A DNA stretch of 64,000 bases, from NCBI GenBank assembly GCA_963823385.1, contig CAWGLI010000002.1, positions 310,708-374,707 on the forward strand. Reading direction: 5' to 3'. The notes under the pieces were generated by a model. That model did no database searches and had not been told where the DNA came from. It saw only the letters and a program-made list of their open reading frames with translations. Positions 1 to 64,000 of the stretch are shown here, one piece after another. The position numbers and the translations under genes were made by a program. Each line of letters begins with the position of its first letter. Position 1 is the first letter of the stretch. Source of the stretch: an uncultured Actinomycetes bacterium. Its GTDB lineage: Bacteria; Actinomycetota; Thermoleophilia; Gaiellales; Gaiellaceae.

Positions 1-378
1 TTCCGCACGTGGAACGGGGTCGAGCCATGGCGGATCTTCCCCACTGTCGACCTGCACGCGATCGCCGGTGATCAGGTCTTCCTCGGTCGCGTGACGTACG
101 AGCCGGGGACAACGGTGCAGCGCCACAGCCACGAGCACACCGAACAGGTGATGGTGATCCTCGAGGGCACGCTGCGGATGACAGTCGGTGACGAGACCCG
201 CGAGATGGGGCCGGGTGACGTCTGCGTCGTCAACCGCGGTGTCGAGCACGAGCTCGTCTCCGAGGGAGGCGTCACGTTCATCGAGGCGCTCGCCCCCGTC
301 CCGCTCGATCACATCCCCGATCGGGAGCGCGACCTCGTGCTCGGGGATCTCGGCGGGTCACTCCACGTGGAGCGCTGA
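1..378 (+). CDS. Cupin domain protein (5' end lies before the window)
   Basis: Frame is open from base 1 (FRTWNGVEPWRIFP...). Cupin motifs HSHEHTEQVMVILEG and GDVCVVNRGVEH. Confidence 0.85.
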   Translation, partial: FRTWNGVEPWRIFPTVDLHAIAGDQVFLGRVTYEPGTTVQRHSHEHTEQVMVILEGTLRMTVGDETREMGPGDVCVVNRGVEHELVSEGGVTFIEALAPVPLDHIPDRERDLVLGDLGGSLHVER

Positions 379-1022
379 TGAGCCTCGCCGACGAGCTGCT
401 GGCGCAGCGGGGGCGTTCAGCGGCCCGCTTCGGGCCGGACGGCATGGCCGTGATCGAAGGCGCTATCGAAGATCTCCGCAGTGCCGGCAGGGCCGGGGCG
501 CCGGAGGTCGGTGCCGCGGCCCCGACGTTCACGCTGCCCTCCGCCCGGGGCGGCGAGATCGCGCTCGGCGACCTGCTCGGGCGCCGGGCCGTCGTCCTCG
601 CCTTCTACCGCGGCGGCTGGTGACCGTACTGCAACCTGCAGTTGCAGGCTTACCAGCAGACCCTCGAAGACATCGACGCCCGAGGCGCCACGCTCGTCGC
701 GGTGTCACCCGAGCTGCCCGACGGGTCGCTCACGTTCGCGGAGACGAACGAGCTCGGCTTCGACGTGCTCAGCGACGTCGGCAACGACGTCGCGCGGGCC
801 TTCGGGCTCGTGTGGGCTCTGCCTGTGCCACTCGTCGATCTCTACCGGGAGCGTGGCATCGACCTCGTCGCCGCGAACGGCAACGAGAACTGGGAGTTGC
901 CGATCCCCGGCACGTTCGTCATCGACCGCTCGGGCATCATCCGCCTCGCGAGCGTCGACCCGGACTACCGCAACCGCATTGAGCCATCCGAGCTCCTTGC
1001 GGCGCTCGACGACCTCTCGTGA
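378..1022 (+). CDS. AhpC/TSA peroxiredoxin-like protein, probable selenoprotein (in-frame TGA at 621-623, UPYC motif)
   Basis: ORFs 378..623 and 642..1022 share one frame. The junction reads FYRGGW-TGA-PYCNLQL where the family has FYRGGWCPYCNLQL. C-terminal LPIPGTFVIDRSGIIR is typical of the family. Confidence 0.8.
629..647 (+). promoter_or_regulatory. Candidate bacterial SECIS hairpin
   Basis: CTGCAAC-CTGCA-GTTGCAG forms a perfect 7-bp stem starting 5 nt after the in-frame TGA. It uses a TTG Leu codon, rare in this GC-rich DNA. Confidence 0.5.
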
Positions 1023-1035
1023 CGTCCCTGCGACG

Positions 1036-1716
1036 ATGACCTCGCAACGCCGCGAGCGGATCGTCCTCGTCACCGGCGCGAGCCGTGGCATCGGTGCCGC
1101 AACCGCCGAACGCTTGCGCCGGGACGGCTGGCACGTTAAGACGGCAGAGCGCTCGACCGGAGTCGACCTCGCCGACCCCGACCAGGCACGGGCGGCCGTC
1201 GAAGGCCTCGAGCGCATCGACGCCCTCGTCGCGAACGCAGGGACGATCCTCCGCTCCCCGGCGCTCGAGACGCCGCTCGCCGACTGGCAACGCGTGCTCG
1301 ACCTCAATCTCACGTCGGTGTTCGTGCTGGTGCAGGCCGCCGCCCGGCGCATGGTCGATCAAGAGCACGGTGGGACGATCGTGCTGCTCGCCTCGATGCT
1401 CTCCTTCGGCGGCGGGCTCAACGCCTCCGCCTATGCGGCGTCGAAGGGTGGCGTGGCGCAGCTGACCAAGGCCATCTCCAACGAGGTCGCTGGCCGCGGC
1501 GTGCGCGTGAACGCGGTCGCGCCGGGCTATGTGGAGACCGAGATGACGGCGGACCTCGACGACGGGCGCCGCCGCGAGATCGACGCGCGGATCCCCATGG
1601 GCCGCTTCGCGCAGCCGGAGGAGATTGCCGACGTGGTCGCGTTCCTGCTCTCCGACGACGCGCGGTACGTGACGGGCGCGATCGTCCCAGTCGACGGGGG
1701 CTTCGCGGCCCGCTGA
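1036..1716 (+). CDS. SDR family oxidoreductase
   Basis: TGASRGIG, NAG and YAASK motifs. Confidence 0.9.
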   Translation: MTSQRRERIVLVTGASRGIGAATAERLRRDGWHVKTAERSTGVDLADPDQARAAVEGLERIDALVANAGTILRSPALETPLADWQRVLDLNLTSVFVLVQAAARRMVDQEHGGTIVLLASMLSFGGGLNASAYAASKGGVAQLTKAISNEVAGRGVRVNAVAPGYVETEMTADLDDGRRREIDARIPMGRFAQPEEIADVVAFLLSDDARYVTGAIVPVDGGFAAR

Positions 1717-1720
1717 CCGA

Positions 1721-1921
1721 TCAGGTGTCGCCGTCGGTGTTGCGGTCGCGGTCGAGGAGCACCGCCCCCGCGCCGAATCCGACGAGGGCAAGCAGGATGT
1801 CGACGATTGCCCGCCGCGACTCCGCGGCGACGAGGTCGACGACGGCGAGGAAACCGAGGATCACCCCGAGCAGGATCAGCGCGGCCCCCTTGGCGGTCGA
1901 TGTGCGCACGCCGCCCATCAT
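1721..1921 (-). CDS. Small two-helix membrane protein
   Basis: Hydrophobic ORF MMGGVRTSTAKGAALILLGVILG... immediately downstream of the heliorhodopsin. Confidence 0.55.
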   Translation of the reverse strand: MMGGVRTSTAKGAALILLGVILGFLAVVDLVAAESRRAIVDILLALVGFGAGAVLLDRDRNTDGDT

Positions 1922-1958
1922 CGCGCGCTCACGAGGGCGACGGACGACGGCTGCGCCG

Positions 1959-2717
1959 TTACTCGACGAGCGTGTTGGCGAACACTTGCCAGGCGAGCAG
2001 GCTCTTCGCGACGAGGCTGAGCACGAGGTACCCCCACTCGCCGAAGAGGTAGTCGCGCCACGGGCCGACGCGCTTGTACTGCAGCCACTGGTTGACGGCG
2101 AAACTGAAGAAGAGGACGAATAGCGTCGCGAAGATCCCGTAGACGAACCCCGGCGGCCCGTCACCCTCGGACTCGGAGCCGATCAGGTAGATCGTGATCC
2201 CGAGCCACGGGACCGCGCCCACGAGCGCGCCGAAGACGAACGGGAGCCAACACACCTCGCCTGACTCGTCGTTGAAGCGCTCCATCAGCCAGCCGAAGAG
2301 GATCATCGAGGCGTTGACGCCGAAGATAGCGGCCAGCGCGACCACGTCGGTGATGCCCGTGAGCATCGCGATCAGCACGATCATCAGGGACGCCGAGAGC
2401 GAGTACTCGACCCAGCGGGCCGGGTTGATGCCCGCGGCGAGGTTGCGCTCGTACCAGGCGCGGAGCCCGGGCGCAGCCACTGCCGCATGGTCGATCGCGG
2501 CGAGGATCAAGAACGCGGCCACGGCCGGGCCGAGCGGCACGTCGAACAGCGTCTCGGTCGGTGGCGGCGTCGTGCCCGGTGGGCCGTCGGGGAACGCCTC
2601 GGTCACCGAAAGGTCGAAGTCGTTCGACAGCGCGAGGATCACTACAGCCTGGCCGGCGTGGAGGAGTGCGAGCGCGACGTTCCCGCCGCGCAGTCGACGG
2701 AGTCGCTGCGGCTCCAT
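1959..2717 (-). CDS. heR: Heliorhodopsin
   Basis: Seven hydrophobic helices, LHAGQA, DH, RWVEYSLSAS (counterion Glu) and SLVAK (retinal-binding Lys). Confidence 0.93.
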   Translation of the reverse strand: MEPQRLRRLRGGNVALALLHAGQAVVILALSNDFDLSVTEAFPDGPPGTTPPPTETLFDVPLGPAVAAFLILAAIDHAAVAAPGLRAWYERNLAAGINPARWVEYSLSASLMIVLIAMLTGITDVVALAAIFGVNASMILFGWLMERFNDESGEVCWLPFVFGALVGAVPWLGITIYLIGSESEGDGPPGFVYGIFATLFVLFFSFAVNQWLQYKRVGPWRDYLFGEWGYLVLSLVAKSLLAWQVFANTLVE

Positions 2718-2786
2718 GACGACACGCTACCTGTCGTGGTCCGGCGACGGCACGGCCGCGCCCGGGACGTCGTCTAGCCTGACCCC

Positions 2787-3626
2787 GTGCCGCCACTGGC
2801 CGAGACGAGCCCCTGGCTCACGTGGTCGTTCTCCCCGCTCGTGCTCGCGGGCGCCGTCGTCGCCCTCCTGTTCTTCTTCCAAGGGTTCCGCCGGCTGCGC
2901 GCCCGTGGGAGGCAGGACCTCGCACCGTGGAGCCGCGCCGGCCTCTTCGTGGCAGGCGTCGCGATCACCGTCTTCGCGCTCGTCGGGCCACTCGACACGC
3001 TCGCGGAGGAGTATCTGCAGTCGGCGCACATGCTGCAGCACGTTCTCATCGCCGACGCCGGCGTCGCGCTCACGCTGCTCGCGGTGCGCGGCCCGCTGGC
3101 CGTGTTCTTCCTGCCCCGCGGCCTGCTCGTCCCGCTCGCCCACACACGGTGGCTGCGCGCCGCGCTGGCGTTCCTGCTCAAGCCGTGGGTCAGCTACGCG
3201 TTCTGGGTCGCTGTGCTCGTCGCCTGGCACATCCCCGCCGCGTACGAGGCGGCGCTGACCAACCCGGTCGTCCACACGCTCGAGCACCTGAGCTTCGTCG
3301 CCGCCGGGCTGCTCGTGTGGACGCAGATCGTCGATCCGACGGGGCACCAGCGGCTGACGGTCGGCGAGCGCGCGGGCTACGTCGCACTACTGTTTTGGAC
3401 GGGGCAGATCCTCGCGTACGTGATCGCGTTCGCCACCGAGCCGCTGTACGCCGCGTACGCCGAACAGGCAGAGCGTCTACTCGGCCTGTCACCGATCACC
3501 GACCAGAAGCTGTCCGCCGTGGTGATGATGGTCGAGCAGGCGCTGACGCTGGGGCTGGCCTTCGTGATCCTGTACCGGCAGGCGAGCGCACGTCGGGCCG
3601 CCGAGCCCGCGGAGCAGGCGGGCTGA
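2787..3626 (+). CDS. Cytochrome c oxidase assembly factor, Caa3_CtaG family
   Basis: SAHMLQHVLI, WHIP, HTLEH and DQKLSAVVM motifs; membrane protein. Confidence 0.85.
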   Translation: MPPLAETSPWLTWSFSPLVLAGAVVALLFFFQGFRRLRARGRQDLAPWSRAGLFVAGVAITVFALVGPLDTLAEEYLQSAHMLQHVLIADAGVALTLLAVRGPLAVFFLPRGLLVPLAHTRWLRAALAFLLKPWVSYAFWVAVLVAWHIPAAYEAALTNPVVHTLEHLSFVAAGLLVWTQIVDPTGHQRLTVGERAGYVALLFWTGQILAYVIAFATEPLYAAYAEQAERLLGLSPITDQKLSAVVMMVEQALTLGLAFVILYRQASARRAAEPAEQAG

Positions 3627-4423
3627 TGCCCTCTCCGTGGTCGTTCACCTTCGAGCCGCTTTTCGTCGTGCTCGGGGGAGCGGCGGTGTGGCTCTACGTG
3701 CGCGCGTGGCGGCGAAGCACTCCGCGTCCACCGTCGTGGCGGGCGGCGCTCTTCGGGCTCGGGGTCGGCCTGATCGTCGTCGCGCTCAACTCGCCGCTGG
3801 AGACGATCGCGGTGGAGCACCTGCTGCTCGTCCATCTCCTCCAGAACGTCGTCATCTCCGACTGGGCGCCGCCGCTGATCCTGCTCGGTCTCACGCCGGC
3901 GATGCGCGCGGGTGTCGCCGTCCGTCTCGGCGGCTGGTTCGCGTGGGTCACCCGCCCCGTGGTGGCACTGCCCGTTTGGCTCGTCGGTTGGTACGCGATC
4001 CACCTCGCACCTCTCTACGACGCGCTCCTGCGCGAGCCGCTCCTGCTCAACCTCGAGCATGCGATCCTGATCGCGATCGGGCTGCTGCTCTGGTGGCCCG
4101 TGCTCTGCGACGCACCGCGCTCCCTGCCAACGCTGGGTCGCATCGCGTACGTCTTCGCCGCCTTCGTCGGCTCCGCGTTCCTCGGACTGGCTTTGACGTT
4201 CTCACCACCCGTGTACGGCTACTACGAGGCGCTCCCCGAGCGGTTGTGGGGGATCTCGGTCGAGGCCGACCAGAACCTCGGTGGCATTCTCATGTCGACA
4301 GAGCAGGCGCTCGTCTTCCTCGCAGCAATCGTCTGGCTGCTGCTGCGCCTGTTCCGCGAGGAGGAGGAGGCCGAGCGACAACTCACGGCCGAACAGCGGG
4401 CGGCCGGCCTTCGGCGATGGTGA
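3626..4423 (+). CDS. Second Caa3_CtaG family protein
   Basis: ATG overlaps the upstream TGA. HLLQNVV, WYAIH, LEHA and DQNLGGILM motifs. Confidence 0.85.
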   Translation: MPSPWSFTFEPLFVVLGGAAVWLYVRAWRRSTPRPPSWRAALFGLGVGLIVVALNSPLETIAVEHLLLVHLLQNVVISDWAPPLILLGLTPAMRAGVAVRLGGWFAWVTRPVVALPVWLVGWYAIHLAPLYDALLREPLLLNLEHAILIAIGLLLWWPVLCDAPRSLPTLGRIAYVFAAFVGSAFLGLALTFSPPVYGYYEALPERLWGISVEADQNLGGILMSTEQALVFLAAIVWLLLRLFREEEEAERQLTAEQRAAGLRRW

Positions 4424-4476
4424 CGAGCTCCTGACCGCAGGGTCAGGGACATCGGCGATGTGAGAAGATCACGCCG

Positions 4477-5829
4477 ATGGCAGCCGCGCACGACGCTGAC
4501 GTTGTGGTGGTCGGAGCCGGCATCGCCGGTCTTTCCGCTGCACGTGCCCTCGACGCCGCGGGAAAGCAGGTGATCGTGCTCGAGGCCCGCGACCGGGTCG
4601 GTGGCCGCGTGTGGAACACGGAGGTCCTCGGTCAGCCGCAGGAGCTCGGAGGCCAGTGGATCGCTCCCTACCAGACCGAGATGCACGCGCTACTCGACGA
4701 GCTGGGGCTCGAGCTCTTCCACTCGTACCGCGAAGGCGAGCGCGTGTACCTCGACGCGGGTGGCGTCGTGCATCGCTACGAGGGTCACGACGCCCCGCTC
4801 GGCGTGGCCGCCGAGAGATCCTACGAGGCCTCGGCTGCGAAGCTCGACGCACTCGCGGCGGAGATCGACCCGGAGGCTCCGTGGGATCATCCGCGCGCGT
4901 CCGAGCTCGACGCGATCACGTTCGAAGTGTGGCTCCGCGCAGAGGTCGAGGACGACCTCGCCCGCGACCTGCTCCGCGCGTACCTCTCGGGCGGTTACAT
5001 GACCAAGCCGTCGCACACGTTCTCGCTGCTCGGCGGGTTGTGGACGATCGCGGGCGCGGGCGGCGTCGAGAACCTCTTCGAGCCCGACCTGTGCCTCCAC
5101 TCGCGGGTCGTCGGCGGCTCGCAGCTGATCCCGATCCGCATGGCGGAGGAGCTCGGGAACCGCGTCGTGGTCGGCTCGCCCGTCCGTTCGATCCGCTGGG
5201 ACGAGGGCTCGGTGACCGTGGCGACAGAGGGTGAGCGCGTCCACGCACGGCATGCGGTGATCGCGATCCCCCCGAACCTCACGGGTGGCATCCCGTTCGA
5301 CCCGGTGCTGCCGCCGTGGCGGCTGCGGGCCGAGCAGGGCATCTCTCAGGGAAGCGTGGTCAAGGTGCTCGCGGTGTACGACCACCCGTTCTGGCGCGAG
5401 GACGGCCTCTCCGGCGAAGGGTTCGCGCCGTACCAGTTCGTCCGTGAGGTCTACGACAACTCGCCGCCCGGTGGCGAGCCGGGCGTCCTCGTCACGTTCC
5501 TCGCCGCCGAGAAGTGCGAGCAGGCGGAGAGGATGGGCGCGTCGGAGCGCCGCGCCGCGGTCATCGATGGGCTCGGGCAACTGTTGGGCGACCGCGCCCG
5601 GTCGCCCGTCGACGTGATCGAGGTCGACTGGTCGGCGGAGGAGTGGACACGCGGCGCGTACTCGGCAACGTTCGAGATCGGCGGGCTGACGCGGTTCGGC
5701 GCCGACTTGCGACGGCCGATCGGGCCGCTCCACTGGGCGTGCACCGACATCTCCGGCATCGGCAACATGCACATGGAGGGCGCGACCCGCTCGGGCAAGG
5801 CCGCCGCGGCTGCGATCCTCGCCTCATAG
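4477..5829 (+). CDS. Flavin monoamine oxidase family protein
   Basis: GAGIAG, EARDRVGGR, ELGGQW and HMEGA motifs. Confidence 0.9.
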   Translation: MAAAHDADVVVVGAGIAGLSAARALDAAGKQVIVLEARDRVGGRVWNTEVLGQPQELGGQWIAPYQTEMHALLDELGLELFHSYREGERVYLDAGGVVHRYEGHDAPLGVAAERSYEASAAKLDALAAEIDPEAPWDHPRASELDAITFEVWLRAEVEDDLARDLLRAYLSGGYMTKPSHTFSLLGGLWTIAGAGGVENLFEPDLCLHSRVVGGSQLIPIRMAEELGNRVVVGSPVRSIRWDEGSVTVATEGERVHARHAVIAIPPNLTGGIPFDPVLPPWRLRAEQGISQGSVVKVLAVYDHPFWREDGLSGEGFAPYQFVREVYDNSPPGGEPGVLVTFLAAEKCEQAERMGASERRAAVIDGLGQLLGDRARSPVDVIEVDWSAEEWTRGAYSATFEIGGLTRFGADLRRPIGPLHWACTDISGIGNMHMEGATRSGKAAAAAILAS

Positions 5830-5930
5830 CGCGGCTGACCACCATCGAGCGAATCGCCATCGAGCAGGAGAGGCCCGTCGCGCTGGAGCTGACCACCCGA
5901 CTGTCATACGATGGCGGAGGAGGATGCCAC

Positions 5931-6525
5931 GTGGCAACGTCTGATCCGATCGCCGAGATCATCGGCGACTATCGCGCTTTCGCGGCGATGCAGCGCGACC
6001 GTCTTCTTGCCCGCGGCATCGACATCGCGCCATACGCCCTCAGCCACCTCGCCGTCCGCGTCGCCGACTGGGACCTGTACGTCCACCAGCGGACGCTTCT
6101 CGAGCGCCATGCGAGGGCGAACCGCGAGAAGGTCTGGAACGGGCGTCCGATCTCCCTGCTCGTGCTCGCCGAGCCGCTCGAGGTCCTCGACGGGGCTCTG
6201 TGCTCACGGATCGAGCTGATCCCGCCGGTTCACCAGCGTGTCTACCGGATGGGCCTCGAGCACCTCGGTGTCGTCGTCGGTGACGAGTTCGACGAGTTCT
6301 CGCGGGTGCATCGGGCCATGCTGACCGGGCAGCAGTTCCAGAGTCGCCGACGTCGACCCGGTCTACGTGCTGTTCGAGGACTTCACCCACGTGAAGTTCT
6401 ACCGGCGCTCCTTCTTCGACGTCGTCGAGGACGAGGAAGGGCGCTTCGAGGGATTCAGCCACGTCGACGACTGGGTGCCGCAGCGCCTCGTCACCGCCAC
6501 CGGCCCGAACCCGCTCCCGCGCTGA
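5931..6525 (+). pseudogene. VOC/YecM-like protein with apparent frameshift near 6345
   Basis: GGAGG RBS then GTG at 5931. Reads ...SHLAVRV...GLEHLG...QQFQS, then continues in another frame as ADVDPVYVLFEDFTHVKFY... to TGA at 6523-6525. Confidence 0.6.
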
Positions 6526-6730
6526 CCGAGCCTGCTGCCAGGCTACGAGATTGCCCGCTGAGGTTCCTGGAAACCAACACCCGGCTGGCACCGACGATAG
6601 CGCTCTGCGAAAGTGTCGGCCTCCGTCACCAGCTAACAGCACGCCCTGGTTCCGGCTCCCAGCGGGCGAACGAGTACATGGTCTGAGAGCCGAAGCAGGG
6701 GATTGATCCTCGGCTCCGCGCAATCTCGCC

Positions 6731-6758
6731 TGCCCGAGCGTGCGGGAATGTCCCTTGA
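6731..6758 (+). repeat. 28-bp cassette-boundary repeat R1
   Basis: TGCCCGAGCGTGCGGGAATGTCCCTTGA. Confidence 0.85.
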
Positions 6759-6868
6759 TAGCCCGCCTGAGCGGCGTGTAGGCGGGTTGATCGATTCACA
6801 TGGATACTGCTGCTTGTCGTGGATGCCGCGAGTCTCATGCGCTACGACGCAGCTGCCGGGGCTGGCGG

Positions 6869-7951
6869 TTGACGCTGTTCTCGCCGGAGTCGCACGAGCC
6901 GCTCACGGATACGGCGTGGGACGCCGTCCGCGTCCGGTCAGCGATCGCCGGGGTCGTCGCCGGTGTCGAGGCGGCGTTCGAGGACGGGTGGCCCGTGCAT
7001 CCGGCCGACGAGCACGACTCCCTGACGACAAAGCGCCTCCGGTCCGTCTACATGGGTGGCGCAGGCGTCGTCGACGCGCTGCACCGCCTGGCGCGGCGCG
7101 ACTTCGTCGATCTGAGCCGCGACTACGTGCCATATCTCCAGGAGTCCGCCGTTTCGCCAATGGACTGGAGCGGCACCAATGACACGCGCAGCCTCTCGTT
7201 CGGCGAGACGGGCATCCGGCTCGTGTTGCAGCGGCTCGCGCCCTCGACCGCGAACCGCGACCGGCTTGCGGCTCTGATCGACGCCAACGCGCACGACGAG
7301 CACTGCGAGCTGATGTCGGGGAGCGCCGGCACGATCCTTGCCGGACGGGAAGTCGGCGCCGACGTGACCACAAGCGTCGAGTGGCTACGGTCGCAGCGCG
7401 ACGAGGATGGACTCTGGACACAGCTCGGATTGGGCGAAAGGCCAGTTCGCTATCTCGGGCCTGCGCACGGGTTCGCTGGGTGCGTACTCGCCCTCGGTGA
7501 CGTCGGGGGCGTCTCGGACACTGTGCGCCGCTACGCGGTCGAGGAGGATGGACTCGTCAACTGGCCGCCGGTCGCCGGGACGGGCCTGCTCGACAACCGC
7601 GACAAGCGGATTCGCGTGCAGTGGTGTCACGGAGCGCCGGGGATCGTTGCCACGCTCGGGTCGCTCCTAGACGAGGATCTCGTGCTCGGCGGCGGCGAGC
7701 TGACGTGGCGTGCGGGTCCGCTCGAGAAAGGCGCTGGCCTGTGTCACGGCACTTCCGGAAACGGATACGCCTTTCTCGTGCTGTTTGAGCGGACCGGCGA
7801 CGAGCTGTGGCTCATGCGAGCGCGCGCGTTCGCCATGCACGCGATGGAGCAGCTGCAACCCGAGCGCTACTCACTTTGGACGGGCTGTCTCGGGATTGCG
7901 CTCTACCTCGCAGACTGCGTCGACGGCGGCGGCACCCTTCCGATCCCGTGA
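6869..7951 (+). CDS. LanC-like (lanthionine synthetase C family) protein
   Basis: LGPAHGFAG, QWCHGAPG and GLCHGTSGNG motifs; TTG start inferred. Confidence 0.85.
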   Translation: MTLFSPESHEPLTDTAWDAVRVRSAIAGVVAGVEAAFEDGWPVHPADEHDSLTTKRLRSVYMGGAGVVDALHRLARRDFVDLSRDYVPYLQESAVSPMDWSGTNDTRSLSFGETGIRLVLQRLAPSTANRDRLAALIDANAHDEHCELMSGSAGTILAGREVGADVTTSVEWLRSQRDEDGLWTQLGLGERPVRYLGPAHGFAGCVLALGDVGGVSDTVRRYAVEEDGLVNWPPVAGTGLLDNRDKRIRVQWCHGAPGIVATLGSLLDEDLVLGGGELTWRAGPLEKGAGLCHGTSGNGYAFLVLFERTGDELWLMRARAFAMHAMEQLQPERYSLWTGCLGIALYLADCVDGGGTLPIP

Positions 7952-8061
7952 CACGCTGTGTATCGGCGCCGAGATATCAATCGGATGACGCCGAGTGCTC
8001 CAAACAGCTGAGGATCCGAAGCTCACTCGGACGGATGGACCCAGGTGATAGCGGCGTGTGT

Positions 8062-8089
8062 TGCGCCCGCGTTCGTGAATGTCACCCGA
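8062..8089 (+). repeat. 28-bp repeat R2 (degenerate)
   Basis: TGCGCCCGCGTTCGTGAATGTCACCCGA. Confidence 0.75.
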
Positions 8090-8116
8090 AGCTCCGACAG
8101 CCGATCACACGGGGAC

Positions 8117-8551
8117 TTAGTCCTCGATCTGCGCCAACCCGTTTCGCTGCAACTCATCGAGTGCGGTCCGCATGGCCTCGAGCTTCTCGGGCGAATGACC
8201 GACCCAATCGACGAGCTCGCCAACAACCCGCAGCGGTTCGCGGCTCCGGAAGGACTGCGTTGGATTTCCCGGGAACTTCTTGTCGGTCACGTTCGGGTCA
8301 TCCTCGAACTCCCCGGTTGGCTCGACGATGTAGATGCGCCCGCGGCCCTCACCGCCGGCGAGCTCGGCGCCCCAGACCGCAGCGTCGAGAGTGGCGCTGA
8401 AGTACACGTAGTTCATCACGCGGCCGGTCTCGAAGTTCGATTCGCGCCCGGGGACAAGCAGATCGCCCACCACGAGCTCTGCCTTCGTACCGTGCAGGTA
8501 CACGCCGGCCTCGTACACCTCGAACGGCACCGGCTCACGCAAGGCGCCCAC
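8117..8551 (-). CDS. arr: NAD(+)-rifampin ADP-ribosyltransferase
   Basis: YLHGTKA, YVYFSA, WGAELA, VEPTGEFEDDPNVTDKKFPGNPTQSFRS are Arr signatures. Confidence 0.92.
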   Translation of the reverse strand: MGALREPVPFEVYEAGVYLHGTKAELVVGDLLVPGRESNFETGRVMNYVYFSATLDAAVWGAELAGGEGRGRIYIVEPTGEFEDDPNVTDKKFPGNPTQSFRSREPLRVVGELVDWVGHSPEKLEAMRTALDELQRNGLAQIED

Positions 8552-8595
8552 GCGACGATGCCAGCGCCACGGCGGTGACGTGCGCGCTCCGTCGT

Positions 8596-9042
8596 TTAGG
8601 CTTCGAAATACGCCTCGTCGAAGCGAGGCAAGCCGTCGTCAGGGAGGTCGTCCCATGGTGCCCGCGAGGCGACGAACACGTGGAATTCCGGCCGAATACC
8701 GGGGTCGCCGTCGAGTGCGCCGAGTCGGACGCCAACCTCGTCCCCGTCGGGCCAATCCCCCCCGAACAGGCTCGACCCGCACACCGAGCAGAACGCCTTC
8801 ACCCGCCCGTCGTTCGGCCGGAAAACGCGGATCAAATCCTCGCCTGCGAGAAGCCGGAAGCTCTCCCGCGGAACCCTCCCCTGTGTCCCGCCGAACGCGC
8901 CAGAGTGCTTCCGGCATCGCGAACAGTGGCAGTGATTGGCCCAGAGGAAAGGCGCGGTCACCTCGAAGCGCACACCACCACAGAGGCACGAGCCCAGCAG
9001 CGGTTTCGCAGAACTAGGCTGCACGGCCACGTCAGGTGACAT
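8596..9042 (-). CDS. GFA/CENP-V family Zn-binding protein
   Basis: GSCLCG, CHCSRCRK and FCSVCGS motifs. Confidence 0.9.
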   Translation of the reverse strand: MSPDVAVQPSSAKPLLGSCLCGGVRFEVTAPFLWANHCHCSRCRKHSGAFGGTQGRVPRESFRLLAGEDLIRVFRPNDGRVKAFCSVCGSSLFGGDWPDGDEVGVRLGALDGDPGIRPEFHVFVASRAPWDDLPDDGLPRFDEAYFEA

Positions 9043-9165
9043 TCTCCCACTCCGCGAAACCATCGCCCAATGTCACGAAACGCCACATTACCGCCTCGCA
9101 TGGCGAGACCCCAACAGGCCCCGGGGCGCTTCCGCGGGCGCCCCTCAAGGGATCGCCACATCGCC

Positions 9166-9194
9166 TACGCGAGCGTGAGGGGAATGCCCCTTGA
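9166..9194 (+). repeat. Repeat R3 (29 bp)
   Basis: TACGCGAGCGTGAGGGGAATGCCCCTTGA, ending 2 nt from the stop of the minus-strand gene at 9196. Confidence 0.8.
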
Positions 9195-9195
9195 G

Positions 9196-17667: not shown

Positions 17668-17916
17668 ATGACGACTACGCCGACCCGAGTGGCACTCGGT
17701 GTGGGGTTGAGTGCTGCGATTCTTCTCGTCTACGGGCTGTTCCGGCCCGACAGCGTTGAGTTCTCGATCGCGTTCCTGATCGCCCCGTCGATCGCATTGC
17801 TATGGAGCGTGTCTCACGACGCCCCCGCTCCGGAGCGTCGAATAGCCGTCGTCGTCACCTGGCTCGTCGCAGCAGCCAGCGCCGCGACGGTGCTCGCCAA
17901 CTGGGTTCGCGGCTAA
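17668..17916 (+). CDS. Small three-helix membrane protein
   Basis: Hydrophobic 82-aa ORF with GAGGTGG RBS-like sequence upstream. Confidence 0.6.
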   Translation: MTTTPTRVALGVGLSAAILLVYGLFRPDSVEFSIAFLIAPSIALLWSVSHDAPAPERRIAVVVTWLVAAASAATVLANWVRG

Positions 17917-17982
17917 CGCGCCCTCGTCTCGGGGCACGGACACCGCTGGTCGGCACGCTCTCAGAGGGACGTGTTCGTGTTG

Positions 17983-18005
17983 TGCGCCAGCGCTGTCTCG
18001 CCTGA
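17983..18005 (+). repeat. Possible degenerate terminal copy of the repeat (R12)
   Basis: TGCGCCAGCG left half followed by TGTCTCGCCTGA; inverted right-arm-like TCAGAGGGAC at 17961-17970. Confidence 0.4.
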
Positions 18006-18036
18006 AGCGGACGACGTGATCGCCGCACGCGTAGGG

Positions 18037-20292
18037 TCAGGCGACGGGGGCGGCTGCGAGCGTGAGTTCGACGGGCTCGGCCCCGGGCGCGACGGCGCGC
18101 GACTCCTGCGCTTGCAGTAGCGTCGTGTGCACGATCAGCTTCGCCCTGGCGAAGTTGTCGAGCTCGGTCGGCACCGGGCCGACCCGCTGCCCCAGCGCAT
18201 AGCCGGCTGCGTTTCGGCCCATCGCCCGGTAGCTCTCCAGCGTGTACAGCGGCGCCATGCCGAACAGCTCGAGGTTGTCGAGCGGCTGCAGATCGGCGCG
18301 GTGGATCACGGCCGTCCCCTTCGACTGCAGCCCGAGCGCGATCCCCGACCCGGAGAGCCGAGCACCGTCGTGGGCGATGAAGGCGACGTCGGCCGAGCGC
18401 CGAACGCGGACGAGGCGCGGCGTCGCGCCGGCCTCGGAGATGCCGTCTGCGACGGCGCGGAGCACATCCGTGTGCGCCAGCCCGTTGATCGTCTCGCCGA
18501 TCTCCGCGGCGAATGCCGGCCCCACCGCGACGACCACCTCAGCAGCGTCGCTACCGAGCCCCGCGACACCGGTCTCGCCGACACCGTCCTGTAACGGACC
18601 GTCGCTTGACTTCCCGCGCCCGAGGCTGCGGGGATCCTGCACGTGTGGGAGCGCCTGCAGGAGCTCCCAGCGCGCTCCCTCGAGCCGGTATCCCGTGCCA
18701 GGGCCGGCGTAGGCGTTGGGATCGCTGACCGCGGAGTGCACGATCCCGGTCTCGTCGATCACCGCCGACGTCTGCAGGTAGTCGGCGGCCACGCGCTGGC
18801 GCTGCATGCCGAGCACGGCCTCGGCCACGTCCGTGAAGCCTCGCCGGTCGAGCGCCACGGCGACGTCGAGACCGGTTATGCCCCGTGCCAGCAGGTCGTC
18901 GGCTGCGTCGACATCGACTGCGCGGTCCCGGTCGGGGAGGTCGGACGAGTCGTAGCCCGAGGTCGCGGCGTCGACCTCCGCGTCAGAGATCGGCGGCAGC
19001 CCGAGGTCGGCGAACACGGCCTGGATCGCGCGCGCGCCGCGCGCGCGCACGCGCTGTACCTCCTCCTCCGCCACCGGCTCGATCCCTGCGTCGACCTGCC
19101 AGTCGCGCTGGATCGTCAGCCACTCGTCGAGATCGTCGGCGTCGTAGTTGCCCCCGCCGAAGGTGTTGTCGCGGCGCGGCATCACCGAGTAGCCGGAGGT
19201 GACGAAGTCGGTTCCGGGGAGGAACTGCCCCATGAGCTTCGCCGTCTTGCGGATTGCCGAATGTGAGGCGATCGCGTCGTTCCCCGATGCCACCTCGAGG
19301 TCGAGCCAGGCGGCGAGAACGTTCTCGGCGAGGATCGCGCGCGTCCCGCCGGGGACGGCCAGCACGAGCGCCACGCATGAGATCGACCCGTTCTGGATGC
19401 CCTGGGAGCCCGCTGCGCGGACAACCGACACGCACCGCGCCTCCAGGTAGAGCATCGAGAGACCCTCGGCGGAGCCCATCAGAGCCTCCGAGCCCGTGCC
19501 GGACGTGAAGCGCACCTTCACACCGCGGGATGCGTAAGCAGCTCCGAGGAATGCTTTCGACCAGGGCGTGTCGTCACCGTCGACGAACACGGGCTCGGTG
19601 CCGTAGACCGACAGCGTCTCCGCGTACGTGACGAGACCGCGGATCGCGAGCTCGAGGTTGCGCCGCTCTTCGACGGCGCACTGCGTCATCACCCCGGGCC
19701 GGCCGGTCTGCGAGCCGACGAGGAGCGCGAGCGCGTTGAGCGGCGCGTAGCGGGCGACGCCGACCGTCGTCTCCATCTCGGCAAAGCCGCGCCGGGCGGC
19801 CTCGGCGGCATCGGCGGCGAGCAGCGCAGGGCTCTCCTTGAGGTTCGTCACGTGCGCCTGGTTGCCCGGCACGCGGCGGGCGCGCAGCTTCTTGAGCGCG
19901 AACATGAGCTCTACGGGATCGAGCAGCCCGACCACGCGCGCGAGCTTCGCTGGCGTCAGGCCGCGGGCAAGCCGCACGAGCTCTGTCCGCGGCACGTCGA
20001 CGTCGACGAGGCGCCGCGCGATCTCCTCGTCCGCAATCGCCATCGCCTCGCCGGCAATGTCGAGATCGAGCCCGTGTGCGACGAGGAAGCGATCGATCAC
20101 GTCGAAATCGGCGGCGGCGCGGCCGTCGAGGCGGGTCACGACGCCATCCTCGACCACGAGCTCCGGCTCCGGGTCGTTCGGACCGTCGGCAGCCACCAGC
20201 CCGAGCTCCGGCCACGGCGAGACGAGCGACTCGCGGCGAACATCGGTGGCCGCGCGTGAGGAGTGCCTGCCCGAGCTCATGCGACCGCTCAC
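18037..20292 (-). CDS. B12-dependent diol/glycerol dehydratase, fused large (alpha) + medium (beta) subunit
   Basis: NQAHVTN, EMETT, YAETLSVYGT, QNGSISC, ASGND and DFVTSGYS match PduC/PddA. The C-terminal ~190 aa (LSGSGIALGLQSKGTAVIH, LDNLELF) match PduD/PddB. Confidence 0.92.
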   Translation of the reverse strand: MSGRMSSGRHSSRAATDVRRESLVSPWPELGLVAADGPNDPEPELVVEDGVVTRLDGRAAADFDVIDRFLVAHGLDLDIAGEAMAIADEEIARRLVDVDVPRTELVRLARGLTPAKLARVVGLLDPVELMFALKKLRARRVPGNQAHVTNLKESPALLAADAAEAARRGFAEMETTVGVARYAPLNALALLVGSQTGRPGVMTQCAVEERRNLELAIRGLVTYAETLSVYGTEPVFVDGDDTPWSKAFLGAAYASRGVKVRFTSGTGSEALMGSAEGLSMLYLEARCVSVVRAAGSQGIQNGSISCVALVLAVPGGTRAILAENVLAAWLDLEVASGNDAIASHSAIRKTAKLMGQFLPGTDFVTSGYSVMPRRDNTFGGGNYDADDLDEWLTIQRDWQVDAGIEPVAEEEVQRVRARGARAIQAVFADLGLPPISDAEVDAATSGYDSSDLPDRDRAVDVDAADDLLARGITGLDVAVALDRRGFTDVAEAVLGMQRQRVAADYLQTSAVIDETGIVHSAVSDPNAYAGPGTGYRLEGARWELLQALPHVQDPRSLGRGKSSDGPLQDGVGETGVAGLGSDAAEVVVAVGPAFAAEIGETINGLAHTDVLRAVADGISEAGATPRLVRVRRSADVAFIAHDGARLSGSGIALGLQSKGTAVIHRADLQPLDNLELFGMAPLYTLESYRAMGRNAAGYALGQRVGPVPTELDNFARAKLIVHTTLLQAQESRAVAPGAEPVELTLAAAPVA

Positions 20293-20696
20293 GCCAGCAG
20301 ACCTCGCTCGACGTAGGTGGCGGCAGCCTCGCGGACGAACGCCGCGGTGCGTGATGCCCCGTGGTCATCGAGCCTTGCCGCCCAGCGATCGAGCTCCTCG
20401 ACCGTCGACCGACCCGGCCGCAGAGCCGTGTACACGGAGAGCAGCTCATCGGCCGGGACCCGAGTCAGCTCGGCGGCCCGCTCGAGGTTCTCGGCGAGCT
20501 GTGTCCGACCGGCAGCGCGCGCCACCTCGGCCTGCCGCGTCAGCGTCTCGGCCGTCGCCCGCAGATCGTCGCCCGCGATGAGGCCTTCCCTCGCCGCGGA
20601 CAACGTGAGCTGCTCCAGCGCCACTCCGGTCGGCGTCGTGACAAGATCCGGACGACGCGTGCCGAGCGGATAGTCACGCGTCGGATCGAAATCCAT
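20289..20696 (-). CDS. Diol/glycerol dehydratase small (gamma) subunit
   Basis: DYPLG, QAEVARAAGR, NLERAAELT and YTALRPGRST motifs. Confidence 0.9.
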   Translation of the reverse strand: MDFDPTRDYPLGTRRPDLVTTPTGVALEQLTLSAAREGLIAGDDLRATAETLTRQAEVARAAGRTQLAENLERAAELTRVPADELLSVYTALRPGRSTVEELDRWAARLDDHGASRTAAFVREAAATYVERGLLA

Positions 20697-20725
20697 CTCC
20701 GAGACTATAGGGTCTGTGCAAACGA

Positions 20726-21451
20726 ATGATCAACGATCATCGATTCTCTGACAGGGTTGCGCTGGTGTCGGGAGCCGCCAGCGGCATCGGCCGGGCGGTA
20801 GCCGAGCGCCTGCTCGCGGAGGGATGTCGGGTCGCCGGGCTCGACCTCCGCGGCGAGGCTCCCGAGGGCGTGCTGCCGGTCGCGGGCGACGTGTCCGTGT
20901 CGGCCGATGTCGACGCCGCCGTTCAGCGCGTGCAGCAGGAACTGGGAGCCGTCGACGTGCTCGTCTGCGCCGCCGGGATCCCCGGTCGTTCGCTTCGCAC
21001 CGTCGACGTGGACGACGCTGAATGGGGACGTGTGATGGCGATCAACGCCGACGGCGTCTTCTTCTGCAACCGCGCCGTGATCCCGGGCATGGTCGAGCGC
21101 GGGTACGGGCGCATCGTCAACGTCGCCTCGATCGCCGGAAAGGAGGGGAATCCGATGGCGGCGGCCTACTCGGCGTCGAAAGCTGCCGTGATCGCATTGA
21201 CCAAGGCGATCGGCAAGGACCTCGCCCGGACGGGAGTCGTCGTCAACTGCATCGCTCCGGCCGTGATCGAGACACCGATCCTCGAGGGTCTCTCCGAGGA
21301 GCACGTGGGCTACATGGTGGAGCGGATCCCGATGGGGCGCATGGGCACCGCCGAAGAGGTCGCCGCGCTCGTCGGCTGGCTCGCGAGTGAGGAGTGCTCG
21401 TTCTCGACGGGAGCGACGTACGACATCTCCGGCGGACGCGCGGTGTTCTGA
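20726..21451 (+). CDS. SDR oxidoreductase (sugar-acid dehydrogenase-like)
   Basis: SGAASGIG, ASIAGKEGNP and YSASK motifs. Confidence 0.88.
   Translation: MINDHRFSDRVALVSGAASGIGRAVAERLLAEGCRVAGLDLRGEAPEGVLPVAGDVSVSADVDAAVQRVQQELGAVDVLVCAAGIPGRSLRTVDVDDAEWGRVMAINADGVFFCNRAVIPGMVERGYGRIVNVASIAGKEGNPMAAAYSASKAAVIALTKAIGKDLARTGVVVNCIAPAVIETPILEGLSEEHVGYMVERIPMGRMGTAEEVAALVGWLASEECSFSTGATYDISGGRAVF
20734..20748 (+). promoter_or_regulatory. Putative operator (CGATCATCGATTCTC)
   Basis: Related sequences at 27281-27300 and 28024-28042, all at gene starts of the same catabolic cluster, which encodes a GntR regulator. Confidence 0.45.
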
Positions 21452-22323
21452 TGCGTCTCGTCCGCTACCGCGCCCCGGACGGGAGAGTCCACGTCGCGGT
21501 CGAAGATGCAGCGCGGTCCGACGCGGGCTCGATTCGCTTCGCGGACGCGCGCGAACACGACCCGCTCGACGTTCTCACTGACGGCTGGACGACGGCCGGT
21601 CACACCGTGGATATCGGCGGCGATCTGTCCACGATCGAGGCGGGGCACGACCTGCTGCGCCCACTCGACCCGCCGGAGATCTGGTGCGCGGGCGTCACGT
21701 ATGAACGCAGCCGCGACGCGCGCGTCGACGAGGCGACTGTTTCGGACGTGTACACGATGGTCTACGACGCAAGCCGCCCGGAGCTGTTCCTCAAGGACGC
21801 CGGCTGCCGGCGCACCGTGGGGCCCGGCGAGCCGATCGGTATCCGCACCGACTCGACCTGGAACGTGCCGGAGCCGGAGATCGGGCTCGTCATCGGCGAG
21901 CACGGAGCGATCCTCGGCTACACGGTCGGCAACGACGTCTCGTCACGCGACATCGAGGGCGCCAACCCTCTCTACCTCCCCCAGGCCAAGGTCTACGCCG
22001 GCGCCTGCGCGATCGGGCCTGCCGTCCTCGTCGCGACCGACACCGCCGAGCCCTTCGAGATCACGATGCGGATCGTGGACGACACCGGGGACGAGGCGTT
22101 CGTGGGAACGACGTCGACGGGGACCATGCGCCGCGGGTTCGAGGAGCTCGTCGAGTGGCTGCTGCGCGACAACCCGGTGCCGCCGGGTAGCGTGCTGCTC
22201 ACGGGGACCGGGCTGGTACCGCCCGACGAGTTCACGCTCCTCCCCGGGCACGTCGTCGAGATCGCCGTCCCCCGGATCGGCACGCTCGCCAACCCGGTCG
22301 TGCTCGCCTCCACGCTGTTGTAG
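21451..22323 (+). CDS. Fumarylacetoacetate hydrolase family protein (2-keto-3-deoxy-pentonate dehydratase, XylX/KdaD-like)
   Basis: EIWCAGVTYERSR, RPELFLK, WNVPEPE, GNDVSSRDIEGANPLYLPQAK. Confidence 0.85.
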   Translation: MRLVRYRAPDGRVHVAVEDAARSDAGSIRFADAREHDPLDVLTDGWTTAGHTVDIGGDLSTIEAGHDLLRPLDPPEIWCAGVTYERSRDARVDEATVSDVYTMVYDASRPELFLKDAGCRRTVGPGEPIGIRTDSTWNVPEPEIGLVIGEHGAILGYTVGNDVSSRDIEGANPLYLPQAKVYAGACAIGPAVLVATDTAEPFEITMRIVDDTGDEAFVGTTSTGTMRRGFEELVEWLLRDNPVPPGSVLLTGTGLVPPDEFTLLPGHVVEIAVPRIGTLANPVVLASTLL

Positions 22324-22344
22324 GGAACAGAAAGGAACCAGACG

Positions 22345-23808
22345 ATGACCGAGACGCTCACCGACACGCCCGCGCGCAACTACATCGGCGGGGAGTGGCG
22401 CGACAGCCTCGCCGGCGAGACGTACGAGAAGCGGAGCCCCTGGCGTCCGTCCGAGGTGACGGGTCTCTACCCGGCCTCGACCGCCGAGGACGCTCGTGCC
22501 GCAGTACAGGCAGCCCGCGACGCGTTCCCGGCCTGGGCCGGTCTGCCGGCGGGCCAACGCGCCGCAGCCTTCAACCGGACGGCGGATGCGATCGAAGCGC
22601 GCGCCGAACGCATCGCCCAGGACATGACCGCGGAGATGGGCAAGCCGCTCCGCGAGGCCCGCATGGAGGCGCTGCGCGCCGCAGCCATCCTCCGCTTCTC
22701 CGCAGGAGAGGCGTGGCGCCCGGTGGGCGAGGTCTACGAGCCCTCGGTCCCCGACCAGCGCCTCTACACGCTGCGGCGCTCGCTCGGCGTCGTCGCACTC
22801 ATCACCCCGTGGAACTTCCCTGTTGCGATACCCGTCTGGAAGCTCGCGCCCGCGCTCATCTACGGGAACACCGTCGTCCTCAAGCTGGGCTACGAGGCTC
22901 CCCGCACCGGGCTCCACATCGCCGAGTGCTTCGCCGAGGCGGAGTTGCCCGCAGGCGTGCTCAATGTCTTGACGGGCGCCGGCTCGAAGGTGGGCGCAGA
23001 GCTCGTCGCGAGCCCCGATGTGCGTGCGATCTCGTTCACCGGCTCGGTGCCGGTCGGCCACAACGTGCGGAACACCGCCACGAAGCGTGACTGCCGCGTG
23101 CAGCTCGAGCTCGGCGGTCACAACCCGTTGATCGTCGCGGCCGACGCGGAGCTCGACCGCGCGGTCGAGGGCGCCTACGCCGGCGCGTTCTGGTCGGCGG
23201 GCCAGAAGTGCACCGCCACGCGCCGCATCTTCGTACAGGAGGGTGTGTACGACGACTTCCGCGAGCGCTTCCTGGCGCGAATCGCGGCCGGCAAGGTCGG
23301 CGACCCGGCCGATCCTGCGACGGAAGTGGGACCGGTCGTCAACGAGGGCGCGATGGACGACATCCTGTCCGCGATCGAGCGCGGCCGAGAGCAGGGCGGC
23401 ACCGTGATCGCAGGCGGCGGGCGAGGCGATGTAGAGGGCTGGCTGATCGAGCCGACGGTGTTCGAGGGCGTCGGCGATGACCACTACCTCTCGTGCGAGG
23501 AGGTCTTCGGCCCGGTCACGACCCTCTACCCGTACGGGTCGCTCGACGAGGCGATCGAGCGCGCGAACGACGTACCGTTCGGTCTCTCGGCCTCCATCTA
23601 CACGCGCGACCTCCGCGTCGCGCAGCGCTTCTCGCAGGAGCTGCAGGCGGGCATTCTGCACGTCAACTCCCAAACGGCGGGCGCCGACGTCCACGTACCG
23701 TTCGGCGGGGTCAAGCACTCCGGGTGGGGCCCGCACGAGCAGGGCCGCGCAGCCATCGAGTTCTACACCGAGACGGTCACCGTGTACCAGGACGCTCCAC
23801 TCGCGTAG
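22345..23808 (+). CDS. Aldehyde dehydrogenase (alpha-ketoglutaric semialdehyde dehydrogenase-like)
   Basis: ITPWNFP, SFTGS, LELGG, GQKCTA and EEVFGP motifs. Confidence 0.9.
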   Translation: MTETLTDTPARNYIGGEWRDSLAGETYEKRSPWRPSEVTGLYPASTAEDARAAVQAARDAFPAWAGLPAGQRAAAFNRTADAIEARAERIAQDMTAEMGKPLREARMEALRAAAILRFSAGEAWRPVGEVYEPSVPDQRLYTLRRSLGVVALITPWNFPVAIPVWKLAPALIYGNTVVLKLGYEAPRTGLHIAECFAEAELPAGVLNVLTGAGSKVGAELVASPDVRAISFTGSVPVGHNVRNTATKRDCRVQLELGGHNPLIVAADAELDRAVEGAYAGAFWSAGQKCTATRRIFVQEGVYDDFRERFLARIAAGKVGDPADPATEVGPVVNEGAMDDILSAIERGREQGGTVIAGGGRGDVEGWLIEPTVFEGVGDDHYLSCEEVFGPVTTLYPYGSLDEAIERANDVPFGLSASIYTRDLRVAQRFSQELQAGILHVNSQTAGADVHVPFGGVKHSGWGPHEQGRAAIEFYTETVTVYQDAPLA

Positions 23809-23818
23809 CGTCTTGGGC

Positions 23819-24754
23819 ATGTCGGAGCACGTTCTCGTCACCGGCGCGCTCGGCTGTCTCGGTGCCTGGGTGGCACGAGCGCTGCTCGACGCCGGGCACG
23901 ACGTCGTCGGCTACGACCTCGGTGACGACACGTCGCGGCTTCGCCACGTCCTCGGCGAAGCCGACGCCGCGCGAGTCACGCTCGTCCGTGGCGACGTCAC
24001 CGACCTCGACGCCCTCGGTCGCGCGCTCGACGAGCACGAGGCGTCACGCGTGATCCATCTCGCCGCCCTCCAGGTGCCGTTCGTACGGGCCGACCCGACG
24101 CTCGGGATGCGCGTCAACGTGACGGGCACGGTCGCGGTGTTCGAGGCCGTCCGCCGACGGCTCGATCGGATCCCGGGAGCCGTGTATGCGAGCTCGGCGG
24201 CCGTGTACAACGCGAGCGACCCGTCGCCTGCGCCCGAGACGGGCGGCATCGCACCGGCGACGCTGTACGGCGTGTCGAAGCTGGCCGACGAGGGCATGGC
24301 TCGTGTCTACCGGGCCGATCACGGCGTCGGCTCGGTCGGGCTGCGCCCGTACGTCGTCTACGGGCCGGCCCGCGATCAGGGGATGACGGCCGGTCCGTCA
24401 CTCGCCGTCGCAGCCGCCGTGCGCGGCGAGCCCTTCGAGATCGGCTTCTCCGGAACGGCGCAGTACGACTACGCACCGGATGTCGGGCGCGCCTTTGCGC
24501 TCGCCGCCGGCGCAGTCGCCGGACGGACTGCCGTCTACAACTTCCCGGGGGTCGTCGCGCCGATGGAGGACGTCGTCACCGCCATCCAGGCGGCGGTCCC
24601 CGGTGCCGACGTGTCGTGGAGCGGTGATCCACTGCCGTTCCCGCCGGCCCTGGAGGCGGCCGCGTTCGAGCGGGACGTGGCGCCGCTGCCCCGCACCACG
24701 CTCACAGACGGGATCGCGGCGACGGCGGCCCACATCCGGACGGCAGCCCGCTGA
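23819..24754 (+). CDS. NAD-dependent epimerase/dehydratase family protein
   Basis: VTGALGCLG and YGVSK motifs. Confidence 0.88.
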   Translation: MSEHVLVTGALGCLGAWVARALLDAGHDVVGYDLGDDTSRLRHVLGEADAARVTLVRGDVTDLDALGRALDEHEASRVIHLAALQVPFVRADPTLGMRVNVTGTVAVFEAVRRRLDRIPGAVYASSAAVYNASDPSPAPETGGIAPATLYGVSKLADEGMARVYRADHGVGSVGLRPYVVYGPARDQGMTAGPSLAVAAAVRGEPFEIGFSGTAQYDYAPDVGRAFALAAGAVAGRTAVYNFPGVVAPMEDVVTAIQAAVPGADVSWSGDPLPFPPALEAAAFERDVAPLPRTTLTDGIAATAAHIRTAAR

Positions 24755-24761
24755 GCCCGGC

Positions 24762-25928
24762 TCACGCTTCGCTCGGGGTGACGTCGGGCCGTCGCGGAAG
24801 CGCCGCCACGGCGACGACGAGCCCGCCGAGGAGGCCGACGACGACCCAGAGGACGGCGTCGAAGGACCCGGTCGCGTCGCGGACGGCGCCGAGCACGAAC
24901 GGTGCCGTCGCGGCCACCGTGTACCCCACCCCCAGCATCATCCCGACGAGAGCGCCCACGCGGTCGGAGCGGCCCTCGAGGTCGAGCGGAAGCGTCATCA
25001 CGAGTGCGAACATCCCGCCCTGCGCGACCCCGGCGAGCAACGCCCACGCGTAGGCGCCGCCGGGCAGCGCCACGAGCCCGACGGCGCCCGTGACGAACAC
25101 GATGCTCATCGCGATCAGATAGGGACGTCGACCTCCTCGCCGATCGGAGAGCCACGGCACCACGAAGGAGGCGGGGATCGCCGTCAGGTTCATCATCGCG
25201 AGCAGCGCGCCTGCGGCGCCCGCGCTCCATCCGTGCTCCTGGTAGGCGTCGGGAAGCCATGCATTCAGTCCGTAGTACGACATCCCCATCAGCGAGAAGA
25301 CTGCCGCCAGCTTCCAGCCGGTCGGGCTTCGCCACGGCAGTCGTGGTGCCGGCGAGACCGGGCGAACGTGCGTCGGGCCGCCACGCGTGAGCAGCAGCCA
25401 CGCGACGGCGACGACACCGGCGGCGACCGAGAAGACAGCGAGTGCGGCACGCCAGCCGCCGAACGCGCCGGCGAGTGGAATGGCGACGGCGGCCGCCACC
25501 GTCGACCCGATCTGGATCCCGGTCGTGTACACGCCGGTCGCAGTGGCGGGCCGCCCGGGCAGCCGCTCTCTGACGACGAGCGACGGCAGAGCGTTGCCCA
25601 GCCCCATGCCGATACCCACGGGGATCGTGAGCAGCACGACCAGCAATGCGCCGGGAGCGCCGGCGCGGAGCAACCCTGCCACCGCCAGCAGGCCGAGCGC
25701 GAACGCCACCGCGGAGCGCGCCCCCACGCGCCGAGCGAGCCGGGCCGCAGAGGGCGCGAACAACCCCATGCAGAGAACGGGGATCGTCGCGAGCAGGCCC
25801 ACGACGGCGTGCGACGTCCCGAGATCGTCCTGGATCTCCGGGAGGAGCGGGCCGACGCCGACGATCTGTGGACGCAGCGCAAGCGCACCGAGAAAGAGCC
25901 CCGCCAGCAGCGCACCATTGCCCCGCAT
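24762..25928 (-). CDS. MFS transporter, CynX/NimT-like
   Basis: LRPQIVGVGPLL... with about 12 hydrophobic helices. Confidence 0.85.
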   Translation of the reverse strand: MRGNGALLAGLFLGALALRPQIVGVGPLLPEIQDDLGTSHAVVGLLATIPVLCMGLFAPSAARLARRVGARSAVAFALGLLAVAGLLRAGAPGALLVVLLTIPVGIGMGLGNALPSLVVRERLPGRPATATGVYTTGIQIGSTVAAAVAIPLAGAFGGWRAALAVFSVAAGVVAVAWLLLTRGGPTHVRPVSPAPRLPWRSPTGWKLAAVFSLMGMSYYGLNAWLPDAYQEHGWSAGAAGALLAMMNLTAIPASFVVPWLSDRRGGRRPYLIAMSIVFVTGAVGLVALPGGAYAWALLAGVAQGGMFALVMTLPLDLEGRSDRVGALVGMMLGVGYTVAATAPFVLGAVRDATGSFDAVLWVVVGLLGGLVVAVAALPRRPDVTPSEA

Positions 25929-26467
25929 CAGGAGAGGAGACGCGACTCGACCGCCGCGAGCATCGGCGCAGCGAGCGAACGAGCGCTCTCGATACGTATC
26001 CGATCTGCCATCCAGCGGAACTGCTCCTTCGCGCGCTCCGGAGTGCAGCGGCCCTCGTGCACCCACTGCAGGAACAGGTCGACGTTCACCTCCAGGAACG
26101 AGAGGGAGTCTGCCGCTTGGACGAGATCGGCCTCGGGCGTCCCGCCCCACTCGTGCAGGAGCACGAGCCCGACGACGTCGGAGACGAGCGGGTCGGCAGC
26201 GCCGTGCGTGGCCAGCCAGTCGGCCACGATCGCGGCCGAGCGTCGCGCGTGCGCGTCTCGGTAGACGCGGTCGTCGGGCGCCCCCTCGGGACTCCACTGC
26301 GGGCCGCCGGGGAACGCTCGCTCGCAGTCGTGCGTGAGCGCGGCGAGCCGGGCGGCCTCGGAGGAGCGCCCGTCGAGCCGAAGCAGCCAATCGCGAGCCC
26401 GGAGGAGGTGCTCGGCATTCGCAAACGGCGCCACCCAGCGCTCGGCCTGCTCTTCGAGACCGTTCAG
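25928..26467 (-). CDS. HD-like/DUF4202-type hypothetical protein (start uncertain)
   Basis: LAALTHDCERAF, HARRSA and ADSLSFL motifs. No in-frame ATG/GTG at the expected N-terminus; CTG at 26467 assumed. Confidence 0.6.
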   Translation of the reverse strand: MNGLEEQAERWVAPFANAEHLLRARDWLLRLDGRSSEAARLAALTHDCERAFPGGPQWSPEGAPDDRVYRDAHARRSAAIVADWLATHGAADPLVSDVVGLVLLHEWGGTPEADLVQAADSLSFLEVNVDLFLQWVHEGRCTPERAKEQFRWMADRIRIESARSLAAPMLAAVESRLLS

Positions 26468-26504
26468 ACCCGCCTCGTGCGCAGGACTACCCGCTCGACC
26501 GTGG

Positions 26505-27173
26505 TCACGCGCCGGGCTCCGTCGCCGCACGCTCGCGCCGACGGCGGCGAACGACTCGCTCCGTGCGCTGTACGTGCTTCCGTGCCTCGCGACCTGCGCC
26601 GGCAGCATCGCGAGCTCGGATGGCGTCGACGATCGGCCGGTGGAACTCGACGAGCTCGAGGCGGTCGAAGTAGGTCCAGAAGACACCGAACGCCGTCGGC
26701 ACCTCGATCCCGAGCGCCAGCCAGGCGGCGAGGAGCGCATGGTTCCCCGATGCCTCGACGAGCACCCGATGAAAGGCGATGTCGTGCCCGAGCTGGGCAT
26801 CGATGTCGTCCGCCTTCGCCGCCGCAGACATCGCGTCGACCTCGGCGTCGAGGAGCGCGACGTCGAAGTCGTCGCGCTTCGCCGCCTCGCGGGCTGCGAG
26901 CTCCTCGAGCACGGCGCGCACGGGGAACACCTCGAGCAGGTCGTCGTCGCTGACCTCACGGACACGGGCGCTGCGAAACGGCTGCGACTCGACCAGCCGG
27001 AGCAGCTCCAGGTCGCGCAGGGCCTCGCGCACCGGCGCCTGACTCGTCCCCAACTCCTGCGCGATCCGCGTCTCGACCAGGAGATCTCCTGGTTTGAGCT
27101 CACCCCGCAGGATGCGGGCGAGCAGGATCTCCTTCACCTGCTCCCGGAGAACGGTGCGCGAGATCTCGCTCAG
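26505..27173 (-). CDS. GntR family transcriptional regulator (FCD type)
   Basis: LVETRIAQELGTSQAPVREALRDL HTH and DIAFHRVL. Probable CTG start behind GGAGG. Confidence 0.88.
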   Translation of the reverse strand: MSEISRTVLREQVKEILLARILRGELKPGDLLVETRIAQELGTSQAPVREALRDLELLRLVESQPFRSARVREVSDDDLLEVFPVRAVLEELAAREAAKRDDFDVALLDAEVDAMSAAAKADDIDAQLGHDIAFHRVLVEASGNHALLAAWLALGIEVPTAFGVFWTYFDRLELVEFHRPIVDAIRARDAAGAGREARKHVQRTERVVRRRRRERAATEPGA

Positions 27174-27337
27174 GGGCGACCCACCTCCGCATCGGCCCGC
27201 TGGAGGGTGTGGCGATCGTGGCTGTGTGCGGAGAGCACGCTGAACGTCACTGTCCTCGGTCGCCCGCGAGGGCGCCCCTGCGATCATCGATGATCGATTC
27301 AGGTGCCGTCAAGCCGCAACCAGCGGCACGTCGTCGC

Positions 27338-27985
27338 TCAGCCGGCGACGACCGGGTTCGTGATCTCACCCACCCCGTCGATCTGGATCGTGATCGTGTC
27401 GCCGGGTTGCAGGAGCCTCTGCGGGTCGCGGAAGACGCCTACGCCGGCGGGTGTGCCGGTGAGGATCAGGTCTCCTGCCTCCAGCGTCGAGGTCTGAGAT
27501 GCGTAGCTGATCACCTCGTCGATGCCGAAGATCAGGTTCGCCGTCGTCGAGTCCTGCATCACCTCGCCGTTCAAGATCGCGCGGATCGGCAACGCATGAG
27601 GATCGGCTACCTCGGCGGCCGGCACGAGCGGGCCGACCGGGCAGAAGGTGTCGGGCGACTTGCCGCGTGTCCACTGCCCGTCCGCGAACTGCAGGTCGCG
27701 GGCCGACACGTCGTTGGCGACGACGTAGCCCGCGATGGCCTCGAATGCGTTCTCCGTGCCGATTCCCTTGACCGTCGTCCCGATCACGACCCCGAGCTCT
27801 GCCTCGTAGTCGCACTTCGTGACGAGTGACGGAATCACGATCGGGTCACCGGGACCGGCGAGCGACGTCGTGTACTTCGCGAAGAAGAGAGGCGCCGCCG
27901 GAAGGTCGACGCCCTGCTCCTCGGCGTGGTCCCTGTAGTTGAGACCGACGCAGACGATCTTGCCGGGGCGATCGATGGGAATCAT
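27338..27985 (-). CDS. Fumarylacetoacetate hydrolase family protein
   Basis: KIVCVGLNY, DYEAEL, NDVSARD, GKSPDTF and ILTGTPAG motifs. Confidence 0.9.
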   Translation of the reverse strand: MIPIDRPGKIVCVGLNYRDHAEEQGVDLPAAPLFFAKYTTSLAGPGDPIVIPSLVTKCDYEAELGVVIGTTVKGIGTENAFEAIAGYVVANDVSARDLQFADGQWTRGKSPDTFCPVGPLVPAAEVADPHALPIRAILNGEVMQDSTTANLIFGIDEVISYASQTSTLEAGDLILTGTPAGVGVFRDPQRLLQPGDTITIQIDGVGEITNPVVAG

Positions 27986-28060
27986 GCGGCGACCCTACCG
28001 CAGCCTCGGGGGCGCGTGCTCAGACGATCGATTCTCGATCATGCGCAGTAGACTCGAACG

Positions 28061-29516
28061 ATGGCCTTCTCCCCCGCGCTCACGACCGAGTTCGGGGCGC
28101 TCCTCGGGGACGAGCACGTGATTGTGGAGCCCGATCGGCTTCGCGTGTACGACTGCGACGGGCTGACCGGGTGGCGTTCGACGCCGGCGGCCGTGTTGCT
28201 GCCTGCGTCGACGGCCGAGGTGCAGGAAATCGTCCGCCTGTGCACACGCGAGGGGATCCCGTGGGTGGCACGTGGAGCCGGGACGGGTCTCTCCGGAGGC
28301 GCGCTGCCGGTCGCGGACGGCGTCGTGATCGCGCTCACACGGATGAACGCGATCCTGGAGGTCGACCTCGCTTCACAGCGCGTCGTGGTGCAGCCTGGCG
28401 TCACGAACCTCGAGGTGACGCGTGCGGTCGAAGCGGACGGCTTCTTCTACGCACCGGACCCGTCGAGTCAGCAGGTCTGCACGATCGGCGGCAATGTCGC
28501 CGAGAACTCGGGTGGGGCGCACTGCCTGAAGAACGGGTTCACGGTGAACCACGTCACCGGTGTGACGCTCGTGCTGCCGGGTGGCGGGGTGGTCGAACTG
28601 GGTGGCAAGGTGCTCGACGAGGAACGGGCCCGATCTGCTCGGCGTCGTCGTCGGGTCAGAGGGCACGCTGGGCGTCGTCACCGAGATCACGCTGCGCGTC
28701 GTGCGGACGCCCGCGACGGTGACGACGATGCTCGCCGCCTTCCGGTCGATCACGGCTGCGGGTGAAGCCTGCTCCCGCGTGATCGCAGCCGGTGTCACGC
28801 CCGCCGCGCTGGAGATGATGGATCGGCTCACGATCGAGGCAGCCGAGCAGGCGTTCAACCCCGGGTACCCCGACGGGGCGCAGGCGTTGTTGCTCGTCGA
28901 GCTCGACGGTGTCGTCGAGCAGGTCGACCACGACGCACACGCGGTGGAAGAGCTCTGCCGTTCGCTCGGAGCCTTCGAGGTCCGGGTGGCGCGGGACGCC
29001 GACGAGCGACGGCTGCTCTGGCTCGGCCGCAAGGGCGCGTTTCCGGCGATGGGCCGGATCTCGCCGGACTACTACGTCCAGGACGGCGTCGTGCCGCGTA
29101 CGCGGCTGCCCGAGGTGCTCGAGCGGATCGAGGAGCTGTCGCGCGAGCACGGTCTCCGGGTCGGGAACGTCTTCCATGCGGGGGACGGGAATCTCCACCC
29201 GCTCGTCCTCTACGACAGCGCCACCGGGGAGACCGAGCGGGCCAAGGAGCTGGCCGACGCTATCCTCCTCGCCTGCCTCGACGCAGGTGGCTCACTCACG
29301 GGCGAGCACGGCATCGGCGTCGACAAAGCGTGTGCGATGCCGGGCATGTTCTCGGAGCGAGATCTCGAGGTGTTCGCACGGCTCCGAGCCGCGTTCGACC
29401 CCGAAGGCCTCGCCAACCCCGGGAAGGTGCTGCCGACGCCGCGACTCTGCGGCGAGGTGCCGGGGCCCTATCGGATGCACCCGTTGGAGCGGATGGGGCT
29501 TGCCGAGCGCTTCTGA
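28061..29516 (+). pseudogene. glcD: Glycolate oxidase FAD subunit with apparent frameshift near 28623
   Basis: RGAGTGLSGG, YAPDPSSQ and GSEGTLG motifs split over two frames; removing one A gives ...VLDEDGPDLLG...; HAGDGNLH and GEHGIG present. Confidence 0.85.
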
Positions 29517-30414
29517 ACAGTTGCGGCCGACGAGCCTCGCCGAGGCGAGCGAGGCGCTCGCCTCGGCCTCTGCCGGGGGCCGGCAGGTGCGGATCGGCGA
29601 GACGCTCGTCACCGACGGTCTGACGCGCATCCTCCAGCACGAGGCGGGTGACCTCACGTGCACCGTCGAGGCGGGGCTCCGACTGTCGGAATTGCGTGCT
29701 GTGCTCGCGCCGCACGGTCAACGCCTCTCGCTCGACCCGCCCGGTGACCCGACGGTGGGGGCATGCCTGGCCGCCAGCCTGTCGGGGCCGCTACGTCATC
29801 GCTTCGGTACTCCGCGTGACCTCGTCCTCGGCGTGACGCTGGTGCTCGGCGACGGCACGATCGCGAACGCCGGTGGCACGGTCGTCAAGAACGTCGCCGG
29901 CTACGACCTCGGGAAGCTCGTCTGCGGGTCGAGAGGCAGCCTCGGGTTGATCGCGCGCGCGTCGCTCCGGCTGCACCCGCTGCCGCGCTCCTCGGCGACG
30001 CTCGTGGCCGAGGTGAACGACCCTGCCGGCGCGGCACTGGCGATCCTGCGCTCACAGGTGCAGCCGAGCGCGCTCGACGTGCTGCATCCCGGTCGTGTGG
30101 CAGTCCTCTTCGAGGGCGTCGCGCCGGCCGTCGAGGCGCAGATCGCCGCCGCCCGGGCCCTCGTCGGCGGAGACGTCGCGGGCGACGAGGTCTGGCGCGA
30201 GTCACGCGAGCGCCAGGGCAGGGCACTGGGTCGGCTTCGCTTCGCGCCGCGCGATCTGCGGAACACGCTCTCCACGCTGCTCGAAGCCGTCGCGCGGCCG
30301 TCCGCCGGCGTCGCGTACGTCCCCGACCGCGTCGGCGGGGTCCCGTCTGCGGGCGTCCGGCAGCTGCAGCGAGCGATCAAGGACGCGCTCGATCCCGGCG
30401 CGGTGCTCGCCTGA
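29500..30414 (+). CDS. glcE: Glycolate oxidase FAD-binding subunit
   Basis: HEAGDLTCTVEAG, GGTVVKNVAGYDL and GSRGSLG motifs; TTG start inferred. Confidence 0.85.
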   Translation: MPSASEQLRPTSLAEASEALASASAGGRQVRIGETLVTDGLTRILQHEAGDLTCTVEAGLRLSELRAVLAPHGQRLSLDPPGDPTVGACLAASLSGPLRHRFGTPRDLVLGVTLVLGDGTIANAGGTVVKNVAGYDLGKLVCGSRGSLGLIARASLRLHPLPRSSATLVAEVNDPAGAALAILRSQVQPSALDVLHPGRVAVLFEGVAPAVEAQIAAARALVGGDVAGDEVWRESRERQGRALGRLRFAPRDLRNTLSTLLEAVARPSAGVAYVPDRVGGVPSAGVRQLQRAIKDALDPGAVLA

Positions 30415-30416
30415 CA

Positions 30417-31604
30417 ATGCTCCGAGACCGTCTCGCCGACTGCGTCCATTGCGGCTTCTGCCTGCCGTCGTGCCCCACCTACGTCCTGTGGCAGGAGGAG
30501 ATGGACTCGCCGCGCGGGCGCATCCAACTGATGGGCGCGCAGGTCGACGGGACGGCGACGCTGACGACGTCGGTCGTCGAGCATTTCGATCGCTGCCTCG
30601 GTTGCATGGCCTGCCTGTCCTCGTGTCCGTCGGGCGTTCGCTACGACGAGCTGATCGAAGCAACGCGCAACGCCGTCGAGGAAGGGTTCTCCCGTCCCCG
30701 CTCCGAGCGGCTGCAGCGAAGACTGCTGTTCGCGACGCTGCCGTATCCCCGAAGGATGCGGATCGCGCTGCGTCTTGCCCCGCTCGGCCGGGCGCTGCCG
30801 TCGCCGCGCTGGGTGCGTCCGCTGCTCGACGTCGCTCCGTCGTGGCGCTCGCGCGAGCACGCACCGGCGATGCTGCGCGCGGCGTCGCCTGGCGCCACAC
30901 GCGGCCGGGTCGGAATGCTCACGGGCTGCGTTCAACGTGCGATGTTCGGCGAGGTCAACGCAGCGACGGCGCGTGCGCTGTCGGCGGCCGGCTACGACGT
31001 CGTGGCGCCCGCTCAGGGCTGCTGCGGCGCCCTGTCCGCCCACGCGGGGCGCGCACAGGAGGCAGATCGCTTCACGAGGCGTCTGCGATCGGCGTTCGCC
31101 GACGTCGACACCGTGGTCGTCAACGCCTCGGGCTGCGGCTCGCACCTCAAGGAGCGCGGACTGCCGGCCGTCGACCTGACTGAAGCACTCGCCGACGCTG
31201 AACTGCCGGAGCTCCACCCACTCGACCTGGTTGTCGCGTACCAGGACTCGTGCCATCTCCGTCACGCCCAACGGCTCCCGACCGCGTGGCGGCCGCTGCT
31301 CGAGCGCATCCCCGGGCTTCGTCTCGTCGAGCCGGCCGAGCAGGACATCTGCTGCGGCTCGGCCGGGATCTACAACATCACGCAGCCCGAAGCGGCCCGC
31401 GAGCTGGGAGACCGGAAGGCAGCACACGTGCTCGCCACGAGCGCGGATGCACTCGCGAGCGCCAACCCGGGCTGCCTCGTACAGATCGCACAGGCGCTCG
31501 GGCGGGCAGGACAGCCGCTTCCCGCGTTCCATCCGGTGGAGCTGCTGGATGCCTCCATCCGCGGCGTCGAGGCCCCCGAGCTGCTCGCGCCAGCACGCCG
31601 CTGA
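30417..31604 (+). CDS. glcF: Glycolate oxidase iron-sulfur subunit
   Basis: CVHCGFCLPSCP, CLGCMACLSSCP and two CCG domains. Confidence 0.9.
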   Translation: MLRDRLADCVHCGFCLPSCPTYVLWQEEMDSPRGRIQLMGAQVDGTATLTTSVVEHFDRCLGCMACLSSCPSGVRYDELIEATRNAVEEGFSRPRSERLQRRLLFATLPYPRRMRIALRLAPLGRALPSPRWVRPLLDVAPSWRSREHAPAMLRAASPGATRGRVGMLTGCVQRAMFGEVNAATARALSAAGYDVVAPAQGCCGALSAHAGRAQEADRFTRRLRSAFADVDTVVVNASGCGSHLKERGLPAVDLTEALADAELPELHPLDLVVAYQDSCHLRHAQRLPTAWRPLLERIPGLRLVEPAEQDICCGSAGIYNITQPEAARELGDRKAAHVLATSADALASANPGCLVQIAQALGRAGQPLPAFHPVELLDASIRGVEAPELLAPARR

Positions 31605-31644
31605 CCCGGCCCACCGGCCGACGACCGGAGCTACGCTCAACGAT

Positions 31645-33348
31645 GTGACGAGGCCGGCCGAGACGCCCCTCCTGCGCCGCATCCGCGAGTCGGTGATCGG
31701 CGACGACCAGGTGATGCCCGGGCCTTTCGGGCCGCGGCGCGTGACGTACGCCGACTACACGGCGAGCGGCAGGGCGCTCGAGTTCATCGAGGACGTGATC
31801 CGCGACGAGGTGCTGCCGCGCTATGCCAACACCCATACGGAGTCGTCCGGCACCGGCCTGCAGACCACGCGCTTGCGGGAGGACGCGCGGCGGATCATCC
31901 ACGAGGCGGTCGGCGGCGACGACGACACCTGCATCATCTTCTGCGGCTCGGGCGCGACCGGTGCCGTCGACAAGTTGATCGGGATCCTCGGGCTCCGGTT
32001 GCCGTCCGCGCTCGAGGATCGCCACCACGTGACCTCCGCGATCCCACCCGAAGAGAGGCCCGTCGTCTTCGTCGGCCCGTTCGAGCACCACTCGAACGAG
32101 CTGCCGTGGCGGGAGTCGATCGCGGACGTCGTCGAGATCCCCGAGGATGCAGACGGGCACGTCGACCTCGGGACGCTGGAGGCCGAGCTCGTACGCCACG
32201 CTGCCCGTCCCCTCAAGATCGGCTCGTTCTCGGCGGCGTCCAACGTGACCGGGATCCTCTCCAACACGTGTGCGATAGCCGACCTCCTGCACCGCCACGG
32301 AGCGCTCTCGTTCTGGGACCTGGCAGCGGCGGCGCCGTACGTCGAGATCGAGATGCAGCCCACGTGCGAGCGCCATGCACTCGCCTACAAGGACGCGGCC
32401 TTCATCAGCCCTCACAAGTTCGTGGGCGGCCCGGGCACACCCGGTGTGCTCGTGGTGCGGCGCGAGCTCCTCGCGAACCGCGTGCCCGACGTCGTCGGCG
32501 GCGGCACGGTTGCCTACGTCAACCCAACCGATCACCGGTACCTCGACGACCCCGTACACCGGGAAGAGGCCGGCACACCCGCGATCGTGGAGGCGATCCG
32601 TGCCGGGCTCGTGTTCCAGCTCAAGGCGGCGGTAGGAGTCGAGGTGATCCGTGAGCACGAGGAGGACTTCTGGCGGCGCGCCGTCGCGCGCTGGCGCGAG
32701 AACCCGTCCCTCGAGCTCCTCGGCAACCTCGAGGCGGAACGTCTCTCGATCGTCTCCTTCGTCGTGCACCGTCCCGAGGGCCGCTACCTCCACCACAACT
32801 TCGTGGTCGCTCTGCTCAACGACCTCTTCGGGATCCAGGCGCGCGGCGGTTGCTCGTGCGCAGGCCCGTACGGCCATCGGCTGCTCGGCATCGACCTCGA
32901 CCGTTCCCACGAGTTCGAGCGGGAGATCGCGCGTGGCTGCGAGGGCATCAAGCCCGGCTGGACACGCGTGTCCTTCAACTACTTCATCTCCGAAGCCGTG
33001 TTCGAGTACATCGTGGCAGCCGTCGATCTCGTCGCCACGGAGGGCTGGCGTCTGCTGCCCGCCTACCGCTTCGACCCGGTGACGGGTCTCTGGCGTCACC
33101 GGGACGGGCCTGTGGAGCCTCCGTTCCGGCTCGCCGATCTCGCGTACGAGCCGTCGACCGGCGCCCTGTTGGTGCCGAACCTGCCACACGACCGCGCTCC
33201 CGAGTCGTCGCTCGCCGCGTACCTCGACGAAGCGCGCCGCGTGCTTGCCACCGCAGCCTGCGGAGACGGTGACGGTGCGTCGCCGGCCGTCAGCGACGAC
33301 TTCGAGCAGCTCCGCTGGTTCGAGCTGCCCGCGGTCTGCGTCACCTGA
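31645..33348 (+). CDS. Aminotransferase class V (cysteine desulfurase-like) PLP enzyme
   Basis: YADYTASG, EHHSNELPW, FISPHKFVGG and RGGCSCAGPY motifs. Confidence 0.88.
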   Translation: MTRPAETPLLRRIRESVIGDDQVMPGPFGPRRVTYADYTASGRALEFIEDVIRDEVLPRYANTHTESSGTGLQTTRLREDARRIIHEAVGGDDDTCIIFCGSGATGAVDKLIGILGLRLPSALEDRHHVTSAIPPEERPVVFVGPFEHHSNELPWRESIADVVEIPEDADGHVDLGTLEAELVRHAARPLKIGSFSAASNVTGILSNTCAIADLLHRHGALSFWDLAAAAPYVEIEMQPTCERHALAYKDAAFISPHKFVGGPGTPGVLVVRRELLANRVPDVVGGGTVAYVNPTDHRYLDDPVHREEAGTPAIVEAIRAGLVFQLKAAVGVEVIREHEEDFWRRAVARWRENPSLELLGNLEAERLSIVSFVVHRPEGRYLHHNFVVALLNDLFGIQARGGCSCAGPYGHRLLGIDLDRSHEFEREIARGCEGIKPGWTRVSFNYFISEAVFEYIVAAVDLVATEGWRLLPAYRFDPVTGLWRHRDGPVEPPFRLADLAYEPSTGALLVPNLPHDRAPESSLAAYLDEARRVLATAACGDGDGASPAVSDDFEQLRWFELPAVCVT

Positions 33349-33448
33349 CGCTCGGCCAGCGTCGCACAACAGTGCCCGCACCGCTCCTCGAGCCACGAGG
33401 CGTGGCTCTGGGGCTTCGGCACCGCGGCCGCAGCCCGACGCTGCCGCG

Positions 33449-34690
33449 TCAGGTCGGAGCCTCGGCTGGGCGGAGCTCGTCAAGGCGATCGACGCGCGCG
33501 AGCGCAGGGAAGAGACGGGGCCAGAGCAGGACGAGCGTGACCGTGGCGAGGCCCCCGACGACGACGGCAGGCACCGCACCGATCAATGCCGCCGCCACAC
33601 CGGACTCGAACGCGCCGAGCTCGTTCGACCCGCTGATGAACACCATCTCGACTGCGTTCACCCGCCCGCGCAGGGCGTCGGGTGTGACGAGCGGAAGGAT
33701 CGTCGCCCGCAGCACGACGCTCACCATGTCGAACGCGCCCGCGGCGGCCAGCGCAACGAGCGAGAGCCACATCTGGCGGGAGAGACCGAAGGCAGCCATC
33801 GCTGCCCCGAAGCCGCCGACGACCACGAGCAGCGTCGGCCCGACACGGCGCCTCAGAGGATGGCGGGCGAGGATCGCGCCGGCCACGATCGCGCCAACGG
33901 CAGGCGCGCTGCGCAGCAACCCGAGCCCGACCGGGCCGACATGGAGAATGTCCTTCGCGAAGACCGGCGTCAGAGCCACTGCGCCCCCGAGCAGAACGGC
34001 AAAGAGATCGAGGGAGATCGCGCCGAGCAGCACGGGTGTGCGCCTGATCAGCCGGATGCCCGCGAGGAGGCTGGCCGGCGTGACACGCTCCGGCACGAAC
34101 GGGTCTCTGTATCGCTCGTGCACGAACACGACGCAGCCGGCCGCGCCGACCGAGAGCACAGCGGCGACGCCGTAGACGAGCTGGGCCGAGATCGCAAACA
34201 GGACCCCGCCGAGCGCCGGCCCGGCGACGATCGCGGCCTGCCAGCCCGTCGAGTTCAGCGCCATCGCGGACGGCAGCGACTCCGCGGGGATCAAGGTCGG
34301 CGTCATAGCCCGCGATGCCGGCGCTCCGAGACCGGAAGCGATGCCGGTTACGAGCGCGAGGGCGAAGTACGGCATGACGGACGCCGGTTCGAGCGACGAC
34401 AGCCAGAGCAACGCGAGCGCAACGGCGGCGTCGATGCCCAGCATCAAGCCGACGAGGGCCCGACGCGGGAGACGATCGGCCATCTGTCCCGCCGGCAGCG
34501 CCAGCACGAGCAGCGGCAGGAACTCGGCGAGGCCGATCAGGCCCAGGTCGAGCGGGTCGCCGGTGATCGCGTACACCTGCCACCCGATGGCGACCTGCAT
34601 CATCGTCATCGCCACCGCCTCGAGGCCGACGGCGAGCCAGAAGAGCCGGAAGTCGCGGTGCTCGAATGCGCCGCCCGGCGGGCGGTTCAC
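33449..34690 (-). CDS. MFS transporter (DHA3-like)
   Basis: FRLFW, GWQVYAITGDPLDLGLIGL and LRGRV motifs. Confidence 0.88.
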   Translation of the reverse strand: MNRPPGGAFEHRDFRLFWLAVGLEAVAMTMMQVAIGWQVYAITGDPLDLGLIGLAEFLPLLVLALPAGQMADRLPRRALVGLMLGIDAAVALALLWLSSLEPASVMPYFALALVTGIASGLGAPASRAMTPTLIPAESLPSAMALNSTGWQAAIVAGPALGGVLFAISAQLVYGVAAVLSVGAAGCVVFVHERYRDPFVPERVTPASLLAGIRLIRRTPVLLGAISLDLFAVLLGGAVALTPVFAKDILHVGPVGLGLLRSAPAVGAIVAGAILARHPLRRRVGPTLLVVVGGFGAAMAAFGLSRQMWLSLVALAAAGAFDMVSVVLRATILPLVTPDALRGRVNAVEMVFISGSNELGAFESGVAAALIGAVPAVVVGGLATVTLVLLWPRLFPALARVDRLDELRPAEAPT

Positions 34691-35994
34691 GCAGCCTCGT
34701 GCTCGCCCGCGGTGCGCCTCAGCCGGACCGGGTGCTCGAACTCCACCTCGAGCCGGTGGATGCGGGAACCGCCGACTTCCAGCACGCGCAAGTGCAGCCC
34801 GAAGCAGACGACCTCGTCACCGACTCCCGCCTGTCTGCCGAGCTCGCCGAAGACGAGCCCTGCGATCGTGTGGTAGTCCTCGTGCTCGAGCGACGTGCCG
34901 AAGTCCTCGTTGAAGTCGTCGATCGTGTACGTCCCGTCGATGCGGATCGTGCGCTCGTCGACGTGCTCGACGGACGTGTCCGGTAGGTCGAACTCGTCCT
35001 CGATGTCGCCCACGATCTCCTCGAGCACGTCCTCGAGCGTGACGATGCCCACCGTCGACCCGTACTCGTCGACGACGACGGCCAGGTGCTGGTTCGTTCG
35101 CCGGAACTCGCCGAGCAACCCGCCGAGGTCCTTCGTCTCGGGGACGACGTAGACGGGACGCAGCAGGTCTGCCAGCTCGACCCGCTCGATCCCCTGGTCG
35201 GAGAGCGCCCGGAACAGGTCCCGCACGTGCAGCACACCGACGATCTCGTCGAGCGACTCCCTGTAGACGGGATAGCGGGTGTACGGCGACTCGAGCACCG
35301 TCTGGAGCGCCTTCTCGGCGGGCAGCTCGACGGTCAGGGCGACGAGGTCCGGACGCGGCACCATCACGTCGGACGCTTCCTTCTCGGCGAAGTCGAAGAC
35401 CTTGTACAGCATCTCCTCCTCGGCGGTCTGGATCTCGCCCACGTCCTCCGCGACCGCGACCGACTGACGGATGTCCTCACGTGTGAAGGCGATCATCCCG
35501 GCGGGGGCCGGTGTCACGCGCAGAAGCCTCAGGACGGCGTTCGCGGAGAGCTGGAGCAGCCAGACGATCGGATGCACGATCCGCGCGAAGACGCTCACCG
35601 GAACGGCGAGCGCCACCGCGAGCGCTTCGGCCTTTTGGAGAGCCACTGCCTTCGGCACGAGCTCCCCGAGCGTCACCGAGAGATACGTGAGCAGTGTGAA
35701 GGAGATCGCGAAGGCGACGCCCCGTGGCAACCACTCGATCATCCCGGAGATCAACGGCTCGCCCAGGGCACCGAGAGCGATCGCGAACACGGTGATCGCC
35801 ACCTGCACGGTGGAGATGAACCGGACGGGGTCGTCCATCAACCCAAGCGCCGTCCGCGCCGGCCTGCTCCCCTTCTCGGCGCGCTCCTCGAGCCGGGGGC
35901 GACGCGCGGTGACGAGCGCGTACTCGGCGGCGACGAACACGGCGTTGCCGAGCACGAGCAGGAGCACGCCGATGACCCGCCAGACGTCGCTCAC
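34687..35994 (-). CDS. Hemolysin/CNNM family protein (DUF21-CBS-CorC)
   Basis: [27 protein letters not shown] and [11 protein letters not shown] motifs. Confidence 0.92.
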
Positions 35995-36211
35995 GCGACC
36001 TCTCCCACAGAGCACGCATCTGCAGGGGCAGATCCGTGCTCGCGACAACCCCTGAAGCGGTCGCTATCGCAGCCGGTGCCTGCCACCCACGAAACAAGGG
36101 TTGACACACGGCGTCTCACGCGACGACACCGGCCGTTCGGCCGTCCGTCACCTGAGAAAGGGACGCCCCGGGTCGCGGGGCGCAGGTACTAGGCGGTAGC
36201 TCGCCGTCCAC

Positions 36212-37168
36212 TCAGGCGGCAGTATAGGTGACGATCCCGGACTGCTCGTGGCTCGCCGCCCGATCCTCGATCACGAGCCGCTCGAGGTGCGACAGCGCTT
36301 CGGTCACCGCGAAGCGCTGGTCGGAGTCCGACAGCCCATCGCCGAACAGTGCGCCGGAGACGTCGTGGGCCGTCCTCGGCCCGGCAGAGACAGCCCGGAC
36401 GGTGGCGTCGAGCCGTTCGCGATGGTGCGAGATGAGCTCTCTGGCCCGCGCTGACGGATCCTCGATGGGGTCGTGGTGGCCGGGCAGCACAAGCCTCGGT
36501 GCGATGTCGATCGTCCGCGCGAGTGCGTCGAAGTAATCGCCGAGCGGATCGGCGTTGCTCGCAGGCCAGAGACCGATGGCGGGCGAGATCGGCGCGAGCA
36601 GATGGTCGCCGCCGATCAGCACGCCGTCGCGCAGCAGCGTCAGCTGCCCGTCCGCATGCCCTGGTGCCGCAACCAGCTCCCAGCCGTCGATCTCGTCCCC
36701 TTCGTCGACGAGGATCGCGTCGGCGGCGAAGTGAACCGCTGACCGGATCAGCGCCGTCTCGGCGCCGAGGCGCGCGGCGAGCGTCGGCGGCATCCCGTGG
36801 CGGGTGAACCAGTCCTCGACCGGGTGCGAGCGATCCGTCCCCCAGGTCAGCACGCATTGCTCGTGATCCCGCGTCCCCTGGTAGAGCGGTGCGCCGGTCA
36901 GCTCGATCAGATCCGTCGAGGCCCCGACGTGATCCGGGTGGTAGTGCGTGACGAAGATCCGCCCGACTGGCCCGTCGAGCGATCGGAGCTCGTCCGCCCA
37001 GCGCTCCCGTGCTCCTGGGAGGCCGAGCCCAGTGTCCACGACCGTCCACCCGTCCGCTCCGGGGAGGAGGTACGAATGGACGTGCCCCAACCGAAATGGC
37101 AGCGGCAGTGTCACCCGGCGGATCCCGAGGGGTAGTGGCGCGGGTAGTGGCAGGGGTAGTGGCGTCAC
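36212..37168 (-). CDS. MBL-fold metallo-hydrolase
   Basis: THYHPDHVG, PGHADG, GDH and LPGHH motifs. Confidence 0.9.
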   Translation of the reverse strand: MTPLPLPLPAPLPLGIRRVTLPLPFRLGHVHSYLLPGADGWTVVDTGLGLPGARERWADELRSLDGPVGRIFVTHYHPDHVGASTDLIELTGAPLYQGTRDHEQCVLTWGTDRSHPVEDWFTRHGMPPTLAARLGAETALIRSAVHFAADAILVDEGDEIDGWELVAAPGHADGQLTLLRDGVLIGGDHLLAPISPAIGLWPASNADPLGDYFDALARTIDIAPRLVLPGHHDPIEDPSARARELISHHRERLDATVRAVSAGPRTAHDVSGALFGDGLSDSDQRFAVTEALSHLERLVIEDRAASHEQSGIVTYTAA

Positions 37169-37363
37169 GACACAACGCTACTCACGCAGAGGCTGCTCGG
37201 CGCCGTAGACGGTCAGGGACGAGCTGTCTGCCGCGGGAACACGTCGCCCGCCGCTGCGCGGCTGAGCGGGATCCGTCGGTTGAGCACCTCCTTCTGCTTA
37301 TCTCATGCATAAGCTGTTCTCATGACACTCTGGTACCGTGGGTCGACCGTGGGACAACCCGAT

Positions 37364-38023
37364 ATGAACGTGCTCGTCGGTGACACCGAGGCCGAGACGC
37401 TGAGCGCAGAGGGGGTCGTGGAGCTGATGCTCGAACGTCTCCATCCCCGCCTCGCACTCGCCTGCTCCTTCCAGAAGGAGGAGTCCGTGCTGCTCGACAT
37501 GCTGCTCACGCGGGAGCCACGAGCTCGTGTCTTCGCGCTCGACACGCACGTGTTGTTCCCCGAGACGTACACCGTCTGGCGCGAGCTCGAGCGCCGCTAC
37601 GGAATCGAGATCGACGTCTTCGAAGGCCCTTCGCTCGGTCGGCAGGCTGCGGCCCACGGCGACGCACTGTGGGAGCGGAATCCCGAGCTCTGCTGCTCGA
37701 TCCGCAAGGTCGCGCCCCTCGCACGCGCGCTCGCCGGGCTCGACGGCTGGATCTCGGGCGTCCGGCGCGACCAGTCGCCCACGCGCACGGGTACACCGAA
37801 GCTCGACTGGGATGAGCGCCACGAGCTCTGGAAGGCGAGCCCGCTGGCCGACTGGACAGACGAGGACGTGTGGTCGTACGTCCGCGAGCGCGACTTGCCG
37901 GTCAACCCACTCCACGAGCACGGGTACGCTTCGATCGGATGCACACACTGCACCCGGCCGGGCACCGGTCGTGACGGTCGCTGGGCGGGAACGGACAAGA
38001 CCGAGTGCGGGCTGCACACATGA
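37364..38023 (+). CDS. cysH: APS reductase (4Fe-4S type)
   Basis: LCCSIRK, SIGCTHC and ECGLH; the cluster-binding cysteines indicate the APS-reductase type. Confidence 0.9.
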   Translation: MNVLVGDTEAETLSAEGVVELMLERLHPRLALACSFQKEESVLLDMLLTREPRARVFALDTHVLFPETYTVWRELERRYGIEIDVFEGPSLGRQAAAHGDALWERNPELCCSIRKVAPLARALAGLDGWISGVRRDQSPTRTGTPKLDWDERHELWKASPLADWTDEDVWSYVRERDLPVNPLHEHGYASIGCTHCTRPGTGRDGRWAGTDKTECGLHT

Positions 38024-38940
38024 CCGAGACACAGGCACCCCTTCACCTCTCCCATCTCGACGAGCTCGAGGCCGAGGCTGTGCACATCATGCGGGAGGTC
38101 GCCGCGGAGCTCGAGCGCCCCGTCCTGCTCTTCTCGGGAGGCAAGGACTCGATCGTGTTGCTGCGGCTCGCCGAGAAGGCGTTTCGCCCCGGCCGATTCC
38201 CGTTCCCGCTGATGCACGTGGACACGGGGCACAACTTCCCCGAGGCGATCGACTTCCGCGACCGGCGCGTCGCCGAGCTCGGCGAGCGCCTCGTGGTCGC
38301 ATCGGTGCAGGAGTCGATCGACAAGGGACGCGTCGTCGAGCAGACCGGGCCGCGTGCCTCCCGCAACCAGCTCCAGACGACCACCCTGCTCGACGCGATG
38401 ACCGAGCACGGCTTCGACGCTGCGATCGGCGGTGCTCGCCGCGACGAGGAGCGCTCGCGGGCGAAGGAGCGGATCTTCTCGTTCCGCGACGACTTCGGTC
38501 AGTGGGATCCTCGCGCGCAGCGACCGGAGCTCTGGAACCTCTACAACGGTCGCATCCGCAAGGGCGAGCAGGTACGCGTGTTCCCCATCTCCAACTGGAC
38601 CGAGCTCGACGTCTGGCAGTACGTCGCCCGCGAGGAGCTCGAGCTGCCTCTCATCTACTTCGCCCACGAGCGCGAGGTGTTCGAGCGCGACGGCATGCTC
38701 TACGCGGCCTCCGAGTTCATCGAGCGCTACCCGCACGAGGTGCCGTTCACCGAGACGGTGCGGTTCCGGACCGTCGGCGACATGAGCTGCACCGGCGGCG
38801 TCCGCTCCCACGCGGACACGATCGAGACAGTGGTTGCAGAGATCGCCGCCACCCGCGTCACCGAGCGCGGCGAGACGCGCGCCGACGATCGCGTCACCGA
38901 GGCGGCGATGGAGGACCGTAAGCGTGTCGGATACTTCTAG
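38020..38940 (+). CDS. cysD: Sulfate adenylyltransferase subunit 2
   Basis: FSGGKDS, HVDTGHNF and RRDEERSRAKER motifs. Confidence 0.95.
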   Translation: MTETQAPLHLSHLDELEAEAVHIMREVAAELERPVLLFSGGKDSIVLLRLAEKAFRPGRFPFPLMHVDTGHNFPEAIDFRDRRVAELGERLVVASVQESIDKGRVVEQTGPRASRNQLQTTTLLDAMTEHGFDAAIGGARRDEERSRAKERIFSFRDDFGQWDPRAQRPELWNLYNGRIRKGEQVRVFPISNWTELDVWQYVAREELELPLIYFAHEREVFERDGMLYAASEFIERYPHEVPFTETVRFRTVGDMSCTGGVRSHADTIETVVAEIAATRVTERGETRADDRVTEAAMEDRKRVGYF

Positions 38941-39052
38941 CTCGCCCGCCAAGCGGGAATCCGCAGGGGCGGATCCCCGCAGCTCGGATCCCGCGGCCCA
39001 AGACCACGATCTGGAAACCACCGCACATCCACAAGCGTTCGAGAGCCACGAC

Positions 39053-40351
39053 ATGAGCTCGACCGACCTCGCCGAGCTCCTCACCGGCGACGCCGCCGAC
39101 GCGGAACTGCTCCGCCTCGTCGCCTGCGGCTCGGTCGACGACGGCAAGTCGACACTGATCGGGCGACTGCTCTACGACACGAAGCAGGTGTTCGTCGACC
39201 AGTGGGAGCACATCGAGGAGACGAGCGAGCGCCGTGGCGACGGCTACGTCAACCTCGCGCTGCTCACCGACGGGTTGCGTGCCGAGCGGGAGCAGGGCAT
39301 CACGATCGACGTCGCCTACCGCTCGTTCCTTACGCCGCGGCGTCGTTTTCAGCTCGCCGATGCCCCGGGCCACGTCCAGTACACGCGCAACATGGTGACC
39401 GGGGCCTCGACGGCGGATGTCGCGGTCGTGTTGTTGGACGCCCGCAAGGGCGTGATCGAGCAGACGCGCCGGCACACGTACATCGCCTCCACGCTCGGCA
39501 CCCCGCACATCGTCTTCGCCGTCAACAAGATGGACCTCGTCGCGTACTCGGAGGAGCGCTTCCGCGAGATCGAACGGGAGCTCCGCGTGCTCGCCGACCG
39601 CCTCGGCGCCCAGGACGTCGTCGCCATTCCCATCGCTGCGCTCCATGGCGACAACGTCGTCTCCGGCTCCGAGCGCATGACGTGGTGGACGGGACCGACG
39701 CTGCTTGCGTACCTCGAGACGCTCGAGATCGCCGCCGACCGCAATCTCGACAGCCGCCGTTTCCCTGTGCAGTGGGTGATCCGTCCCATGTCCGAGGAGC
39801 ACCACGACTACCGCGGCTACGCGGGTCAGGTGGCCGGTGGTGTCTGGCGACGCGGAGACGAGGTGGTCGCGCTCCCGTCCGGACGCACGACCCGGGTGGC
39901 TGCGATCGAGAGCGCCGACGGAGAGCTCGACATCGCCGTTCCGGGGATGTCCGTCGTGATCCGCCTCGAGGACGACCTCGACCTGCCACGCGGCGACCTG
40001 CTCGCCGATCCCGCCGATCAACCGCTGTGTGCCCGCTCGTTGGAGGCGACCGTCTGCTGGATGAGCGAGCGTCCGCTCGAGCCCGGGACCCGCCTCGGCG
40101 TCAAGCAGACGACGAGAACCGTGCGCGCAGTGGTGGAGGCGATCGACCACGTGGTCGACATGGACAAGCTCGAGGAGCACCCCGCGACGGAGATGCGGCT
40201 GAACGACATCGGAACGGTGCGCCTACGACTCTCGGGGCCGCTCATGGTCGACCGCTACGCCGACAACCGTGCCACCGGCGCCTTCATCCTCATCGGAGAG
40301 GCGACGAACGACACCGTCGCCGCCGGCATGATCCGCTCCGCCGCCGAGTAG
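39053..40351 (+). CDS. cysN: Sulfate adenylyltransferase subunit 1 (no APS kinase domain)
   Basis: GSVDDGKSTLIGRLL, QGITID, DAPGH and NKMD motifs. Confidence 0.93.
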   Translation: MSSTDLAELLTGDAADAELLRLVACGSVDDGKSTLIGRLLYDTKQVFVDQWEHIEETSERRGDGYVNLALLTDGLRAEREQGITIDVAYRSFLTPRRRFQLADAPGHVQYTRNMVTGASTADVAVVLLDARKGVIEQTRRHTYIASTLGTPHIVFAVNKMDLVAYSEERFREIERELRVLADRLGAQDVVAIPIAALHGDNVVSGSERMTWWTGPTLLAYLETLEIAADRNLDSRRFPVQWVIRPMSEEHHDYRGYAGQVAGGVWRRGDEVVALPSGRTTRVAAIESADGELDIAVPGMSVVIRLEDDLDLPRGDLLADPADQPLCARSLEATVCWMSERPLEPGTRLGVKQTTRTVRAVVEAIDHVVDMDKLEEHPATEMRLNDIGTVRLRLSGPLMVDRYADNRATGAFILIGEATNDTVAAGMIRSAAE

Positions 40352-40428
40352 CCGCATCTCACCCGTCGGCAGGATCTCGCTCGCCCTCTCCGCGTCCGCG
40401 AGGGGGCCAGGCCCGACCTCGACACACG

Positions 40429-40441
40429 CGAACATATGTTC
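40429..40441 (+). promoter_or_regulatory. LexA (SOS) box
   Basis: CGAAC-ATAT-GTTC, matching the Gram-positive/actinobacterial GAAC-N4-GTTC box and overlapping the radical SAM start codon. Confidence 0.75.
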
Positions 40442-41344
40442 TATCCTCCCGGCGTGCGCGTCGAGTACCGCGAGGAGCCCTGCCGTAGCGCTCTCAACCG
40501 CGTCCGCGGCATGCCGTTTCGCTGGTCGCTGAACCCGTATACGGGCTGCGCCCACCGCTGCACGTTCTGCTACGTGCGCGCCTTCGAGGCGCGCGCCGAG
40601 CGACCGTGGGACGACGCGTACGGCCGGTCGATCCGGGTGAAGACCAACGTCGCAGCGGTTCTTCACCGAGAGCTCGGCCGACGCTCCTGGGCTCGGGAGG
40701 AGGTCACGATCGGGGCCGCAACCGATCCCTACCAGCCCGCCGAGGGCCGCTATCGGCTCACGCGGGCGTGCATCGAAGAGCTCGCTGCCGCGGCGACGCC
40801 GTTCTCGGTGATCACCCGGGGGCCTCTCGTCGTACGCGATCTCGACGTGCTCGTGGAGGCGGCAGCGCGCACCGATGTCAGCGTCCACGTGTCCATCCCG
40901 ACACTCGACGAACGCGTTTGGCGAGCCACCGAGCCTGGCACGGCGTCCCCGCAACGCCGGCTCGACGTCGTGCGGCGACTTGCCGAAGCCGGGCTCCGTG
41001 TCGGGGTAGCGCTCGCGCCGATCCTGCCCGGGATCACCGATCAGCCGAAGGCGCTTGCGGAGACGGTTCGCGCGGCACGCGGCGCGGGCGCCGGCTCTAT
41101 CTGGGCCGAGCCACTTCATCTTGGGCGCGGCATCCGCGAGCACTTCCTCGCCGAGCTCGCGCGGGAGTGGCCGGACCAGCTCGTACGCTACGCGCGGCTG
41201 TACGACCGCGGGGACTATCTCCCACCACCCGTCAGAGCACAGCTACGGGAGATCGTGCGTCGCGAGGCAGCCTCGACAGGCGCGTCACGCCGCCCGACGA
41301 TCCGCCCGCGGCCGCGCTCGATACAGCTTTCGCTCGCTCTCTGA
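40436..41344 (+). CDS. Radical SAM protein (SPL-like, Rv2578c type)
   Basis: NPYTGCAHRCTFCY, TDPYQPAE and ILPGITD motifs. Confidence 0.88.
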   Translation: MFYPPGVRVEYREEPCRSALNRVRGMPFRWSLNPYTGCAHRCTFCYVRAFEARAERPWDDAYGRSIRVKTNVAAVLHRELGRRSWAREEVTIGAATDPYQPAEGRYRLTRACIEELAAAATPFSVITRGPLVVRDLDVLVEAAARTDVSVHVSIPTLDERVWRATEPGTASPQRRLDVVRRLAEAGLRVGVALAPILPGITDQPKALAETVRAARGAGAGSIWAEPLHLGRGIREHFLAELAREWPDQLVRYARLYDRGDYLPPPVRAQLREIVRREAASTGASRRPTIRPRPRSIQLSLAL

Positions 41345-41392
41345 AGCCCACGCGGTGGAACGTCATCGGCATCCGGCGGTACGATCGTCGCG

Positions 41393-42022
41393 GTGACCGA
41401 GCCCTCCGAGATCACAGTGCTGATCGCCGACGACCACGAGGTCGTGCGCGAAGGCCTACGGCTGTCGCTTCTGCGCTCACCCCGAATTCGCGTCGTCGGC
41501 GAGGCGCCCGATGGCGAGACGGCGATCGCCCTCACCGAGAGACGCCGGCCCAACGTCGTGATCATGGATCTCCGTATGCCGCAGATGGACGGGATCGAGG
41601 CGACGGAGGAGATCCTGCGCCGCGCCCCGGAGACGCGCGTGCTCGTGTTCACCGCCTACTCCGAGCGGGCGCTGCTCGCGCGCGGGCTCGAATCTGGAGC
41701 CCGCGGCTACGTCCTCAAAGAAGCGCCGCACGACACGCTGCTCCGCGCGATCGAGAAGGTCGCCGCCGGCGAGACGTTCGTGGACCCGGCACTGATCCCG
41801 TCGCTCGCGACAGGACGTGATGGACGCGACATCCTCACCCAGCGGGAACGGGAGATTCTCCAACTGCTCGCCGACGGAAACTCGAACGCCGATGTCGCAA
41901 CGCGTCTCTTCATCAGCCAGGAAACCGTGAAGAGCCATGTGCGACACATCCTCTCGAAGCTCGAGGCCGATACCCGCACGCAGGCGGTGGCGATCGCGCT
42001 CCGCGAGGCGATGATCGATTGA
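41393..42022 (+). CDS. NarL/LuxR family response regulator
   Basis: ADDH, MDLRMP, LK and LTQRE...TVKSHV motifs. Confidence 0.92.
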   Translation: MTEPSEITVLIADDHEVVREGLRLSLLRSPRIRVVGEAPDGETAIALTERRRPNVVIMDLRMPQMDGIEATEEILRRAPETRVLVFTAYSERALLARGLESGARGYVLKEAPHDTLLRAIEKVAAGETFVDPALIPSLATGRDGRDILTQREREILQLLADGNSNADVATRLFISQETVKSHVRHILSKLEADTRTQAVAIALREAMID

Positions 42023-42669
42023 CGGATGCCGGCGTCCCCGACGAGCGCCTGCGTGATCGGATCGGCGCCGAGCAGGACGAGCGTCGCCGCCTCGCAGAGC
42101 TGATCCACGACGGGCCAGCACAACACCTCGCGGCGCTCGCACAAATGCTCGATGCAGCCATGATCTCGCTCGACCGCGGGGACCCCGCCGCGGCGCGCGA
42201 GGCACTCGAGCGCGCCGCCGCTGTGGCGCGCGAGGGCGCAGCCGATCTGAGGGATCTCGTCGCCGACATCGAGCCCTTGTCGCTCCATGAGCACGGGTTC
42301 TCGGCCGCTGCGCGGGATCTCGCCGAGCGCATGGCGGCGCGGCGGGCCATCGCTGTCGATGTCGACGCGCCGGCGAGCGACCTGCTCGGAGAGCGCGCGC
42401 GGTCGGGTCTCTACCAGATCGTGCGTGAGGCGCTGGATCAAGCGGTACGCCGTGGCCCGCCCGGCCATGCCTCGGTCTCGCTCAGACAGACCGCTCGCGG
42501 CGGTATCCAGCTCGTGATCACCGACGACGCTGCGCGTGAGCGGCGCCAGGCCGTTCTGGATGGCCTCGCCGAGCGCACGAACGACCTCAACGGCACGTTC
42601 ACCTACGACCGCACCGAGATCGCGACCACGATCACGATCGACCTGCCGCCCTCCGCCGCCTACCTGTAG
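42019..42669 (+). CDS. HisKA_3-type histidine kinase-like protein without sensor domain
   Basis: ELIHDGPAQ H-box and LYQIVREAL; ATP-binding boxes degenerate. Confidence 0.7.
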   Translation: MTDAGVPDERLRDRIGAEQDERRRLAELIHDGPAQHLAALAQMLDAAMISLDRGDPAAAREALERAAAVAREGAADLRDLVADIEPLSLHEHGFSAAARDLAERMAARRAIAVDVDAPASDLLGERARSGLYQIVREALDQAVRRGPPGHASVSLRQTARGGIQLVITDDAARERRQAVLDGLAERTNDLNGTFTYDRTEIATTITIDLPPSAAYL

Positions 42670-42823
42670 CCGACCCGAGCGGCGGAGGCTCGAACGAGAG
42701 CCGTCCGGATGGTCGATTGGTGATCGGGGTGACGGTCGAGGCGGTGTGAGCAAGCACGATGGTGTGATCGCTCATGGCGCGTACCAACGGGTACGTGTCA
42801 CGAACGAGCGTGCCGCGATGCGC

Positions 42824-43126
42824 CTAGTCGAGCGGCTCGTTCTGGACGTCGTGCTCGACGGCGTACGCATCGACCAGGGGGTTGATCTTGTCCGGATCGG
42901 GGAACGCGTAGTTGATCTCGACGAAGGCGTTCCACTTGTCCGGCAAAGCGTCCTCGGGGAAGATCGCTTCCACGGGGCACTCCGGCTCGCACGCCCCGCA
43001 GTCGATGCACTCCTCGGGGTCGATGATCAGTAGCCGCTCGTACTCGTGAATGCAGTCGACGGGGCAGACGTCGACGCAGGAGCGATCCTTGATGTCGATA
43101 CAGGGCTCGGCGATGATGTAGGTCAT
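42824..43126 (-). CDS. Ferredoxin (FdxA-type, two clusters)
   Basis: CIDIKDRSCVDVCPVDC and CIDCGACEPECP motifs. Confidence 0.93.
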   Translation of the reverse strand: MTYIIAEPCIDIKDRSCVDVCPVDCIHEYERLLIIDPEECIDCGACEPECPVEAIFPEDALPDKWNAFVEINYAFPDPDKINPLVDAYAVEHDVQNEPLD

Positions 43127-43167
43127 CGGGCGCGAGCCTAGCAGCGCGTTCCGACGCGAAGCGCCGC

Positions 43168-43485
43168 TTACCCGTCGTTCTCACCGAGGAGCTCCGCCAC
43201 GAGCGCGGCACCCCGTTCGACGAGTGCCGACTTGACGATCACGTGGTCGAATCCAGCAGCGTGTCCGGCCCGCAGACCAGCTGTGTCGGTGTGGTTCGTG
43301 TAGCCGACGATCGGCGCGTCCGGCCATGCGGCGGCCACGTCCGCAGGCACGACGCGCGCGATGTCGCAGAACACGAGATCGGGTGGGTCGACGCTGTCGG
43401 ACGTGACTAGGTGATGCCCCACGAGCAGGCCCTCCAGCTTGGCGCGAAAGAAGAGGTCGACCCCGATCAACAGGATCGTCGCCAC
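43168..43485 (-). CDS. Hypothetical receiver-like protein
   Basis: GVDLFFRAKL...DLVFCD...IVGYTNH...AGFD resembles a degenerate receiver fold; start may be 43494. Confidence 0.55.
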   Translation of the reverse strand: MATILLIGVDLFFRAKLEGLLVGHHLVTSDSVDPPDLVFCDIARVVPADVAAAWPDAPIVGYTNHTDTAGLRAGHAAGFDHVIVKSALVERGAALVAELLGENDG

Positions 43486-43530
43486 GTCCGCCACGCTACC
43501 ACGACCCCGCGCCGGCGCGATACTGCGGCC

Positions 43531-43872
43531 ATGACCTTGCAGCAGGGTCTCGAGCTGATCGCCGAGCGCGAGTACTACGCGGCGCACGACGCGCTCGAAG
43601 AAGAGTGGCGCGATGCGCCGGACCTGGAGCGCGACTTCCTCCAGGGCCTGATTCACGTCGCTGTCGCCTGGCACCACGCGGGCAACGAGAATGCAGCCGG
43701 TGCCGCACGGCAATTGGAGAAGGCAGCCCGTCGGCTCGATCGGTACCGGCCGGCCCACCGCGGCGTCGACGTCGACGTGGTGCTTGGTCAGGTCGACGCG
43801 GCGGCCGCGCGGATCGCCATCGGCCGGCTCGACCTGCTCCCTATACGGATCGCCGGAGCACCTCCGCCGTGA
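43531..43872 (+). CDS. DUF309 family protein
   Basis: YYAAHDALEEEW and FLQGLIHVAVAWHH motifs. Confidence 0.85.
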   Translation: MTLQQGLELIAEREYYAAHDALEEEWRDAPDLERDFLQGLIHVAVAWHHAGNENAAGAARQLEKAARRLDRYRPAHRGVDVDVVLGQVDAAAARIAIGRLDLLPIRIAGAPPP

Positions 43873-44888
43873 CCACGAACGTCGTCCTCGTCGACCCGTA
43901 TCCGCGGACGCTCGACCAGATCTTCACGGCGGCGACGCGCCTTCGCCTCGAGTCGCTGGCCGAGGTCGTCTGGCACGACGGCCCGCCGGCTCCGGACGAG
44001 CTCGTGGAGGCACATCTCGGGCGACTGACAGCCGTCGTCGGCCAGACGCCCCTCCCACTCGAGCGCCTCAACCGTGCGCCCGCGCTGCGTGCGGTGCTCA
44101 ACGTGGAGGGCAACTTCCTGCCCAACATCGACTACACGACCTGCTTCGCTCGCGGCATCCACGTGCTGTGCGTCTCGCCTGTGTTCGGCCCGCCCGTGGC
44201 GGAGCTCGCGCTCGGGCTTGCACTCGCCGCCGCGCGTGACATCCCCGCCGCCGACTCCGACGTGCGGGCAGGGCGAGAGGAACTGTTCGGTGGGCTCAAC
44301 GAGGCCGCTGTCCTTCTCTCGGGCTCGACTCTCGGCCTGGTCGGTTGCGGCAACCTTGGCCGCGCGCTGCTCCCGCTCCTTCGGCCGTTCGGCGGGACGC
44401 TGCTCGTTCACGATCCGTGGTTGCAGGACGCCGTCATCTGCGAGCTCGGGGCCGAGCCGGTCGATCTCGACGAGCTGTTCGCGCGTAGCCGCGTTGTCTT
44501 CGTGCTCGCGGCACCGACGACGGAGAACGAGGGACACATCGGACGAGAGCAGTTCGACGCCATGACGCCGGGGTCGGTCGTCGTCCTCGTCTCGCGCTCC
44601 CCTGTCGTGGATTGGGCTGCGCTCACCGAGGCGGCGGCAGCGGGCCAGATCCGCGCCGCGATCGACGTCTTCCCGGAGGAACCGATCCCGCGGGACGACG
44701 CGGTACGAGCTCTACCGAACAGCGTCCTCTCGGCTCACCGAGCGGGGAACGTCCCCGAGATCTGGCCGCGGATCGGAGAGATGGTCGCTGACGACTTGGA
44801 GTGGATCCTGCGCGGACTGCCCCCGCAACGCCTCCAGCCCGCCCGACCCGAGACGGTCGGCCTCCTTCGCTCGCGCCCCGTCGGCTAG
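43869..44888 (+). CDS. D-isomer-specific 2-hydroxyacid dehydrogenase family protein
   Basis: GLVGCGNLG, LVSR, AAIDVF and LSAHRAG motifs. Confidence 0.88.
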   Translation: MTTNVVLVDPYPRTLDQIFTAATRLRLESLAEVVWHDGPPAPDELVEAHLGRLTAVVGQTPLPLERLNRAPALRAVLNVEGNFLPNIDYTTCFARGIHVLCVSPVFGPPVAELALGLALAAARDIPAADSDVRAGREELFGGLNEAAVLLSGSTLGLVGCGNLGRALLPLLRPFGGTLLVHDPWLQDAVICELGAEPVDLDELFARSRVVFVLAAPTTENEGHIGREQFDAMTPGSVVVLVSRSPVVDWAALTEAAAAGQIRAAIDVFPEEPIPRDDAVRALPNSVLSAHRAGNVPEIWPRIGEMVADDLEWILRGLPPQRLQPARPETVGLLRSRPVG

Positions 44889-44906
44889 CCGGCTCCCGCA
44901 GCCGAA

Positions 44907-45093
44907 GGTGTCAGACACCGATCGTCTGTCAAGCGGAACGTGTGCCGATCGTGAGCCAACTCTTCCACAGGCGGCAGTGCCGACATTCGAGACTGTCTGC
45001 AGGGGATTTCACTCGCGACAGCCCCAGGGCCTGGGGAGCGATAGGCACGAAACCGGCACGGCTGCCCTTGACAGCTACCAGGTGTCTGACACC
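44907..45093. repeat. REP/REPIN-like long imperfect palindrome
   Basis: GGTGTCAGACACC (44907-44919) and its reverse complement GGTGTCTGACACC (45081-45093), with inner inverted TGTCAAG/CTTGACA, between convergent genes. Confidence 0.55.
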
Positions 45094-45234
45094 ACGGGAC
45101 CGACACCACGGCGTCGAGCAAGGGGTCCAGCCCCTGCCGATCCCGCCCCGCAAGCCGTTGCGGCCGCGAAAGCGGACTCCTTCAGGAATTCTCGCGGGCC
45201 GGGATCCGCCCCTGCGGGTCCCGCCCCATGGGAG

Positions 45235-45957
45235 CTAGAACAGCGGCTCGATGCCGAGCCACTCGAGCGTTCGGTTCAGGTAGACGCGAAGCACCCAGAA
45301 CCGTCCGAAGAAGAGCAGCAGTCCGAGCGCGACCATGATTACGCCGCCGGCGAACTGGATGGCTCGGTAGTGGTCACGGAGCCAGCGGAAGGCACCCATC
45401 GCGCGGGTGAACAACGCACCAGCGAGAACGAACGGGATCGCCAGGCCGAGCGAGTAGACGGCGAGCAGCAGCGCCCCCTGCGCCACCGTCTCCGACGAGC
45501 CGGCGAGGACGAGGATCGCTGCCAGGACAGGGCCGATGCACGGGGCCGCGCAGATCGCGAACGCACCACCGAGCAGCACACGCGACCCGCGGCCCCGGGC
45601 GTTCTGCACGAGCCCGGCACCGACGAGCCGCTCCGGCCAGGGCAGCAGCCCCATGAAGGCGAGTCCGAAGACCACGAGCACGAAGCCGGCGATCTGCTCG
45701 AGCAGGAACTGATCGCGAAACAGGGAGCCTCCGAGTGCAGCGGCACCGACTCCGAGCAGGACGAAGAACGACGTGAACCCGAGGACGAAAGGAAGTGACG
45801 AGACGACCACACGCCGGGCAGTGCCCGGCTGACCGAGTTGGCCCGCCTCGACCGCCGATACGGCCGAGAGATAGCCGGGCACGAGCGGCAGCACACAGGG
45901 AGCGAGGAACGAGAGGAATCCGGCGAGCAGTGCGACGGGCAACTCTTCAAGACTCAC
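45235..45957 (-). CDS. ccdA: Cytochrome c biogenesis/thiol-disulfide membrane protein
   Basis: SFLAPCVLPLVP, APCIGP and YSLGLAIPF motifs. Confidence 0.92.
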   Translation of the reverse strand: MSLEELPVALLAGFLSFLAPCVLPLVPGYLSAVSAVEAGQLGQPGTARRVVVSSLPFVLGFTSFFVLLGVGAAALGGSLFRDQFLLEQIAGFVLVVFGLAFMGLLPWPERLVGAGLVQNARGRGSRVLLGGAFAICAAPCIGPVLAAILVLAGSSETVAQGALLLAVYSLGLAIPFVLAGALFTRAMGAFRWLRDHYRAIQFAGGVIMVALGLLLFFGRFWVLRVYLNRTLEWLGIEPLF

Positions 45958-46418
45958 TGCTCGAGCCTCGCGAGCTCGTCGTCGATCCGCTGCTCGAGCG
46001 CCTGATCGAGCGGAGCAGCGGGCACCGCGTCATCGTCGCTCCGGCGGCGACTCCACGACCAGGCGAGCACACCGACGACGACGGCTCCGGCCGCTAGGAA
46101 GGCCAGCGGCAGCGCCCAGGCCAGCAGGTCGAACCCCTCCTTCGGCGGCTCCGCCAGCACTGCCGGGCCGAACTGCTCGACGAGCTCCTGCTTGATCTCG
46201 TCGGCGGTGGCGCCCGCAGCGATGCGCTCGCGGATGATCGCCTTCATGCGACGAGCGACCGGTGCGTCCGACTGGTCGAGTGTCGTCTTGCAGGTGGGGC
46301 AGACGATCTCGGCCTCGAGGTCGGAGGCGCGTGGCGTACCGGCAGCCGCGACGCCGACGCCGTGCAGGACGAGCAGCGAGAGCCCGACGAGCGCGAACGC
46401 GACGAGGCGGCGGCTCAC
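45954..46418 (-). CDS. CcmH-like cytochrome c biogenesis protein
   Basis: Signal/TM segment, IVCPTC, QFGPAVLAEPP and C-terminal TM segment. Confidence 0.85.
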   Translation of the reverse strand: MSRRLVAFALVGLSLLVLHGVGVAAAGTPRASDLEAEIVCPTCKTTLDQSDAPVARRMKAIIRERIAAGATADEIKQELVEQFGPAVLAEPPKEGFDLLAWALPLAFLAAGAVVVGVLAWSWSRRRSDDDAVPAAPLDQALEQRIDDELARLEQ

Positions 46419-46981
46419 GGCTCGGCTAGGGCCAACTCGACGCCGCGGTCGAAGGCGTCGCGGTTTCGCTCGACGTCCACACCCCCCTGGATCCGCTCGC
46501 CGACCAGGTTGCCCTCGCGGTCGACGAAGAAGGTCTCGGGAAAGCCGACGACTCCCCACGCCCCGAGTGTCGAGCCCTTGCCGTCGTACACGACCGGGTA
46601 CGTGAGGTCGAACCGATCGATGAAGGCGCGGGCGTCTTGCCTGAAGTCCTGAGAGTCGATGCCGAGGACGACGAGGCCACGGTCCTTCTCCTGTTCGTAC
46701 ACCTCTTGCAGGAACGGGGCCTCGTCCTTGCACGGGATACACCAGGACGCCCAGAAGTTCACCACGACCCCCTTGCCGCGCAGGTCCGAGAGCGCCAGTG
46801 TCCCTTCCTCGTCGAGGCGTTCCAGCGAGAGCTCGGGTGCGGCGACGGTCTCACCCTGGTCGAGCTGTGCGGCGACCCCACCGTCGTCACCGGCCACGAC
46901 CTTCCAGACCAGGAGACCGAGGAGGGCGACGACCCCGACGATAGCGAGGCCCTGAGCGACGAGCTTCCCGGTTCCCGCCAT
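46415..46981 (-). CDS. TlpA/ResA-like thiol-disulfide oxidoreductase
   Basis: N-terminal TM anchor, NFWASWCIPC and GFPETFF motifs. Confidence 0.9.
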   Translation of the reverse strand: MAGTGKLVAQGLAIVGVVALLGLLVWKVVAGDDGGVAAQLDQGETVAAPELSLERLDEEGTLALSDLRGKGVVVNFWASWCIPCKDEAPFLQEVYEQEKDRGLVVLGIDSQDFRQDARAFIDRFDLTYPVVYDGKGSTLGAWGVVGFPETFFVDREGNLVGERIQGGVDVERNRDAFDRGVELALAEP

Positions 46982-48070
46982 CAGGCGCGAACGATGAACA
47001 CTGGAGTGCCGACGTCGACGCGCTCGAAGAGCCATTCGACCTCGGGGATGAACATGCGCACGCACCCATGCGATGCGGAGTAGCCGATGGACGACGCGTC
47101 GGGCGTGCCGTGAATGCCGACGTACGGTGCCGAGATCCCCATCCACCGTGTGCCGAGCGGGTTGCCCGGCCCCGGCGGCACCGGCTCCTTGCCTTTCGCC
47201 CAGGCCGAGGTCTGCGGCGGGTACCACCACGGGTCTCGCTGCTTGACGACGACCTCGAAGCGTCCGATCGGGGTCGGGTACGCGGACTGACCGGTGGCGA
47301 CGCGGAACACACGGCGCAGCTTCATGCCCGACGGGACGTGCTCGTAGAGGTAGAGCTTGCGGGACTCACGGCGGATCACGATCACGTCGTCGAACTCCGA
47401 GTCGCGGACGACTGCCGGGACGTCCCGGAAGGGGAGCTGAAGCGGATCTCTATCGTGTGTCTTCAGCTGTCGCCGGATCGCTCGGCGCGCGAGGACCTGG
47501 TTCAACGCGCGGCCAGGCTTGGAGGCTACCGCGGCCGGCACGAGACCATTGAGGCGTAGCGTGGCGTCGACGGGCTCGCGTTCGAGCTCACGCGCCAACC
47601 GGGCGACGAACCGTTCCAGCCGGCGCTCCTGGATCGTGACGGAGAGCGGGACGCGGAAGCCCTCGCGCCGTACGCTCACGGCCGTCCTGATCGCCTTGTC
47701 GAGAGCAGCGACGACGCCGAGCTCCTTGGCCGTCACCTTGATGCGACGTGTCGGTGACACGACGAGCGGCAGCGTGCGCTGGAATCGCTGGCGGACGAGA
47801 CGCAGCGCCTCCGCGCGCGTGAGCCCACCGACGAGCGTTCCGCCAATCGTGACACCGGCGACGATCGTCTTCGGACGTGGACGTGGACGTGGACGACGGT
47901 GTCGGCCCGGTCTCGGTCGGCGGCGCCGTCTCGGTCGGCTCCGCTGTGGTCGTCGTCTCGCCATCCGTGCCCTCCTCGGCGCCCGCGTTCGGGACTGCGA
48001 GCACGAGAGCAACGAAAACACCTGCAAATCCGCAGGCGACGAGAGCGCCAACTGATACGACGCGCCTCAT
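46981..48070 (-). pseudogene. L,D-transpeptidase (YkuD) with apparent frameshift near 47890
   Basis: Signal peptide and Thr-rich linker in one frame; PKTIVAG...HGT...SHGCVRM in another. The shift lies at a (CCACGT)x3 repeat. Confidence 0.8.
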
Positions 48071-48858
48071 GAATCCAGTGTAGCCACGAAGATGTGGGGA
48101 TCGTTCGTGATCACCCCGTCGACCCCTGCTGCCGTCACGCGGGCGAGGTCGGCAGGCTCGTCGACCGTCCAGGCGAGCACCGGGAGCCCTACCGAGTGCG
48201 CGGTCGCAACGACCGCTTCGGTGACGAGACGGTGCTCGAGCATTACCGCGGACGCGCCGGCTCGACGCGCGAGACGTGGCAGACGGTACGGGATCGAGGC
48301 GCGCAGCGCCGACAACCCGAGCGCTACCACGGGCCACAGCCGCGGTCGCCGTGAAACGCCGAGCCTGTCCTCCGGGTACGTGAGCCCGATGCGAATGGCG
48401 GGCGCGTGACGAGCGACGTCGTGCAGACGCCGAGTGTGGAACGCGCTGACGACGGTGCGTTCGGCGAGACCTCGTCTCACGATCGCCGCGGCCAGCTCGT
48501 CGAGGCGTGTCCGCAGCTTGAGATCGACGTGCAACCCGACGTGAGGTGCCTCCTCGGCAAAGAAGGTGAGCGCTTCGTCGAGCGTCGGGAGCTCGGGTGC
48601 GACGGCGCGTACCTCGTCGAGCGTGAGCGACCGCACGCTGCCGGAGGCAACTCCGTGGCTGACCTCCGCCAGATGGTTCGAATGCGCGAGCACGAGCGGG
48701 CCGTGCGAAAGATCGAGAACGTCGAACTCCACGACATCGACGCCGGCTTCGACGGCGGCTCTGAGCGACCGAATCGTGTTCTCCGGTGCGAGCGCAGACG
48801 CACCACGATGACCGATGCGTAGTGGAGTTCCGTCTTGGCGACGCCGCAGGTCGATCAC
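48067..48858 (-). CDS. Glycerophosphodiester phosphodiesterase
   Basis: IGHRGAS...PENT, EFDV, HVDLK and AWTVD motifs. Confidence 0.9.
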   Translation of the reverse strand: MIDLRRRQDGTPLRIGHRGASALAPENTIRSLRAAVEAGVDVVEFDVLDLSHGPLVLAHSNHLAEVSHGVASGSVRSLTLDEVRAVAPELPTLDEALTFFAEEAPHVGLHVDLKLRTRLDELAAAIVRRGLAERTVVSAFHTRRLHDVARHAPAIRIGLTYPEDRLGVSRRPRLWPVVALGLSALRASIPYRLPRLARRAGASAVMLEHRLVTEAVVATAHSVGLPVLAWTVDEPADLARVTAAGVDGVITNDPHIFVATLDS

Positions 48859-48889
48859 TCGATGTCCGATCCCGCCTGCCGCGTGACGA

Positions 48890-49123
48890 TCAGAGACCGA
48901 AGAGTTGTTCGATCTGGCGGGAGAGACCTGCAGCGAGCGCCACGACGCCCGCGAGCAACGCGACGAGGACGACCCAGAAGCGGACGCCGGCGCGCCGCAC
49001 CCGCCTGTTCCGCTCGGTGCGCGCACGACGGCGCGCACGGTGAAAGCGGTACGCGCGCTCGACTGCCTGCGGGTCGACCGGGACCGTCTCCTGCCGCGCC
49101 TCTTGCTGCAGCTGCTTGGGCAC
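48890..49123 (-). CDS. Small hypothetical membrane protein
   Basis: VPKQLQQ...YRFHRARRRAR...FWVVLVALL. Confidence 0.6.
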   Translation of the reverse strand: MPKQLQQEARQETVPVDPQAVERAYRFHRARRRARTERNRRVRRAGVRFWVVLVALLAGVVALAAGLSRQIEQLFGL

Positions 49124-49179
49124 ACGAGAAGTGTACGACCGTGACAGCGACCGCCGCGATCGACCATACTGTTCCCCCG

Positions 49180-49623
49180 ATGAGCACCGAACGGTCACAC
49201 GGACGCGCGGCCCTCGAGCACGGCGGCGTCGCCTTCGGAGACCAACTGGGCTTCGTGTCCGGCCTGGTGCTCGCGCTCTCGTCCTTCACCGGCTGGTACA
49301 CGGGATCGGGAGAGGGCGTCACGGTGTCCGTGCTCGCCTGGCACAGCGGAACGTTGGGCAAGCTCGTGTTCGTCTTCGGAGCCGTGATCGTCGCGCTCAC
49401 GGTGCTTCGCGGCTTCGGCATCACGATGCCCGCCACCGTGCCGGAGAGCCTCGTGTCGATCTCCATCGGTGTCCTGGCGACGATCTTCGTGCTCGTTCGC
49501 TTGATCTCCATCCCTGACGACTTCTTCTTCGCCGGGCGGGGCATCGGGATCTGGATCTCCTTGGTCGGCGCGATCGGCGTGATTGCGGCGGGGCTGCTCC
49601 AGGCCTCCGAAGAGATGGCGTAG
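49180..49623 (+). CDS. Four-helix membrane protein of unknown function
   Basis: Hydrophobic ORF with GRGIGIWISL. Confidence 0.7.
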   Translation: MSTERSHGRAALEHGGVAFGDQLGFVSGLVLALSSFTGWYTGSGEGVTVSVLAWHSGTLGKLVFVFGAVIVALTVLRGFGITMPATVPESLVSISIGVLATIFVLVRLISIPDDFFFAGRGIGIWISLVGAIGVIAAGLLQASEEMA

Positions 49624-49647
49624 CGCGCCTCGAAGCGACCTGGATGA

Positions 49648-49869
49648 TTACGGGGTGGTCGCAGGCTTCTGTGGCAGTGGCTCCAGAGTGCGCACGATCG
49701 TCACCGTCCCGCCGGGCTCCGGATCGTCGCGGAGTGCCATGCCCACCGCGACACCGATCGCGAAGACGACGACCGTGAGGCAGACGCCGACGACTGCGCG
49801 CAGGCCGCGACGACGGCGGCGCGGTCGACGGCGACGCTGGGACGCGGATGGCTGCTCGAGCGTGGTCAC
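49648..49869 (-). CDS. Small single-TM hypothetical protein
   Basis: Arg-rich stretch then a TM helix; GTG overlaps the upstream stop. Confidence 0.6.
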   Translation of the reverse strand: MTTLEQPSASQRRRRPRRRRRGLRAVVGVCLTVVVFAIGVAVGMALRDDPEPGGTVTIVRTLEPLPQKPATTP

Positions 49870-50183
49870 GGGATGAAATCGACCGCGTGAGCGCTCGCGA
49901 GCTGGAATGCCGCGTCGGTGACCAGGGCCAGCGTCCCCTGTGACCAGGGTGCGGGCGCGCGGTCGTCGACGATGGCGCGAGCCCAACGCTCCGAGCCGAG
50001 ATAGGCGTCGGTCAGCTCGGCGAGCGTGAACTGGTCGCCGAGCCTGCGCCGAAGCTCGTCCGACACCGCCTCGACCTGCCGATGGAGCGACTCCGGCTGC
50101 TCCGAACGAGAGGCCTCGGCTTCGAATCGACGCCGCCCCTCCTCCCAGTCGAGGCGGGCGCTCTCCACGGCGGCACTCGACAC
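49866..50183 (-). CDS. Hypothetical protein
   Basis: Coding-like composition (DELRRRLGDQFTLAELTDAY); operonic spacing. Confidence 0.6.
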   Translation of the reverse strand: MSSAAVESARLDWEEGRRRFEAEASRSEQPESLHRQVEAVSDELRRRLGDQFTLAELTDAYLGSERWARAIVDDRAPAPWSQGTLALVTDAAFQLASAHAVDFIP

Positions 50184-50188
50184 GATGC

Positions 50189-50686
50189 CTACTCCGGAGC
50201 GCAGCAGCGCTCGCTGGGCCAGAGGTCGCCGAGCTCCTGGATCACTCTCTCCCCGAGGGCGTAGCCAGGACGGGCCAACGCATAGGCGACGTGTGCGTGC
50301 AGGCACTTCAATTGCAGCGGGCTCCGCGAGCCGCCGATGCCCGAGTCGAGCGAAGCCCCGCTGTCCGCGCCGCGCCTGTCCCCGGCGAGCGCCGCCCGAA
50401 CCTCACCCTGTTCGACCGTTGCGCGCTCGACCGACGAGCGGAGAACGGGCTCCTCGACGAGCCGCGAGCTCCAACGCTCGACGCCTCCCGCCGCCTCGAG
50501 GCGGGAGACGGCTGCCACGAGATGACGGCACGTGAGGTAGTAGGTCGTCGGAAACGGGTTGCCTTCGTCGTCGTACGGATCCTGCTCCGTGACGGCGGGG
50601 CGTCCCCAGGCGCAACGGACGGCGACGCGCCGGAACGCACGCGGCGTGCGTCCCAGCTGCAGCGCGACGACCTCACGATCCTCCAT
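50189..50686 (-). CDS. DUF501 family protein
   Basis: QLGR, PFPTTYYLTC and KCLHAH motifs; typical eno-ftsB-DUF501 context. Confidence 0.9.
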   Translation of the reverse strand: MEDREVVALQLGRTPRAFRRVAVRCAWGRPAVTEQDPYDDEGNPFPTTYYLTCRHLVAAVSRLEAAGGVERWSSRLVEEPVLRSSVERATVEQGEVRAALAGDRRGADSGASLDSGIGGSRSPLQLKCLHAHVAYALARPGYALGERVIQELGDLWPSERCCAPE

Positions 50687-51059
50687 CGTCCGACACCGTA
50701 CCGTCAGCCCGGCGCCACGCAGGTATCCCTTTGACGATGAAGAGCTGCTCACCCGGTCGCACGAGCCCGAGTCGCCTCGCCTCGCGCGCGAGGGCGACGA
50801 GGCTCGTCGATCGCTCGAGGCGTGCTTCGAGCTGCGACTTCTCGGCCCTCAGCGACACGACTTCCGCCCGCCGCGCGGAGAGGTCGCTCCGCGTCTCGAC
50901 GTATCGCGCGAGCGGCTGCGCGTAGAGGAAGCCCGCGATCGCGAGTACGAGGATCGGTACGACGAGCCTTAGTCGCCGCGGCCGCAGTCGCGCGAAGCGA
51001 GCGCGCCTGGCGGTCGCTTTTCGCCGCGGGCGGCCCTTTGTTCCCCCGACCCGAGTCAT
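50673..51059 (-). CDS. Septum formation initiator (FtsB/DivIC family)
   Basis: TM segment, coiled coil and AREARRLGLVRPGE motif. Confidence 0.85.
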   Translation of the reverse strand: MTRVGGTKGRPRRKATARRARFARLRPRRLRLVVPILVLAIAGFLYAQPLARYVETRSDLSARRAEVVSLRAEKSQLEARLERSTSLVALAREARRLGLVRPGEQLFIVKGIPAWRRADGTVSDDGGS

Positions 51060-51106
51060 GCCCGCTCATTCGCCGCGGTCGGCGCGAGGTCCTCCCGGGG
51101 GGATCG

Positions 51107-52518
51107 CTACGCGATGTCGACCTTGATCACGTTGGTCGAGCCCGGGATGTTCACGGCCGTGCCTGCCGTGATCACGACCCGATCGCCCGGCGAGACGAAC
51201 CCGGCTTCGCGTGCTGCACTCACCGACCGGCTCCAGAGATCCTCGACGTCGTCGGTCTCGGGGATCGCCATGGGTGTCACCCCCCACTCGAGCGCCAGGT
51301 GACGCAGCGACTCGACCTTGTGCGTGAGGGCGACGATGGCCCGCCGCGGACGCAACCGCGCGACGGCGGACGCCGTTCGTCCCGTGAAGGTGGGCACCAG
51401 GAGCGCGCTCGCAGACAGCGCCTCGGCGATGTCACAGGCAGCGTTGGACATCGCCTGGCCGATCGTGGGATTGTCGGCCGCGCGTGGGATCTCGTGACGG
51501 TAGTCGAGGCTCGGCTCGACGGCCAGCGCGATTCGGTCCATCACCTGCACCGCCTGCACGGGGTACTCGCCGACAGCGGTCTCCCCCGAGAGCATCACGG
51601 CCGAGGTTCCATCGAGGACGGCGTTCGCGACGTCGGAGGCCTCGGCGCGTGTCGGCTCGGGGGCGTGGATCATCGACTCCAGCATCTGCGTCGCGGTGAT
51701 CACGGGCTTTCCCCGCTCGAGGGCGTGGGCGATGATGCGCTTCTGGAGGAGCGGCACGTCCGCCGCACCGATCTCCACGCCGAGGTCGCCGCGGGCCACC
51801 ATCACCGCATCCGACTCCCTGAGCACGTCATCGAGAGCCGCGACCGCCTCTGCCTTCTCGATCTTGGCAATCACCCACGCCGAGGAGCCGCGAGCCTCGA
51901 GATACGTGCGGAGGGCGCGCACGTCAGCTGCTGAGCGCACGAAGGAGAGCGCGACGTAGTCGACTCCCTGCTCGACGGCCCAGTCGACGTCGTCGAAGTC
52001 CTTGCGCGTGAGCGAAGCGATCGGCAACGAGACGCCCGGCAGGTTGACACCCTTGTGGGACGTGATCGTGCCGCCGGTGACGACGTCGCAGACGGCACGA
52101 CCGCCCTCCATGGTGCGGACTCGGAGTCGGACGAGGCCATCGTCGATGAGCACGTCGATCCCGGCGGCGAGCACCGAGCCGATCACCGAAGGCGCCACCG
52201 GCAGGTCGTCTCCCTTCGCCTGGTCCTGCGCGGCGACCACGCAGGTTCCGCCGCGCTCGAGGAGAAGCGGCGCTGCCAGCTCACCGATTCGCAGCTTCGG
52301 TCCCTGCAGGTCGGCGATGAGCGCAATCGGTCGCCCCGCCGCCGCCTCCGCCTCACGCAGGCGCTCGGCGCTGACGGCATGGTTCTCCTGTGTTCCGTGT
52401 GACATGTTGAGGCGCGCGCCGTCGATGCCCGCTTCGATCAGGGCAGCTATCGCCTCGGGGCTCGACGACGCCGGCCCGATCGTGGCCACGATCTTCGTAC
52501 GCCGCATGCGCTTCGACA

Positions 52519-52519
<1 letters not shown>
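51107..52519 (-). CDS. pyk: Pyruvate kinase
   Basis: RRTKIVATIGP, AKIEK, MVARGDLG and TATQMLESM motifs; ATG overlaps the eno stop. Confidence 0.95.
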
Positions 52520-54697
<2,178 letters not shown>

Positions 54698-54710
54698 CCC
54701 GTCCCCCTGC

Positions 54711-55715
54711 CTATCCGTCCGAGTCGACGCTCGCAGTGGCCGGGGGCTCGTACCCTGCGGCGTACGTCGTCTTGCTCTCGTACTTCTTGGCGAGATCCTC
54801 TGCCCATTTGGTGACGGCGTCGTTCTGCTTCGTCTGCTCGAGCTGCGACTTGATCTGCGCCTTCGCCTCGGCGAGCGATGTGACCTTCCCTGGCTTGACG
54901 GCGCCGATGGGCATGATCAGGTGGTAGCCGTACTCCGTCTTCACGGGGCGGGAGACGACACCGGTCTTCAGCAGAAATGCGGTCTTGTCGAACGCCTCGA
55001 CGGTCTGCCCCTGTGCGATGGTGAGCTTGCCGCCGTTGTCCTTCGAGCCCGGGTCCTCCGAGTGCTGCTTCGCGAGCGCGGCGAAGTCGGCGCCACCCTC
55101 GAGCTCGGCGTAGAGCTTGTCGGCCTCGGCCTTCGTCTTGACGAGGATGTGGCGGACGTCACGCGCCTCCGGGACGGTGAACTGGGCCTTGTTCGCCTCG
55201 TAGTACTCCGCGATCTCGGCGTCGGTCGTCCCCGACTCGCCGGAAATCGACGCCACGAGCCTCTCTGACAGGAGCTGCGCCCGGATCTCGACGCGGACGT
55301 CCTCCTCCGTATAGCCCTGCGCCTCGAGCGCCTTCTGCCACTCGGCGTCGTCGCCCTGGAAGCTCTGCTGCTTCACCTCGTCGATGCGCTTGTCGACCTC
55401 CTCGTCGGTGACCTCGATGCCGCGCTCGGCAGCCTCGAGGTCGTACTGCGCACGCTGCACGAGGTACGCAACGGCCTGAGTCTGCAGTGACTGGTACTCG
55501 GGGGTGCCCGCCTTCGGGAAGTCCCGCTGCTGCTGCTCGTAGGAGATCTTGGCGCGTCCGAGCATGTCCTCCAGATCGGTCTTCGCGACCGTGACGCCGT
55601 CCACCACGGCGACTGCGCCGGTCGGCAGCTCGTCGTCGGCCCCACCGCAGCCTGCAGCGACCAGCAGGGCAGTGAGGGCAAGCAGGGCGAGAGCGAGGCG
55701 CGTGGCGTTCTTCAT
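54711..55715 (-). CDS. PrsA/SurA-type peptidylprolyl isomerase lipoprotein
   Basis: Lipobox AAGC, RHILV, SEDPGSKDNGG and YGYHLI motifs. Confidence 0.9.
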   Translation of the reverse strand: MKNATRLALALLALTALLVAAGCGGADDELPTGAVAVVDGVTVAKTDLEDMLGRAKISYEQQQRDFPKAGTPEYQSLQTQAVAYLVQRAQYDLEAAERGIEVTDEEVDKRIDEVKQQSFQGDDAEWQKALEAQGYTEEDVRVEIRAQLLSERLVASISGESGTTDAEIAEYYEANKAQFTVPEARDVRHILVKTKAEADKLYAELEGGADFAALAKQHSEDPGSKDNGGKLTIAQGQTVEAFDKTAFLLKTGVVSRPVKTEYGYHLIMPIGAVKPGKVTSLAEAKAQIKSQLEQTKQNDAVTKWAEDLAKKYESKTTYAAGYEPPATASVDSDG

Positions 55716-55848
55716 TGTCCCGGAAGGTCCTTTTTTGTCGATGCCGTCGAGGAGAAGCTGGTTCTTTATAGATGGCCGTCGGTTCAGGTGCGGTTACGAC
55801 GTGTTCGCGTTCTCGGGGGCAACTCCCTGACAGAGCAAGAGCCGCGCG

Positions 55849-58800
55849 TCAGGCGGCCCGTCGGGCGTCAACGATAGCAGCGGCCAGGTCGAGCGCTCCC
55901 CCCAGGCCTTCGGCCCTGACCGTGACCTCGCGCTTTGCCGACGTGTACACAGCCGTGTCGACGAGTGCCCGCAGCGCCCGCACCTCGCTCGATCCGAGAC
56001 CGACGGGGCCGATCGTCGCCCGCCCCCCACGCAGCACGAGGTAGTCGGCGCCGGCAGCCGCGATCCGCAGGCGCGCCTCCTGGATCTGGAAGAGCGTCTC
56101 GACGGGCTCCGGTACCGGCCCGTAGCGATCCTCGGTCGCCGCCCGCAGCTCACGCAGCTCGTCCTCGTGCTCGACGAGGGCAAGACGCCGGTGCAGGTCG
56201 ATCTTGAGCGCCTCCGACGCGACGTACTCGGCGGGGACGTACGCGTCCACGCGGGCGTCGACGCGTACCGGCCGGGTCACCGGACGGGCCTCGCCGGCCA
56301 GTTCGGCAACCGCTTCGGCCAGCATCTCGACATAGAGCTCGAAGCCGAGCGCGGCGACGTGCCCCGACTGCTCGGCCCCGAGCAGGTCGCCGGCGCCGCG
56401 GATCTCGAGATCGCGCATCGCGATCTGGAACCCGGCTCCGAGCTCCGTGTGATCGGCCAGCGTGGCGAGCCGCGCGCGCGCCTCGGGGGTCAGCTCGTCG
56501 GCCGACGGGTAGAAGAGATAGGCATGAGCCGTGACGTCGGAGCGGCCGACACGTCCTCTGATCTGGTAGAGCTGGGAGAGTCCGAGCATGTCGGCGCGCT
56601 CGACGACGAGCGTATTGGCCTGGGGGATGTCGAGCCCCGACTCGATGATCGTCGTGGACACGAGAACATCGGCGTCTCCGGCCAGGAACGCATGCATGCG
56701 CTCCTCGAGCTCCCGCTCCGCCATCTGGCCGTGCGCGACGAGCACGCGGAGACTCGGGCAGAGTTGTCGAACCTTCTCGGCCGCCTCGTCGATCGTCTCG
56801 ACCCGGTTGTGGAGGTAGAAGGACTGGCCTCCGCGCGCGTGTTCCCGTTCGAGAGCGACGCGGATCAGCTCGTCGTCGATCTCCCCGACCGTCGTGCGGA
56901 TCGGGCGCCGGCCCTCCGGCGGCGTCTCGATGATCGAGATGTCGCGCAACCCGGCGAGTGACATGTGCAGGGTGCGCGGGATGGGCGTCGCCGACAGCGC
57001 GAGGACGTCCACCTCGAGGCGAAGGGCGCGTAGCAACTCCTTTTGGGCGACGCCGAACCGCTGCTCCTCGTCGACGACCACGAGACCGAGGTCCTTGGGG
57101 ATGACGTCACGGGAGAGGATGCGGTGCGTGCCCACGAGGACTTCGACCTTCCCCTCGGTGAAGTCGCGTAGAGCCTGCTTCGCCTCGGCGGGGCGGCGAA
57201 AGCGCGAGATCATCTCGACCCGGACCGGGAAGTCGCGATAGCGCTCCCGGAACGTGTTCCAGTGCTGCTCCGCAAGGATCGTGGTCGGGCAGAGGACGAG
57301 TGCCTGCTTGCCGTTCGTGACGACGGCGAACACGGCACGGACCGCGACTTCCGTCTTGCCGAACCCGACGTCACCACAGACGAGCCGGTCCATGGGGTTG
57401 GCAGCCTCGAGGTCGTCGTTGACGGCCTCGATCGCCCGAGCCTGGTCGTCGGTCTCCCGGTACGGGAAGGACGCGTCGAGCTGTTCGAGCCACTCGCCGG
57501 AGAGATCGTACGAGACCCCCTGTGCACGACGCCGTTGGGCGTACAGGCCGAGCAGTTCGCCGGCGAGCTCTCGCACCGACGCCCGCGCTCGCGCCCGAAG
57601 CGTCTGCCAGGACTTGCCGCCCAGCTTGGAGAGGGTCGGCGCTCGCGCGTCAGCGCCGACGTAGCGCGACAGCTTGCCGATCTGCTCGTGCGGGACGTAC
57701 AGCCGGTCGTCGCCCTTGAACGCGAGGAAGAGGTAGTCGCGCGTGACGCCCGCGACATCCTTCGTCTCGAAGCCGATGAGCTTGCCGACGCCGTGATCTT
57801 CGTGGACGACGGCGTCACCGACGCGGAGATCGGCGAACGAGGCCAACGCCCTGCCCAGCCGCGCATCGCCGCGCGGCGGCCGCTTGCGGAAGACCTGCGT
57901 GTCGGGAAAGAGCGCGACGCGAAGCTCACGCGAGACGAAGCCGCGGCGTGCCGGTGAGACCGTGAAGCGCGTCGCCGGTTCGGTCGGGAGATCCTGGCCC
58001 GTCTCGAGCAGCGGAGCATCGACGCGGCGCAGGAGCGCCTGCTGCCGCAGCGCCTCGCCACGGTGCGCGAACGCGACGACGACTCGAAGACCGGACCGTG
58101 TCAGCCCGCCGAGCTCGTTCTCGGCCTCGGAGAGGCCCCGCACTGCCAGCGCCGGGCGCTGCGCCTCGAACGCGAACGCCTGACCCCTCGGGAAGGAGTC
58201 GAGCGCGGCCACGCCGTCGAGCGCGACCGGATCAAGACCTTCCTCCTGCCAGACGGCACGCACCTCGTCGGGCCGCCAGACGAGATCGGGTGCCCTGTCG
58301 AGCGCCGGCACGAGGTCGGCCGGAACGGTCTGCGACCGACCGTCCTCACTCCCGAGCGAGAGGTCTGTGTGATCGAGGCTCCTCTCTGCTGCAGGGTGCA
58401 CGACGGCCTCGTCGACGGTGCGCAGAGCGCGTTGGGTGAACGGCGAGAAGACGCGTATCTGCTCGACCTCGTCACCGAAGAACTCGATCCTGAACGGCTC
58501 GCGCCCGGTGCTCGGGAACACGTCGACGATGCCGCCGCGCACCGCGAACTGCCCGCGCTCGGACGCACGGTCGACGCGGTCGTAGCCGCCCTGCGCGAGC
58601 TGTTCGGCGAGTGAGTCGATCCCCGGCTCGTCACCGGCTCGCACGACGATCTTGGTGGGCCGAGCAGTCGTCGGTGGCATCCCCTCGGCGAGCGCCGCTG
58701 CTGACGCACACACGAGCCCTCCGGCAGCGAGCACGTCGAGGGCGCGGAAGCGCTCCCCGACCAGGTGCGGCGGGGGCTCGATGCCGGAGCCGTAGTGAAC

Positions 58801-59064
58801 GCCGCGCCCGGGCAGCAGGGCGACGCGATCGGCGCCCAGAAACCACGAGGCGGCTTCGGCGGCGTCCCGGGCATCAGCGTCCTCCGGCAGCAGGACGAGA
58901 ACGGCGCGCCCGAGCTCCGTGTGCACAGCGGCGAGGAGCAGCGGCAGGATCGGCTCGGACACACGGGCGCGCACAGGCAGTGCGCGCACGAATGCCTGCA
59001 GACGATCGGAGCGGCGGAGCTCCTCGACGAGAGGTGTGAGAGGTGTGATGGGTGTCGGGTCCAT
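55849..59064 (-). CDS. mfd: Transcription-repair coupling factor
   Basis: VHEDHGVG, CGDVGFGKTEV, DEEQRFG, SATPIPRTL and QIRGRVGR motifs. Confidence 0.96.
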   Translation of the reverse strand: MDPTPITPLTPLVEELRRSDRLQAFVRALPVRARVSEPILPLLLAAVHTELGRAVLVLLPEDADARDAAEAASWFLGADRVALLPGRGVHYGSGIEPPPHLVGERFRALDVLAAGGLVCASAAALAEGMPPTTARPTKIVVRAGDEPGIDSLAEQLAQGGYDRVDRASERGQFAVRGGIVDVFPSTGREPFRIEFFGDEVEQIRVFSPFTQRALRTVDEAVVHPAAERSLDHTDLSLGSEDGRSQTVPADLVPALDRAPDLVWRPDEVRAVWQEEGLDPVALDGVAALDSFPRGQAFAFEAQRPALAVRGLSEAENELGGLTRSGLRVVVAFAHRGEALRQQALLRRVDAPLLETGQDLPTEPATRFTVSPARRGFVSRELRVALFPDTQVFRKRPPRGDARLGRALASFADLRVGDAVVHEDHGVGKLIGFETKDVAGVTRDYLFLAFKGDDRLYVPHEQIGKLSRYVGADARAPTLSKLGGKSWQTLRARARASVRELAGELLGLYAQRRRAQGVSYDLSGEWLEQLDASFPYRETDDQARAIEAVNDDLEAANPMDRLVCGDVGFGKTEVAVRAVFAVVTNGKQALVLCPTTILAEQHWNTFRERYRDFPVRVEMISRFRRPAEAKQALRDFTEGKVEVLVGTHRILSRDVIPKDLGLVVVDEEQRFGVAQKELLRALRLEVDVLALSATPIPRTLHMSLAGLRDISIIETPPEGRRPIRTTVGEIDDELIRVALEREHARGGQSFYLHNRVETIDEAAEKVRQLCPSLRVLVAHGQMAERELEERMHAFLAGDADVLVSTTIIESGLDIPQANTLVVERADMLGLSQLYQIRGRVGRSDVTAHAYLFYPSADELTPEARARLATLADHTELGAGFQIAMRDLEIRGAGDLLGAEQSGHVAALGFELYVEMLAEAVAELAGEARPVTRPVRVDARVDAYVPAEYVASEALKIDLHRRLALVEHEDELRELRAATEDRYGPVPEPVETLFQIQEARLRIAAAGADYLVLRGGRATIGPVGLGSSEVRALRALVDTAVYTSAKREVTVRAEGLGGALDLAAAIVDARRAA

Positions 59065-59151
59065 GCGTTCGGCGGGGATCGCGCCCCGCGGGGGGATCGT
59101 AGCGTCGGGCCGCGGACCGCCCCGACGGTGTAGTCTCGATCGGAAGGCGCG

Positions 59152-59655
59152 ATGGTGGGACACCCGCTCAGAGCGATCGTCAAGGTCTCGCTTCTCTTCG
59201 GCGTGCTGTGGGGCGTCGGTCAGGTGCTGTCGCGGCGGCTCGAGGAGGGCGACGCGGAGTCGGACGAGTTCTCGATCGCGGCCATCTTCGGCGGGAGAGC
59301 GCGCGCCAGGAGTGCCGCGTCTCTACGCCACGGGCGGGTGATCGCTTGTTGCGGCGGCGTCGACCTCGACTTGCGAGCGGCGACGCTCGCACCGGACGGA
59401 GCGGAGTTGCTCGTTCAAGCGCTCATGGGCGGTGTGCAGGTGACGGTCCCGGCAGGCTGGCGGGTGACGGTCGATGCGGACACGATCGCCGGGGGCGTCG
59501 ACACAAACCTGACACCGCGGGAGGAGCTGCCGGACGAGGCGCCGTCGCTCCAGATCTCAGTCGTGGCACGGATGGGCGGCGTTGCGGTGACGACCGCGCC
59601 TCTCCACGAGGCGTTTGGCCCGACGACGGCGGACGGCGCTCTCGCCGTCAGTTGA
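59152..59655 (+). CDS. LiaF-like (DUF2154-type) cell-envelope protein
   Basis: IFGG, GGVDLDL and MGGVQVTVP repeats. Confidence 0.75.
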   Translation: MVGHPLRAIVKVSLLFGVLWGVGQVLSRRLEEGDAESDEFSIAAIFGGRARARSAASLRHGRVIACCGGVDLDLRAATLAPDGAELLVQALMGGVQVTVPAGWRVTVDADTIAGGVDTNLTPREELPDEAPSLQISVVARMGGVAVTTAPLHEAFGPTTADGALAVS

Positions 59656-60241
59656 AGCGCTGCTGCGTCTCGGCGAGGCCTTCGCCGACGAGGCATTCCG
59701 CGGCGGCGCAGGCTCGGGTCACGATCGCGTCGACGTCGTCATCGGGCGCGAACGGCGACAGGACGTAGTCGGCCACGGGTCGTGGATCTCCGCGCCCCGG
59801 TCGCCCGACGCCAATCCGCAGCCGGAGGAAGTCCTGCGACCCGAGCCGCTCGGCGATCGACCGGAGCCCGTTGTGGCCTGCGAGCCCTCCACCAAACCGG
59901 GCTTGCACCCGGCCGACCGGCAGGTCGACGTCGTCGTGGACGACGAGCAGTGATTCCGGGGCCACCTTGAAGAAGCGCGCCGCAGCCTGGATGGAGCTGC
60001 CGGACTCGTTCATGTACGTCTCGGGCTCGAGCAGGGCGACCTTCGCCTCGCCGATCCGCGTCTCGGCAAGGCGCCCGGAGAACTTGCTACGGAACGACGC
60101 GGCGTGGAGCCGCGCCAACTCGTCGAGCACCATCCATCCGACGTTGTGCCTATCCGACCGGTGCTCGCGACCCGGGTTTCCGAGACCCGCGATCAGGTAG
60201 TCGAGCGTCGAGGCGGACCCGCCCCGGCGCAGGAGACGCAT
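59648..60241 (-). CDS. pth: Peptidyl-tRNA hydrolase
   Basis: GLGNPG, RHNVG, TYMNESG, HDDVD, GHNGL and RLRIGV motifs. Confidence 0.96.
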   Translation of the reverse strand: MRLLRRGGSASTLDYLIAGLGNPGREHRSDRHNVGWMVLDELARLHAASFRSKFSGRLAETRIGEAKVALLEPETYMNESGSSIQAAARFFKVAPESLLVVHDDVDLPVGRVQARFGGGLAGHNGLRSIAERLGSQDFLRLRIGVGRPGRGDPRPVADYVLSPFAPDDDVDAIVTRACAAAECLVGEGLAETQQRFN

Positions 60242-60979
60242 CTACTCGTCGGCAGCCGAGTCGTCGCCCGCCGCGGCGGCGGGTGGTGCCTCGCCGGCCT
60301 CGCCTGCGATCTCGGCGTCGACCATGACTTCGCCCTCTGCCGGCGCTTCGCCCTCTTCGCCCTCTTCGGCCTCGGTCGGTGCAAGCAGCTCTTCCAGCTC
60401 GGCCTCGCTCCGTGGCGCGGCGACGTTGGCGATGACGGTCCCCTCGGCGTCGTCGAGGAACGTGACACCGGCGATCAGCGGGAGCTCGGCGAGGCGGAGC
60501 GTGCCTCCGATGTCGAGCGCCGACACATCGGCCTCGATCCGCTCGGGGATCTCCATCGGCAGCGCTTCGACGTTCAGCTCGCGCACGACCTGGGTGAGCA
60601 CGCCGCCTGCAGCAACGCCGACGGACTCGCCGACGAGGTACACGGTGACGGCGGATTGGATCGGCCGATCGAGGCGCACCTCGTGGAAGTCGATGTGGGT
60701 CACCGTGCCGCGGATCGGATGCTGCTGGAGGTCTTTGAGCACCGCGTGGTGTGGGGTCGTCTGGCCCTCGATCACGACATCCACGATGGCGTGGAGGCCG
60801 CCTGGCCCCGTGAGAGCCGCGCGCAGCTCGCGCTCGCCGACGGCGATCGCGCGGGAGTGCCCATTGCCGTAGAGGACGCCCGGAATCAGGCCCTGCTTGC
60901 GCAGGCGGCGGACGGTCCGCGACCCGCGCTGGTCGGAACCGCGCTCCTGCACCTCGAGGATGACCCTGTCCTGTGACAC
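60242..60979 (-). CDS. rplY: 50S ribosomal protein L25/general stress protein Ctc
   Basis: RRLRKQGLIPGVLYG, QHPI and HIDF motifs; acidic tail. Confidence 0.93.
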   Translation of the reverse strand: MSQDRVILEVQERGSDQRGSRTVRRLRKQGLIPGVLYGNGHSRAIAVGERELRAALTGPGGLHAIVDVVIEGQTTPHHAVLKDLQQHPIRGTVTHIDFHEVRLDRPIQSAVTVYLVGESVGVAAGGVLTQVVRELNVEALPMEIPERIEADVSALDIGGTLRLAELPLIAGVTFLDDAEGTVIANVAAPRSEAELEELLAPTEAEEGEEGEAPAEGEVMVDAEIAGEAGEAPPAAAAGDDSAADE

Positions 60980-60987
60980 GGCGGCCG

Positions 60988-60993
60988 ATTGTA
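60988..60993 (-). promoter_or_regulatory. -10 element (TACAAT) of a probable leaderless rplY promoter
   Basis: TACAAT lies 8 nt upstream of the GTG start, with no SD. Confidence 0.55.
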
Positions 60994-61134
60994 GCGAAGC
61001 TCTCCTGCCGTGCAGGCGGTAGGCCGCCTCCCGTGCGGCTCGCACGGAGGTCTCCGAGAGCGCGTGACCTCTGAGGGTCGGCGCCCACCGACGGCAGAGT
61101 CGATCGCGACGGTAGGCGGGTAGGGTTGACATCA

Positions 61135-62055
61135 ATGACGAAGATCGTGCCGTTCGATACCACGCTGCTCGACGACGCCGCCGTGCTCCTCGCAGACCGA
61201 CATGCACGCCACCGCGCGGCCGAGCCGCTCCTCCCCGTGGTCACCGACTTTCCGGCACACGTCGAGGCGGCGCTCGCCGTCGACGGCGCAGCCGGGGCGG
61301 TCGCCCATCGAAACGGCCTCGTGCTCGGCTATCTGGTCGGAGCGCCGACCGGAACCGATCGCATCGAGGTCGGCTTCGCCGGGCATGCCGCAGCCGAACC
61401 CGAGGTAGCGCGCGATCTCTACAGCGCCCTGGCACAGGATTGGGTCGATGCCGGGCGATCGCGGCACGCGGTGTACCTCCCGGCATCGGAGCGGCAACTC
61501 GCGAACGCGTGGTTCAGGCTTGCCTTCGGGCTCCAGTTCAACACCGCCGTGCGCGAGGTCGGGCCCGTCCCGGAGATTGCGACGGACATTGCCGTCCGGG
61601 ACGGCCACCCAGGCGACCTCGACGCCGCGGCCGCCCTGGATCGCTCGCTGTTGGAGCACCAGGTGCGGGCGCCCAGCTTCAGCGGGTTGGACATGCCGCC
61701 CCACGACGCCTTTCGCGAGGACTGGGCGGACACGTGGTCGAGTCCCGCATTCACCCACTTCGTTGCGGAACGTGACGGCGCGGTGATTGGGCACGCGCTC
61801 ATGTACGTGCGGCCGACCGGTGACCTCCGCATTCCCGCGTCTTCGATCGACCTCGCCCACATGGCGGTCCTGCCGGACCAGCGAGGAAGCGGTGTGGGGC
61901 GGGCGCTCTTCGCGCACGTCATGCGCTGGGCGGACAGCGAGGGCTACGGCGTGATGACGACGGACTGGCGCAGCGTCAACCTGCTGTCCTCGCGCTTCTG
62001 GATTGCCCGTGGCTTCCGCCCGACGTACGACCGCGTCGCCCGATCGATTCCGTGA
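61135..62055 (+). CDS. GNAT family N-acetyltransferase
   Basis: AVLPDQRGSGVGRAL and NLLSSRFWIARGF motifs. Confidence 0.85.
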   Translation: MTKIVPFDTTLLDDAAVLLADRHARHRAAEPLLPVVTDFPAHVEAALAVDGAAGAVAHRNGLVLGYLVGAPTGTDRIEVGFAGHAAAEPEVARDLYSALAQDWVDAGRSRHAVYLPASERQLANAWFRLAFGLQFNTAVREVGPVPEIATDIAVRDGHPGDLDAAAALDRSLLEHQVRAPSFSGLDMPPHDAFREDWADTWSSPAFTHFVAERDGAVIGHALMYVRPTGDLRIPASSIDLAHMAVLPDQRGSGVGRALFAHVMRWADSEGYGVMTTDWRSVNLLSSRFWIARGFRPTYDRVARSIP

Positions 62056-62381
62056 TCGACGGCACGACCGAGCCGAGCCGAAGAGCTGGTTCTCGTGCGC
62101 TTGTGACGCCGGGTAACCGCTAGTCCAGACCGTGACGGTCTATGCGGGTTTGTGTCTGCCCCGGTTTCCTCTTTCTCTTCGATCTTGGCGACATCGTCGA
62201 CTCCTCATGGGGACGTCGACAGTCCACCCGGTCATCTGGGCGCCCACCAGCCGAAGCCGCCCACCCTGGGGGGCACGCGGGCGGCCACCGAGCCGCCCGC
62301 AGCCTTTCACCCGCAACTGAGACGCGGAAGCGGCCCAGACGCTCCAGCTCGTGCAGCCGGAGCCACGAGATCGCGGCGTTC

Positions 62382-62678
62382 CTACCCGCCCGCCGCCTCC
62401 TTCATGCCCCGCTCAAGATCCTCACCAGTCATCACGGGCGTGACCAGCACGGACGCACCGAGCTCTTGGAACATCGGCTCCACGATCGCCGGCAACTGCC
62501 ACGACCCCTCCATGTCGAAGACAAGGAAGGCCGTGCGGTTGCCGTTCTCCGGGAAGAAGTACATTGCCTCAGGCTTGAGAGCCTCTGCGGCAGCCTGAAA
62601 CGTCCGCTGCATCGCGCCGCTCTGGTACGCCTCGCTTCCCTTCTCCGCCGGGAAACTCGCCTTCACCAACATCCGCAT
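62382..62678 (-). CDS. Small conserved hypothetical protein (DUF3303/GYD-like)
   Basis: LKPEAMYF, RTAFLVFDM and VTPVMTGEDL; GAGG RBS. Confidence 0.7.
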   Translation of the reverse strand: MRMLVKASFPAEKGSEAYQSGAMQRTFQAAAEALKPEAMYFFPENGNRTAFLVFDMEGSWQLPAIVEPMFQELGASVLVTPVMTGEDLERGMKEAAGG

Positions 62679-62943
62679 GAGAATCCTCTCTCTCGTCAGC
62701 CGGGACCAACGGTCCCGATCAATACCGATCCTACGCCCCTGGCGCGAGAACACCCAAGTGGGTCACTGACGACAGGTTCCAACCGCGATGCTGCCTCGCC
62801 CCGTGCCGACTGGCACCCCCGTTTCGCGGAATGCGGGCGTCGCTCAGCTCGCGGCCGGGCATCTCGTCGCCGACTGACACGAGCAGGTCGCGGGCGCCGG
62901 CGCGGATGGCGTTCCGCCGGCGCCGCAGTACACCGTGCCCCAA

Positions 62944-64000
62944 CTAGAAGAGCTGGTTCTCCCCGGCGAAGATGGCGGACACCGAGTCGTCCGAGAAGAC
63001 GTTCCGGATCGTCTCGGCGAGGATGCCGGCGACGGACAGCACCTCGACGTTGTCGGGCTTCGTCCGCGGGTCGACCGGCACCGTGTCGGTCACGACGAGA
63101 CGGTCGATCTCGCTCGCCGCGATCCGCTCGATCGCTGGGCCGTTGAACAGCCCGTGGGTCGCGCAGGCGTAGACCTTGAGCGCCCCGGCCTCCTTGAGCG
63201 CGGCCGCACCCGCGACGAGCGTGCCGGCGGTGTCGACGATGTCGTCGCTCATCACGGCCACGCGCCCCTCGACGTCTCCGATCACCGTCGTCACCTTCGC
63301 CTCGTTGTGCTCGGGGCGCACCTTGTTGAGGATCACGAGCTCGCCGCCGATCATCTCGGCGAACTTCCCGGCGAGCTTGGCACGGCCGGTGTCGGGCGAG
63401 ACCGCTGCGAGCGGCTCCTCGAGGTTCAGGTCGCGGACGTACTGCGCGAAGAGAGGCACCGCAGTCATGTGGTCGACGGGGATCTTGAAGAAGCCCTGCG
63501 CCTGTCCGGCGTGGAGGTCCATGGTGAGCACGCGGTCGGCGCCGGCCGTCTGCAGGATGTCGGCCACGAGCCTCGCCGCGATCGCTTCGCGCGGCCGGGA
63601 CTTCTTGTCCTGGCGCGCATAGAAGTACCAGGGGACGACCGCGGTGATGCGCTTGGCGGACGCAAGCCGGGCCGCGTCGATCATGATCAGAAGCTCGATC
63701 AGGTGCGTATCGACCGGGTCACAGGCGGTCTGCACGATGAAGACGTCGTCGCCGCGGATCGAGCTCTCGTACCGACAGTAGGTCTCGCCGTTCGCGAACC
63801 GCTTCAGCGTGACGCCGCCGAGCTCGCAGCCGAGGTGATCGGCGATCTTCTGTGCGAGCCCGGGGTTCGAGCTCCCCGAGACGAGCGTGAGACGCTTCTG
63901 CGGGGAGAGACCGATCACGGAGCTCCCGGTCGCGATGTCGGTCCCGGATGACTGCCGGCGCTCGAGGCCGGGCAGCGCCTGCTCAATCGTCCCGCTTTCC
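62944..64000 (-). CDS. prs: Ribose-phosphate pyrophosphokinase (5' end beyond the window)
   Basis: FANGE, YARQDKK, DLHAGQ, VSPD.G and DDIVDTAGT motifs; the frame stays open to base 64000. Confidence 0.96.
   Translation of the reverse strand, partial: ESGTIEQALPGLERRQSSGTDIATGSSVIGLSPQKRLTLVSGSSNPGLAQKIADHLGCELGGVTLKRFANGETYCRYESSIRGDDVFIVQTACDPVDTHLIELLIMIDAARLASAKRITAVVPWYFYARQDKKSRPREAIAARLVADILQTAGADRVLTMDLHAGQAQGFFKIPVDHMTAVPLFAQYVRDLNLEEPLAAVSPDTGRAKLAGKFAEMIGGELVILNKVRPEHNEAKVTTVIGDVEGRVAVMSDDIVDTAGTLVAGAAALKEAGALKVYACATHGLFNGPAIERIAASEIDRLVVTDTVPVDPRTKPDNVEVLSVAGILAETIRNVFSDDSVSAIFAGENQLF

Follow-up and report, generated by a model that had tools for sequence, protein, structure and literature searches.

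A predicted Prx-like selenoprotein gene, read through an in-frame UGA, in a Gaiellales actinobacterium

We analysed a 64,000-nucleotide stretch of DNA (the window) from an uncultured Gaiellales actinobacterium. Positions 378-1022 very probably form one gene that encodes a predicted 214-residue "Prx-like" selenoprotein, with an AhpC/TSA fold and a thioredoxin-style UxxC redox motif. The ATG at 378, a single internal TGA (621-623), and the stop codon at 1020-1022 share one frame, and translating the TGA as selenocysteine (Sec, U) gives ...AVVLAFYRGGW-U-PYCNLQL.... The original prediction, that this TGA is recoded as Sec, is supported by the Sec machinery in the genome, by the pairing of Cys and Sec among homologs, by the conservation of the codon, and by a downstream hairpin that fits the bacterial SECIS (bSECIS) model.

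The locus and the conservation of its UGA codon

The locus has the following features:

1-378, forward strand: upstream gene with a cupin domain (Pfam Cupin_2, 9.9e-16); its 5' end is cut by the window
369-372, forward strand: Shine-Dalgarno-like GGAG, 5 nt ahead of the ATG at 378, as read from the sequence
378-1022, forward strand: predicted selenoprotein gene (complete), 214 aa, AhpC/TSA (Prx-like) fold, with Sec as residue 82 and the stop codon TGA at 1020-1022
621-623, forward strand: predicted UGA codon for Sec (U82), which opens the UxxC redox motif; 80 homologs have Cys in this column
630-632, forward strand: codon for Cys85, the second UxxC residue; in the alignment with PDB structures it matches the peroxidatic Cys of peroxiredoxins
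1036-1716, forward strand: downstream gene for a short-chain dehydrogenase/reductase (SDR; Pfam adh_short_C2, 6.3e-53)

Read with Sec, 378-1022 gives ...RRAVVLAFYRGGW-U-PYCNLQLQAYQ..., and the tryptic peptide that would carry Sec82 is GGW-U-PYCNLQLQAYQQTLEDIDAR. Under translation table 11 the gene is split in two, 378-623 (81 aa) and 642-1022 (126 aa, with a TTG start), and the public record of the contig contains the 126-aa fragment alone, with no annotation as a selenoprotein. The stop codon of the cupin gene (TGA, 376-378) overlaps the ATG at 378, and this cupin/selenoprotein junction, CGCTGATGA, is kept in two other genomes of the genus (G020 and G033). The cupin gene is translationally coupled to the selenoprotein gene, and the SDR gene is probably in the same operon. 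Both neighbours recur in metagenomes: the cupin gene is upstream in one locus (L123), and the SDR gene is downstream in another (L121). An Rfam scan of the window at the gathering threshold gave zero matches to RNA families. ARAGORN's only match in the window, a 93-nt "tRNA-Val" (21373-21465), lies inside coding sequence and was rejected as a false positive.

Searching 60 related genomes in six frames for orthologs identified two from other species of the same genus, in G020 and G033 (86% and 77% at the amino acid level); in both, the matching codon is the one in-frame TGA. In the protein database, three "fragments" of 126 aa led to a JGI metagenome contig (98%) and to two SRA assemblies (81% and 80%), all with the same TGA. 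The TGA is thus common to six independent close assemblies (the genome itself, G020, G033, the JGI contig, and the two from SRA). More broadly, the pattern W-TGA-P-Y-C-N-(L/F)-Q occurs in at least 120 more distant metagenome contigs, whose GC contents span 0.34 to 0.73. Every one of the 80 fetched contigs that we inspected has FYRGxW upstream of the TGA and about 130 coding codons downstream (80/80), and the set of Sec forms with this TGA comprises 108 distinct sequences.

It had been noted that the TGA stands exactly where the redox motif of the family has its first Cys, and both the translation and the alignment of homologs confirm this. A motif with Cys at the TGA position, FYRGxWCPYCNLQL, is present in 80/80 homologs from genomes (39-60% identity), which were found with a Cys-biased search pattern. 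The search for relatives gave Cys forms only, because WCPYCNLQ was among its patterns; the Sec forms came from the dedicated TGA pattern scan. Column 82 is invariantly Cys in one of our alignments (A4). So, the Cys/Sec pairs that were proposed as a check do exist, with WCPYC in 80/80 Cys forms as opposed to W-TGA-PYC here.

The coding sequence was also noted to be intact on both sides of the TGA, and it is. Among four close orthologs, dN/dS lies between 0.19 and 0.35 on either side of the TGA in 6/6 pairs. As selection of this strength acts on both sides, we conclude that both halves are translated in one frame.

Sec and Cys forms are intermingled in a tree of 84 of the former and 77 of the latter, and well-supported branches force at least three switches between them. 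The 378-1022 gene falls in a tight, all-Sec clade with the genes from G020, G033, and L123 (99% support). In the genus, 3/37 genomes carry the gene, and 17/17 high-quality ones have selA. The gene is accessory, in a lineage that appears to use Sec universally.

The remaining check on the recoding was the presence of selA, selB, selD, and tRNA-Sec in the genome. All four are there, with scores that exceed curated or gathering cut-offs. SelD scores 353 bits. SelA (536 bits) is intact and is 81% identical to SelA of Gaiella occulta. SelB scores 341-355 bits and includes the C-terminal SECIS-binding domain (SelB-wing_3, residues 510-553), and the tRNA-Sec (68.6 bits) has the anticodon UCA. The genes selA, selB, and tRNA-Sec are clustered (C3:483271-487038). 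The assembly itself is in 5 contigs, with a completeness of 93.7%.

According to a rough whole-genome scan, at least four more genes are likely to encode selenoproteins. These are a formate dehydrogenase alpha subunit (Fdh-alpha, SCNRT-U-HAPSV, 650 bits), a ResA-like protein (WSSW-U-STC), and two proteins similar to arsenite methyltransferases (W(A/T)G-U-(V/I)AGAL). The count is a lower bound: the scan was filtered by GC3/GC2, and its strict thresholds missed the 378-1022 gene itself. The UGA of fdhA is followed by a classical SECIS element (a 6-bp stem, with a loop GGUCUG that starts 18 nt downstream). The Sec system of this genome is clearly in use.

The candidate SECIS hairpin

Three hairpins can form just downstream of the UGA, and they are mutually exclusive:

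635-648, forward strand: candidate SECIS core; stem CCUGC/GCAGG (635-639/644-648), loop AGUU (640-643), −7.9 kcal/mol; fully formed in 84/108 Sec forms and 5/76 Cys forms, with compensatory changes at the pairs 638-645 and 636-647
629-647, forward strand: 7-bp hairpin that was noticed originally; stem CUGCAAC/GUUGCAG (629-635/641-647), loop CUGCA, −9.7 kcal/mol; fully formed in 71/108 Sec forms and 1/76 Cys forms, with no compensatory changes
629-641, forward strand: 5-bp hairpin (629-633/637-641), loop ACC; fully formed in 84/108 Sec forms and 28/76 Cys forms, with no compensatory changes

The sequence from 615 to 685 folds with a free energy of −27.9 kcal/mol (z = −3.2; 0/200 shuffles were equally stable). 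In favour of the 635-648 hairpin, Sec forms fold far more stably than Cys forms over 632-659 (mean minimum free energy of −7.6 vs. −3.3 kcal/mol, p = 4e-23). Also in its favour, synonymous sites are frozen in the Sec forms and free in the Cys forms, and a rare TTG codon for Leu is kept in the Sec forms despite the 70% GC content of the genome. A second stem in the minimum-free-energy fold (about 662-685, CCUCG...CGAGG) was dropped, as neither G033 nor the metagenome locus L122 conserves it.

The SECIS core of the gene is most likely the hairpin at 635-648, not the one at 629-647. Across 84 sequences (type A), the pair 638-645 is GC in 74, CG in 5, and UA in 5, and the pair 636-647 is CG in 83 and UA in 1. 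This amounts to 11 compensatory cells over two pairs, which 0/500 shuffles match, although such shuffle counts overstate the significance because many of the sequences are related. The alignment of the type-A sequences (A3) was pre-selected for forming the 635-648 hairpin, so it is "100% paired" there by construction, and the fair measures are the unselected tally of 108 sequences and the compensatory counts.

The 635-648 hairpin also has a suitable geometry. It begins 11 nt past the UGA, as does the minimal element of E. coli fdhF, and its loop begins after 16 nt. The published bSECIS model calls for 16-37 nt from the UGA to the loop and a minimum free energy at or below −7.5 kcal/mol (PMC13188914), which puts the spacing of this hairpin at the lower edge of the range. 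It agrees as well with the other bSECIS constraints quoted there: a loop of 4 nt with GU at positions 2 and 3, and a stem of 5 bp (PMC13188914). The original prediction had worried that 12 nt from the UGA to the loop, as in the 629-647 hairpin, was too short. With the 635-648 hairpin as the candidate this worry is removed, because its stem starts 11 nt and its loop 16 nt after the UGA, within the published model.

Could SelB bind one of the other two hairpins, 629-647 (loop CUGCA) or 629-641 (loop ACC), with the UGA still encoding Sec? This is unlikely. We retain the 629-647 hairpin as an alternative because by itself it has the lowest energy of any single hairpin, slightly below that of 635-648 (−9.7 vs. 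−7.9 kcal/mol). Also, 629-641 is part of the minimum-free-energy fold of the longer region (−27.9 kcal/mol), where it lies within a long stem, and the 84 type-A sequences are 97% paired at both hairpins once G-U wobble pairs are counted. However, neither has a single compensatory change, and their pairs 632-638, 631-645, and 634-642 break in the 10 to 16 sequences where the 635-648 hairpin is compensated. Furthermore, their 5' arms begin 5 nt past the UGA and would lie in the mRNA channel of a ribosome that has the UGA in its A site. Their spacing is outside the 16-37 nt of the published model (PMC13188914). Thus, the 7-bp hairpin exists as predicted, but it is probably not the SECIS element.

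The other 24/108 Sec forms fall into three groups. The first has the 635-648 hairpin with one mismatch or bulge and keeps the AGUU loop (L131, L134, and L167). The second has shifted hairpins with the same 5' arm and a loop of the form AG(G/U)U.... The third has a second architecture, CUGCAGUU-GGGUC-AACUGCAG, with compensations at synonymous sites (638-654, 641-651, and 642-650).

Compared to the bSECIS consensus and to E. coli fdhF, the candidate element is very short (14 nt), with a tetraloop and without the bulged U. It also overlaps two alternative hairpins and lies inside the codons of a conserved peptide, N-L-Q-L-Q/R. This peptide motif is conserved in the Cys forms too. We tentatively propose that the SECIS element of the family may be minimal and "pre-adapted": a 14-nt tetraloop hairpin that lies wholly within the synonymous and near-synonymous positions of N-L-Q-L-Q/R. 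If so, a Cys gene would need few substitutions to become a Sec gene that can be decoded. This would explain the three or more switches between Cys and Sec on the tree, as well as the presence of two unrelated architectures (an AGUU loop at +17 and a GGGUC loop at +21) in one family. Under this proposal, the overlapping alternatives at 629-641 and 629-647 could also tune how efficiently Sec is inserted.

With the hairpin at 635-648 as the SECIS core, decoding would proceed as follows. When the ribosome reaches the UGA at 621-623, SelB-GTP carrying Sec-tRNA(Sec) would bind the stem 635-639/644-648 and its AGUU loop. Starting 11 nt beyond the UGA, the hairpin would sit just outside the ribosome. 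SelB would then deliver selenocysteine in place of termination.

Other readings of the UGA codon

Another possibility is that the TGA is a real stop codon, from a sequencing or assembly error or in a pseudogene, and that the locus makes fragments only. Gene callers and the public record do treat it as a stop, with the 126-aa fragment as the result, and the gene comes from a 5-contig assembly with 93.7% completeness. This seems extremely improbable, because the TGA is shared by the six independent close assemblies and by over 100 distant ones, because both halves are under purifying selection, because a covarying hairpin follows the TGA in the TGA forms only, and because the genome has the full Sec machinery. 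In effect, neither a sequencing error nor a pseudogene is compatible with these results.

Similarly, an open frame through the TGA does not by itself specify which residue is inserted. Yet insertion of Trp, Cys, or some other residue at the UGA in place of selenocysteine, through near-cognate decoding or under a reassigned code, is most improbable: TGA is the ordinary stop here (the 378-1022 gene and the upstream cupin gene both end in it), the position aligns with Cys and not Trp, the genome encodes SelB and a dedicated tRNA-Sec(UCA), the UGA is followed by a SECIS-like hairpin, and the Prx-like family is already catalogued as a selenoprotein family.

Fold, active site, and family

The predicted protein matches the AhpC-TSA family (Pfam PF00578, 106 bits, E = 1.7e-30), and its AlphaFold model has a pLDDT of 94.5 and a pTM of 0.91. 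In the model, strand 71-76 precedes U82, which caps the N-terminus of helix 83-93. The fold of the protein is the same as that of the BCP, PrxQ, and AhpE peroxiredoxins (2ywn, 3hjp, and 1xvw; Foldseek E of 1e-14 to 1e-12, with a TM-score of up to 0.91 on the target), and it differs from canonical peroxiredoxins by an extra N-terminal helix (3-36) and an insertion at about 150-170 in the AlphaFold model. The identity to its fold neighbours (BCP/PrxQ, AhpE, and ResA) is at most 25%.

The active site differs from that of a peroxiredoxin. In the peroxiredoxin of S. tokodaii (2ywn), FYPAAF-T-QV-C aligns with FYRGGW-U-PY-C, so that Sec82 stands where 2ywn has its catalytic Thr, and Cys85 corresponds to the peroxidatic Cys. 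By this alignment the Pro and Thr of the canonical PxxxTxxC motif are absent, with Arg78 at the position of the Pro (−7), and the Cys alone is kept. Also absent is the catalytic Arg before the (V/T)F(V/L)ID strand: K-R-AVFVID of 2ywn aligns with I-P-GTFVID here, which puts Pro177 at the position of R120. In the family alignment P175 and P177 are invariant, and Cys85 is invariant in A4. The 2ywn alignment fits the description of the CDD domain family cd02970 (PRX_like2), a candidate family for this protein: a CxxC motif whose second Cys is the Prx peroxidatic Cys, with the other residues of the triad lacking. Because the Thr, Pro, and Arg are all replaced, the protein does not qualify as a canonical peroxiredoxin, and its site is a thioredoxin-style UxxC site. 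The original description as peroxiredoxin-like therefore holds for the AhpC/TSA fold and for membership in the Prx-like family, but not in the sense of a canonical peroxiredoxin.

Cys85 is likely to be the resolving partner of Sec82, via an Se-S bond. We propose that Sec82 would act as the attacking nucleophile on a disulfide or a hydroperoxide, and that Cys85 would resolve it through a selenenylsulfide bond. Together, these steps would make the protein a thiol:disulfide (or hydroperoxide) oxidoreductase, and the canonical Pro-Thr-Arg machinery of peroxiredoxins would not be used.

ResA is among both the sequence matches and the fold matches in the PDB. Like ResA/TlpA, the protein has a CxxC-type motif at the junction of a strand and a helix, with the N-terminal residue as the presumed nucleophile. 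Unlike them, it has no signal peptide or membrane anchor that is evident from the sequence or the model, and it is predicted to be cytoplasmic. Its scaffold is also closer to that of peroxiredoxins, and its NCBIfam score for ResA, 39 bits, is well short of the cut-off of 170. Every NCBIfam model scores below its cut-off; BCP is the best, at 51 vs. 140 bits, and a SelL-related model reaches 42 vs. 120 bits. The naming models of NCBI do not cover this protein's subfamily as a selenoprotein.

To our knowledge, no member of the Prx-like family has been characterised biochemically. "Prx-like" selenoproteins, with UxxC replacing TxxU, were described in a study of the Sargasso Sea in 2005 (PMC1088965), and the family also appears in a paper from 2006 (PMC1794560). 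In contrast to the Sec-containing peroxiredoxins with TxxU, Sec is at the position of the catalytic Thr here and not at that of the peroxidatic Cys. In 2008, 225 Sec sequences in GOS were reported for "Prx-like 1", the pfam00578 family with UxxC of Zhang and Gladyshev (PMC2398784, Table 2), and the supplement includes 67 WUPYC sequences under "#Prx-like 1" (PMC2398784). Both the pfam00578 domain and U82-P-Y-C85 are present in the protein from 378-1022. This protein aligns over 196 aa with one full-length "#Prx-like 1" read (JCVI_READ_1091141146517) at 39% identity (E = 3e-48); Sec falls in the same column, and the two have the motifs LPIP and DPDY..R.EP in common. A review from 2026 grades the Prx-like family as "predicted with high confidence" (PMC13188914). 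We found no individual description of the NLQL(Q/R)AYQ subgroup, or of its SECIS element with the AGUU loop, in the parts of the papers on the Prx-like family that were available to us. What sets the present copy apart from the catalogued family is that it is from a soil-type, high-GC actinobacterium of the Gaiellales and that it is not annotated as a selenoprotein.

The gene at 378-1022 is thus a new, mis-annotated Gaiellales member of a family that has been catalogued since 2005, and it leaves the knowledge of Sec decoding and of the family's existence unchanged. For this genome and its relatives, public records contain just the 126-aa fragment of the predicted 214-aa selenoprotein, and the same annotation error affects over 100 metagenome contigs. 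A signature of W-TGA-CCN-TAY-TGY, followed by an AGUU or GGGUC hairpin, would recover the missed genes. For the decoding signal, covariation within the family backs the definition of a bacterial SECIS element of very small size, which could serve SECIS models, and two SECIS architectures are observed within this one family. Finally, a predicted thiol-redox selenoprotein is added to the selenoproteome of the Gaiellales, an abundant and little-studied order of soil actinobacteria in which the Sec trait appears to be universal.

A second SECIS architecture and paired Cys paralogs

Among the metagenome relatives of the target, a sister clade made up of Sec forms (...WUPYCNLQLGQLQ...; loci L128, L139, L159, L163, L164, L175, L182, L183, L202, L225, L230, L231, and L238) has a SECIS element that is unlike the target's. 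It consists of an 8-bp stem (CUGCAGUU/AACUGCAG) and the loop GGGUC, which begins 20 nt past the UGA, and the stem shows synonymous compensations (e.g., CAA..UUG to CAG..CUG). The family also includes Cys forms in pairs: several genomes carry two Cys-form paralogs a few kb apart (loci L042, L051, L068, L089, and L099).

The neighborhood of the target gene

A heliorhodopsin gene lies two genes downstream of the target selenoprotein gene, on the opposite strand, and adjoins a cytochrome oxidase assembly gene:

1959-2717 (-), heliorhodopsin (Pfam PF18761, E = 8.5e-100, match over the full length)
2787-3626, Caa3_CtaG cytochrome oxidase assembly gene (Pfam)
3630-4423 (+), second membrane-protein frame, after the CtaG gene (start MPSPWSFTFEPLFVVLGG...; from the ORF listing)

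In the ORF listing, the N terminus of the 3630-4423 product resembles the start of the preceding CtaG-like protein, and this frame may be a tandem paralog of the CtaG-like gene. Farther along the window, ARAGORN called a 93-nt "tRNA-Val (gac)" at 21373-21465 (+). This is a false positive, as the stretch is the C-terminal coding part of an SDR-like gene (...GTAEEVAALVGWLASEECSFSTGATYDISGGRAVF*).

Other likely selenoprotein genes of the source genome

Outside the window, the source genome (G000) contains four further selenoprotein candidates, on its contigs C2 and C5 (C2:541707 (-), C2:430097 (+), C5:102810 (+), and C5:100045 (-)):

Fdh-alpha candidate, SCNRT-U-HAPSV, with a classical SECIS (loop GGUCUG)
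ResA/TlpA-like candidate, WSSW-U-STC
two arsenite-methyltransferase-like candidates, W(A/T)G-U-(V/I)AGAL

Scored with U replaced by C, these four fall just under or under the NCBIfam cut-offs. The source genome likely holds four more selenoprotein genes besides the target.
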